Below, piece by piece: positions 1 through 64,000 of a stretch of DNA of 64,000 nucleotides. Source of the DNA: Narcine bancroftii (lineage: Eukaryota); contig NC_091471.1 of assembly GCF_036971445.1 (NCBI RefSeq), positions 349,618,001 to 349,682,000 of the forward strand. The letters are read 5' to 3'. A program made the translations under genes and the position numbers. The notes under the pieces were generated by a model. The model ran no database searches and was not told the DNA's origin. It worked only from the letters and a program-made list of their open reading frames with translations. Position 1 is the first letter of the stretch, and the number at the start of each line of letters is the position of its first letter.

Positions 1-264
1 TTAGGCTGCGCATTGTTCTCCGTGGCAAAATGCCAGTTTACTAATGGTCCATTGCTGGGCCCCATGGATAAAAGGGATGAGAGTTCAGATACAGGCCTGA
101 CAAAGAAACAGTGTCTAAAGCCTCGACACTGAAATACCAAAACAGGGCAGTACGAATGAATTAACAGTCAATGGAGGAAAATGTAGTCAAAAACTGGTGG
201 ACAAAAGATGTGTGAACGGTAGGTGTGAGGCAAACATGTTTCTTTTTCATAAGGTTTCAGAATC

Positions 265-463
265 GGCTTTTAATTTAAAAAATTTTTTAAATTTAGACAT
301 ACAGGCTATTTCGGCCCACCAGTCCATACCACCCAATTTACACCCCATTAACCTACACCCCCAGTACATTTTGAACGATGGGAGGAAACTGGAGACCCTG
401 GGAAAACCCACAGACACAGGGAGAATGTACAAACTCCTTACAGACAGTGCAGGATTCGAATCC
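265..463 (-). mobile_element. V-SINE copy truncated at the B box; further copies lie near 19220-19330, 42170-42340 and 61040-61230
   Basis: Reverse complement of the 20575-20750 SINE body. Confidence 0.72.
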
Positions 464-2615
464 TTTCTTTATTTAGCTTAGCATGGAGAATATTTGAAAA
501 CTGGAGTAGATAATAGTTGTGGACAACTATTCTTTCTCTAATCATCCACTTGGAGCAGCGCAGGAACAGGTTCTGTAGCCTAAGTGTCTGTACAAAAAAT
601 GATTCCCAAATTAAAGTAAAACTTTGCTGCTTGCACATGATGCCATATCCTATTCTCTGCAATTCATGCTTTACTGAGAAGCCTCTTAAACCATGCTATT
701 GTTTCTGCTTGCACCACTAACCCTTGTAGCCCATTCCAGATACCTACTCCTGTGTCCAAAATATCCCACACATTCCCCCCCCCATCCCCCCTGCCTTAAA
801 TACATTTTGTGTTCAGGTATCTAATGCTTCGCTGTTCCACAGGCCCATTTTAATCTTGCCACACTAACACCAGTCCTTTGCTCTCTTCTGCATGAGTTAC
901 GACACTTGGAGCAGACGCAGTCAGTCAGGTTTCTCGCTAAATCCAACAATTTTCTTTTAGTGGGGAAATACTTTGGTCACTCATGAGAACTTGGAACATT
1001 TCAGGGTGTTTTATTCAACGAGACCGTACAAATAACTGCCTCTGAGGAGTTCCATTCTCACAATGAGTAGACTGAAGAGGGTGGTTCAGATTGTTAAAGT
1101 TAAGAATACTGCAGTATGTATACCTCTCTGGTGACGTATAATTTTTTTTTCACAGAAAGGAAGACCTTGACACCAGTAACATGTACGCCAAACTTTATTC
1201 TTATTGAAATGGTAGATTACAGTTAATCCATTATTGCCACGTAACTTCACCTTTATTAATTACAGATAGATCTATTTATGTACCCATTTTGTGGAGATTT
1301 AAAGATGATGCCATTTAGCATTGTATATTGACAATCAGTGTTTACTTTTGTAGGTTAGAGTTTGTAAAAAATTAATGCAGTAGGACCTACCCAACTGGAT
1401 TGGAACTATTAATTTTCTCTTGGTCAGTACAAGTTACACTTACGATTCTGGCAACTCACTGAATCTGACTGCCAGTGTCTGAAAAAATGTCCAGGGTTGG
1501 CCCAGCCCAGTTGTGTCCTCGATCCAGGTCAGGATGCCCCAGTTGTCCTGTTCTTGATCAGTATTTGGTGATTAATGCTAAAAAAAATTAACAGCATGTT
1601 TGCGGTTTATAATATTTGCAACAATTATCCGATCGGGTTTAGGAAGAAGTATTTAGGATCAGGTTTGGAATGGACGTGATCAGGTTTATATCTGAATGGT
1701 ACTGATTGTCATTTCTGCCCTTCTGATAGCTGGAAGTTCAGCAGATAGTAAAATTGGAGTCTGTATATAAACATTGATTACATTGCTAAATCCGTATGAT
1801 GAGCAAGTTGCATTTCCAAGGAGCTATCCTCGTTGAGTAGGTTCATTGGAGAGCTATTTTCTGCAGCTTTCTTTTCAATTTTCCAGCATTTGACTAGGTC
1901 TCCATTTAGGAACTGAATCCAAAACTTGATGGCCAACAACAGTGATTCTTTCCTCTGTGGGTTTGTCTCTAAAACCTTGCCCAGGGACTCGCTCCTCTCC
2001 GAACACACTGTAGTGTAAGGTGTTGATGTTCTTCATATTAGGTTACTGACTCTAATGTGCCAATAGATTCCTAGGTCGCACAAAGAGAGGAAATCCTGAG
2101 GTTGCATTGATGGCAAGTTTCAGTCTGCACATTCAATTTCTAGGTAAATTGCTTCAGAGCTTCTGATCTATTTGGAACTGCCCACTCCTATACAGTGACC
2201 TGATAGGGCACCATCTCCAAAATAGATGTGTAGCACCTGGGTTCTCCAACCATTAACTTTCACCAATTCTAAAAAAAAAACATGCAGGCAACAGTTGCAA
2301 AACCGTGTGATCCATTGGGTCAAAATATGCATGTAAATGTACCACATGTGGCAGGTTCTTAACCCAGCAGCACTCACTCCTCTGTTTCCTGCCATCATTA
2401 TCTTGGTGAATAAAGGCTCTGGTTGAAAGATGAGAATTTGTGAATCCTGGCAAGCTTCAATGAGGTAGTCACTGGACTCCTAAGCTTTTGTACAAGATGC
2501 TGTTATTTAAATTGTTAAGGGATCATGGCCTTTGTGGCATTTCTAGGTTGAAAAATTGAGCTGTCGTTTATTACTTGATCTGATGCTATAGGGACTGACT
2601 CTCTTCTCTTCCCAG

Positions 2616-2700
2616 GAAATCAGAAGTCAAGCCCTCAGCTTCCACACCAGTTGACCTACCCCCAGAGTACCTGACCAGCCCTCTTTCCCAGCAGTCACAG
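2616..2700 (+). CDS. HGS: HGS/Hrs coding exon, first one in the window (VHS/FYVE exons lie upstream): KSEVKPSASTPVDLPPEYLTSPLSQQSQ
   Basis: Polypyrimidine tract plus cccag acceptor and gtaagc donor. Translation matches Hrs 'LPPEYLTSPLSQQSQ' and contains a PPxY motif. Confidence 0.93.
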
Positions 2701-3629
2701 GTAAGCAGCACTTCACTTGGATTCGATGAGGGTCTGTACTCTCCTGCACAGTGAATGCTTGCATGTTTTGAATTCCTGCAATAAGTATTTCACCCAAAGC
2801 TCACTCTGACCACTGATGAGATCTGTTGAGGATGGTACATTTATTTCAAATGCTTAAACTTTTCTTGTTCCCTGAATTTTGCATTTCTGTATTTGCCGAC
2901 AGAGTAAGGTCCATGGTATATGTTACAGACTGTTAAGAAAAATTCCCAGGTTCGGAATCATTTAGGATGAATGATGATGAGATTCCTATTGAATTGATGG
3001 AGACACCCTTGCTAATTGCAACTTTGGAGGGAGAATGGAAGGGTATAGACAGAGTGAATGCAAGCAGGCTTTTTCCACTGAGGGTAGGTGAGAAAAACTA
3101 GATGACGTGAGTTTAGGGAAAATTCAGGGAAACTTCTTCACACAGAGATTGGTGGAAGTGTGGAATGAGCTGCCAGCTGAAGTGGTGAATGCGGGCTCAG
3201 ATTTTTCAGATTTATTGTCAGAGTACATACAACATCGCATACAACATGGAGATTCTTTTTCCTGTGGGCGCAGCAGAATTACCACTAATTGGTAGTGCAA
3301 AAAATAAACTGTACACAGTGTAAACATGTAAACAAATAAAATAACTGTAAACAATAACAAAAGTAAATAAACTGTGCCATACAGAGAGAACAAAAAAAAA
3401 ATCAATAAAGTGCATAAGTAAAAGTCTTTAAATGAGTCTCTGATTGAGTTTGTTGTTGAGGAGTCTGATGGTGGAGGGGTAGCAGCTGATCCTGAATCTG
3501 GTGGTTTCAGTTTTGACAGATACATGGGGGGTATGGAGGGATATGGTCTGGTTGCAGGTTGATGGAACTAGACAGAATAATAGTTCAGCACAGACTGAAA
3601 GGGCCAAAAGGCCTGTTTCTAAGACTATA

Positions 3630-4200
3630 AGGTACAGGAGCAGAAATAGGCCATTCAGCCCAATGAATTTTCCCCACCATTTAATCATGATCTGATCCAT
3701 TTTCCCTTTCAGCCCCACTTCCTGGCCTTCTCCCCATAAGCTTTGATGCCCTGGCTAATCCTGTCAATCTCTGCCTGAAATACGCCCATGACCTGGCCTC
3801 CACAACCACCTGAGGCAACAAATTCTTCAGCATCTCTGTTCTAAGTGGACTCTGTTCAATCCTGAGATTGTGCCCTCTTATCCTAGACTCTCCCACCATC
3901 TACTCTGTCTACATCTACTTTGTCCATGACTTCCAATGTTCAAAATATTTCATTGAGATTCCCCTCCCCCATTCTCCTAAATTTCAAGGAGTACAGGCCA
4001 TGATCCGTCAAACGTTTCTCATATGATAACCCTTTCATTCCCAGAATCATCCTTGTGAACCTCCTGAAAACTCATCAACACATCTTTTCTCAAATGAGGA
4101 GCCCAAAACTGCTCGCAATCCTCCAAGTGAGGTCTCACCAGTGCCTTATAAAACCATCACATTCCTGCTCTTATATTTTATTCCTCTTGAAATGTATGTG
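3630..4200 (-). mobile_element. CR1 3' fragment; similar fragments lie at about 2960-3200, 8345-8790, 12780-13185, 22690-23190, 23720-24370, 43790-44150 and 62700-63120
   Basis: ORF 3681..3899 'VGESRIRGHNLRI' and a shared 3' UTR motif. Boundaries are approximate. Confidence 0.75.
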
Positions 4201-4484
4201 CTGTAGTATTCTATGGTTCTAAGGGAAGAATTATTGGAGCAAACAAAAAATCGATGTTTATTGTGGTGATTTAATTTTTTTTAAAAAAGGTATATATCAG
4301 GGAAACAGAATGACTGAAGAGAAGAATCTTTTCCTATTACCCTTCCAGCCATAGAGTAGTGTGAGGTACAGTTTAAACTGGCTGGGGGAGAGAGGCTTTA
4401 CAACAATGGAATGCAGTTGCATTGACCATTTCTTTGCCTCCTGAGCTGATGACCAGGTCCCATTTGTGTTTTTCCTTGATTTAG

Positions 4485-4583
4485 TTGCCCCCCAAGCGTG
4501 ATGAAGCTGCCTTGCAGGAGGAAGAGGAGCTTCAGCTTGCCATTGCCCTGTCACAGTCTGAGGCAGAGGAGAAGGAGAGAATG
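4485..4583 (+). CDS. HGS: HGS exon encoding the ubiquitin-interacting motif: LPPKRDEAALQEEEELQLAIALSQSEAEEKERM
   Basis: ttag acceptor and gtgagt donor; 99 nt, phase 0-0. Matches the Hrs double-sided UIM. Confidence 0.96.
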
Positions 4584-4649
4584 GTGAGTGATGTCCTCCG
4601 ATAGGTTTCACTGCACAACAGCAAAGTGGGTGCTGTGGCTGCATTTGGG

Positions 4650-4668
4650 GTGTGTGTGTGTGTGTGTG
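4650..4668 (+). repeat. (GT)n microsatellite
   Basis: gtgtgtgtgtgtgtgtgtg downstream of the UIM exon. Confidence 0.85.
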
Positions 4669-5155
4669 TCTGCTGGCTGTGTAAGATCTCGCCTTGTTGG
4701 GTGGGAGTCAGTGCTTCTGCCTGATCTGACTTGTTGTGAGTTGTTAATGTGATTTATTCACACCAGTGTGAGAGGAATAATTATTGGCCTAATTACCTGT
4801 TGCATTGCATGCCTGAGTGCTTGTATGTCAGCAGTCTAGATCAGCATTAAGCTCTCTGAATGTATGCTGAGCGAAAATAGATCTGAGCTCCAGGAGACGC
4901 AAGAGCCCACAGATGCTGCAATCTGGTCCAAAAAAAAACAATCTGTGGAGGAATTTGATGAAGGGTTCTGACCCGAGATGGCAACAGTATTTTTCCTCTC
5001 ACTTTTGCTGCTCAACCCACAGATTTTTATTTGTATCTAAGTGTCAACATGAAATAGCCCAACAGACCAATGCTGACCACTTGCATGCAAACTGGTAGGG
5101 TCAAGATGTTATGTCTTCTGTCTATTGGCAATGTTTGATTGTTAGGGAGCAGGTG

Positions 5156-5539
5156 CAGTAGAATCCCTGGTATCCAGAATTCAAGCAACTGGCAGCCCAA
5201 GCATCCAGGAGAGGGAGAGTCATTTGTGATGGCAGCACAGTTAGTGCAGAAGCTGACACTGTTACACTCCAGATGTAAATTTAAATTTAATTTTGGATTT
5301 AAATTTACAGTTTGCAAATTACAGGAATTGTCAAATTAAAGTGAACTTTACTTAATTAAATACTAAAATATTTAGTTTTTTTTTACAAATCACTTTACAA
5401 CTGTCATGTTTTTTAAACTGTTTATTCTTAGTGCGGGTGTATTAGTTAGGCATTGCAAGAGTGTGTCTCAGGCAACTGGAAAACTCACTTATCTGGCATC
5501 TGCGATCCTCGTAGGTGCTGGATATGAGGGATTTTACTG
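5156..5539. mobile_element. Older copy of the same Tigger-like MITE family
   Basis: Degenerate TIRs (cagtagaatccctggtatccag ... ctggatatgagggattttactg). Internal sequence is similar to 7440-7734. Confidence 0.75.
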
Positions 5540-5992
5540 CAACTGTTTCAGCCTTTCTGACCACATTTTTACATTCACCTTCATCCTCCACTGTTCTACC
5601 TTGTGGTCTGCCAGGTTTATAAAAAATGGCTGTAAGCTTTACCTCAGTGCCTACCTTGCCCAAAGTTAGTTAAAAGTGTGGCCACGATTGAGCTCACGTT
5701 CAGAGCATTCTTTGTTATTACTTTTGCTATTTAAAATCAGTGGAGGAATTTGATGAAGGGTTCTGACCTGAGATGGCAACAGTACTTTAGGCTGACCCAC
5801 CAGATGATGATTGTCATGTTCTAGTGAGGGTCTCGTTGATTTCACAAAAAGTTAGAAAGTTTTTTTTAAGGGTTGGGTTTGTGTGTTGGAAGTTGATCAC
5901 TGGGAGTGGAGGTACAAAGCTCCAAGGCTGTTAACCCATGCTTGCTTTTACTGGCAACTCACTGACTGCTCTCTCTCTCTTTCTCCTGGTAG

Positions 5993-6088
5993 AGACAGAA
6001 AAACACTTATTCCATGTACCCAAAGACTGAGCCAACACCAGTCACGTCGTCAGCACCGCCAGTCAGCAGCTTGTATTCATCCCCAGTG
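5993..6088 (+). CDS. HGS: HGS exon: RQKNTYSMYPKTEPTPVTSSAPPVSSLYSSPV
   Basis: CT-rich tract plus tag acceptor and gtaaga donor; 96 nt. Matches Hrs 'SSAPP.SSLYSSPV'. Confidence 0.93.
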
Positions 6089-6140
6089 GTAAGAGTTCTA
6101 AGTATGATCAATTTGAGGGGGAATATTGTCATTCCTGTAT

Positions 6141-7035
6141 CTTTGGCTTGGCTTCGCGGACGAAGATTTATGGAGGGGGTAAAAAGTCCACGTCAGCTGC
6201 AGGCTCGTTTGTGGCTGACAAGTCCGATGCGGGACAGGCAGACACGATTGCAGCGGTTGCAGGGGAAAATTGGTTGGTTGGGGTTGGGTGTTGGGTTTTT
6301 CCTCCTTTGCCTTTTGTCAGTGAGGTGGGCTCTGCGGTCTTCTTCAAAGGAGGTTGCTGCCCGCCAAACTGTGAGGCGCCAAGATGGACGGTTTGAGGCG
6401 TTATCAGCCCACTGGCGGTGGTCAATGTGGCAGGCACCAAGAGATTTCTTTAGGCAGTCCTTGTACCTTTTCTTTGGTGCACCTCTGTCACGGTGGCCAG
6501 TGGAGAGCTCGCCATATAACACGATCTTGGGAAGGCGATGGTCCTCCATTCTGGAGACGTGACCCATCCAGCGCAGCTGGATCTTCAGCAGCGTGGACTC
6601 GATGCTGTCGACCTCTGCCATCTCGAGTACTTCGACGTTAGGGATGTAAGCGCTCCAATGGATGTTGAGGATGGAGCGGAGACAACGCTGGTGGAAGCGT
6701 TCTAGGAGCCGTAGGTGGTGCCGGTAGAGGACCCATGATTCGGAGCCGAACAGGAGTGTGGGTATGACAACGGCTCTGTATACGCTTATCTTTGTGAGGT
6801 TTTTCAGTTGGTTGTTTTTCCAGACTCTTTTGTGTAGTCTGCCAAAGGCGCTATTTGCCTTGGCGAGTCTGTTGTCTATCTCATTGTCGATCCTTGCATC
6901 TGATGAAATGGTGCAGCCGAGATAGGTAAACTGGTTGACCGTTTTGAGTTTTGTGTGCCCGATGGAGATGTGGGGGGGCTGGTAGTCATGGTGGGGAGCT
7001 GGCTGATGGAGGACCTCAGTTTTCTTCAGGCTGAC
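6141..7035 (-). mobile_element. 5'-truncated RTE-clade LINE (RT C-terminal part plus zinc-finger-like tail), reading frame still open, 9-bp TSD TTCCTGTAT
   Basis: ORF 6193..7215 contains 'FTYLGCTIS...RLAKANSAFGRL...LLFGSESW...LRWMGHVSRM'. (GCCAA)2 3' end. TSD at 6132-6140 and 7036-7044. Confidence 0.92.
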
Positions 7036-7050
7036 TTCCTGTATGTAGTA

Positions 7051-7734
7051 CAGTAAAATCCCCATTATCTGGCATTCAGTCAACTGGAAAGTCAAAAAAA
7101 ATTCAAATAAATAAATTATTTTAAATATAAATAAGAATAATTTAAGTTTTAAATAAAAGTTTAAAATCGTAAAAGTAAATGTTCTCTGAAGCAAAATACA
7201 ATCCCTTGGGAGCAAGCGTTCAGCCAGCGGAGCGCCCTGGTCGTAAATAAAGTTTCAATAAAGTTGTGTTTGAATAAAATGGTGGCGCCTGGATGAAAAG
7301 CCGGCTGATGCCGCTCACCACTGGGGCGAACCTCCCAAAGTCTCTCCCTATCCTTGCTTAGTAAGAGTCTTTACTTTTTACTCGTATTAAGTATATTAAT
7401 AAGGCTTTATCTGTAAACTTGGGGGGAGGGGTTTAATTATCACGACGGCACTGATAGCGTAGCAGTTAGCACAACACTGTTACTGCGCCAGCAACTGGAG
7501 TTCAAATTTAAATTTTGTAAGTTACAGGAATTACTAGATTAAAGCAAACTTTTACATAATTAAAGACGACAATATTTTTTTTTCCTAATTACTTTACATT
7601 TTGCACTGTCTTCAAAAGGTGTATTCTTAATGCAGGTGTATTAGGCATTATAAGAGTGAGTCTCAGTCAGTCAGAAAATTTGCATTTCCGTCATCCATAA
7701 TCCCTATAGATGCCAGATAATGGGGATTTTACTG
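7051..7734. mobile_element. Tc1/mariner (pogo/Tigger-like) MITE with perfect 25-bp TIRs and TA TSD
   Basis: CAGTAAAATCCCCATTATCTGGCAT at 7051-7075 and its exact reverse complement at 7710-7734, flanked by TA on both sides. Confidence 0.9.
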
Positions 7735-8880
7735 TATATGCGAGTACAGTGGTGAGGTTATGTGACTAATAGTCAGAGGCCTGGGAGCATTGATAGAAAT
7801 CCCACATTAGCTAGGAAATTTAAAGTCAGCAAATATATCTGGAATAAAAGTCTAGCATTGACTCCAAGTTGTTCTGAAACCTATTCTTGAAGTTGGAAAT
7901 TTCCCATCCACGCCCAGCCTAATTTAAGCACATCTCCTAGCCTTCTGTCGCATTGCCTCGTCATACAGTGCATTTCATGGAAATGTCCATCTTCCTTCAA
8001 TACACTTGAAGTGTAACATGTGGCAGGTGATGTGTGCATAGCAGCATCTAACAAAATGACCACCATTGATTTCTTGGGGGGGTGGGGGTTCTTCTCACAA
8101 TGCAGCCATGGGGAGAGGAGCAGCCGTCTCTCATCCCTGGACCAGAAGCATCAAGGTAATAGTAACACACTCAACAGTAGGGGATGTTGGCTGACCGCAC
8201 AGAGACCCAGTGCCTCAACTGTTCGTGTGGCATGCTTTCCCAACCAGCCACCCTGGCAGCTCTTCTTGATGTTCGGGTGCCAGTCTACATTTTGCTCATA
8301 CCTTGATGAAGGACTCAAGCCCAAAACATTGGTTATGTATCTTCATAGAATATTACAACGCAGAAAACAGGCCCTTCTAGTCTGTGCCGAACTATTCTGC
8401 TTAATTCCACTGTCCTGAACCCAGTCCATAGGTATCCATGAACCTATCCAAATTTTCCTTAACTGTGCAAATTGAGCTCCAATCACCACTTCAGCTGGCA
8501 GCTTGTTTCACATTCCAGCCACTCTCTGTGTGAAGTTCCCCAAAAATTTTTCCCTATTTCTGTTAACCCATGTCCTCTGATTTGTATCGCACTTAACCTC
8601 AATGGAAAAAAGCCTACTTGCATTTACTCTATGCCCCTCATAATTTTGTACACCTCTGTCAAATCTCCCCTCATTCTTCTACACTCCAGGGAATAAAGTC
8701 CTTTCTCTGTAACTCAGTTCCTCAGGTTCTGGAAACATCCTTGTAAATCTTCTCTTTTCCCTTTCAAACTTATAATTTTCCTGTAGATTCATAACCTGGG
8801 CACCTACTTACATTTTGCTCATGCCTTAATGAAGGGCTCAAGCCCGGAATGTTGGTTATGTATCTTTATCTTTGCTCTAT

Positions 8881-9158
8881 CAGTGGGGTGATATCGCCTC
8901 CAACCGTGCATCTTGGCGCCTCACAGTTCGGCGGGCAGCAACCTCCTTTGAAGAAGACCGCAGAGCCCACCTCACTGACAAAAGACAAAGGAGGAAAAAC
9001 CCAACACCCAACCCAACCCACCAATTTTCCCTTGCAACCGCTGCAACCGTGCCTGCCTGTCCCGCATCGGACTTGTCAGTCACCAACGAGCCTGCAGCAG
9101 ACATGGACATACCCCTCCATAAATCTTCTCCCGCGAAGCCATAAGAAAAAAAGAAAGA
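8881..9158 (+). mobile_element. RTE 3' fragment inserted in a Penelope-derived repeat
   Basis: Near-identical to the 3' end of the 6141-7035 element, with an A-rich tail. Confidence 0.88.
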
Positions 9159-9363
9159 ATAAAGTACACTGACCTGCTGAGTTACTCCAGTATTGTGTTT
9201 TTACCTCGAGAAACATTGAGTTCACTTTATATTAAACCAGCAAGCTGATACCAGTGGGGTTACACAAGTAACCCAGTGAAGTAAACAAGAGGGAAAGTTG
9301 CAACTCATCGCAATGAGTGGCTAGTGTGAATTCTTTTACAAGTCTTGTGCTTTGTCCTTCCAG

Positions 9364-9402
9364 AATTCTTCTGCTCCAACAGCTGAGGAGATTGACCCTG
9401 AG
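9364..9402 (+). CDS. HGS: HGS 39-nt exon: NSSAPTAEEIDPE
   Basis: ccag acceptor and gtaatg donor. Matches Hrs 'NSSAPLAEDIDPE'. Confidence 0.92.
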
Positions 9403-9499
9403 GTAATGGGTTGTATGTGTTACTAAATGATTTGGAGTCATTTTCAAATGTGACAAAAACAGATGGCTCTAAATACTTGCTTTGCTCTCTTGTTGAAAG

Positions 9500-9643
9500 C
9501 TGGCTCGATACTTGAATCGCAACTACTGGGAAAAGAAGCAAGAGGAGGTCAGAAAGAGCCCCACTCCCTCAGCCCCAGTGTCCGTGGTGGAGACGGTTGC
9601 CCAGCCTGCTGATACTCACCCTGCTCCTGTCACTGTTGTGGAG
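9500..9643 (+). CDS. HGS: HGS exon: LARYLNRNYWEKKQEEVRKSPTPSAP...VVE, containing the TSG101-binding PSAP motif
   Basis: aaag acceptor after a 97-nt intron and gtaagt donor; 144 nt. Near-identical to Hrs 'LARYLNRNYWEKKQEE.RKSPTPSAP'. Confidence 0.95.
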
Positions 9644-9811
9644 GTAAGTGTGTTCTCATCTCCTTTCCTTTCATTTTCTTCTTGATTTAATTTCTCTCTG
9701 ACATTGTGTTGAGTGGGTTTTATAAACAGTGGATGTTTGCAGTTCTGACAAAGCGTGACCATTGCCAATATTGTGTCAGGCATTCAGTAAGAAATGGCAT
9801 GGCATAGGGTG

Positions 9812-10360
9812 TAGCACATAGCAGTCTGTGAATGGTGGAGCACATAGCAGTCTGAATGGTGAAGCACATAGCAGTCTGTGAATGGTGGAGCACATAGCAG
9901 TCTGAATGGTGAAGCACATAGCAGTCTGTGAATGGTGGAGCACATAGCAGTCTGAATGGTGAAGCACATAGCAGTCTGTGAATGGTGGAGCACATAGCAG
10001 TCTGTGAATGGTGGAGCACATAGCAGTCTGTGAATGGTGGAGCACATAGCAGTCTGAATGGTGGAGCACAAAGCAGTCTGAATGGTGGAGCACATAGCAG
10101 TCTGTGAATGGTGGAGCACATAGTCTGTGAATGGTGGAGCACATAGCAGTGAATGATGGAGCACATATCAGTCTGTGAATGGTGGAACACACAGCAGTCT
10201 GTTGTACAGGGGACCACGGGGTGGAACACACAGCAGTCTGTTGTACGGGGGACCACAGGGTGAAGCACACAGCGGTCTGTTGTACGAGACAACACGGGGT
10301 GGATCACACAGCGGTCTGTTGTACGAGACAACACAGGGTGGATCACACAGCGGTCTGTTG
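9812..10360 (+). repeat. Intronic minisatellite: 24/26-bp units GCAGTCTG(TG)AATGGTG(G/A)AGCACATA grading into 39-bp units
   Basis: Read directly from the sequence. It explains the repetitive ORFs at 9720-10430. Confidence 0.92.
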
Positions 10361-10789
10361 TAGGGGGTAGCATACGGTAGCAGGTAGAGGTTGCAGGAGC
10401 ACGGTTACCATACCCATGGACACAGTGCAATGAGGGGACTCTTCTTTTGCTTCTCTTCCTATTGTACTGTTAGGGACGCCGGGCAATGCTAATTGCAAAT
10501 TTTTGTCTGCTTTGTGGCAGACTAAAGGGAATTTTATGTAATATTGCACATTTTTTACTACATTACAATTAATTGTATCTTATCTAACCTCTATGGTTAG
10601 AGGATTTAAAAAAAAACGCTATTGGCTGGTTCCTCTAATGGAGCCCTAGGCATCATGGCCTGGCAGATCAGAGCTCCTATATCCATGTTAGCAGTAAATA
10701 ACATCATGAGAAGCAGACTTGCACCTTAACAGGTGAAGTAACTGCATGCAATGTGGGTTTGAATGTTTTCTCTCCTCTTTACTGTTCAG

Positions 10790-11003
10790 CAGCAGTACCA
10801 GAATGGAGAGTCTGAGGAGAACCATGACCAGTTCCTGAAGGCACTGCAGAACTCAGTGGTGACATTTGTGAACAGGATGAAGAGCAATCACGTGCGCGGC
10901 CGCAGCATCACCAATGACACAGCGGTGCTGTCCCTGTTCCAATCCATCAACAGCATGCATCCTCAGCTGCTAGAGCTGCTGAACCAGCTGGACGAGAGGC
11001 GGC
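10790..11003 (+). CDS. HGS: HGS exon (GAT/helical core): QQYQNGESEENHDQFLKALQNSV...LNQLDERR
   Basis: Within ORF 10763..11104. ttcag acceptor and c|gtgagt donor (phase 1). Strong match to the Hrs helical domain. Confidence 0.96.
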
Positions 11004-11598
11004 GTGAGTACCCGAGCATCCGTTCTGAGAGGAAGCAATGTCTACCAGAAGGGGATTTAATGCTGCCTCGACCTGTGAAGACACATCTTTTGAGCAATTT
11101 TTAAAAAAATGTCAGCAAAGGGCATGTGAGAAACCAGATTTTTTTTTGGGGGGGGGGGAAGGGATTTATGGGGCAAGGATGCACGTGTAATTAACACCTG
11201 GGTGACCTATGTCCCCGCTGAGCATCCTTCCTGCAGATCATTGTCCCATCTGGGTGCTGCTGAATGGGCTCAGGATGGGGGCAAGACACAGGACCAACCA
11301 TGATGATAGCAGGCACCCAGAACTTGTAGCAGCCTGCATTGCACAATACTTTGCCTTGGATTGTTTGCATGGTGACTGGTGCAGCCAGTAATGACACAGG
11401 AGAGTGGGCAGAGGAAGACACTTTGAGGGACTACCACTGCCATCGAGCTGCCAGCTGGGTCACCTACTCAAGGGCTGGCTCTTGAAAGCAGTCATGTGGC
11501 TTTTAATTCTCCTTCATGAAGCCTGTCTAATATTTGTAAGCTTGATAGTTATCGATGCTGCCTAAATTCCTTCAACATAGTTGACAGAAATAGAGGTA

Positions 11599-11747
11599 CA
11601 GTAAAACCCCTGGTATCCAGCATGTATGGGGCCAGATGCCCAATAAGTGAATTTTCCGGATGCATGTTGCGTATTGGCCACCAATTTAAACTTTTCATAT
11701 TTTTTCTTTGCTGGTTGCTTGAATTCTGGATAATGGGGGTTGTACTG
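11599..11747. mobile_element. Short Tigger-like MITE with TA TSD
   Basis: ta|cagtaaaacccctggtatccag ... ctggataatgggggttgtactg|ta. Confidence 0.75.
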
Positions 11748-12349
11748 TATATGAGTTTTTTTTCTGGATTGAAATACAAAAAGAACACGGAACAGCCCCT
11801 TTGGCTCAACTTGTCCATGTCAACCTACTAGCTATTCTGGTTTGCTCCTATTTCCCTTTATTTAGTTCCTATCCTTCTAACCCCTTCCTATTCATATAAT
11901 CTGTAAACATATCTTATGAATGTTGTAATTGCATCCACTTTGACACCTTCCTCCACCAGTTCATTCCCGATATGGACCACCCTCTGTGGAAAAGGTTGCT
12001 CCTCAGCTCCCTCATAAATGGTGTCAAAGCAGCTTCCAGATCCAACAAGAATTTGGATGCTGGTTTCACAGAGAATGTGTAGAGCCGTGGTTGAAGAAGG
12101 AGGAGTGTGGTGGAATTAACATGTTGGGGAAATCGTTTGAAGAGCAGATGCAGGCGCGATGAGCCAAACATCCGCCTCCTTGTATCAACCCTCAACTTGC
12201 CACTTTTGGAAGCGAGACCCGAGTGAAATCGCTGGTCTCACCCGCAAGGGCTAATTGTGTTTTAAACTTATCACCTGGACAGCGGGCATGGTAGCAACTG
12301 CTGAACCAGCCAGCCTGTTTTTAATTCATGTTTTACTTTTGTGCTTCAG

Positions 12350-12522
12350 TGTACTATGAGGGTCTCCAGGACAAACTGGCCCAGGTCAGGGATGCGCGAG
12401 GGGCCCTGAATGCTCTGCGCGAGGAGCACAGCGAGAAGCTGCGGCGAGCGGCAGAGGAAGCAGAGCGCCAGCGACAGATCCAGTTGGCTCAGAAACTTGA
12501 GATCATGAGGCAAAAGAAGCAG
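12350..12522 (+). CDS. HGS: HGS coiled-coil exon: (L)YYEGLQDKLAQVRDARGALNALREEH...EIMRQKKQ
   Basis: Within ORF 12328..12540. ttcag acceptor (phase 1, completes CTG) and gtgagt donor. Confidence 0.96.
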
Positions 12523-13934
12523 GTGAGTTCCTCCCACTGAAGAGTCTGGGAAAGGCATGCTTCAAGGCATTGATGAATAGCTAACATCCTCCCCCTTGTC
12601 TCAACACCCACCCAAGCTTATAAATCCAAATCCAACATAGTCAGTGTTACAAAAGAATAAACCTGATTCCCAGAACACTTAGCTCAAATTATCTGACTAA
12701 TCACCAGTGTAATGGAAGGAAACCAGCATGCCGTTTGATTTAATAAAGTCCAGCGATCACAGAACGTTAAATGTCTGAGAATGAAAGGCTTGTCATTATG
12801 AGGAATGGCTCTTGACCTGTAGGTGAATGAGTGGGGAACTCATTGAAACATTTTGAATGTGGAAAGGTTGTTTCCCCATAATGAAAGAGTCTAAGACAAG
12901 TGGGCACATCTTCAGGATTGAAGGGTGTCTACGTAGAACAGAGATGTGGAAGAATTTAATCAGCGAGAGGGTGGTGAATCTGTGGAATTTGCTGCCACAG
13001 GTGGTGGTGGAGGCCAAGTCATTGAGTGTACTTTAAGCAGAGATTGATGGGTTCTTGATTAGCCTGGGTTATGGGGAGAAGGCCGGACAGTAGAGCTGAA
13101 TGGGAAATGAATCAGCTCATGATTAAATGGCGGGGCAGACTTTATGGGCTGAATAGCCTATTTTTGCTCCCATGTCTTATGGTTTTGTCTATAATTGTAA
13201 TGATAGTAAAAGACTGACGAAATATTACTCATTATAACATGACTGCCATCTATACCGAGAGAACTTCTCACATTCGCAGACAGAGCAAGTGGACCCTTGG
13301 TTTAATCATTCAGGCAACAGATCCAGTGTGTGTATGATATGTATTATTTCCTTGGTGTGTTGCAGGTTTAAGAAGAGAAAATCTGGAAACATTCAGCAGG
13401 GAATAAAGAAATTAGATCTACATGTACTGAAGTTTAAAAAAACGAGTGTGATCTTAATGAAGCTATGAACAGAGGTGGAAAAATAGTTCAGCACAGACTA
13501 GAAGGGCTGAAGGGCCTGTTTTTCTGCTGTAATGTTCTATGGAATGAGGCTGGTTTCATTCATTTGGCTTTAGAGGAGTCCACCAAGGACACAGTTAGGG
13601 CACCTTTGCTAATTGGTGTGTGCCAGTTAACAGAGGAACTATTGACTGATCTGGGAAACTCGCTGTACTGTTTTTCCCTATGGTTGTTTGATCCCTTGGT
13701 CACTGAGCCTTGGAACTACCAACTTGTGATCATTTTTCTTTTCATTCTTGCTTCTTGATAGAAATGATAACTGATTCATTCCATATTTATCACACGAGGT
13801 AATGTGCAACATGGGAGAGACCTGAAGTCATCGATCTCCCATTTAACCTGAGGCTACCTTTCTGCTTGGTCCCACTCCTCGCTGGTGGGCTAGTGCTATC
13901 ACACAGGTTTTGAACATTGTGCCTTGTTCCTCAG

Positions 13935-14075
13935 GAATACCTGGAGATGCAGCGGCAGCTGGCCATCCAGAGGCTGCAGGAACAGGAGAAGGAGCGGCAG
14001 ATGCGCCTGGAGCAGCAGAAGCAGACCATTCAGATGCGAGCTCAGATGCCGGCCTTCCCACTACCATATGCACAG
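13935..14075 (+). CDS. HGS: HGS exon: EYLEMQRQLAIQRLQEQEKERQMRLEQQKQTIQMRAQMPAFPLPYAQ
   Basis: Within ORF 13917..14120. ctcag acceptor and gttaga donor; 141 nt. Confidence 0.96.
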
Positions 14076-15761
14076 GTTAGAATTGAGCACCAGCGGATGG
14101 GTGCCTGGCCAGCAGAGTGAGCAGATGTCCGTGAACTTCGCTCATCCAAGGACTGGGTGCTGCCATTATAGACTCAACAACTTGATCCACAGCTCTATTG
14201 TGGTGAATCTGGGCTCTGAAGCCAGTTTCTGGGTTTGTGTGATGCCTCAGGAGCTATTTACAATGTGCTTCATTGCTCGCAATTACGCAGAAGGCATTGA
14301 GCAGTCGAAGAAATGGCTGCCTCTGTCTGGGGTAGGGTGATTTTCGATGGTTGGCTTCTCATGCAGAGTGCGGAGCTTTTGTAGCTGTCCTTTCATTGGG
14401 GAAATTACAAAATAGTATTAAAGTGGAGCAAAATTGATCAGCTGGAGAACGTCAGTGCGCCAGACACGATCTGTGCAGGCAAAGGGATGGTGGATGTTTC
14501 AGGTCCTGTCAGGACTGAGTAGAGAATGAGGTAACCAGTATAAAGAAGTGAGATGTAGGGAAGGAGCTGGCAAAGCAAGGTAGATCATGACGTGGAGGGG
14601 TTCATGGGCAAGCAGACCTGGGTTCAGGGGAGTGTCAAAGGTGATGGAATCTGAGAAGGAAGGTGATGAGTGGAACCAGATAAGGGAGTGATGATGGCAG
14701 ATGGAACCAGTTGGGAGTGGTTGATGGGGTGTGACATGGGGGTTGGAGATGGAGCCGGAGAGAAGGGTGTGAGTGAAAGGAGGTGGCTGGATCAAACAGA
14801 GGGGGTGAGGGTGACCTGAATTCAATGTTTATGCTGTGGGGTTGTAGCCAACGCAGTCAGATTGAGGTGCAGTACCCCTCAAATGTGCTGGCCACATTCT
14901 GGAGAGTCGTCATGGGAATAGGGAGGGGATTAAAGTGCTTTTAGTTTTGGCAGAAATGTAATTTTCCATTATGTTTTTATATATTCTTGGAGTAATTACA
15001 GTAATCTATTACAGGAGTTAGCAATGGGATTGGAGTGTCTTGTATCTACACCAGCCTCTTTCTACCTCCACCTTCCTTCCTTCCCCTTTTTGTCTGTCAC
15101 CCTGCCCCACTATCTCCAATGATCATCCCTCACCTAGCTCCATCTACCTACCCCTGCTCACCTGGTTTAACTGACCAGTTCTGCCTCGTAAATGCCCCCT
15201 TTCCATTTCTCCTTTGTACTTTGCAACCTCTCACCCAGAGACGTGACCATCCCTTTGCCACCACAGATGCTCCCTGACCCACTGAGCTCCTCCAGCATTG
15301 TTTTTTTGTTTTTGCACGGTTGAGTTTGGTATGGATTTCAGTTTGAATGGACCTGCCCTCTGGTTGACGTAAATGGCACAATGCCCTTGTTCCTGAGGTC
15401 TGTTCCCACCTGAAATCTGCTTTGCCTTACACTCCGTCTCATGGTTGAATAGTTTGCTGGACTTCTAAAGAAGAATAAACTCGACATTTTGCAGTAATTT
15501 ATAATGAAACGTGCAAGAATTTTGTGATGGGGATCTGGGTTCTTATTCAGTCTGTATTCCGCTACCAAATCATTGCTGTGGTTTGACCCCTAATTTTGTA
15601 ACTGGGTTGATCAAAATTTCAGAGAGAAAATAACCAATTTCAGGTGTTCTTTTCATTAATGTGCTGCTTTTCTGTGTGTTGCTAAATTGTATGGCGGTTA
15701 TCAGTGAATTATTGCACTGGCGTTTAAGAATTAATCTGACAACCCTGTTTGATCCTCTCAG

Positions 15762-15939
15762 CTGCAGTCCATGCCACCTGCCAGCGGCGTGATGTATCAG
15801 TCTTCTGGCCCAGCCAGCTTCCCTGCCACCTTCAGCCCCGCAGGCTCAGTGGAAGGATCGCCCATGCACTCAGTGTACATGAACCAGTCAGGACAGCCTG
15901 GCACTGGACCATATCCATCCATGACTGTCTCTGGAACAG
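15762..15939 (+). CDS. HGS: HGS Pro/Gln-rich exon: LQSMPPASGVMYQSSGPASFPATFSPAGSVEGSPMH...SGT
   Basis: Overlaps ORF 15771..16163. ctcag acceptor and g|gtgagc donor (phase 1). 'FSPAGSVEGSPMH' is diagnostic of Hrs. Confidence 0.94.
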
Positions 15940-18704
15940 GTGAGCTGCAGTTAGGGGGTCAAAACACTCAGCTTGAATCAATCGTGTCTGTCTATTGCAT
16001 TTCAGATGATCTCCTTGGTCTGGAACTAACTGATAGATCAGGGGAAGGTTTGAACATGGACAAACATGGCTTGAAACGTATGGGTAGCTGGACCAGAGAG
16101 GTGCTGAATCACTGTCTTGAGACTTTCTCTGCTGGCATCACAAACTCTCAGTCAGAACAGTGACTGAGATGCCTTTAAGAAACAAAAGTAATAAGACACA
16201 ATCTCCTGGAGGAACTCGGCAGAGGACAGCATGAGGACGTCGTATCAGCTCCCTGTCCTGATGAAGAGTCCAGCTAATGCTGGCAATTTTTCTCCAACTA
16301 TAATTTACAGCAGCCGTTCTCAACCATTTTTTTGGGCTGTGACCCCCTTGGGACAGACCTGCTTAAAGTTTATGGGCTCCCTTCCCTGTGAAGCAGTCAG
16401 GTTTAGTTGGTTTCTTCTGTACTTCAATCAATGTCAAAAAATATTTTATGAGTCCATGGCCCCTTTTAAATGTGCTGCGGTCCCCAGGGGGCCCTCTTCC
16501 CCTGCCCCCTCTTCTCTCTCCCTTCCATCTCTACCCCTGTCTCTCTCCCTGTCTCCCCTTCCTTTTCTATGTCTCCCTTCCTCCATCTCCCCTCCCTTTG
16601 TCTCTTTTTTTCCTTTTCCCTCTGTGTCTCTTTGCCTCCAGTTCTACATTCACACAGCCACTACCCCCCCCCCCCACCCCGCCAAGCTTGTGGCTGTTGA
16701 CCTGTGCTCCTCCCTCTGCCGTTTCTTCCCTTCCCCCTCTATCTTTTTATTTGGGCACCTGTACTGCTTTTTCCTCATTTTGACTAAGGTCTCAGGCCTG
16801 AAACACTGGTTTATATATCTTTGCCTCCTACAGGACATTGCAGGACCTCCTGAGACCCTCCAGCACTTTTGTGTCTTTACTGCAATCTGCATCTTCAGAC
16901 CTTTGTGTTTCACTTGCATTTATATAACTGATTTTGCAAAGTACAGAAATGGCAGTTCAAAATACCTTCTTGAAATATTTGTCAACTGAGAGTGCAATAG
17001 AAACGGCTCAGCCCGCCCTGGAGGGGAGGTGTGTGAAGATTTCTAATCCAAACTTTTCTCAAAATGTCCCTTCGGTTACATTGGGTGGACGGAACCGAGC
17101 CTTCTGCTGAAACTCGTAGTGCGCAGTTTGTTTTTAAACTGATTGAAAAGGATTGGTGAGAGTTCTATGTAGATAATGGTTAACCTGGGAAAATCTCCAT
17201 TAACCAGTGGGTGATCAGATTTAAAATTGCTTTATTGTTGTGTAATAGTACAGAACATGAAATTGCCTTTTGCCTGCCATAAAAGAGTTGCCATAAATGG
17301 TGCCTGATTCTGCTTATAGAAAGGGGGAGGGGGGGAGGGGGTGGAGAGAGAGAGAAATAAAAGAGTACCTTCAGAATCACTGAGTGTTTGGGGATTCACC
17401 CCTAGTGCTCCCACAGCCTCTGCAGCTGCACAGACTCTTGACTGAACCACCAGCAGCCTGAGCTCCAGATCCAAACCTCTGGCACAATCGGGAAGCCTTC
17501 CCTTCTTCATTGATACCTGCTTCCCGTGAGGCAGTCCCCAGCAGCCCAGAGACCACGCTGCTCCCCTGACCACAAGGAGCTTGCAGACTTGAGTGGGTCA
17601 TTCAAGCTGTCGAGCCCCTCGCTGGTGCGTGGCTGTGGTCACTGTCCTGTAGGACAGGCACAGAAATTTGGTGAGGTGTGATTGTGAGGGAATGAAACTT
17701 GGGTAATTGGATTTTGGTGAATAAATTTATATTCTATTACTCCTGCAAAATTAAATTGTAAGCTTGAGATCAGTGTTTGATGTGAACAAGTCTAGCTTCA
17801 CTAAGAATATTTTCAACTTCAGGGGAATTCCCTTTGTTGGATGTTCCTGCTACAGATATTATCCCATAGTTATTCATACCTGGATCTGAAGAAAATACTC
17901 ATTTGTGGGTGTGCCTTATAGAGGGTTGTGCAGGTGGTTGTGCCCCCAAGGTACCACAACTTATTTTTTTGTTATGATGAAGAATTCCAGCTGAAAATGT
18001 AGCACTGATGCTGTTTGACCTGTTTAGTTCCTGCAGCATATTGCTGAATCAGAATCAAAATTTATTATCATGAGCATATGTCACAAATTTGTTTGGCGGC
18101 AGCATTGTTGTGCATTACTAGGACAAAAAATTGCCATAAATTGCATTTCTGTAAATTCATCATTGTTAAAAATTAATAAATTAATACAAAAGAAGAAAAA
18201 AAAACTGAGAGTGCAATAAAAATGAGGAAGTAAAAGAAGATAGTATTGGTTTCAATTAAATCATGAAGTTGAAATTAGCCTGAAGTAGACAAATCCCAAG
18301 ATGTGGTAAGGCCATTCTGCCCCTCAAGTATGCTCTTCCACCTCTAGCATTTCCCACCTGATTTCCCCTGACATTTTTCTTGAATCTGAAGCTTGTCAAC
18401 GACATTTGACGCTAACCTACATTGAGGGGAGTCTGTCAGGAACTAAAGGTTTAGTTGAGGGAAGTGGATTTAAGGAGGAAGAGGAGGAGTTGGAGGGGTC
18501 TTGGCTTCTGTATTTGCAGCGGGACTCAGGAAGATCAAGGATTGGAGTTTAAATGCCAGAGGAAGTCAGACTCTGTGCTGCAGTCAGTTTGGTTCAGTTT
18601 CCTATTCCCCTTCCAATCTGGCATCGTCCTTGATCTGTGGGTTTGCTCACGATTTCTTGTGTGCATATAGTTTGTGGGGTTCATGCAATTCTTGTGCACC
18701 TTAG

Positions 18705-18838
18705 ATCCGGCCATGGCGAATCCTTACATATACCAGGCTGCTAATCCAACCAACCAGACGACCCAGCAAGCCCAGGCAGTGCCTACGACCAACCCTGGAT
18801 ACTCTAACTACCAACCAACCCCCACACAGAACTACCAG
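18705..18838 (+). CDS. HGS: HGS exon: (D)PAMANPYIYQAANPTNQTTQQAQAVPTTNPGYSNYQPTPTQNYQ, with a GC donor
   Basis: ttag acceptor (phase 1). Homology to Hrs 'YSSYQPTPT.GYQ' ends at CAG|GCAAGT. Confidence 0.88.
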
Positions 18839-19848
18839 GCAAGTAGCATCAATCTTCCCAGATCTCCAGCAATCGTTAACAGGCAGGTATAAAAATGTAG
18901 CAGTCTATCTTCTGTGCTCACATTCTGTCTCTCTTATTTTCTCTTTTTCTTTTTCCTCCTTTTCTCTCTTCCTCATTGTAGACGTGGGGTGTTTGGTGGT
19001 CAGTGTTATTTTGGTTGATGTGGACCGCTGTCTGGGTTTACCCCATGTAGTCAGATGGACAATCGATCACCCTATCTATAATGCAAAACTATATTGAGCC
19101 AAGTCATAGGTTTTTTTAATTTCATTTCACGAGGCCATTCACGAGTCTGTCAGTTCTGAGGAGTTCCATCCCCCACTAGGTTTCCCTGCCACATATATTC
19201 TCCCTTGTCCCTCATCTAATTCCCTTGCCTTCACGAGGAGCCATTGACCTCTCAACCCACACTTTGTTGGGATGTTGGGGGGAACTGGAGAAGCTAGGGG
19301 AAACTCAGGCAGTCACAGAGAACACCTGTGATTCCCCACACATACAGCACATTGTTCAGCAATGACCCAGGTCACTGGAACTTTACCAACTGTGCTGTGT
19401 TTGAGGTCACAGCACACCCAGGTAGTAGTGAGCCTCTTGCCACAGTTATCGGCAAGTCTGTGTTTGCACCTGTGGAAATCTCTCATTCAAAATGGATGGA
19501 AGTGGTGCTGGGTGTGTGTGACTGATGCATCAGATTGGGGAGGAGGATATCTCATCTGCCTGGCACGAGGCTGTTCCATCCTCTGAGTAAGGGCAGGGCT
19601 GGGTGGTCTTTGTCTGTCAGTGTTCACTGGTCCCAGCAACAGTGGCTACACCTCAACAGTGGCTCAAAGGGAGGTCAAAGACACTATATGTGGTGAATTG
19701 ATGTAGCGGCCTCTGTTATCAAGCATTTAGCATAATGGTGTAAAAAAAACAGTTGGTGCTTTGTAGGCAGAGGGTGTCCTGATGTAGTGTCCACATGTGT
19801 GCATGTAGGTATTGTTTCAGCTTATTGAATGTGCTCCTTCTATTGCAG

Positions 19849-19962
19849 AATGTGGCATCCCAGGCACAAAGCATGGCCAATCTTCCCCAGCCTCAGTCAA
19901 GTGGGCTGGGTTACATGGGTTCCCAGTCTGCCCCAATGGGCTACCAGCCGTATAACATGCAG
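19849..19962 (+). CDS. HGS: HGS exon: NVASQAQSMANLPQPQSSGLGYMGSQSAPMGYQPYNMQ
   Basis: ttgcag acceptor and gtatgc donor; 114 nt. Confidence 0.94.
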
Positions 19963-20361
19963 GTATGCAGTTGTCTCCGTTCTCCATGGTCATCATTTTG
20001 TTGTGTTAATAATTAAAACCCCGTGATTGTAAAGATTCTGCCCTGAAGCTCAGCATATCATCAGTTCTACAATTAAGGATCCTTTGGAAATGTTAACACA
20101 TCCTTATCTGGAAGTACCTGTTGTAAAGAATCCCTGAGATTTGAGTGGTATCAAATGTCAACTTAATTTAAACAAAAATTGTGTCATTTTTAAATGGTTC
20201 ATCATTAAAATATCTCTGGCACTTTTTCATTCTGTCAGACCCAGGCCTGCAGTTACAATGGATATGCATAGGGGTGTTTTGTGGAGTCTGAGCTCCCTTG
20301 CGCTATTTTCAAGCCTCATTCTGCAGAGTGAATACTTCACTCTTGTGTTGTTTTCCCACAG

Positions 20362-20457
20362 AATATGATGTCTGCGGTCCCAGCTCAGGATCCATCCATG
20401 AGCAGCCTGCCGCCACCACAATCGTACCTCCCAGCTCAGCAACCCATGTACCAGCAG
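20362..20457 (+). CDS. HGS: HGS exon: NMMSAVPAQDPSMSSLPPPQSYLPAQQPMYQQ
   Basis: cccacag acceptor and gtaaga donor; 96 nt. 'QQPMYQQ' matches Hrs. Confidence 0.92.
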
Positions 20458-20520
20458 GTAAGAGTTAAGCTGCTGTTGGTGCCGAGACCACGTTAAACAC
20501 AGCTTCAAACTACACACATC

Positions 20521-20750
20521 AGGTTGTTGTAGCGGTTAGCGCAACAGCATTTCAGCGGCAGCGATTGGGACTGAGGTTCGAATCCTGCGCTGTCTGTTAG
20601 GAGTTTGTAGGTTCTCCCTGTGTCTGTGTGGGTTTCCTCCAGGTGCTCTGGTTTCCTCCAAAAAACGTACGGGAGGGGGGTATAGGTGAATTGGGTGGCA
20701 GGGGATCATGGGTCAGAAGGGTCTGTTAATGTCTAAATTTAAATTTTTTA
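20521..20750 (+). mobile_element. tRNA-derived V-SINE (HE1-like)
   Basis: A-box-like 'gtagcggttagcg', B box GGTTCGAATCC (20575-20585), V-domain 'ggagtttgt..gttctccc.gtgtctgtgtgggtttcc' and an AT-rich tail. Confidence 0.8.
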
Positions 20751-20974
20751 AAAGTTAAATGAAAGAATGGGAGTACAGTAAAAGCCGTAAAGTTTGAACT
20801 GCTCAGGGATTGGGTCGGTTTGGATTCTTGGGCAGTACTTTTAAAATTCACATTTGAAGAGAATAAAGAAGGTAAATTTTGATAGTTTATTAACAGAATA
20901 CAATGAACAAAAATAACAAATGAATATTTATTCGACCATTTCAGCAACTTCTGTGCATCTGTGGAGCTTTGGAA

Positions 20975-22025
20975 TTTTTTGAGGAAATCTCAAGTAGGAT
21001 GAACAAGGGAGAGGCTGTGGATGTTGTGTATTTGGATTTTCAAAAGGCAAAGGGCGGGAATAAAGGGGATCCTGTTCTGGTTGGTTGCCGGTTACTGGTG
21101 GTGTTCTGCAGGGGTCGGTGTTGGGGCCACTTCCTTTAACAATTATATTGATGACTTAGATTATGGATTGAATGGTTTTGTGGCTAAGTTTGCAGCTGAC
21201 ATCAAGATAGATGGTGGAGTAGGAAGAGTTAAAGAAACCGAAAGGTTGCAGAGAGACTTGGACAATTTAGGAGAGCGGGCAAAGAAATGGCAGATGAGAT
21301 AGAATGTTGAGAAATGTACGATTGTACACTTTGGAAGAGGAAATAAACAGGCAGATTATTTGGATGGAGAGAAAATTCAAAATTTAGAACGGCAAAGGGA
21401 CTTGGGGTTCCTCGTGCAGGATAACCTAAAGGTTAGCCACCAGGTTGGATCGGCAGTAAAGAAAGCAAATGCTATGTGGTAAAGAGGTGTTGATGAAGCT
21501 CTATGGGGCATTGGTGAGACCTCATTTGGAGTAACTGTGAGCAATTTTGGGCCCCTTAGAAGGGATGTAATGATGTTGGAAAGAGTACAAAGAAGGTTTA
21601 GCAGGATGATTCCTAGAATGCAAGGGCCAATATATGAGGGACGTTTATCAATTATTTGTGGACTGTATTCATTGGAGTGTAGAAGAATGAGAGGGGATCT
21701 CATAGAAACATTTTGAATGCTGAAAGGATTGGGCAGAGTAGATTCACCCTTGGTGGGTGAATCCAGGACAAGAGGGCACAGTCTTAGAATGAGAAGGTAT
21801 CCATTTACAACAGAGATGAGCAGAAATTTCTTTAGCCAGAGGGTAGTGGAATTTGTTGCCACATGCAGCTGTGGAGGTAGGATCATTGGGGGATTTAAGA
21901 GGGAGATTGACAGGTATCTAATTAGTCAGGGTATCGAGGGATATGGGGGAAAAGGCCAAAAATTTGAAATAGACGTGAGAATGGTTTAGCTCAGGGAGGA
22001 GTTGCGGAGCAGCTCGATGGATCTT
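20975..22025 (+). mobile_element. CR1-clade (HER1-like) LINE 3' portion, decayed
   Basis: RT remnants 'YIDDLD..LNGFVAKFAADIKI.G' and 'LQRDLD.LGE.AKKWQM'; 3' end 'TRGHSL...RNFFSQRVV'. Confidence 0.85.
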
Positions 22026-23993
22026 ATGCACGTACACACATGCACACAAAAGCCAGCTAAATTTTAAAAAAAAGTTTGTGAGTTTTCGCGTGGTCCGGAT
22101 TTCTGGCATCTGGATTTTTAGACTTTTATTGTATTGTCTTTCAGTGTTTTGGAAATATCCTGGGATCCAGCCCTGGACTAACAGTCCTCCAACATTAACT
22201 GTTTCACAATGTACCCAGAGGGTGTTCATGTTGATGATGCATTTTACAGTAAATAAATTTTCATAAGATCATACAAATGGCTCACCAATACTGTCAGGTG
22301 TTTTTATCATAGGGCAGGAAAGATGGAGAGAACTCTGCAGACACTGGCGTCAAGTGTAATATACAACGTGCCAGAGAAACTCAGCAGGTCACACAGTCCA
22401 TAGGAAATAAAGGGTAACCAACATTTTGGGCCTGGGGCCTTCATCAGGTATAAGCAAAAACAGGTGGGATGGGGTGGGTGGAGGAAGGGGCAGGAGGAAG
22501 AGCACGGGGTAGCAGGGAGGAGGTGTTGGTGGGTGGATAGAGGAGGGAAAAAAAGGGTTGAGGTTAGATCTGTGATCGAAGGGAGTGGGCCCCAAGGCCT
22601 GAAACATTGGTTACTTTTAACTTCCTCTGGATGCTGCATGGCCTTCTCCAGCATGTTTGTGTGTTGCAGGAGTTTTACCTTGTTAAACTCAGAGTCGTCA
22701 GATTTCTACAGCACAGAAATGAGCCTTTCGTTCCAAATAGACCAAGTTGTTTGCCTGAGCTCGTCCCATTTGCCTCTGTTGGCCCATATCCCACTAAACG
22801 TTCCTATCATGTATCTGACCAAATGATTTTTAAACATTACAATCTTCTGGCAGTTCACTCCATATTCCCATCACCCTCTGTGAAATAGTTGCCTCTCCAT
22901 TACCTTTAACATTTTTCCCCTCACCTTAAATCTGTGCCCTCTAGTTTTGGATTCTCCTACCCTGCGGAAAGAGCTGTGACGATCGTGTCTATGTCCCTCA
23001 TGATTTAGCGAACTGCAACGGTCCCACCCTTAACCTAGAACACACCAGAGAGAAAAGTCCAGGCCTTTCCTTAGACGTCAAACCCACTAAACCCAGTAAT
23101 ATTCTTGTGAATCTTTTCTCCCTGTTGCACCTTGATATCCTTCCTCTATCTGAGTGGCCAGAACTTCACACAACACTCCAAGAGTTGTCATACGTAACAT
23201 TTAACTGCAGGCTGTTGGACACTGATGACTCAGCAGGTACTAACAGCCACTTCTTCCAATACACTGGGTGTTCCTGGGTACCTGGTCCTTTCCCACACCA
23301 GCACTTCTGTACCTGGAGCAGGATGTGGAGGATATGCAACAGTTGTTTGTTTGATAGGGCGGAGTTGCAGGAAGAGCGGTTCCCTTGCATCTCGGTGACC
23401 CGGGCTCAGTCCTGACCTCATTGCTATCTGCGGTTTGCTTGTTCACCATGTGAAAATGTACGTGTTGGTTGGTTAATCAGCCATTGTGAACTACCCAAAT
23501 CTGGGGGAAGAGTTGGTGAGATTGTAGGAAGAATAAAAGTGGTTCAGGTAGGGTGCTCAATAGGCCTGTTTACAAGCTGTACAGCTCCGTGACTGATATC
23601 TTCCCTGGTCTGGTTGTGTCTCAGTGTTGTGGGGAGAGAAACATGGCAGCCAATTTTAGCACAGCACTCAACATGTGGACAAGTAGTTGAGGGATAATGA
23701 TCAAAGGATGAGTATTGAGCTGTGTTGCAGGGAAAGGTTAAACAGATTAGGATTTTATTCCCTTATTCCCTGGAGTATAGGAGAATGAGGAGAGATTTGA
23801 TATTTAAAATTCTGAGGGGTAGAGATAGAGTAAATGTAGATAGGTGAGATACAAACCAAAGGATATGGGCTAAGGGTGAAAGGGGAAAAGTTTAGGGGGA
23901 GCATGAAGCTCCTTAACACAGAGAGTGGTGGGAATGTGGAATGAGCTTCCAGTTGAAGTGATGAATGAGGGCTCAATTTTAACATTTAAGAAG

Positions 23994-24229
23994 TAAAACA
24001 AAAGTCTGTAGACACTGGTTTCAGTAAAATCACAATGCTGGAGAAACTCAGCAGGGCACACAATGTACTTTATATAGCAAAGGTACATAACCACCGTTTC
24101 TGGTTTGAGCCCTTCATCAAGACAATCATACCTTCATGAAGGGCTCAAGCCTGAAATGTGTTTATGTAATTTTATCTTTGCTATATAAAGTACACCGAGC
24201 AATCTGCTGAATTTCTCCAGCATTGTGTT
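23994..24229. mobile_element. Inverted pair of Penelope-derived terminal repeats inserted into a CR1 3' end, with 9-bp TSD TTTAAGAAG
   Basis: 24025-24122 is an imperfect reverse complement of 24131-24232. Direct repeats at 23985-23993 and 24230-24238. Confidence 0.75.
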
Positions 24230-24909
24230 TTTAAGAAGAATTTGGGCAGGTACATGGATGGGAAGGGTATGGAGGGCTATGTATTGGGTGCAGGTCAGTG
24301 GGACTCGGCAGAATAATAGTTCGGCACAGACTAGAAGCACCGAAGGGCCTGTTTCTGTGCTGTAATGTTCTATTGGCCCAAACACTGGGAGAAGTCCTGT
24401 TCAGCTTTGAAGCACGGTACCATGGGATCTCGTACCCAGCTGAAGGAGCACAGATTAGTGTCTCTCCAGGCAACCACCTCAACCCACCACTGTGTTCACA
24501 ATTTCCTAGCTCAGACTTGACAGTAGAGTCACTCATGTGAACACTTGTCTGCTGATGAGTGGCAGGAAGAGTAAAGGATGAGAGAAGAATTCTCAGCTCC
24601 TTTACTGCCAGAGGTTACCTTTTGTGGCACACTGAACTGATCAAAATGGTTTGGTGGGAAATGTACAAGAGCAAGAACCTGCTATCCAGAAAGTAGTTAC
24701 AGTTGGGAAAGGTGGTGAGGCATTATAAAGGAATGAAGAGGGAATAATTTATGGGGCTGTGTAAAGGTCTTGGCCAATGCGAATGATGAGACCATTCAAC
24801 AAGGAAATAGCAGACCATGGGCTGAAAGTCTCCGACTACCAAGCCCATTCTGTGATACTGGTTTCCTCAAACCATTTGCAGCCTAACCCTGTCCCATCTC
24901 CCTCCACAG

Positions 24910-25023
24910 ATGGCCCCCCCTGGAGCACCAACGCAGCCACAGCAGCAGCCACAGCCGCAGCCACCACCACCGCAGATTCAGCAGGCACCGGGCTCCGAGG
25001 CACAGCTCATCTCGTTCGACTGA
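24910..25023 (+). CDS. HGS: HGS last coding exon: MAPPGAPTQPQQQPQPQPPPPQIQQAPGSEAQLISFD* (clathrin box)
   Basis: ccacag acceptor. Ends in the Hrs C-terminus EAQLISFD, with TGA at 25021-25023. Confidence 0.96.
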   Translation: MAPPGAPTQPQQQPQPQPPPPQIQQAPGSEAQLISFD

Positions 25024-25459
25024 CTGTCCCGCTGTGGGTGGAGGGGGTTGGAAGAGGGAGTGGCACCCTCACACTGGGGCTGCCTTCATGCTGCCAGTTA
25101 ACCATTGGAGGGGAGCAGACATTGGTTCTGTGTGTCGCTACATGGTGCATTAACGTTGCTTCTCGCTCATTGTTAGAAGCTTGGATCCTGCCTAATTAGT
25201 TCCAACTGCACTACAGGTCTCCTGTCAAAACCAAGCTTGCTCTCTTTTCAGCCACACACTTTCATGCACTGGGAGTGTCCCTCAGACGGCAACCACGCTG
25301 GAGGGGGAAACCTGCTCAGACTGTGTTTCCTTGGGAATTGATTCACTTCTTCCTGCCTGTCTTTCCAAGTTTTCCTGTCCCGAGTCCTGCTTGAGTCGCT
25401 CATAGAAAGGTGGCAGACCAAGGTGGTGAATGGAGGCTGAACTCCACCACCCATTCACA

Positions 25460-26250
25460 CGATTGCTCTCTTCCCCCCCACCTCCCTGGCTGCTCCCTCA
25501 ACACCCCGACACTCTCTCGCCCCCCCCCCATCTCCCCGGCCACTCTCTCCCCCACACCTCCATGGCCGCTCTCTTGCCCCCCCCCCCCTTCCACTTCCCC
25601 AGTCACACTCTTTCCACCCCCCCCCCACTTCCCCGGACGCTCTTTTACCCCCTCTTCCCTGGCCGTGCTCTCTCCCCCCATGTCCCCAACCACTCTCTCT
25701 CCCTCCATGACCCCGACCGCTCTTTCTCCCCCTATATCTCCAACTGCTCTCTCCCCCCATGTCCCCCACCGCTCTCTCCCCCCATGTCCCCGACCGCTCT
25801 CTCCCCCCATGTCCCCGACCGCTCTCTCTCCCCCCATGTCCCCGACCGCTCTCTCTCCCCCCATGTCCCCGACCACTCTCTCTCCCCCCATGTCCCCGAC
25901 CACTCTCTCTCCCTCCATGACCCCGACCGCGCTCTCTCCCCCTATATCTCCAACTGCTCTCTCCCCCCGTCCCCGACCGCTCTCTCTCCCCCATGTCCCC
26001 GACCGCGCTCTCCCCCCATGTCCCCGACCGCTCTCTCCCCCCATGTCCCCGACCGCTCTCTCCCCCCATGTCCCCGACCGCTCTCTTACCCCTTCCCCTC
26101 AATCTCCCTGGCTGCTCTCTCTCTCCCCCAACTCTCTAGCTGCTCTTGCCCCACCCACTTGCTGTGCCCCTTCCCCCTGCTCATGTCCCCTCCCTTCTCG
26201 CTCTCTCACCCCCATCCACCGCTCATGCCCCCCACTCGTTCTCTCTCACA
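25460..26250 (+). repeat. C-rich minisatellite (CTCTCTCCCCCCATGTCCCCGACCG-like units) in the HGS 3' UTR
   Basis: Read directly from the sequence. It lies between the stop codon and the candidate AATAAA. Confidence 0.9.
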
Positions 26251-27640
26251 CCTCCTAGCAATCAACTTGGTCTTGGTCTTTACACAGTAAAGAACAAGAT
26301 GATTCTTCCTTTCCACCAGCCCATCCATTCCCATGTCCTCTTCCCAGCACAGCAGCACATTCCGTTTCCTGTGAACCATACCTGCTGGGATCACTGTATG
26401 ATTTCCCAACCCTGTGACAACCAGACTGTCAGCTCCAATCTCTCTGATCCACTTGTACCTCCTGCCACTCTGAGAATAGAGGAAGGCAGCAAAGCTGCCA
26501 GCTTATTGCCTGCTGATTAACAAGCTGCAACAGTGCCTTGTTCAAGGAGGGCAGTATCTCATTGAGTGAACACCTTGTGTGCAACACTGGATATGTGATC
26601 AATTCAGGGACACTGATTTGCATATGGCAAACCACAAGTTGTTCGCTGTTTCACTCTAGAAGACACACCTTCCTTTACTGAATCATTGCTGCAGCTCGCT
26701 AATCAGGCACTCTCTGGGCTTTACCACCATGAATCTGTTGGGGAAACTTGTCAGCATTGAATGGCATGTTCAGAATTCTTCCTTCTGTACATTCTTTGTC
26801 CTGGTGGAGTTCCTGTGCCTCAAACACTGTAAATGGCTGATTCACCACAGTGGAAACCCTGAAAGACAGCACTCTGAGTGCACCCTATGTCCTTTGGTAC
26901 AATGCCTGCCAATCCTCAGGCTGTCATCCAGAGGCTTTGCTGAGTACACTGCTGGTTTCTCAACTGTGTTCTTTTCTAAAGCTGAAAGCAGATGCTTTTA
27001 TGATCTTGGTCTAGTTATCAGTGACGACAGAGTGACCATGACCATTGGTGCTGGTTATTTCCAAACACCTTGAGAGCCTCTACCTTAAACTGCACATTGA
27101 TCCAAACTGAACAAATCAATCACCTGGACAGCAACACAACCCTTTCACCTAAATAATGGGTATAATCTGCTATGTAGAGCAACTGCTTCTTCTCCCTTCA
27201 GGAGCCACAGTGGAAATGAATGATCTCTGTGATCTGTCACTACATTGCAACTGGGTTTTGTCTAATAAGGCTTAATTGATTATGATAATCCATGGAGCTG
27301 ATTGTTTATTGTTACTGACCCTGTGGTATATATTCATGTTCTTTACAGTAGAGAAGCTAAAATTCTAATTTAAAGAACTCTTGGCTTCAGTAAAAACAGT
27401 GTGCATGTTTAAAGCTGGAAAACTATTCATTTGTAAAATAATAGTTTGCAGGAGAATTTGAATTGCCTGTGTTTTGGGGAAATGGCTAGTTATCCTGCTG
27501 TCAATAAGACATTTAACACGCATGTTCTGTTATTACTCAAGATGAACGCCTCCTGTGTGTTACTTCTCATTTTCTGTTGAGCACCTTGTTGTTTGTTAAG
27601 CTTTGATCTTTTTTCCAACTAATTTTAAAAACCTATGTTT

Positions 27641-27646
27641 AATAAA
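27641..27646 (+). terminator. Probable HGS polyadenylation signal (AATAAA), implying a 3' UTR of about 2.6 kb
   Basis: AATAAA in U-rich context, followed by GT-rich sequence (ggtgtttaaactgtgtgagttttg). Transposon-derived DNA resumes shortly downstream. Confidence 0.55.
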
Positions 27647-27879
27647 TTTTCTTCAAATGAGGTGTTTAAACTGTGTGAGTTTTGACGAGGAACACAAAAG
27701 TGAATTGGGTAAATATTTGGGGAGTGAGTAACTTACAAGAAAATTAAAGTCCAGTTCATTTCATGATACGTTTTGTTCAAGACTCCAGCGTCTGCATTTT
27801 CGTGTGTCGGCTATGTCATTTGGATATTCAGGAAGAATGGTGGTACTAGATAGAAGTAATAGTCAATGGTGCAAATATT

Positions 27880-30800
27880 AACTTTCAGGTCATGGGAACG
27901 GTTTGCATCTGAACTGGAAGAGGACTAATATCCTAGTGCTGTTCCGGTGGGTTTAAACTAGATTTGCAGGGGGAGCGGATCCAGAGTGGCAGAGCAGATA
28001 AGGTGTGAAAGAGGAAAAAGATGTTAAAATTGTATGCACTGTGAGAAATTAACGGGTTGTACGTGGTGGAATTATTCTAGGTGCATCTATTTCAATGCAA
28101 GGAGTTTTGTAGGAAAGGCAGACGAGCTTGGAGAGTGGATTGGCACGTGGAAATATGACATTGTTGCCATTGGTGAAACTTGGTTGCAGGAGGGGCAGGA
28201 CTGACAGCTCAATGTTCCAGGCTTCCGTTGCATTAGATACACAGAACAGGGAGGGTGGGATGGGGGGAGAGGAGTGGCATTGCTCAGGCAGGACAGACCA
28301 GAGGGCTCGTCTACTGAGGCTATATAGGTGGAGCTGAAGAACAGAAAAGGTGTGACTACATTCGTAGGGCTGTATTATAGACCACCCAATAGTTGGCGAG
28401 AATTGGAGGAGCAAATCTGTAGAGATAGCAGACAGCTGCAGGAAACACAAGGTTGTGATAGTAGGGGATTTTAATTTTCCATATATTGACTGGGACTCTT
28501 GAAAAAGGGCTGGATGGCTTGGAGTTTGTAAATGTGTTGAGGTAAGTTTTCTAAATCAATATATAGAGTTACCAACGAGAAAGAGCACATTTATAAATCA
28601 AAGCATAGAATATAGGAGCTGGGAGGTGATGTTGCAACTGTTCAAGGCATTGGTGAGGCCAAGTTTGGAGTATTGTGTGCAGATCTGGTCCCCAAATTAT
28701 AGGAAGGATATCAATAAGGTAGAGAGGGTACAGAGAAGATGTACTAAAATGTTGCCTGGATTTCAGTATTTGGAATACAAAGAAAGATTGAATAGACTGT
28801 GTCTCTATTCTAGAAGGTTGAGGGGGGATTTGATAGAGGTATATAAAATAATGAGGGGGATAGATAGAGTAGATGTGAATAGGCTCTTCCCCTTGAAGAT
28901 AGGTGAGATTGGAATGAGGGGTCATAAGTTGAGGGTTAGGGGGCAGAAATTATGAAGTAACATAAGAGGGAGCTTCTTCACTCAGAGGGCGGTGGCTGAG
29001 TGGAATGACCTTCCAGAAGAGGTGGTTGCAGCAGGGTCAATTTTGTCATTTAAGAGAGGGTTGGATGAGATGTGAGGGGACTGGTGGGTTATGGAGAGGG
29101 AGCAGGTAGGTGGGACTAGTAGAGTTCACTTAAATTGGTGCTGACTAGAGGGGTCATAATGGCCTGTTTCCGTACTGTAATTGTTATATGGTTAATTCTG
29201 GATGTTTGACACCTCGCTGTCAAAAGACAAAGGAGGAAAAACCCAACCCCAACCAACCAATTTTCCCTTGCAACTGCTGTAACCGTGTCTGCCTGTCCCG
29301 CATCGGACTTGTCAGCCACAAACGAGCCTGCAGCTGACGTGGACATTACCCCTCCATAAATCTTCGTCCGCGAAGCCAAGCCAAAGAAAAGAAAAGAATT
29401 CTGGATGTCCTATTAGGGAACGAGACAGCACAGGTGACAGAGTTGTGTGTCGGGCAATATTTTTGGGTCCAGTGATCATAATGCCATTAGTTTCAACTTA
29501 ATTATAGAGAAGGATAGTTTGGGCCTTGCATTGAGATTCTAACTTGGAGAAAGACTAATTGTGAGCAAATGAGAAAGAATCTAGAATGCGTGGATTGGGA
29601 TAAGTTGTTTTCCGGCAAGGATGTGCGAGGTAAATGGAGGACCTTCAAAGGTGAAATTTTGAGAGTACAGAGTTTGTATGTTCCTGTCAGGATCAAACGC
29701 AAGTTTAGAAGGCATAAGGAACCTTGGTTTTCGAGGGATATTGGGGATTTGGTTCGGAAGGTGTACAATAGGTATTGGCAACACAGAGCAAATGAAGTAC
29801 TTGAGGAATATAAAAAATGCAAGAAAAACCTCAAGAAAAATCAGGAAGATAAAAATAAGACATTAAGTTGTTTTGGCAGACAATATGAAGGAAAATTCTA
29901 AGTTTCTATAGGTATATTAAGAGCAAAAGGATAATGTGATAAAGTGGACAAAATTGGTCCCCTTGAAGATCAGAAATAGACAACTTTGTATGGAGCCAAA
30001 AGAGATGGGAGAGAACTTGAATGTTTTAAATCAATATTCACTCAGGAAAAGGGCAGAGATTCAAGGGATGTAAGGAATACAAGCAGTGAGATAATGGAAC
30101 CTATATAGATTAGAGGAGGAACTGCTTGCTGACTTAAATAAGGGTGGATAAATCCCCAGGGCCTGACAAGATATTCTCTCAAACCTTGAGGAACTCTAAT
30201 TTAGAAATTGCAGGGGCTCTGGCAGAAATGTTTAAAATATCCTTAGCCATGGGTGCGGTGCCAATGCTCATGTTGTTCTGCTGTTTATAAAGCTCCAAAA
30301 GTAACCCTGGAAATTTAGGACAGAGCCTGACGTCAGTAGTAGGTAAATTATTGGAAGATATTCTAAGAGATCAGATATACAAGCCAGAAACTAATTAGGG
30401 AGAGTCGACATGGCTTTGTGCAAGGCTAGACAGGAGAAGCCAGAGTAGTGGTTGATGATTGCATCTCAGAATGGAGGCCTGTGCCTCAGGGATTAATATT
30501 GGAACCACTGTTGTTTATCACCCGGATCATTGATATAGATGATAATGTGATAAAGTGGATCAGCAGGTTTGTATATAACACTAAGATTGGAGGTGTTTGT
30601 GGACAGCGAAAAAGTTTTCAAAGCTTGCAGAGGGATCTCAGCTGGAAAAATGGTCTAAAAATAGCAGATGGAATTTAATGCAGACCAAGTGAGAGGTGTT
30701 GCATTTTGGAAGGATAAACCAAGAAACTACTTACACAGTAAATGGTAGGGCACTAAGGAGTGTGGTAGAGCAGAGGGATCTGGGAATACATATACATAAA

Positions 30801-31080
30801 TCCCTGAAAGTGGCATCACAGGTGGATAGGCTTGTAAAGAGTTTTTTTGCATATTGGCCTTCATAAATCAAAATATTGAGTACAGGAGTTGGGATGTACA
30901 TTAATAGTTATAAGATATTGGTGAGGCCAAATTTGGAGTATTGAATGCAGTTTTGGTCACCTAACTACAAGAAAGATATAAGAAAGAAAGTGTGCAGAGA
31001 AGATTTACTAGGATGTTGACCAGGAATGGACATTTGATAGAAGTATTTAAAATTATGAGGGGGATAGACTGAGTAAATGT
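27880..31080 (+). mobile_element. Composite CR1 cluster: a decayed ORF2 (EN through RT) interrupted by a second CR1 3' fragment (about 28590-29193) and an RTE fragment
   Basis: EN remnants at 28080-28590 (YFNARS, ETWL, VGDFNF). 'LVRPSLEYCVQIWSP' in ORF 28626..28955. RT remnants at 30140-31060. Confidence 0.8.
29206..29396 (+). mobile_element. Short RTE 3' fragment with 12-bp TSD AATTCTGGATGT, inserted in a CR1 LINE
   Basis: Has the RTE 3' end (cgaagccaagccaaagaaaagaaaag). TSD at 29194-29205 and 29397-29408. Confidence 0.88.
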
Positions 31081-31439
31081 GCTACACCTCTCTGGCAGCC
31101 ACGGTACAGAGGACCGTATTTGTATCAATAAGATGAACCTGCCGCTGTACAATGGAGTTGGAGTGTGTTAATGATACTTATCCTCCCCCCCACCCCAGCT
31201 CTCCCACTATTTCATACAGCCTATCAACACTAATCCCATTGCCTGCATTGGGCACGTATCTCATGGCATCTTTCCCATGCAAATACCTGTCCAAATGCCT
31301 TTTAACATGAGAACTGTACCTGCCTTTGCCATCATGTGTGGCGGCAGCTTCTATATAATCCACATTCTATGAGAGAAAACCTATCCCTCAGGTCCCCAGT
31401 ACGTTTCACCCATCTCACCTTAAGCTTGTGCCTTCTGTA

Positions 31440-32889
31440 CCCCGAGCCCCCACCCCTTCCCCTCTCCAGGCACTAGCCCCTTCCAGGCACCAGCCCCTTC
31501 CACCAACCCACCTTCCAGACACCAGTTCCATCCACCCCCACCCCCACCCCCACCCCTTCCCAGGCACCAGCCCCTTTCCCACCTCCACCCAGGCACCAGC
31601 CCCTTTCTCTCCCCAGTTCCAGGCACCAGCCCCCCCCCCCCACCCAGGCACCAGCCCCCACCCCCCCCACCCAGGCACCAGCCCCCACCCCCCCCACCCA
31701 GGCACCAGCCCCCACCCCCCCCCACCCAGGCACCAGCCCCCACCCCCCCCACCCAGGCACCAGCCCCCACCCCCCCCACCCAGGCACCAGCCCCCACCCC
31801 CCCCACCCAGGCACCAGCCCCCACCCCCCCCACCCAGGCACCAGCCCCTTCATCCCCATCCCCACTTCCAGGCACCAGCCCCTCTCCCCACTACCCCCTT
31901 CCAGGCACCAGCCCCTCTCCCCACTACCCCCTTCCAGGCACCAGCCCCTCTCCCCACTACCCCCTTCCAGGCACCAGCCCCTCTCCCCACTACCCCCTTC
32001 CAGGCACCAGCCCCTTTCCCCCCCCTTCCAGGCACCAGCCCCTTTCCCCCCCCTTCCAGGCACCAGCCCCTTCCCCCCCCCCCCTTCTAGGCACCAGCCC
32101 CTTCCCCCCCCCCTTCTAGGCACCAGCCCCTTCCCCCCCCCTTCTAGGCACCAGCCCCTTCCCCCCCCCCTTCTAGGCACCAGCCCCTTCCCCCCCCCCT
32201 TCTAGGCACCAGCCCCTTCCCCCCCCCCTTCTAGGCACCAGCCCCTTCCCCCCCACTTCCAGGCACCAGCCCTTCCCCCCCCCTTCCAGGCACCAGCCCC
32301 TTTCTCCCCCCCCCCCTCTAGGCACCAGCCCTTCCCCCCCCCCCTTCCAGGCACCAGCCCCTTCCTCCCCACCCCCCTTCCAGGCACCAGCCCCTTCCCC
32401 CCCCCTTCTAGGCACCAGCCCTCCCCCCCCCCCCTCCTTCCAGGCACCAGCCCTCCCCCCCCACCCTTCCAGGCACCAGCCCCTTCCTCCCCACCCCCCT
32501 TCCAGGCACCAGCCCCTTCCTCCCCACCCCCCTTCCAGGCACCAGCCCCTTCCTCTCCACCCCCCTTCCAGGCACCAGCCCCTTCCCCCCCACCCCCACC
32601 CCGGCACCAGCCCCTTCCCCCCCACCCCCTTCCCCCCCACCCCCTTCCCCCCACCCCCTTCCCCCCCACCCCCTTCCCCCCCACCCCCTTCCCCCCCACC
32701 CCCTTCCCCCCCACCCCCTTCCCCCCCACCCCCTTCCCCCCCACCCCCTTCCCCCCCACCCCCTTCCCCCCCACCCCCTTCCCCCCCACCCCCTTCCCCC
32801 CCACCCCCTTCCCCCCCACCCCCTTCCCCCCCACCCCCTTCCCCCCCACCCCCTTCCCCCCCACCCCCTTCCCCCCCACCCCCTTCCCC
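31440..32889 (+). repeat. C-rich compound minisatellite (CCAGGCACCAGCCCC core), ending in about 18 near-perfect 15-bp CCCCCTTCCCCCCCA units just upstream of MRPL12
   Basis: Read directly from the sequence. Confidence 0.93.
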
Positions 32890-33012
32890 TGGTCTGCACG
32901 GGCCGACAGTCCTCGCTGCTCGTGTCGATAAAGTTTTGTTGTGGCGCGCTGCCTGCCGGGAGGTGAGGATTGGAGGTCACCGACTGGCCCATGTGTTTCC
33001 GCAGATACCGGG

Positions 33013-33065
33013 ATGATGCTTGCGGCGCTGGGGAGAGTTGCCGGCCCAGCGCGGGGCCTGTTCAG
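33013..33065 (+). CDS. MRPL12: MRPL12 exon 1, mitochondrial presequence MMLAALGRVAGPARGLF(R)
   Basis: In a CpG-rich island (about 32890-33250). Arg/Ala/Leu-rich peptide with no acidic residues. ag|gtaccg donor, phase 2, compatible with exon 2. Confidence 0.85.
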
Positions 33066-33359
33066 GTACCGGGTCACTCCGAGGGTCCCCGGCCAGCCCG
33101 GGGCTCGGGCCGCCGCTCCACGCTGCTCCCTCAGCCCCTGCCGGTGGCAGAGAAAGGGGATGGGGAAGGAGGCCGCAGGTCCGCGGATTCCCCCCCCCCC
33201 CACCCCCACCGTCTCGCCCCGTCCCCCTCCCTTTCCTCGCCCCGTCCCCATCACTGACACCCCCACCCTAATCTCTGCCAGTCTCTTCTCCCCTTTCTCA
33301 GTCCTCATACCCCTCCTCTCTCTCTCTTCCTTCCTTCTCCCACCCCGGCCTCCACTGTA

Positions 33360-34890
33360 ATTCGCCGCCTCCTCCTTCATCCACTTTGCCTCCAACTTCC
33401 ATCCTGACCTCATATTCACTTGGTCCATCTCTAGCAACACTCTCCCTTTCCTCTCTCTGTCTCCATCTTGGGAAACAAACTCTTGATATACATCTTCTAC
33501 AACTCCACCAACTCCTGCAGCTACCTCGACTACACCACTTCCCACCCTGTCCTCTGGAAGGATTTCAGTCTATTCTCTCAATTCCTCTATCTCCATCACA
33601 TCAGCACCCAGGATGAAGCCTTTCATGCCAGAGCATCAGAGATGTCCTCCTAACAATGTGGCTTTCCCTCTACCACCATCAACTCAGCATTCACCTGCAT
33701 GTTAACCATTACCCACACATCTGCCCTGGCCCTCTGTGTCCCCATACACAACAAGAAAAGGGCCGCATCCAATACATCCTCCACCTTTTCTGCCACCTAC
33801 TATGTGATACCACCACCAGACACATCTTCTGCACTCCTCTTTTCGTCTTCTGCAAGGACCACTCTCTTCATCAGTCCCTTGTTTACTCCTCCCTCCCCAC
33901 CAATTGTCACCTTGGCACCTCATCCTGTGACAGGAGATGCTCACTTATGCCCATACCTCCTCCCTCACTACAGTTCAGTGCCCCAAACAGTCCTTCCAAG
34001 TGGAGGTACAGGGGTGAATGCAGAGGTCATATACTGCATCCGTTACTCCCATTGTGGTCTCCTCTACATTAGAGAGACTGGGCACAGGTTGGGACATCGC
34101 TTTGTTGAGCACCTTGACCCTGTCTGCTGCAATAGCATGGCCACCTATTTCAATTCCCCATCTAATTTGCTTGCAGACAATTCTGTCCATGGTAACATGC
34201 ACCGCCAGAATGAGACCATCCACAAATTGGAGGAACAACACCTCATCTTCTGTCTGGACATCCTCCAACATTAACATTGACTTCTCTGGTTTGCATTAAC
34301 CACCACCACCCCACCCCTCAGCTTCTTCCCTCTAATTCTGTCTTTCTCTAGCCACTTTTAGGTGGCCAGAATACCCCAACGTAAAGCCGCCTAAAATACC
34401 CGAATGCGGCTGTTGGGAGGCCATCTGAAAGTGGAGAACCCTGATCCAAGGTGTACTTAACCTAACCCTCCTCGGGTAGGTGTATTCTCCACTTCCGAGC
34501 GCGCCCCCTAGGCACCTGAAAGTGGGCAGAACTATGGCCAAAGCCATCTGAAAGTCGCTTCGCACACATCCGTAGCCAGCTCCAGAGCCACATTCTTCCA
34601 GCTATTCTACCTGAAAGCAACTTCTCTCTCCCCTTTTCCCCTCTGTCTCCTTTCACAAAATCAATTCTGACCTTTCCTCTTATCATATCCAATTAACACC
34701 TCCCCCTCCTATTCTCCCTTTCTTTCTCAAGCTTTATTGAGGTGTGTGCCTGCTTTTTACTTGAAAAAGGGCTCAGGCCTGAAATATCTTTACCTCCGAT
34801 GGATGATGCGAGTCCAGCTGAGTTCCTCCAGCATTTCAGTGTGTGTTTATTACAGTCACAGCACCTACAGACTTTTGTGTTTCACTCTTC
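33360..34890 (+). mobile_element. Decayed Penelope-like element (RT C-terminus, GIY-YIG endonuclease and terminal repeat) in MRPL12 intron 1
   Basis: ORF 33699..34274 ends 'VIYCIRYSHCGLLYIRETGHRLGHRFVEHL...YFNSP...KLEEQHLIFCL', a PLE GIY-YIG with CCHH-like residues. Upstream RT remnant 'SYLDYTTSHP'. Confidence 0.85.
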
Positions 34891-35387
34891 CCAAACCCAT
34901 TCCCCGCCTCCTGGCTCCCCACCTCCGGCACCTGGCTGCCTGCTCCTGCCTCTTGGCTCTCCCACTTCTGCCTCCTGGCTCTCCCTAACCCCCCCAACCC
35001 ATATCCTGGCTCCTGCTTCAAGAATACACTTTAATTGATCATTTGTTATGACAATATGCCATCATTCTCTCAGTTAAGAGTGTGGTCACCTTGCTGCTGT
35101 TATTGCAGCAAACGTTTTGGGAAGGACAAATTTTAAAATCAGGAAATGTGAAACAAAATTAGAAAATCAGGAAACTCAGCCAATCGTGCAGAATCTATAG
35201 AAAGAACCATAGTTGATATTTCACATTCAAGAGCTTTGTCCCTTATATCTGGGATCTACCCTGATTCTCTTTCCACATTTTCAGATTTTGTTTTCAGAGT
35301 TGTGTTTTCTGCAGAGTTGGTGTTTAAGCCACACTGGCCAACAGAACCTCCCATTGAACTTGTTCTTCCTTTCCAAATACGTGATAG

Positions 35388-35574
35388 GCGAGAGATGCAA
35401 ACCTTCTGTGCCCGGAGAGCGCTGAGGACCAGTACCTGCAAGTGTGAGGATACCTTGGCACCGCCGCCCCTCGACAACACTCCCAGGGTTTACTCGCCAA
35501 AGATAGAGCAGCTGGTGCAGGAAATAGCAAGCCTGACGCTTCTCGAAATCTCCGACCTGAATCAATTGCTCAAG
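35388..35574 (+). CDS. MRPL12: MRPL12 exon 2: [10 protein letters not shown]...[37 protein letters not shown]
   Basis: Within ORF 35236..35601. L7/L12 N-terminal dimerisation motif '[16 protein letters not shown]'. gatag acceptor (phase 2) and gtatgt donor. Confidence 0.93.
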
Positions 35575-37310
35575 GTATGTTGTTGCAAAGCACCAGTCTG
35601 ACCCTTCACTGATTTCAAGTGTTTTCTGAGCAAGAACATGTCAGGATGTAGCCCAGTGGATTCAGATGCAGCTTGCATTTTCAGTGTCTGTAGCATCTGA
35701 CCATGAGATTCAACCCATTCGCAAGGAAATGAAGTCCCTCCACTCACAAGATATTTTCAAATTAGAGTCTTCCCTTGGCTGACCTGCCACCTTCCCTCTG
35801 GATCCAGTTGTGTTCATTCTCACTTCTTCTCACATCTCAAGTTGTTCGTCCTGTTCACCCTCAATGCAGACCCACATTCTATTTTACCTCATAGTATCGG
35901 CAGTAATTTGCAACATAGACATACCACCATGGAAAAATTGTGACCCAAACTAATCTTCTGCTGTGAAGTCAAAATCTGTGGGTCACACAGCCTCAAATAA
36001 CTGGCAAAAAAATTGTAGAAAATAACTAGGTTAAAAATATGGGTTTAAAATTGGAGCACCTCACCGTTAGTTTGCCAATCGCATAACATGTGATCTTAAC
36101 TGGAAAATGAACTTATCTGGCATCTACAAATCCCCATAGGTGCTGGATACTGTTTTTTTTTTAACTGTATGTCTTATTTAACTCTCCCCTCAACTTCCTC
36201 TGGTATTAGAAAATAATCCAGGCTTCAGCAACTTTTTATTCCCTCTCTGACTGCTTTCCTCTATCTCCCTCATGGCCACTGTGACTGACTCGATGGCACC
36301 AAAAGCTATGTCTTATGGTGCCATCAAATATAGATTTGGTGGCCTTTATCATCTCCTTCCACGGGCACTGAGAATTCTGATCGACCAAATAATCAGCTCA
36401 TGAAATAATATTTATCTATCTGTAAATATGAATTCTTGTCCTGCATATATTGTTGGTCTGTATGTGTGTTGTGCCTGATTGTGTGTCTGCATGTTCTGCA
36501 CCAAGCACTGGAGAACACTGTTTTGTTGGGTTGTACTTGTGCAATGACAAGAAACTTGACTAAATACCGCTTCACATTGTCCATAAAGCAGGTTAGGGTG
36601 CCCTAAGGATGTGGGTAGGAGAGAAAAACAAGTTGCACAGATTGAGTAGGGAAATTAAGGCTTCTGGGGAACAGCCAGGAAGTCCACAGCCAGATCAACT
36701 GTGATCTTATGACTCCTGTGCTCCTATTTCCATGGTTCTTATTTTGGGAATCCAATGGGTTTCTACCACCACACCTGTCATCAACAGCAGTGCATGATAG
36801 TTCAAGGCAGAATTGTGGGAGAGAGGAAAATGCTGCAGGATGCTGTGAAATAAGGCAAGGCAGCAATAGGCTGCCTATACCGAGGACAAACTAAAACTGG
36901 ATGTAACATCTACAAGGGCACTCTGGGGAAGGTCCAAGTGTGGCTGAGCCCAGTGGCTGAATCTGGAAAACCCAAGGGACTATTTTTGTTCAAGAGCTGT
37001 ATATGATGCGAGCATTACATGAGGAAAATAATGAGGAATATTTTGCATTACATTTTAATTTTTGTGAATTGGGTATATTTTTTGAAATTTAAATAAAAGG
37101 TGCAGTGTAGTTGATCTTGTCCCTTCCTCAGTCCAGGTGAATCAAGCTAGTAACGGCAGAGTTGATGCACCTTACTTTTCCTGGATGGGGCATCTGTTTG
37201 GAAGTGGAGGGCTGATTTCCTCCCCCCACCTGTCTGTTATCTGCTATTGGCGATGTTGCTGCTTCCTGTGAATTCTTTGACTCTTGTTTAAAACGCTTGT
37301 GTCCCTGCAG

Positions 37311-37385
37311 AAAACACTTAAAATTCAGGATGTTGGGCTGATGCCAATGTCTGGAATGATGGCAGCTGCTCCACCTGCCACCCAG
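37311..37385 (+). CDS. MRPL12: MRPL12 exon 3: KTLKIQDVGLMPMSGMMAAAPPATQ
   Basis: ctgcag acceptor and gtaagg donor; hinge region. Confidence 0.94.
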
Positions 37386-37794
37386 GTAAGGCCCCAGGAG
37401 GAGGTGGGTCACTCACTGGTCACATTCACCAATGTGCTGGTGGATGGGATTAGGGACAGGCTGAGCAGCGTTGACTGGGAACTTACCTGAGGACTAATTT
37501 GTTCCTGTGCCTGCTTCATGCCAGATCTGTGCATGGTCTAATAGACTGCAGCTGCTGGAAACATTATCCTTCAAGGCTTTGCCTTCTGTCCCAACAAAGG
37601 TGGGAAGTCACCAATGATTTCTAGACACCTCAATTTGTTGTCAGCTAAAAGCATGGTGAGGGCCATGTAAGCTGTGCAATAACCCTCTGGGTGGCAATAC
37701 CAGCTGGAGTAATCCTTCGGGAGTGGGAGTGGAGGTGGTGGGTGTGGGTTGTACCCTTTCTCTCCCTGATCTCCCTGTTTCCTCATCTCTCCAG

Positions 37795-37932
37795 GAGATC
37801 GAGGATGAGTCTGAACCTGCCAAGAAAGAGAAGACCCGATTCACGGTGAAGCTGGTCGAATTCAAGACAGCCGAGAAGGTGAAACTCATCAAAGAAGTGA
37901 AGAACTGTGTTCCAGGGCTGAACCTCGTGCAG
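37795..37932 (+). CDS. MRPL12: MRPL12 exon 4: [46 protein letters not shown]
   Basis: ccag acceptor and gtgagc donor. L7/L12 C-terminal domain 'KVKLIKE.K....G.NLVQ'. Confidence 0.95.
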
Positions 37933-38314
37933 GTGAGCCAACTCACAGAGGAGAAGAGTGGCCTTTTCCATAAAGACAGACTCCTCAGTGTTCAGGGCTG
38001 ACAGGGTGTTCTCTTGCCCCTTGACTTGGGTTGTGGATTCAAGTCACATTGCTGCGAGTGTGGTGCTGAGGGGGAGCAGTGCACATCTGCTCCGATGATT
38101 GTATAGTTGATCCACCTTGGTAGTCTGAAGAAAGGTGCGGGGATTTTCAATGGTTCCTTGTGAACAGACATCTTCCCTCAAGCAACACCACCACTACTGG
38201 AATGACTGATCAAGTTCACCTTGCTATTTGTGAGAGCTTTCTGTGCATAGAGTGCATGGTATACATGAACCATATACTGGGTTGGTGTCTGGCTACCCTG
38301 ACTGTGTTAAACTA

Positions 38315-38500
38315 TGTATTTGGTCTGTTTACACATCCTACCTGTGTGTTAGACCATGTAGTTGGTCTGTTTACACATCCTGCCTGTTACTCCCTGCCTG
38401 TGTTACAGGGTAGTTGGTCTGTTTACACACCCTGCCTGGTTACTTGGTAATTGGTCTGTTTACACACCCTGCCTGCGTTACACTATACTTGGTCTGCTCA
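38315..38500 (+). repeat. Degenerate tandem repeat TTGGTCTGTTTACACA(T/C)CCT(G/A)CCTG, 4-5 copies, in MRPL12 intron 4
   Basis: Copies near 38320, 38362, 38414 and 38451. Confidence 0.75.
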
Positions 38501-38626
38501 TACCCTTACTTCAGTGCTCCTTTCATTGGTCAGTGACGAGGTGCTGCATGTCACTGTTTCTCAGTGTTTGATGAGCCACAATTGAAGCTGTTTCACACCC
38601 TGATGTGATGTTCTTCTGCTCCTCAG

Positions 38627-38743
38627 GCCAAAAAGCTGGTGGAGTCGCTCCCTCAGGAGATGAAGTCCAATGTCTCAAAGGAAGAGGCAGAGAAGTTAAA
38701 GGCTGCACTTGAGGCAGCAGGTGGAACTGTGCAGATCGAGTAA
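38627..38743 (+). CDS. MRPL12: MRPL12 exon 5: [38 protein letters not shown]
   Basis: ctcag acceptor and TAA at 38741-38743. The spliced CDS totals 570 nt, giving 189 aa. Confidence 0.96.
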
Positions 38744-39028
38744 TTTCCAGTTTCCTGCCGATGTTCGGCCCTGAAGATGCGATTGAGACCAATTTAAAGG
38801 CCTTGGGGCCAATTGGTGTCACAGCTGCTATCCTGCATCCTGGGACTTAAAGTATTCAATGGAAAGTGTCGTTTGACCAAGATGTTGTTATAAATCTACA
38901 TATTGTGGTTTTATAACCACTGCTAAAGAGCTGGAGGATGGAGATTCTGTAAATGTTCACCATACCGCAGGCCCTCCTGGCTGCACCCCATTGAGTTCCA
39001 GCCACTCAGCTTGTCAATTCCATTCAAC

Positions 39029-39034
39029 ATTAAA
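39029..39034 (+). terminator. Candidate MRPL12 polyadenylation signal (ATTAAA variant)
   Basis: ATTAAA lies about 285 nt after the stop codon. I saw no AATAAA in that interval. Confidence 0.4.
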
Positions 39035-39284
39035 TAGGGAAAAGGGAGTATGTTTAGAAAAGCTGGCTGTATTTGATGTCCTCTGATTGAAGCTGCTTCA
39101 CAACGTGGGCTGTCAGTACCAAAACACAGAGCAGGGTCAGCCTGTGACCACTCAACGGGTTACAGGCCTCCAACTTAATTGTCTCTTGGTGCTCCCGATG
39201 CAGTCTCTGCATCGGAGTGTCCAAGCACAGGTACCTGGGTTCCAGAGCATCCGCACTCTGTTGGCTACAGCCCTCCCAGTTGCT

Positions 39285-40365
39285 GCCATTTCAACTTCAC
39301 CCCATTCACCAACCAGTCCGCCTTTGGCCTTCTCCATGCAAATACAAGGAATGCAACGTACCTGGGCAGCCTGAGGATGAACCATCACATTTTCCAATTC
39401 TAGGAATCCCTCACACATTGTATTCCCCTTCCCCTCCGACCCACATACCCCCCCCCCCGATCCCGCTGTTGGTTCACCTCCACCCCCTCCGATCCACACG
39501 CCCCCCCCCCCCACCCTGCTGGTTTCACCCCTACCCTGCTGATCTCACCCCAACCCCCTCTGACCCACATGCCCCCCCCCCCCATTGGTTCCCTCCCCCT
39601 CCAACCTGCACACTGCCCACTGGTTCCCTCCCCCTCCAACCTGCACACAGCCCACTGGTTCCCTCCTCCTCAAAGCTGCACACCCACCCATCTCCCCCAC
39701 TGATTCCATCCCCCTCCCCCCTCTGACCTACATTCCCCCACTGGTTCCATGCCCTACCCATCCAACCTGCATACCCCCCCACTGGTTCACTCCCTCTCTG
39801 ACCCACACCCCCTCCAGTGGCCCCATTCATCTCTCCCTCTTATGCACACAGCCCAACACTGGACCCATCAGCCCTTCACCTCTCCCTTGTGGTTCCTGTC
39901 AGCACCTTATTAGGTTGTCACTGTTCTTTGATCTTTCAGGTCTCACTCTGTCACTCTACCCCTCCAACCTGGGTCCATTTGCCTTTTTGTTTCTTCTCTT
40001 TGCTTCCATCTGTCACTCACCTCGTTTCAACCAAGGGTCCCGATGCAAAACGTTGACTGACCACCTCTCCTTATGGATGCTGCCTGGCCTGCTGAGCCTC
40101 TCCAGCTGCTTGTTTCTGGCATCCCACAGTACCCCTGTTTCTCTTGCCTTCCTCTGTCTCCCATCTCTGCCTGTCCCCCTCTCCCTACTGGTTCTCTCTC
40201 CACTCTGTCCTGATGCAGTGTCCACCTGAAATGCCAATTATTCCTTTCTAGTAATCTCTGCACCCCCCCCCCCCACAGAGGTTGCTCGACCCACTGAGTA
40301 CCCCCAACCCTCCAGTAAGTTCCCTCTTGCTCCAGATTACAGCATCTGTAGACTCCCGTGCCTCT
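39285..40365 (+). mobile_element. Highly decayed Penelope-like 3' region with an expanded C-rich tract
   Basis: Resembles the 34130-34890 segment and ends in the 'gatgctgcctggcctgctgag..ctccagc' terminal repeat. Confidence 0.55.
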
Positions 40366-40892
40366 GGAGAGAAGATGTGATGGGGGTAATTAGAGGATGG
40401 CCAGTTTTTACGGGACAGGAGAGGGTAGCTGTTCTCTTGGGGGATTAGACCATGGATAGAAAACGAGTGAAGTGTATGGAGGAAGCCAGTGTGATCTTGC
40501 TGCCTCTAGTTTGGTGCTGACAATTGATTGGTGCCTTCACAATCATATAATTCACAATATACACAGGCCATTTGGCTCATCACATCTGTGCCAGCTGGAA
40601 AAGGGCAATCTAGTCCAATACTACCTTTCACACTAGGTTACAGATTATGAAGTACACGTCTAGGCCCCTGTTCAATGTAGGGGGAGGGAAGGTTTGGTGC
40701 CTCCATTCCATCAGAGAATTCTCTCGTCACTTACATATTTAGTTTTGCTTCCCTTTCCCTGCCCAAAGGGTGGGGGAAGGAGAGGGGATGTCAACACAGC
40801 CTAGCCCTTCTTTCCTTGTTGTATTTAAGTGGGCATGAGAGGGAACCTTTTGCAGGATTAGGACAGACTGCCCACGAAGGTCTGGCATAGAC

Positions 40893-41740
40893 TTGACCCT
40901 TGTATTCCAGTGGGTTTTTTGTCTTCTCTTATTTTTTTTCATTGCCTTCTCCAATATATTTTCTCTTGTATATCTTAGGAATTTTACTAGAATGGATCTT
41001 GGTTTTTGTTGTGGTTGTGGTTTAGGGGCTAATGTTCTGTGTGCCCTTTCTATTTCCATTTCTTCCTGTAATTCTGGTCTTCCTAGGACCCTTGGGATCC
41101 ATTCTTTCATAAATTCTTTCATATTTTTGCCTTCTTCATCTTCCTTAAGGCCCACTATCTTTATATTGTTTCTTCTATTATAATTTTCCATTATATCTAT
41201 CTACTGAGCTAACAGCTCCTATGTTTCTTTAACTTTTTTATCAGATTCTTCTAATTTCTTTTTTAAGTCCTCTACTTCCATTTCTATGGCTGTTTCTCCT
41301 TCTTCCACCTTGTCTACTCTTTTTCCTATATCTGTCATGATCATCTCTAATCTATTCACTTTTTCTTCTGTACTTTTTATTCTTTTTATTTCACTGAATT
41401 CTTGTGTCTGCCATTCTTTTACTGTTTCCATATATTCTTTAAAAAAAATATATCCATGTACTTGCCCTTCCCTTCATCTTCCATTTCTCTGTGTTCTTCC
41501 TCCTCTTCTTCTGAGTCCACTCCAAGATCTGTGTCCTTTACCTCTGTCTCTTCTGGTTTTCTTGTTGGGTTGTTTATTTTGTTGGGTATTCTTGTTCTTC
41601 TTATTTTTATTAAAAATGTCTTGGTGTTAGTCTTCTTCCTCTGGGTTGGTCATCTGATATCCTATTTTTAGTCTCTTCCTTCTTGTTCTCGTTATTTTCT
41701 ATGTTTTCCTTTTGAGAGTCTTGCTGTTGTGTTGTCTTTT
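40893..41740 (-). mobile_element. Decayed L1 ORF1 fragment of the same family
   Basis: ORFs 40739..41191 and 41219..41431 ('MENYNRRNNIKIVGLKE', 'KEWQTQEF') match the ORF1 at 56992-58221, with frameshifts. Confidence 0.88.
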
Positions 41741-44700
41741 AATGTTGTCATTGTACCCTCCTCTCCCACTTCCTATTAGACAGCCTCTGGCGGTTCATTC
41801 CATTACCCCCACCATGCTTTGTGGAAAAAGTTGCCCCTCTGGTCACCATGAAACCTTACTGAGTACTTCAGGTGGTGATATTTCATCAAAATTCATCACC
41901 TTTTAAACGTTATCTCCTTGCCAGACTTTCTTTTATTTCAGATTTTCACCATCTGCGCTATTTTGCTCTGCGCCTCCACCTCGCGTTTGCCTTGACCTCC
42001 ATTGTTTGGTGTGTGTTATCTGCTCCTGAGCTCTGCCATGAGCTTCATTTCCCTCCTGCTGCCTCACCCAGCAGCAACCCAGTCATCACTGCTCTATCCA
42101 ACCTCGGGTTTGCCCAAAGACCATCCATTGTCATTGAGCACGGCCTGACAATAAGATGAAGAATTAATATTTTTAAAATGTAGATATATAGCACAGTTAC
42201 ATGCCCTTTCGTCCCAATTACACCCAAATGACCTATAACCCCTGGTGCATTTTGAAGGGTGGTAGGAAACTGGAGTCCCTGGGGAAAAAACCCGCGCAGA
42301 CATGGGGAGAACATAACAGTTCAGGATTCAAACCCCAATCCTACTCCATAGACGTGATGCTTCTCTCTCGAGTGAAATGTTTAATTGTTCCCCCACCCAG
42401 TCTTTTTTTTTGGGTGGAATTCCAGGCTGTAGCTGTCCTTTATATAACAAAGTGCTTCTGCTCTTTGAAACCCCCACCTCTTTCATCCACCCTGGCTCAA
42501 CAACTGACCTGAGGTAGATCCACTGGATTAATCTGGGCTCTGGTGCAGTGCCAAGGAGCTGCTATACTTTTGGACATGAAACCAAAGTGCTCTTGACTCA
42601 GCAGTCAGAAGAGATTATTGTTCACTGTGAGAGAGAATGTTATAACTGGATCAGAGGAACAAATCTGGAGAGGGGTTCCGGCTGCCCTGTGCCCACTCTG
42701 GGACTTGTACCTCTTCATTCCCCCAGTGAATATCAGGGATAGAAAATGATAATCTCAGTGATGGTTGAAGCTGGATGGGAAGATATATCTCACAGTTCAC
42801 AATGCCCTATTGTCTGAAATGACACCTAAGACGTCCTTTCACAGTGAAAGTGGTACACCTAGCTGGCAGATGATTTTACCTGGATGTTTGTTCATTGGGT
42901 AACTGCAGTCCAACCAATTGGAACGCAGCACCAGGTATGGAAGGACATGGCTGAGGAGAGTTGGCACACTGCCACAGCTAACTCAGAATGATGCCTAATC
43001 TCAGTTAATGGGCCATTAAACCCGAGGTTCAAGGTCTAAAGGCCACATTGGGATGGAGGGAGTTGGGAAATGTTTCTGGGTGTGAGAGGACAAGAAACTC
43101 ATGATTGACGAAGGTTTGAAATTGCAGGAAGTGGGGCCAGAAACCTTGAGATTAATTTGACTGGCCTTAGATTCAACACCGACAGGAAGGCATCAATGCA
43201 ATCAATAAAGTTCCACTCAGCAAGTTCTTCAAAGTCAGCCCAATGGATAATTAAAACAGAGTAAATTTGAAGTAATTGTAAACCTGGCATTGAATATGAT
43301 TGTAATTTTCTCCCTGCCTCTTGCAGGCTACAACTATACCTGTATCTAGAATGACCTGCAGAGGAAACTAGAAGCAGGCACCATTTTGACATTCCTAGGA
43401 TATTCAAACACATTTATGGATAGAAAGGGTGTGGATCAAATGCAGGCAAAGGGAACAAGCCCAGAATGCAAAGTTGGTCAACCTGGATGTGTTGGGCCGA
43501 AGAGCCTGTTCCCGTACGGTAGGACTGATTATTCTTAGGATCTTGCTTTGTCCAAATGCTGACAAGAGTTGCAGCAAACTATTTACCTGTGGAGGCATGA
43601 GTTTCAACCCAACTTCATCCTTACTCTCCAGAGGTCTGGACTCCGAGCCCTGTCCATTCCCCAGTGGGGTCACTTTCTTCCCATGGAGTTTGAAGTTGCT
43701 CCCCAACCATGTATTCTGCTCGGTTCAAGGGGAGTGCTGTGCTATACAGATACTGTATAGGGTCTGAAGAAGAGTAAGTGAGATCTCCCTGCTGGAATTC
43801 AGAAGAATAAGAGGGGATCTTAAAAATAAAATTATGAAAGGGATAGACCAGAGAGAGGCAGGAAAATTGTTCCCCTGTCAAGGAAGACTAGAACTAGCGG
43901 ACATGGCAAGATTCAATAGGTTTAGGACAGAGAAGAGGAGGAACTACTTTTCCCAGAGAGAAGTGTATCTGTGGAATTCTCTGCCCAAGGAAACAATGGA
44001 GCTGTTTAATATATTTAAAACACAAAAAGGATGTTGTAAAGCAGGGGAATTCTGGGGAAAGGGCAGGGAGGAGGAACTGAGTCCATGGTCAGGTCAGCCA
44101 TGATCTTATTAGATGGAGAACCAGGCTTGACAGGCCAAATCCTGCTCTGATTTCATGTGCATGTTATGTTCCCTGACCAATATTTAACCTTCGCGGAGGT
44201 GCTAGTTTTTGCTGTGCTTGAATTGCCCTACATGGCAACAGTCACCCAACTGCACAGGGTCAGAACAGCAAACAGCACAGAGGAACCTGGCCCCAAATTT
44301 CTTGCTTGTTCTTCTGCCAAGCATTCAGATTTCCTTTTATCCCTTACCACTGCAATATTTAAATGTATATTGAATGTCTAATTAAAATTTAACCAGTGCT
44401 TTCTCATACAGTAAATTCAAAATCCTACCCACACCTTGTTTTATAAACAATTTCCTCCCCTGCCTTATTGAATTCTGATAGGACAAGAGAGTAAATGGAC
44501 GTCCTTTGGAGCATTGATGTACAGGGAGACCTTGGAGTGCAAGTTCATAGGTTCCTGAAAGTGGTGACACAAGTGGATAGAGTAGTAAAAAAAAGCATTA
44601 TTCGTATGCTGGTCTTGATAAGCTGTGGGAATAAGGATTATCTACCGCTGGCTCACCCTACCTTTACTCTCCTTGGAATGTGGTTTTGTTGAGCACTGTG

Positions 44701-45717
44701 AAAAATCTCTGTGAAAGACTTTGTTCCTTAACTATTCCACCATATGGCCCATGCTCCCTTAGCCAACTCATTCCTCATTGCAATGCAAGTGTCTCTTGGG
44801 TGTGGATGCAGGAAAGAATCTTGCAGGGAGTCGATGGCAATGTGTTGGGGGGGGGGGGAGAGAAGAATTGTGATTTATTGTGGTATTATGTAAAAATGGG
44901 TGGTTGGTGGATAGCACAGATGTGATGGGCTGAAGGGCCCGTTCCTGTGCTCCACCTCTTTCTGGATGACTACATTTCAAGTTATGTCCAATGAGGAGGG
45001 AAAGGACTGGTTCTAAGTTCACAAACAGTTTTGTTTTCCCCAATGGGTTTCAGGCTCTTGAACCTCCCCTTCCTACTCTAATCACAAAGCTACCATTAAA
45101 AAGACACGTCTGCACTATTGGAATCCAACTATTTTTCATACTCTACTGTATGCTTTTGGAGTTCACAAAGTAATCAGCTCATTGTCATACACATAAGTGC
45201 AACATACTTACTGTATGCTCAAAATACTTACTTGCTACAGCCAACAAGGAAGATTCGAGCAAGGATTAACTTTGGGCACATTACATTGTGCATGCCAATA
45301 AAGTCATGCCAATAAAGTCAAGCCACCTTTATTTGTTGTTCATACCATGCTTTGCACAGTAAAGATGAGATAGTATTTCTCAAGGGCTATGGTGCAGATT
45401 TACATAAATATAAGTTAAAATATTAAGACATATGCAGTACATGGTACACTATCCACATATGTTCTGGGCATTCAGGAGCCTGATGGCTTGGGCGGGGGGA
45501 GGGGGGGCAGGAAACTATTGCCCAGTCTGGATGTAAGGGCTCAAATACTACAGTACCCCCCTACCAGATGGCAGAAGGGAGAACAGTTTACATGAGGAGT
45601 GTGTGGAGTCCTTCACAATGTTTATTGTTTTCCACATTCATCAAGTGTTGTAGATGTCCATTGTGGTAGGAATAAAGCCCCCAATTTATTTTATACTGAC
45701 TTCACTATCCTCTAAAG

Positions 45718-47417
45718 CAGACATGTCAAACTCAGGCCCATGGGCCAAATTTGGCCCGTGATATAATTATATTTGGCCCGCAAGATCATATCAAATATGT
45801 ATTGGAGATGGCCCGCTGGCCGCCGCGCCAGTAGAGCGCATGCACAGCTAATACTACAAATCCCAGAATGCTTTGCAAATGCATTGGCGCCGGCCCGTCA
45901 GCCTGCTAATCGCCCCCACCTCCTCTCTTTCATTAGCATCTGTGACCTGTCGCCCAACTCACATGTAATAAACCCCTTACGAAAAATGGCCAAACGAGAG
46001 ATAGAAAACAGGACCTTTCAAGACAGGTGGGAGGAAAACTCTGACCCCAGACTTTGATGAACTTGCATCTAAGAAGAGATGCCAAGTATCTGCTTTAGAC
46101 CCAGGTGCATCAGAGTAAATCACAGTGTAGCTTGGATTAATATTTTCTTTGGTTAACTTTGGACTGTTCATAGTTGAAAGATTGGATTTTCATTGAAGCA
46201 AGTTGTTATTTTTTTGACTTGTTGGCTTGTGGAAAAAAAAACATTTAAAAGGAGCTTAATGTTTGGCCTGGAAGTCAGCCTGAAGAAAACTGAGGTCCTC
46301 CATCAGCCAGCTCCCCACCATGACTACCAGCCCCCCCACATCTCCATCGGGCACACAAAACTCAAAACGGTCAACCAGTTTACCTATCTCGGCTGCACCA
46401 TTTCATCGGATGCAAGGATCAACAATGAGATAGACAACAGACTCGCCAAGGCAAATAGCGCCTTTGGAAGACTACACAAAAGAGTCTGGAAAAACAACCA
46501 ACTGAAAAACCTCACAAAGATTAGCGTATACAGAGCCGTTGTCATACCCACACTCCTGTTCGGCTCCGAATCATGGGTCCTCTACCGGCATCACCTATAG
46601 CTCCTAGAATGCTTCCACCAGCGTTGTCTCCACTCCATTCTCAACATTCATTGGAGCGACTTCATTTCCAACATGGAAGTACTTGAGATGGCAGAGGCCG
46701 ACAGCATCGAATCTATGCTGCTGAAGATCAAACTGCGCTGGGTAGGTCACGTCTCCAGAATGGAGGACCATCGCCTTCCCAAGATCGTGTTATATGGCGA
46801 GCTCTCCACTGGCCACCGAGACAGAGGTGCACCAAAGAAGAGATGCAAGGATTGCCTAAAGAAATCTCTTGGTGCCTGCCACATTGACCACCGCCAGTGG
46901 GCTGATCTCGCCTCAAACCGTGCATCTTGGCGCCTCACAGTTTGGCGGGCACCAACCTCCTTTGAAGAAGACCGCAGAGCCCACCTCACTGACAAAAGAC
47001 AAAGGAGGAAAAACCCAACACCCAACCCCAACCAACCAATTTTCACTTGCAACCGCTGCAACCATGTCTGCCAGTCCCGCATCGGACTTGTCAGCCACAA
47101 ACAAGCCTGCAGCTGACGTGGACATTACCCCTCCATAAATCTTCGTCCGCGAAGCCAAGCCAAAGAGAAAGGCCATAGAGAAATATTATTTATTGAATAT
47201 TTTATTTCTCATTTGTTAATGCTTCTTCTGGAAAGAGTTTAACCAAAACTATTATTAAACATTTATTTTAACAAGAAAAAGTTTAACATTACATATGTTG
47301 AAAGAAGAGAAAACATGCAGATGTTGTTGAAAATTTTCAATAAATATTTAGTTTGGCCTACGACTTAGTCCAAGTTTTTAATTTTGGCCCTCTGTGAATT
47401 TGAGTTTGACACCCCTG
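45718..47417 (+). mobile_element. Non-autonomous, internally deleted hAT (Charlie/Buster-type) DNA transposon
   Basis: TIRs CAGACATGTCAAACTCA and CAGGGGTGTCAAACTCA (reverse complement of 47401-47417). 8-bp TSD CTCTAAAG at 45710-45717 and 47418-47425. Transposase N- and C-terminal remnants at 45986-46118. Confidence 0.9.
46258..47168 (+). mobile_element. 5'-truncated RTE LINE with one premature stop, nested inside the hAT element
   Basis: ORFs 46193..46600 and 46673..47116 are nearly identical to the 6193..7215 protein. Confidence 0.92.
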
Positions 47418-48739
47418 CTCTAAAGGGTCATACGGTCTGAGCTTCCAAACCAGGCAGAGATGCAATTGCTCAGAATGCTCTCCATACATCCTCTGTAGAA
47501 TGTCGTGAGATTAATTTTCCTCAGCCTTTGCAGGAAGTAGAGGCGCTGCTGGGTTTTCTTGACTATGGACTAGGTGAGATTCTCCACCAAGTGCACATCA
47601 AGGAACTTGATACTTGACACCCTCAACGGTAGAGCCATCAATGGTCAGCAGAGAGTGATTCCCCGGGTCCTCCTGAACTCGTAATGATCAAAGACGCAGG
47701 GATATAGGGAGCAATTCCAGAGTTCAGACAAGAGACATTGGAGAATGCAGATGCCTGGTGAAAATTTCTGACCTGAAATGCTGTCATTCTTTTTCTCCCA
47801 CTGATGCTGCTTGAACTACTGAGTTCAGGATTTCGGTAGATGAAGGTATTGCTGGCAGCATATCAGCGATTACAACCTGAAATGTTAATGCCTCCTAACC
47901 ATGAAAGTGCAAATCAAGTTATTGTCATGGGCGTGTGTCATGAAATTTGTTACACGGTGTAGATCAAGGTTGCAAAATCACTATAAAAATTACAAGATTT
48001 TAAAACAAATAATGTGCAAAAAAAAAGATATAAAGTGAGATAGTGTCCTTTCAAGAATCTGATGGCAGAGGGGAAGAAGTTGTTTTTGTGCCACTGAGTG
48101 CTTAGCTTCAGGATCTTGTACCTTTCTCCCAGTGGTAGCAGTGTGAAGAGAGCATGGCCTAGTGGGAACATAGCCTCAGAGGCTGCTTTCTTGAGACACC
48201 ACCTCTTTTAGATGTCTGTGATGGATTGACGACCTGTTCCTGTCCTGTACATTGGCACCTTCATACCAGACAGCGATAATGCTCTCCACGTTTTGCAAGA
48301 GTCTTTGGTGAAATACCAAAGCCCCTCAAACACCTCATGAAGTATAGTTGCTTCTTCATGTGTTCCCAATGTCTTGAGATGAATTCAATGTGTTATTTTT
48401 TTAAAAAGCAAATTGAGATATTCAAAGAAATAAAGTGCAAAGCTCTTTATATTATTCATGGTCTTCACTCAATGCTTTCAGCGCTCCTAAGAGGCTATAT
48501 CTGCTCTGTAAAGAACACTGGTTGACCTGATGAGTTTCTCCAGCATTGTTCTTCTTCACAGAGTGTGGTGGGAACGTGGTATGAACAAACTTAAGAAAAG
48601 TTTGATAATGTTCAGGCGCCCGAAGATCGCTTTATGTATCTTTATCTTTGCTCTATAAAGTACACTTTGGACTTGCTGAGTTTCCCATGCATTCTATTTA
48701 CTGCATTCCCACCATCTCTCCTGGAGTTGCTGCAAACAG

Positions 48740-48967
48740 GAGCCGACTCGACTTCCTTTCGCACACAGCACGTGTCACAGAGACTGACCTGTCACTCAAC
48801 GCCCTGCGGCGGAGGCTTGCCTGCTATTGGAGGAGACCGCTGTCCATCATGGCCGGGCTGCGCTGCAGACACGCCCGAAGCGACTGACAGGGACGGGAGG
48901 AGCATTGGGCCGGCTGAAGATGCGCGTCTAACCGGGGAGGGAGAGATCCGGAGTCGCAGCCGCAGCG
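48740..48967 (+). promoter_or_regulatory. CpG-rich SLC25A10 promoter/5' UTR with an E-box (CACGTG, about 48769) and reverse CCAAT-type ATTGG boxes
   Basis: Local CpG enrichment immediately upstream of the ATG; motifs read directly from the sequence. Confidence 0.55.
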
Positions 48968-49057
48968 ATGGCGGAGAAGCGCATCTCCCGCTGGTATTTC
49001 GGAGGCTTGGCGTCGTGCGGGGCGGCGTGTTGCACCCACCCGCTGGATCTGCTTAAG
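48968..49057 (+). CDS. SLC25A10: SLC25A10 (mitochondrial dicarboxylate carrier) exon 1: MAEKRISRWYFGGLASCGAACCTHPLDLLK
   Basis: Carrier signature PxDxxK. 'RWYFGGLASCGAACCTHPLDLLK' is diagnostic of the dicarboxylate carrier. Good Kozak context (gcgATGG) and aag|gtgagc donor. Confidence 0.96.
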
Positions 49058-49064
49058 GTGAGCT

Positions 49065-49690
49065 CAACCTCTGGCTCTGCTCTGCTTCTGGAGCAGCGTG
49101 CCGGACCACCGGGCACGGGGTCCTCCCGGAGAGGTGTACCGGACTACTGGGTTCTGCCCTGCTCCCGGAGCAGCTTGCCAGACCACCAGGCACAGGAAGG
49201 AGGTCTCCCAGAGCAGCTTTGCAGACCACCAGGCTCTGCCCCACTTCAGGAGGGCCGTGCTGGACCACCAGGCTCTGCTTCGCTCCTGGAGTAGCGTGCC
49301 AGATCACCGGGCACGGGGGGAGTGGTCTTCCCTAGCGGTGTGCCGGACCACCGGATTCTTCCGCTCCTGGAGCAGCGTGCCACACCACCGGGCATAGGGG
49401 GAGTGGTCTCCTGGAGTGACGTGCCGGACCACCAGGTTCTGCCCTGCTCCTGGAGCAGTGTGCCGGACCACCGGGCATGGGGGAGTGGTCTCCCAGAGGG
49501 ATGTGTTAGACCACTGGGTTCTGCCCTGCACCCAGAGCAGCTTGCCAGACCACCAGGCACAGGAAGGAGGACTCCCTGAGCAGCATTGCAGACCTTTGGG
49601 TTTGTCCCCATTCCGGGAGCGGCATACTGAACCGCCAGGCGCTGCCCCACTTCGGGAGTGCCGTGCTGGACCTCTGGGCACAGGGGCTGC
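49065..49690 (+). repeat. GC-rich degenerate tandem repeat (CTGCTCCTGGAGCAGCGTGCCGGACCACCGGGCA core) at the start of SLC25A10 intron 1
   Basis: More than 10 recurrences of 'g(g/a)ccacc(a/g)gg' modules. Confidence 0.8.
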
Positions 49691-52593
49691 ACCTGTTCCT
49701 GCCATGCAAACCCACACACAAGCCGCTGATGACGAGGCAGCCACTTAATTGCAGAGATTGTAGTTTGGCTGAAGCCCTTTGACCATCAACACTGCTGATG
49801 TCATCGCTGCCAACCCCCTTCTGGACCAGACTGCTGCATCTCATGGAGACATAAGGAAAGAACTCGTGAGCTAGAGGCACGAAAGTTGACTCCACTGGGA
49901 GGGATTGGGAACACAGCCTCAACATTCAGGGAAGTGGATTGAAGACAGATAAGGAGGAACTGCTTCTACTGGAATGGTTAATTAAGGTGGTGAGTGGGGG
50001 GAAAAGGTTGAGGACCACTGTTCTAGAGAGTAGTCAGTCTGTGAAATTCTCCGCCTGATGAAGGCTGCCTCGTTAAATGTATTTAAGAGATAGATTTTTG
50101 TGTTTGGGGGTTAATGGGGAACTGACCGCCTGTTCCTCTGTTCTCTTGTGTCCTCATTTTCATTAAGCCCACTTGTTTGGGTTCTGGTTAGAGTGCTTTG
50201 CCAGCTTGTTGCCAGAGCCAGTTCCGCAGGCTGTCATCTGACCTGTGGGCTTCTCCTTCCCTCTATAGTGCTCTTGACATCCCTTATTTTCCTCACCTCC
50301 CTCCTTTCCTGTGGCTCAGACCATCACACAAACCACTCTGTGTTCCCTCCATCAACTCCATCTATAACTTGGAAATGCAGCCAGTGTGATTAAAAAGATT
50401 AATCCCACACTGACCACACTCTTCTAACCACCCCCCACTACCTTCAGAAAGAAGATTTGAGTGATGGAGAGCGGCTGCCTTCTGGAACCACTGAGTGGCT
50501 GTGCTGAAGGGGCTCCCACAATGGGAGGTGTGAACGCATTTGCGTACACGGATTTGATCCAGTTATGTGACTTGCAGGTCATGGTGTCTAGACATCCGCC
50601 ACCCTCTGTGTAAAAATGTACCCCTGAAGTTTTCCATGAATTTTCCTCCCCTCCCCTCTGAAGCTTCTGAGGAAGCTGAGGCAAGACTGCACTTTCTAGC
50701 TGTGGCATGGACGAGGTTGGACCAGGTCAGGTTGTTGGGGGTGTTTACACTGAAGAACTTAAAGCTGTCGATGAGCTCCACCTCTGTGACATTGGTGTGG
50801 ACTGGGTAGTCAACCCCGACCCTTGTTCTGAAGTCTTCTGACCACTTCCTTTGCCTGACTGACGTTGAGGGAGAGGTCGCTGTTTTGACACCAAACCACT
50901 AGTCCCTCTGTCACCTGTCTACATTCCAACAGGATCCTGCCAATAACCATGGGGTCACCTGCAAATTTATAAATGGAACTGGAGTGGTGTTTGGCCGCAC
51001 AGTGATGGGTGTACAGGGAGTACAGTCAGGGGCTGAGGATGTAGCCTTGCAGGGCAGCACTGCTGAGGGTAATCATGGAAGAGGTGTTCTCACTGACTTT
51101 AGTGTGCAAGGCAGGAAGATATGGATCCTGTGGCAGGCCAAGGTCACAGTTTACTTTGGAGTTTACCTGATGCTGTTTCAACGAATACTCCCACCCTAAT
51201 CCTATATTAATCTGATTTTATTCTGGCCACCACTCATGGACACACCTGGAGCACTATTCAGCGGCTGGTTTATCTGCCAATCAGCCTGTCCTTGGGTGTG
51301 GGAAGTGTTCTGGGACAGAATCAAACCCAGGGCAAGGCAGCCACTCGTGGAGGAATATTGATGACGTTGGTGTGTGCGTGATTGATTGTGGGCTGGGGGA
51401 AGATAATCTCTGTTTACCTTTATCCAGTTAATCTATGCGAATTTGGAATTTGAATTGGACTTATGGACCTGAGCTCTGCACATGCCTGCAGAGAGGGCAG
51501 GGGGGAATGGGGGGGTTGGAGGGTGAGGGAAGGAACATGACCCTGTACAACACGTTATCCTTAACCCTCGTCCAACACCTTGACATTAACTGGGTAGGAC
51601 CAATGATTCATAGAAACGTAGGTGCAGAAGTAGGCCATTTGGAAACAACCTACCTTCGTCTAGTCTGTCTAATCCCTTAAGAATTAGAGTTTCACCACCA
51701 CCTCAAATGAGAAGGCTTTCAAGAAGGCCGTTTGGATCGAAGTCCATGCTGATACTGCAGAACCATCATAATCCCTCAGTGTCCTGCTCATTCTTTCCCC
51801 GAAAATATCCAGTCCCTTTCTGAAAACCAAACCCGCCCGCCCCCACCTCAGCCTTTTGGAGACTCAATCACTGGCTGCAGAAATTCTGTCACTTTTCTGG
51901 TAATTTTGACAACTCCCTTCGGCTTGGGACCTTAACTCTGTGCACAGCGCACAAACACACCCAGCACAGCACATGAACACACGCAGACACAGCGCACTAA
52001 CTTTGTGCTACCAAGAGCCCTTCCTCTCTGGTAAAAACACTATCTAAACCCTACAACATTTTAAATGGCTTTCTTGTGGATTCAACTTGCTAACTCATTC
52101 ATTTTGCTTGTGTCTGCGCGTGTGTAGGTTAGAACCATAGAGCAGAGGAACAGGCCCCTTCGGTCCTGCTAGTCTGTGCTGAACCTACTGACCTGTACCC
52201 AGTCCATAGCCCTCTATACCTCTCCCATCCATGTATCAATCCAAATTCCTCTTAAATGTTCAAATTGAGCCCACATTCACCACTTCAACTGGAAGCTTGT
52301 TACACACACCCACCACTCTCTTTTTTTTTTTTTTTTTTTTAAATTTTTTATTTTTCACACCATAAATCACAATAGCCATGATATACACTTTTTCTTTTCC
52401 ACACATTTACAGTGACTTTTTCTCCCTCCCCCCTCCCTCCTCCCAAGCCACCCCCCCATCCCTCCCCCCTCTCATCCATTTTAGTTATACAATCTAGGTT
52501 GCATTAATTCAGTTAGACAATGTTGTCATTCAACAAAAATACACCAGAAATTCTACTGAGTCCATTTTTTTCTTCTCTTCTCCTTCCATCAAC

Positions 52594-55500
52594 TTAGGTA
52601 ATGTTTGTTCCCGGTAGGTTTTCGCTATTGTATTTAATGTAAGGCTCCCATACTTGTTCGAATATTTCAATATTATTTCTTAAACTATATGTTATTTTTT
52701 CTAATGGAATACATTTATTCATTTCTATATACCATTGTTGTATTTTCAAATTATCTTCCAATTTCCAGGTTGACATAATACATTTTTTTGCTACAGCTAG
52801 GGCTATCTTAACAAATCTTTTTTGTGCATCCTCCAAGTCAATTCCAAATTCTTTATTTTTTATGTTACTTAGGAGAAAGATCTCTGGATTCTTTGGTATA
52901 TTGTTTTCTGTTATTTTATTTAATATCTGATTGAGATCATCCCAAAATTTTTCTACTCTCTCACATGTCCAGATTGCATGAATTGTTGTTCCCCTTTCTT
53001 TTTTACATCGAAAACATCTATCAGATACTGTTGGGTCCCATTTATTTAACTTTTGCGGTGTAATGTATAGTCTGTGTAACCAATTATATTGTATCATACG
53101 CAGCCTCGCATTTATTGTATTTCTCATCGTTCCAGAGCATAACTTCTCCCATGTTTCCTTTTTTATCTTTATATTTAAATCTTGTTCCCATTTTTGTTTA
53201 GTTTTACCATTTGTTTCCTCATTTTCCTTTTCTTGCAGTTTAATATACATATTTTTTATAAATCTTTTGATTAACATTGTATCTGTAATCACATATTCAA
53301 GGTTACTTCCCTCTGGTAAACTCAAGTTGCTTCCTAATTTATCTTTCAAGTAGGATCTCAGTTGGTAATATGCCAGCGCTGTATCTCCCGTTATATTGTA
53401 CTTATCTCTCATTTGTTCAAAGGATAAGAATCTACTTCCTGAAAAACAATTTTCTATTCTTTTAATCCCTTTTTTTTCCCATTTTCTAAAGGCAAGGTTG
53501 TCTATTGTAAAAGGGAGTAGCTTATTTTGCGTCAATATTAGTTTTGGTATTTGGTAATTTATTTTATTTCTTTCTACATGAATCTTCTTCCATATATTGA
53601 GGAGATGGTGTAATACTGGAGAAGTTCTATGTTGTACCAATTTTTCGTCCCATTTATATAATATGTGTTCAGGTATCTTTTCCCCTATTTTATCTAATTC
53701 TAGTCTCGTCCAGTCTGGTTTTTCCCTTGTTTGATAAAAATCTGATAGGTACCTTAATTGTGCGGCTCTATAATAATTTTTGAAGTTTGGCAATTGTAAG
53801 CCTCCTTGTTTATACCATTCTGTTAATTTGTCTAGTGCTATCCTCGGTTTCCCCCCTCTCCATAAAAATCTCCTTATTATTTTCTTTAACTCTTTGAAGA
53901 ATTTTTCTGTCAGTTGTATTGGCAATGCCTGAAATAAGTATAGTATCCTTGGAAAAATGTTCATTTTAATACAGTTTATCCTTCCTATCAGTGTTAGTGG
54001 TAGCTCTTTCCAATGCTCTAAATCGTCCTGTAATTTTTTCATTAGTGGATTGTAATTGAGTTTATATAATTGGCCTAGATTTTTGTTTATTTGCACACCT
54101 AGGTATCTTATTGCCTGCGTTTGCCATCTGAATGGGGATTCCTCCTTAAATTTTGAGAAATCCGCGTTATTCATAGGCATTGCTTCACTTTTATTTACGT
54201 TTATCTTGTATCCCGACACTTCTCCATATTCCTTCAATTTCTTATATAGTTCTTTTATTGATAGTTCTGGTTCTGTTAAGTACACTATCACATCATCCGC
54301 AAACAGACTGATTTTATATTCCCTGTCTTTTATTTTTATTCCTTTTATATTATTATCTCTTCTTATCGATTCTGCTAGTGGTTCTATAGCTAGCGCAAAC
54401 AATAATGGTGATAGTGGGCATCCCTGCCGCGTTGACCTGCTTAAGTTAAATTGCTTTGATACATGTCCATTTACTGTCACTTTCGCTAACGGTCCCTTAT
54501 ATAATGCTTTAATCCAATTAATATACTTCTCCGGTAAACTGAATTTTTGCAATACTTTGAACAAGTAATTCCATTCTACTCTGTCGAAGGCCTTCTCTGC
54601 GTCTAAAGCAACTGCTACTGCCGGTGCTTTATTTCCTTCTACTGCATGAATTAAGTTAATAAATTTACAAATATTGTCTGTTGTGCGTCTTTTTTTGATA
54701 AATCCAGTTTGGTCTAAATTTACCATTTTCGGTACCTGTTCTGCTAATCTGTTCGCTAATAGTTTAGCTATTATCTTATAATCTATGTTTAGCAGAGATA
54801 TTGGTCTATATGACGCTGGTGAGAGTGGATCTTTCCCTTGTTTTAGTATCACTGTAATTATTGCTGTTTTACATGAATCTGGTAAGTTTTGTGTCTCATC
54901 AATCTGGTTGATTACATCCAGGAGGGGCGGTATTATTAGGTCTTTAAATGTTTTGTAGAATTCTATTGGGAGTCCATCCTCTCCTGGTGTCTTATTATTT
55001 GGTAAATTTTTTATTATCTCTTGTATTTCTACTGTTCCAAATGGTTCTGTTAATTTATTTTGTTCCTCTATTTGTAGTTTTGGTAGTTCAATTTTAGTCA
55101 AAAATTCATCTATTTTCCCTTCTTTCCCTTCGTTTTCGGTTCGGTATAATTGTTCATAGAATTCTCTGAAGTTTTCCTTAATTTCTTTTGGATTATATGT
55201 AATTTGTTTGTCTTTTTTCCTTGTTGCCAATACCATTTTCTTAGTTTGCTCTGTCTTAAGCTGCCATGCTAGGATTTTGTGTGTTTTTTCCCCTAGTTCA
55301 TAATATTTCTGTTTTGTCTTCATTATATTCTTCTCCACCTTATATGTTTGTAATGTTTCATATTTTATTTTTTTATCCGCCAATTCTCTTCTTTTGGTTG
55401 TATCTTCCTTTATTGCTAATTTTTTTTCTATGTTTATTATTTCCCTTTCCAACTGCTCTGTTTCCTGATTATAGTCCTTCTTCATCTTGGTTGCATAACT

Positions 55501-56391
55501 TATTATTTGCCCTCTAATGAATGCTTTCATTGCGTCCCATAGTATAAACTTATCTTCCACTGATTCCGTATTTACTTCAAAGTACATTTTTAATTGTTTT
55601 TCAATAAATTCTCTAAAATCCTGTCTTTTAAGTAGCATGGGGTTTAATCTCCATCTATACATTCTTGGAGGGATGTCTTCTAGCTCTATTGCCAATAACA
55701 GGGGTGAGTGGTCCGATAATAGTCTAGCTTTATATTCCGTTTTCCTAACTCTCCCTTGTATGTGGGCTGATAACAGGAATAGGTCTATCCTTGAGTATGT
55801 TTTATGTCTAGTCGAGTAGTATGAGTATTCCTTTTCTTTTGGGTTTTGTTTCCTCCATATGTCCACAAGTTTCATTTCTTGCATTGATTTAATTATAAAT
55901 TTGGTTACTTTGTTCTTCCTGTTAATTTTTTTCCCCGTTTTATCCATATTTGGATCCAAATTCAGATTGAAATCCCCTCCTATTAGTATGTTCCCTTGCG
56001 TATTAGCTACCTTCAAAAAGATATCTTGCATAAACTTTTGATCTTCTTCGTTAGGTGAATATATATTAAGTAGATTCCAAAGCTCTGAATATATCTGACA
56101 TTTTATCATAACATATCTCCCTGCTGGATCTATTATTTCCTCTTCTATTTTAAATGGCACATTTTTGCTAATTAATATAGCCACTCCTCTTGCTTTTGAA
56201 TTATACGATGCTGCTGTTACATGTCCTACCCAATCTCTCTTTAATTTCTTGTGCTCCAATTCAGTTAAATGTGTTTCTTGGACAAATGCTATATCTATTT
56301 TTTCCTTTTTCAGTAAATTTAGTAGTTTCTTCCTTTTAATTTGGTTATGTATTCCATTAATATTTAGAGTCATATAGTTCAGCGTAGCCAT
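52594..56391 (-). CDS. L1 ORF2p, 1265 aa: APE endonuclease, reverse transcriptase and CCHC zinc knuckle
   Basis: EN motifs NING, QETH, GDFN, SRID, SDH. RT motifs PGEDG, YRPISLLN, DAEKAFD, RQGCPLSP, FADD, YLGV. C-terminal CFRC..H...C. Confidence 0.97.
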   Translation of the reverse strand: MATLNYMTLNINGIHNQIKRKKLLNLLKKEKIDIAFVQETHLTELEHKKLKRDWVGHVTAASYNSKARGVAILISKNVPFKIEEEIIDPAGRYVMIKCQIYSELWNLLNIYSPNEEDQKFMQDIFLKVANTQGNILIGGDFNLNLDPNMDKTGKKINRKNKVTKFIIKSMQEMKLVDIWRKQNPKEKEYSYYSTRHKTYSRIDLFLLSAHIQGRVRKTEYKARLLSDHSPLLLAIELEDIPPRMYRWRLNPMLLKRQDFREFIEKQLKMYFEVNTESVEDKFILWDAMKAFIRGQIISYATKMKKDYNQETEQLEREIINIEKKLAIKEDTTKRRELADKKIKYETLQTYKVEKNIMKTKQKYYELGEKTHKILAWQLKTEQTKKMVLATRKKDKQITYNPKEIKENFREFYEQLYRTENEGKEGKIDEFLTKIELPKLQIEEQNKLTEPFGTVEIQEIIKNLPNNKTPGEDGLPIEFYKTFKDLIIPPLLDVINQIDETQNLPDSCKTAIITVILKQGKDPLSPASYRPISLLNIDYKIIAKLLANRLAEQVPKMVNLDQTGFIKKRRTTDNICKFINLIHAVEGNKAPAVAVALDAEKAFDRVEWNYLFKVLQKFSLPEKYINWIKALYKGPLAKVTVNGHVSKQFNLSRSTRQGCPLSPLLFALAIEPLAESIRRDNNIKGIKIKDREYKISLFADDVIVYLTEPELSIKELYKKLKEYGEVSGYKINVNKSEAMPMNNADFSKFKEESPFRWQTQAIRYLGVQINKNLGQLYKLNYNPLMKKLQDDLEHWKELPLTLIGRINCIKMNIFPRILYLFQALPIQLTEKFFKELKKIIRRFLWRGGKPRIALDKLTEWYKQGGLQLPNFKNYYRAAQLRYLSDFYQTREKPDWTRLELDKIGEKIPEHILYKWDEKLVQHRTSPVLHHLLNIWKKIHVERNKINYQIPKLILTQNKLLPFTIDNLAFRKWEKKGIKRIENCFSGSRFLSFEQMRDKYNITGDTALAYYQLRSYLKDKLGSNLSLPEGSNLEYVITDTMLIKRFIKNMYIKLQEKENEETNGKTKQKWEQDLNIKIKKETWEKLCSGTMRNTINARLRMIQYNWLHRLYITPQKLNKWDPTVSDRCFRCKKERGTTIHAIWTCERVEKFWDDLNQILNKITENNIPKNPEIFLLSNIKNKEFGIDLEDAQKRFVKIALAVAKKCIMSTWKLEDNLKIQQWYIEMNKCIPLEKITYSLRNNIEIFEQVWEPYIKYNSENLPGTNIT

Positions 56392-56991
56392 TTTATATTT
56401 TGTTTATCTTCTCTTTCCGTTTTTCCATCATTACCTTTCCTCCTTTTCCATTTCTGTTTTCTTATTTTCAACTCTTTACCAGACAACATTCCTACAACAT
56501 CCAACATTTTCCTTATTCTCCTATTTCTATCTTCTTTATCCCCAATCTCCCCTTCCCCTCCTGAGTTGCCCTTTATCCCTTGTCGGACAACCACATCTCC
56601 CCTCTCCATTTGGATTTGCGAATCCACTCGCAAGCGTCAACTGATTTTGCAGTGACCGCTCTTTTCCCCCCACCCAGCCCCCCCCAGAAAAGATTTCGTT
56701 TTTTATACGTCACAAAGGTCACTCTTTTAGTTCCCTCCTTATTCTCTCTATTCCATTACCTTCCCTTATTAATTCTTGTCTATACTCTCTATGTTTTCCT
56801 CTAATTACAGATACTTTCACATATGCCCATTGTCTCTATTCACTCTTATACCTCTTTACCCGCATACATATCAATCGTGGTCATTTTTACCCTCCTTACC
56901 CGTCTTCATCCCTCAGTCTATTTTTGTCTTTACCCACATACATATCAATCGTGATAATTTTTGCTCTCATTACCCGTCTTCATCCCTCAGT

Positions 56992-58221
56992 CTATTTTTG
57001 TAATTGTTCTGCAAATTTTCGTGCTTCTTCTGGATCCGAGAATAGTCTGTTTTGTTGTCCTGGAATAAATATTTTCAATACCGCAGGATGCTTCAGTGTA
57101 AATTTATATCCTTTCTTCCATAAAATCGCTTTTGCTGCATTGAACTCTTTTCTCTTCTTTAGGAGTTCAAAGCTTATATCTGGATAAATGAAGATTTTTT
57201 GCCCTTTATACTCCAGTGGTTTGTTGCCCTCTCTTACTTTTTCCATTGTCTTCTCAAGTACCTTTTCTCTTGTAGTATATCTTAGGAATTTTACTACAAT
57301 AGATCTTGGTTTTTGTTGTGGTTGTGGTTTAGGGGCCAATGCTCTATGTGCCCTTTCTATTTCCATTTCTTGCTGTAGTTCTGGACATCCTAGGGCCTTA
57401 GGGATCCATTCTTTTATAAACTCCCTCATATTCTTGCCTTCTACATCTTCCTTAAGGCCCACTATCTTTATGTTATTTCTTCTGTTATAATTTTCCATTA
57501 TATCTATTTTTTGGGCTAGTAATTCTTGTGTCTCTTTAGTTTTTTTATTAGATTCCTCCAATTTCTTTTTTAAGTCTTCTACCTCCATTTCTGCTGCTAT
57601 TGCCCGTTCTTCCATCTTGTCCATTTTTTTCCCCATTTCTGTTAAGGTCATATCCATTTTATTTATTTTCTTTTCTGTGTTGTCTATTCTTCTTCTTAAA
57701 TCATTGAATTCCTGTGTTTGCCATTCTTTAAATGACTCCATGTATCCTCTAACAAGAGCAAGTACCTCCTTTACCTTGCCTATCTTTTCTTCTTCTATTT
57801 CCCTGTACTCTTCCTCTTCCTCTTCTTCTTCCTCTAGGTTGACCATCTGTTGTTTCTTTGCTGCCCTTTCCTCCTCTTCTTTCTTGTTTCTATTGTCTTC
57901 TGTGGTCTCTTCTTGCTGCAGGTGTTCTGCAGCTGTCGTTGCCGGCTGTGGAGATCGACTCCCCAGCTGGTCCCCCCTCCCGTCGGTGTGTTTTTTTTCA
58001 TGCGCATCGCGCATGCGCGAGGAGTCGCGCATGCGCGGTTGCGCACTTTTACTCGGCTCTGTGAGCCATTGTTGTAGTTCTCTTTCTACCGACCTGAGGT
58101 AGTGGGGTCTTCTCTCCACAGCGGGCCTCTTCGGACAGGTAAGGCCTTCACCTTTTTCCTCCGTTGTCTTCTCTTCCTCTCTTCTTTCCGTTGATTTTGA
58201 TTTTTCTCCTTTTGTCTCCAT
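56992..58221 (-). CDS. L1 ORF1p (coiled coil, RRM and CTD; Transposase_22-like), up to 409 aa
   Basis: 'ENYNRRNNIKIVGLKE', 'EIERAHR', 'PRSIVVKF' and 'IFIYPDIS' are L1 ORF1 hallmarks. The true start codon is uncertain. Confidence 0.92.
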   Translation of the reverse strand: METKGEKSKSTERREEEKTTEEKGEGLTCPKRPAVERRPHYLRSVERELQQWLTEPSKSAQPRMRDSSRMRDAHEKKHTDGRGDQLGSRSPQPATTAAEHLQQEETTEDNRNKKEEEERAAKKQQMVNLEEEEEEEEEYREIEEEKIGKVKEVLALVRGYMESFKEWQTQEFNDLRRRIDNTEKKINKMDMTLTEMGKKMDKMEERAIAAEMEVEDLKKKLEESNKKTKETQELLAQKIDIMENYNRRNNIKIVGLKEDVEGKNMREFIKEWIPKALGCPELQQEMEIERAHRALAPKPQPQQKPRSIVVKFLRYTTREKVLEKTMEKVREGNKPLEYKGQKIFIYPDISFELLKKRKEFNAAKAILWKKGYKFTLKHPAVLKIFIPGQQNRLFSDPEEARKFAEQLQK

Positions 58222-58715
58222 CTTCTTTCCACCTTTATATTCACTTTTCTTTAACTTGTATTTCTGTGCCTTTGTATTTTCTCTTGTTTTTCCCGACTTT
58301 TCTGGAGAGGGCTGGAGTTCACCGTCCGGCCACTACTCCATCACGTGACTCCTCTCTCACACCCACCACTCTCTGTGTGAAAATGTTCCCCCTCACGTTC
58401 CCCCTAAACTTTTCACCTTTCACTCTTAACCCATGTCCTCTGGTTTGTATCTCACCTACCTTCAGTGGAAAAAGCCTATCTATATTTACTCAGTTTATCA
58501 AATCTCCCCTCATTCTTCTAAGCTCCAGGGAATAGTCCTAACCTGTTTAACCTTTCCCTGTAACTCAGTTCATGAAGTCGGGCAACCTCCTAGTAAAGCT
58601 TCTCTGTACTCTTTCAATCTTATTGATATCTTTCCTGTAGTTCGGTGACCAAAACTGCACACAATACTCCAGATTTGTCCTCACCAATATCTCATACAAC
58701 TTTAACATAACATTT

Positions 58716-59980
58716 TAGATCCAGCAGGGAGGTATGTAATGATAAAGTGTCAGATATATTCAGAATTTTGGAATTTGCTCAATGTATATGCATCCAATAA
58801 AGAGGATCAAAAATTTATGCAAGATATGTTTTTGAAGATTGCAGATACGCAGGGGAATATACTGATAGAAGGGGACTTTAACCTTAATTTGGACTCAAAG
58901 ATGTACAAAACTGGACAAAAGACTAGCAGAAAGAACAAAGTAACCAAATTTATGGTTAAATCGATCCAGGAAATGCAACTTTTGGATATATGGAGGAGAC
59001 AACACCCAAAGGAGAAGGAATACTCATATTATTCGGGTAGACATAAAACATACTCAAGGATAGACCTGTTCCTGTTGACAGCCCACATCCAAGGGAGAGT
59101 TAGAAAAACGGAATATAGAGCTAGATTGTTATCGGATCACTCACCCCTGTTATTAGCAATAGAGCTGGAGGACATCCCACCAAGAACGTATAGATGGAGA
59201 TTAAACTCCATGCTACTTAAAAGACAGGATTTTAGAGAATTCATTGAGCGCCAAATTAAAATGTACTTTGAAATAAATACGGAATCAGTGAAAGATAAGT
59301 TTATACTATGGGATGTAATGAAAGCCTTCATCAGAGGGCAGATAATAAGCTATGTAACTAAGATGAAGAAGGACTACAATCGGGAAATAGAACAACTGGA
59401 AAGGGAAATAGCAAGTACAGAAAAAGAATGAGCAACAAGGGAAGATACAACAAAAAGAAGAGAATTGGCGGACAAAAAATAAAATATCAAACACTACAAT
59501 CATACAAGGTGGAGAAGAACATAATGAAGACAAAACAGAAGCATTATGAGCTAGGAGAAAAAACACACAAAATACTAGCTTGGCAGCTTAAGACAGAACA
59601 AACTAAAAGAATGGTATTGGCATCATGGAAAAAGGACAAACAAATTACATATAACCCAACGGAGATCAATGAAAACTTCAAGGAATTCTACGAGCAATTA
59701 TATCGAACTGAGAACGAAGGGAAAGAAGACAAAATAGATGAATTTCTAGCTAAAATTGAACTACTGAAATTGCAAGAAGAGGAGCAAAACAAATTAATAA
59801 AATCATTTGAAATAGAGGAAATACAGGATATATTTTAAAAAATCTACTGAACAATAAAACGCCAGGAGAGGACGGACTCCCAATAGAATTCTAAAAAACA
59901 TTTAAAGACTTATTAATTCCTCCTCTCCTGGAAGTAATGAACCAGATTGAAGAAACACAAAACATGCCAGATTCATGCAA
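58716..59980 (+). mobile_element. Internal L1 ORF2 fragment (EN to the start of RT) of the same family, decayed, flanked by the 12-bp TSD AACATAACATTT
   Basis: ORFs 58739..59431 and 59428..59838 are highly similar to the intact ORF2 but carry a frameshift and stops. Direct repeats lie at 58704-58715 and 59981-59992. Confidence 0.9.
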
Positions 59981-60419
59981 AACATAACATTTCAACTCCT
60001 ATACTCAAGGATCTCGAATCTCCATTGCCTTTCCTTCCTTTTCCAAATGACGAGTTTACAATGTGCATCAAAATTCTTACTTGCTGCAGAAACACCTGTA
60101 ATAGTAAAGTAACTGAATTAATTTAAAAGTTCCAATAATGCACAAAAGATATAAATATTCACAGTAATCGTAGTGCAAAGAAAAGAACTTTGCAGAAGTG
60201 CAGACAGACTTTTTGTGGTGTTGGAGCAGTCCCTGGTCAGTGTAACAAGGAAGGGTTCAAGAGCCTGATGGATGTTGGAAAGAAACTGTTCCTGAACTAA
60301 GTGGTGCTGGTCTTAAGGCTTCTGAACCTGGTGTCCGAAGATAGCAGTGAGAGGAGGTTATGACCAGGGTGATGGGGGTCCTTTATGATGTTGGCTGCCT
60401 TCTTGAGACAGCAATAACA

Positions 60420-60750
60420 TGTAGGCACGCCACACAGTGCACAAACACACACAGGGACATCATACGGCGCACAGCACACTAACGCAGGCACAGCGCAGAA
60501 ACACACGTAGGTGCTCCGCACTCTGGACTAACACATGCAGGCACTCTACACAGTGTTGAAACACACGCAGATGCATCACACAGTGCACTAACAGTAGGCA
60601 CAGCACACAAACACACCCAGCACAGCACATGAACACATGCAGATACAGCGCACTAACATGCATGTGCTCTGCACAGCACTCTAGCGCATGCTGCACTGTG
60701 AGGGGAGCACGAACACTCATGCGTGCGGTGTTCCACACAGCACACAAGCA
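60420..60750 (+). repeat. Degenerate CA/GCA-rich low-complexity repeat
   Basis: Runs of cacacag and gcacag. Confidence 0.75.
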
Positions 60751-61885
60751 GGAAGCAGCGTTTAAGTTTGCAGTTTGAATTCAGCGTAGGCTGCTCCAGA
60801 GCAGTCAGCTGCCAGTTTAGGAGTGCACTGGGTTCCAGTAAACTCCTAGCTTGTGCTATCAGTTGATCTGTGACTGTAGGAATAAGTGGTGTAAACAGAG
60901 GTGAGCTGATTGGCAGATAGTCACTGCAGGCTGCATGCCTTGTCATGAGAACCTGTTGGGACCATTGTGCCAGGCCGGTCACCGCGCTGTTCAGCCATTC
61001 TCTGTCACGCTGCTCTCTCTTCACTGGTAGATACAGGAAATAGGCCCTTCAGCCCCTTTTATCCTTTCCACATTGACATCTCACCTACACACTGGAGTGA
61101 TTATAGCACGGCCATTAACTATCTCCCAACCGAACGTCTGCGATGTGGGACCAAGCCTACATGGTTACAGGTAGAACGTGCAAACTCCACACAGTCAACC
61201 TCCGAGCTCAGGATTGATGTCAGGTCTCTAGACCTGGGCGGAAAGATCAACGTTGACCAATCCCTGTTCTACCGCTAACCTTCCCTTGCAATGGACCTCC
61301 TATAAACCTCCAGCCCTGTCCCAGGCCTTTCAAACTCTCCCCAGCTGCTCAGTCAAGATGCTGCCATGATTCTGGGGGTTGCATCCAGGGTTTATGTGAC
61401 CTCCGCACAGTAACCCTGGCTCCCATCTTGGACCAGTCTCTGCTGGTCCTGGGTTGGTGTGGCTTGGAGGGATTGTCTTGAGACATCTCTTCATCAGCTC
61501 ATTTCTCACCTTTCTATTCTCTCCTGGGAGATGGTTGTCTATGAAACAGGGAGTGAGATTGGAATTTCCTCCCCAGCCCTGCACCCCGAGGCACGGTCTT
61601 GTATCCCTTGAGCTGAGAGTTGCCCATTGCTCGTCCTCCACAGTCACTACCTGCCCCTGCTGATTTCCAGCAATGGATGAGGAGTTGTTTTTGCTTCAGT
61701 GTTTAATCCAGTTCCTTGTGGGCCTTTGGGGAACAGTCGGGCAACAAGGTGGGTTTGGGCTTGGATGATTGGCTGGGGAAGTGGGCGGTTTCCGGCAAGG
61801 GGAGCAGGCGGTTTCCGGCCGGGGGAGCGGGCGGTTTTCGGCTGGGGTAGCGGGTGGTGACTGCTGCCTGTATTTCTCCTGGCAG

Positions 61886-62005
61886 GTTCACCTTCAGACC
61901 CAGCAGGAGGTTAGGATGCGGATGACAGGAATGGCCCTCCACGTGATCCGCAACGATGGTGTCCTGGCTCTCTACAATGGGCTGAGTGCTTCACTGTGCC
62001 GACAG
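61886..62005 (+). CDS. SLC25A10: SLC25A10 exon 2: VHLQTQQEVRMRMTGMALHVIRNDGVLALYNGLSASLCRQ; the gene continues beyond the window
   Basis: Within ORF 61769..62272. ggcag acceptor and gtatca donor; 120 nt. Intron 1 spans 49058-61885 (12.8 kb). Confidence 0.95.
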
Positions 62006-63142
62006 GTATCATCCCCTCCGTGGGCTCACCCGACCTGCACTGGGATGGGGCACTGGGAGACCCACCTCCACACTACCCCACCCCACCCCATGGGGGCATC
62101 TGCACCTGGGCTGGGCATAGACATGAATATCCCATCTCAACCCCTATGGGCACAGGGAGACACCCCCACCCCACCCCATCCGGGGGTCATGGGGACTGAA
62201 TTGGGGATGGCTACACTGGTCTGTGATGGCTCAATCCATGAGGAGGGCATAAGGGGCTCTCAAAGGAGGTGAGGCCACACAAGGGTCAGGAGGGGCTAGT
62301 GGCGCAAAGGGTGTTCGAGGGGTTGGGGAATGTGCAAGAGGTGTGGGTGGGCACGAGGTGGGTGGGGGGTATGCAAGAGGTATTGGAGGAGAGGGAGGGT
62401 GGGTAGGTGCAATGTGGGGCTCTTTGGGTTGTGACCCAAAATGTTGACTGCCTGTGGCTGTATGCTGCCTGATCTGAGTTGCCCCAGTTCCCTAGCAGAT
62501 GCCCTTTCTGTTTACTGTCACAGCTGCAGTCAGTGCAATGTAAGCGATGTTTCTCCAGTGAAGTGCTGATGAGATCCAAGGGGGTGCAGGGTCCTGGAAC
62601 CTGGTGAGTTTCAAGGGGAAAGGGGGAACAGAATAGTAGCCGCAAACAACTATGGTGCTGCCAGCTGATGCCTCACAGCCATCCCCAGTAAGTTATGACA
62701 TAGGCCATTCACCCCATCGAGTCTGCCCTGTCAGTCAATCATGAGCTGATCCATTTTTCTACTCAGCCCTACTGCCCGGACTTTGATGCCCTGGCTAATC
62801 AAGAACCTAACAATCTCTGCCCCCAATGACCCGGCCTCTTCAACTGCGTGTGGCAACAATTCCACAGACTTACCTCACTCTACATCTCTGTTCTAACTGG
62901 ACGGCCTTCAGTCCTGAAGTTGTAGCTTCTTGTACGAGACTCCCACTGTGGGAAACAACCTTTCTACATCTACTCCGTCCATGCCTTTCAACGTTCCAAA
63001 TGTTTCAACGAGATTGCCCTCATTCTCCGAAATTCCGAGTACAGACCAAGAGCCGCCAAACGCTCCTCATAGGATAGCATTCGTCAAAGATGAGCATCCT
63101 TGTGAACCTCATCTGAACCCAATCAGTAGGTCACACCTTAAC

Positions 63143-63415
63143 TGTGCGGCTGATGCCTCACAGCTGGCCCCAACTGGGGGACACCCGAACTGCACCCTAT
63201 GTGTGCGGCTGATGCCTCACAGCTGCCCCCAGGTGGGGGGATACCTGAACTCCACCCTACGTGTGGGACTGATGCTTCACAGCTTCCCCCAGGTGGGGGA
63301 CACCCGAACTGCACCCTATGGGCACAGCTGATGCCTCACAGCTGCCCCCAGGTGGGGGACACTTGAACTGCACCCTTCAGGTGCGGATGATGCCTCATAG
63401 TTGCCCCCCTGTGGA
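63143..63415 (+). repeat. Tandem repeat of about 59-60 bp, about 4.5 copies (GCTGATGCCTCACAGCTGCCCCCAGGTGGGGGACACCCGAACTGCACCCT...)
   Basis: Read directly from the sequence. A related partial unit lies at about 62663-62690. Confidence 0.88.
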
Positions 63416-64000
63416 TGGCAGCTAAACTGCTGGACGTTCCCCGTGAGTGTCCAGATTTCAGTGAAGCTGTGAGCTACAACAGTGGGGTAGGATGAAGCGG
63501 CTGAATAGACCTGCTCAGAACTGGTTTCTCGAGTCAGGTTTATTGTCATCTGACTGCACAAATACAAAATGAAAGTGTTATCTGGTCCTCAGTGCAAAAC
63601 ATGCAGACATGCAACCAGACATAACGCACATTCAGACAGTGATACACATGCAGGAGAAGCATTTCATCAATGCAAATGAGAGGCTCGGACGGTTAGTGTG
63701 AGCAGATCCTTTGGTCGTTTATCGTTCTCACTCTCCATGCGAAGAAGCTGTTCCTCAGCCTGATGATGCTGGCTCTTATTCTCCTGTATCTCTTCCCCGA
63801 TGGGAGCAGCTGAAAGATGCTGTGTTGAAAGGTGATTTTGTGCACCGATGGGGGGAGGAGGGGGAGACTCCAGTGATTCTCTCTGCCACTCTGATCCATT
63901 TCACTGCATGCACCCAATTCCAGTTTTGTCACAAAATGCCTCATGTGGAGATTCTTCTCCTAACAGAATGATAGGTTCTCTCAAACATTCATAGACCTGT

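Follow-up and report, generated by a model that had tools for sequence, protein, structure and literature searches.

An intact full-length L1 element, probably a recent insertion, in intron 1 of SLC25A10 of the electric ray Narcine bancroftii

Introduction

Human L1 elements have a 5' UTR of ~900 nt and an inter-ORF spacer of 63 nt. An L1 is defined as an element of 6-8 kb with UTRs, two ORFs and a poly(A) tail, and is regarded as potentially active when its ORF2 is at least 3 kb long, has a start and a stop, carries no inactivating change and has a confirmed reverse transcriptase (RT) (PMC5203782, in part). The nick made by human L1 is preferentially at TTTT/AA (PMC2912911, in part), and the target duplications of L1 in mammals and zebrafish are 7-18 bp long (PMC6007223, in part).

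In fish the copy numbers of L1 are low (PMC5203782, in part), those of teleost non-LTR elements are two orders of magnitude under those of mammals (PMC3381678, in part), and L2 and CR1 are described as the dominant elements of the elephant shark genome (PMC5381603, in part). A literature search, with Repbase, Dfam and most subscription journals outside its reach, returned nothing on Narcine or batoid L1. Here an L1 of N. bancroftii is described from a window of 64,000 nucleotides (the whole stretch that was analysed, contig NC_091471.1, positions 349,618,001 to 349,682,000), and all positions are those of the window. It is probable that this is an intact full-length L1 lying antisense in SLC25A10 intron 1, which arrived by what is likely recent target-primed reverse transcription and is likely a member of a young lineage within a very large Narcine family.

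Element structure and coding capacity

The element is 6,037 bp long, lies on the minus strand and has the size and all the parts that define an L1, being laid out as a short 5' UTR of 136 nt (58222-58357), ORF1 of 1,230 nt (58221-56992), a purine-rich inter-ORF spacer of 600 nt (56392-56991), ORF2 of 3,798 nt (56391-52594) and a 3' UTR of 253 nt (52341-52593), followed by the tail. The pure A20 tail (52321-52340) and the G-rich 3' UTR tract (~52422-52473) of the original prediction are both present, the T-run on the plus strand being exactly 20, and an AATAAA lies at 52347-52352. A 74-bp tandem duplication at 56853-57001, with copies 92% identical, copies the ORF1 stop region.

Both ORFs are uninterrupted at the predicted lengths, with terminal stops only. 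ORF1 encodes a Type II protein of 409 aa (coiled coil, RRM, CTD), of which residues 197-403 match human ORF1p (E 1e-13); it has no Pfam match at E 0.001, with PF02994 (Transposase_22) reaching 15.8 bits against a cut-off of 22.4. Its only two cysteines are at 29 and 279, a CCHC knuckle is absent, and ORF1 is thus of the Type II form found in the L1 clade and not of the form with CCHC zinc knuckles found in Tx1. Its N-terminus is acidic and of low complexity, unlike that of human L1.

ORF2 encodes 1,265 aa with the domain order of the L1 clade, an N-terminal APE-type endonuclease (EN; PF03372, Exo_endo_phos, residues 7-228, E 2e-12), an RT (PF00078, RVT_1, residues 519-768, E 1e-42; FADD at 697-700) and a C-terminal CCHC (C1126-C1129-H1138-C1143), along with a weak match to PF13966. 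Human ORF2p matches across residues 5-1201 (E 7e-185), with the EN motifs LNING, QETH, NIY, GDFN, YSRID and SDH and the RT motifs DAEKAFD and FADD all aligned, the catalytic columns intact and no gap in the EN loop at ~190-203. The predicted EN, RT and CCHC motifs are therefore all in place, and the matches to both human proteins agree with the placement in the L1 clade. The element has all the features of a potentially active L1 (PMC5203782, in part), and, judged by its sequence, it is predicted to be capable of retrotransposition.

The human L1Hs (ORF2p PDB 8sxt, ORF1p PDB 2ykp) likewise has two ORFs, a Type II ORF1, an APE endonuclease, RT and CCHC, the same conserved catalytic columns, a G-rich 3' UTR, a poly(A), a 16/17-bp duplication and a length of ~6 kb, but the Narcine L1 differs from it in the 136-nt 5' UTR and the 600-nt spacer. 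At +10 of the element (58341-58348) the 5' UTR carries TCACGTGA, the sole such 8-mer within the window and presumably an E-box, and this 5' UTR is a putative internal promoter. Two GCGCATGCGC palindromes within ORF1 (58009-58036, minus strand), which we take to be NRF1-like and of which the window has no others, are possibly a downstream promoter element.

Relatives

The nearest ORF2 relatives are a teleost L1 of Kryptolebias marmoratus (P0003, UniRef A0A3Q3BNZ9) together with P0001, P0002, P0004 and P0143; identity to P0001-P0004 is 44-53%, and none of the 7,999 candidates scored exceeds 53%. In a tree of 48 rows, drawn from 120 listed matches plus P0143 and built with no outgroup and no Repbase or Dfam L1/Tx1 references, the Narcine L1 falls within a six-member branch of fish elements (SH-aLRT 100). 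Compared with its teleost relatives it has a long end branch (0.64) and a distinct letter make-up. Recent horizontal transfer from teleosts is unsupported because of the 45% identity and this long branch.

Batoid ORF1s are also found in RefSeq gene models, in N. bancroftii (P0121, P0122, P0123, P0146) and in Mobula, Hemitrygon and Hypanus (P0125-P0134), with identities of 66-88% to the Narcine sequences and 34-48% to those of other rays. These are separate and more diverged copies than the intact L1; P0121 is already annotated as "LINE-1 retrotransposable element ORF1 protein", and most of the batoid ORF1s bear host-gene names. Another N. bancroftii ORF1, 88% identical, ends alike at its C-terminus, and the QK-stop end is not a private frameshift, because P0146 ends in the same way. 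P0121 extends 7 residues past this QK-stop end.

Host gene and insertion site

The exons on either side of the L1 match SLC25A10, which encodes a mitochondrial dicarboxylate carrier, in keeping with the predicted location in its first intron. Coding exon 1 (48968-49057, plus strand, 30 aa, GT donor) agrees at 29/30 positions with residues 1-30 of P0149 of Pristis pectinata, and coding exon 2 (61886-62005, plus strand, 40 aa, AG acceptor) is 100% identical to the N. bancroftii carrier P0148, so that the borders flanking the insert are GT..AG. Exon 1 has no match at the N-terminus of P0153, which is likely an alternative isoform, and this would account for the missing match. Intron 1 is 12,828 bp with the L1 and 6,775 bp without it, a ratio of 1.89x, close to the doubling that had been proposed. 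Because the L1 runs antisense to the gene, with 3.2 kb and 3.5 kb between it and the flanking exons, its effect on SLC25A10 is likely nil or small.

The tail-side copy of the target-site duplication (52305-52321) is an exact match to the 5'-side copy (58358-58374); its last T is common to the tail, and the duplication is 17 bp long or, when the shared T is assigned to the tail, the perfect 16 bp of the original prediction. Either length lies within the 7-18 bp described for L1 (PMC6007223, in part). Among 1,000 random window pairs ~6,050 bp apart the only one with at least 16 bp was this very site, and the next best had 13. The insertion is in an older dispersed host repeat, presumably CR1/L2-like, of which the left half (52130-52321) is 74-89% identical to other copies in the window and the right half lies at 58375-58715. 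A copy of this repeat at 23991-23716 joins left-flank to right-flank sequence, and in it the shared portion of the duplication occurs a single time.

The nick context at this single site is CTCT/GT in the 17-bp reading or TCTC/TG in the 16-bp reading, which differs from the human TTTT/AA, although that rule is a preference. In the proposed mechanism a source copy would be transcribed from the internal promoter at its own 5' end and its RNA bound by ORF1p and ORF2p, the endonuclease would nick the plus strand at the pyrimidine/purine step CTCT/GT, the nicked 3' end would prime on the poly(A) by pairing through a single T:A, and the target duplication would arise from another nick at a distance of 16-17 bp.

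Public contigs, which leave 52302-52357 uncovered, have no exact empty-site joint in the part of their joints that was listed (15 of 264, and 12 of 105 that are bridged). Joints that span the element (52213-58444, 52232-58358, 52278-58358 and others) fall off the duplication and have short sides, and for these reasons are taken to come from paralogous host-repeat copies rather than from an empty allele. In run X7 a single flank contig, of 165 bp, matches with 0 differences, and in run X10 the flank depth is faint (organisms B and C); neither run has a contig bridging a junction.

Family size

Near-identical copies, proposed as a check of the original prediction, are plentiful. Run X1, which is possibly the source of the assembly itself, has 69,138 contigs on the stretch, among which 13,559 reach an identity of at least 99%, and its median L1-bin summed depth is 660,136 against 7.8-8.8 for flank contigs with 0 differences, a ~80,000-fold excess of summed contig depth, which is not a copy number. 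In run X7 exact contigs of 111-112 bp have depths of 1,779 and 1,402 against 2.3 for the flank contig, ~600-770-fold. The 5' bins of the L1 have 0.40 of the depth of the 3' bins. From these depths we infer a family of order 10^4 copies at 92% identity or above, which would make it seemingly very abundant, unlike teleost non-LTR elements. The copy is one of very many, and the suggestion that it is a ready candidate active L1 therefore holds in that it is convenient and not in that it is special.

Selection and age

Differences in the ORFs between this copy and other family members are largely silent, with 17 of the 20 listed synonymous against an expected proportion of 0.20-0.29 (P <=3e-7), an excess that belongs to the best-supported 40 of 203 variant rows, private damaging changes being possible in the other 163. 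The window letter has a summed depth of at least 8,000 in X1 at each of the 20 sites, and thus none of them is private. The synonymous excess indicates that the intact copy is descended from a lineage replicating under selection. It is not the commonest form of the family, since it differs from run X10 contigs at 41 of 1,564 letters (2.6%) and at many sites has a letter other than the one that makes up most of the X1 depth. Sites 53224 and 53389 are among several with no window-letter depth in X5 (only guessed to be RNA and used as contigs) or X7, contigs being prone to drop rare variants.

The chance that 1,674 codons stay without a stop is 0.32 at 0.5% neutral change, 0.10 at 1% and 0.003 at 2.6%, and when indels are included (assumed at 0.1 per substitution) the chance that both frames are open is 0.03 at 0.5% and 0.0007 at 1%. 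The open frames therefore argue for a divergence since insertion of under ~1%, which may correspond to a long span of years where a lineage evolves slowly, and the choice of the copy for being intact inflates its apparent youth.

All the remaining L1 pieces of the window are fragments, as the prediction of decayed neighbours had it. One at 58716-59984 (plus strand, ORF2 aa 86-509) is separate and older, 85.7% identical with two frameshifts and no poly(A), and is flanked by a 12-bp direct repeat (58704-58715 and 59981-59992). CpG observed/expected is 0.53 in the intact L1 against 0.30 in the window, and the 5' 600 nt are high in CpG as predicted (0.62-0.83), a level that the RT region reaches too (~1.0). 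Moreover, the older neighbour has CG at 6 places where the intact L1 has TG/CA, with 2 the reverse, the ORF1 piece having too few CpGs for an age comparison. CpG retention is ruled out as a marker of youth because this 86%-identical neighbour keeps as many. What stands of the predicted very recent insertion is thus a young lineage and open frames that argue for a divergence of under ~1%; the age is only loosely bounded, and CpG retention does not tell young from old here.

It is unlikely, though the most serious of the alternatives, that this is an older fixed copy, at most a few million years old and intact by luck, its mobility lost to missense changes or promoter silencing. A slow substitution rate and very many copies would keep some frames open, and with order 10^4 copies some would be open by the stop-codon chances given above; the genome of the elephant shark is described as one of the slowest to evolve (PMC5381603, in part), and the 2.6% difference from X10 contigs and the unexceptional CpG content also fit. 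Against this, the A20 is pure and the 17-bp duplication perfect, the listed ORF differences are mostly synonymous and none private, both frames are rarely open together once indels are counted, and long elements of stickleback are reported as unfixed (PMC3381678, in part). A recent insertion remains the preferred reading.

An element of Tx1 type, or one homing to the host repeat as its target, would account for the unusual nick and for the second L1 340 bp off, one repeat copy holding two insertions, and both L1 and Tx1 groups are found in fish (PMC5203782, in part). This is nevertheless very improbable: knuckle-bearing ORF1s accompany Tx1 (PMC5203782, in part) and this Type II ORF1 has none, the EN aligns to that of human L1 with its loop ungapped, the two insertions are opposite in orientation and at unrelated sequences, and a third L1 piece lies 11 kb distant at 40893-41512. 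Least probable of all is an assembly product, in which reads of several near-identical copies would have been fused, or polished, to give one open-frame sequence cleaner than any real copy, for whilst the very high family depth permits read misplacement and no contig crosses a junction or the entire element, the duplication is perfect and has a matching site, present once, in a paralogous repeat, 0.87 of sampled 31-letter words occur in X1, and the minority letters at many sites (at inter-ORF site 56708, 204 of 165,346 depth in X1) would be erased by majority polishing.

Significance

As a single insertion the copy is ordinary and of a kind already known, intact L1 copies reportedly having a high share in non-mammalian animals (PMC5203782, in part), and it is of little import, since any active family can be expected to have intact copies in introns. 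It does give access to a lineage on which the literature searched has little about L1.

Of greater interest is the family as a whole, since it points to a fish whose L1 copy number is likely mammal-like. Somewhat short of an even chance is given to a mammal-like L1 burst in the electric ray, in which one still-active family would number tens of thousands at an identity above 92%, with a large full-length share, a compact promoter reaching into ORF1 and a relaxed endonuclease preference. If true, the burst would break the fish pattern of low L1 copy number, and the intact copy would serve as a ready-made clone when an L1 of a cartilaginous fish is first assayed. If there are indeed young Narcine copies of order 10^4, they would represent an independent high-copy L1 amplification outside mammals, and the family would help to ask which of the element, host defence and DNA loss determines copy number.

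Structure and insertion site of the L1 element

The L1 in intron 1 of SLC25A10 is real and intact. It runs from 58357 to 52321 on the minus strand (6,037 bp), with ORF1 (58221..56992, minus, 409 aa) and ORF2 (56391..52594, minus, 1,265 aa) open from ATG to stop, behind a 5' UTR of 136 nt and with a spacer of 600 nt that contains a 74-bp tandem duplication. The 3' UTR of 253 nt carries a G-rich tract and AATAAA, and the tail is exactly 20 A, so that the uninterrupted frames, G-rich tract and A20 tail of the original prediction all stand.

Two motifs are each unique to the element within the window, TCACGTGA at +10 of the 5' end and a GCGCATGCGC palindrome present twice in ORF1 (+322 and +340); the former is a putative E-box and the latter putative NRF1-like sites. 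The palindromes (58009-58036) encode R-M-R; at the protein level 7 of 23 scanned ORF1 relatives, those of Mobula and Hypanus among them, have an [R/H]MR motif within their first 170 residues, a region otherwise poorly conserved. A 31-nt skip between the palindromes is present in contigs of four public sequencing runs (X1, X5, X7 and X10). The element opens with AGAGAG (58352-58357), which repeats the letters that begin the 5' target duplication when read on the minus strand, and a contig joint of X5 stops at 58352; the family start may thus lie some 5 nt inside the present end, with these letters possibly surplus to it.

SLC25A10 exon 1 (48968-49057) is identical at 29 of 30 positions to residues 1-30 of the sawfish protein, and exon 2 (61886-62005) matches the mitochondrial dicarboxylate carrier of Narcine bancroftii at 100% identity. 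The element is antisense to the gene and was expected to roughly double the intron, which at 12,828 bp is indeed 1.89 times the 6,775 bp that it would measure if empty. An 82-bp CpG-rich tandem array (49073-49686) begins 15 bp past the exon 1 donor, and similar CA-rich stretches of ~60 bp, judged by eye, flank the nested repeat block in the intron (51942-52001 and about 60590-60660).

The predicted perfect 16-bp target site duplication is an exact direct repeat of 17 bp (52305-52321 and 58358-58374), or 16 if the last T is given to the tail, and when compared with 1,000 random window pairs of the same spacing the L1 flanking site was the sole match of at least 16. The insertion interrupts an older dispersed repeat, putatively CR1/L2-like; a copy of this repeat at 23991-23716 runs from left-flank into right-flank sequence with the shared part present once, therefore the flanking repeat is a true target duplication.

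Whilst the anatomy, duplication, tail and intact catalytic columns are observed, the route of insertion is drawn from established L1 biology (PMC2912911). A source copy would have been transcribed from an internal promoter, its RNA bound in cis by ORF1p/ORF2p, and a nick followed by target-primed reverse transcription. The sequence at the primer end is CTCTCT and the nick precedes GT; this is a pyrimidine/purine step and not TTTT/AA, and one T:A pair would form between primer end and tail. The 136-nt UTR is so short that the promoter may, as a guess, extend into ORF1.

Protein identity

Pfam identifies an endonuclease and an RT domain in ORF2, which is matched by human L1 ORF2p over residues 5-1201 (E 7e-185) with EN and RT motifs aligned; N10, E39, Y111, D140, N142, D203, H228, D597, D699 and D700 are all in place, as are the CCHC residues, which agrees with the EN, RT and CCHC motifs first proposed. 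The roles of these residues are presumed from human L1. ORF1 matches human ORF1p (E 1e-13) and Transposase_22 only below cut-off, no zinc knuckle was found when looked for in ORF1, and judged by its sequence it is of Type II in the scheme set out in PMC5203782.

Among 7,999 candidates scored, the closest ORF2 relatives are 53% and 49% (no names) and 45% (Kryptolebias) identical. In a 48-row tree (the query, top 12 long hits, selected named hits, every fourth other hit and the ORF2 relative P0143) it falls within a six-member branch with its best relatives, SH-aLRT 100, but with no Tx1 reference among the rows the tree alone cannot settle L1 versus Tx1. Structural membership tests placed the element in L1, and it would work in the manner of a mammalian L1.

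Relatives of ORF1 in N. bancroftii share 66-88% identity with it, and RefSeq already calls one Narcine protein L1 ORF1. Gene models of N. bancroftii (P0122, P0123, P0146) and other rays (P0125, P0128, P0129) are wholly or largely L1 ORF1 under the host-gene names FAM122B, GrpE-like, mitochondrial transcription elongation factor, TADA1, ADAT1 and STXBP6, and are either annotation errors or L1-host chimeric transcripts.

Age of the element

The element is not the commonest form of its family: 41 of 1,564 letters differ between it and the X10 contigs, and at many sites the bulk of X1 contig depth carries another letter. In the best-supported 40 of 203 variant rows, 20 are within ORFs and 17 of these 20 are synonymous (0.20-0.29 expected, P <=3e-7), with the window's letter at X1 depth of at least 8,000 at all 20 sites. 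This argues that the differences date from lineages that were still replicating, with purifying selection at work, and not from the time after insertion, although private changes may hide among the other 163 rows as those used are the best supported. In X5 or X7 the window's letter has zero depth at some sites.

The chance of no stop in the ORFs is P 0.10 at 1% neutral change and 0.003 at 2.6%, thus the open frames argue for neutral change below about 1%, in a copy chosen for its intactness. Retained CpGs at the 5' end had been read as a further mark of youth, which was not borne out, as an 86% identical neighbour keeps as many. The element is likely to be young, and it has the sequence features called 'potentially active' in PMC5203782. 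No empty allele came to light among the 15 of 264 contig joints and 12 of 105 bridged joints inspected, though one may exist.

Other LINE sequences

This neighbour, an older L1 piece (58716-59984, plus), covers ORF2 aa 86-509 at 85.7% identity with two frameshifts. Both ends are cut, it has no poly(A), and its 3' end overlaps its 12-bp direct repeat at an AAAACA internal to L1, which looks like internal priming of the kind described for tailless retrocopies of therians (PMC5322556). The piece shares its host repeat with the intact L1, from which it is 340 bp away, and is oriented the other way. A third piece (40893-41512, minus) is 80% identical over the ORF1 region, and these sequences suggest at least three age layers of the family within 64 kb. 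Another LINE, presumably RTE-like, has 3' pieces at 6134-7065, 46270-47172, 8881-9160 and 29210-29399 with mutual identity of 87-94%, and its copy at 6193-7065 has 290 codons open.

Size of the family

Public contigs of 4 of 15 runs (X1, X5, X7, X10) were aligned to 49700-58700 at 92% likeness. Three X1 flank contigs have 0 differences at depth 7.8-8.8, thus X1 may be the source of the assembly and not independent of it. X1 places 69,138 contigs on the stretch, 13,559 of them at >=99%, some from the host repeat, hence near-identical copies do exist. Summed X1 depth (median of 19 L1 bins) is 660,136, ~82,500x flank, a sum that is not a copy number as short overlapping contigs count one base repeatedly; after deflating by a guessed two- to threefold, we infer a family of the order of 10^4 copies at >=92% identity. 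In X7 two exact contigs (111-112 bp) have depths of 1,779 and 1,402 and a single flank contig has 2.3, an excess of 610-770x that is rough as the flank value is close to the floor. Depth in the three 5'-most L1 bins is 0.40 of that in the three 3'-most, which suggests that many copies extend to ORF1.

LINE1 is reported in all vertebrate lineages (PMC4350176), fish L1 copy numbers are low (PMC5203782, in the main text of which 'shark', 'Callorhinchus' and 'cartilaginous' do not occur), teleost non-LTR copy numbers are two orders below those of mammals (PMC3381678), L2 and CR1 are prevalent in the elephant shark (PMC5381603), and sharks and rays are among the most repeat-rich (PMC13320880, whose Repeat content section gives no L1 breakdown). 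Literature searches, with Repbase, Dfam, subscription journals and supplements outside their scope, found no batoid L1 paper. The lead worth pursuing is the size of this family rather than the insertion in SLC25A10.
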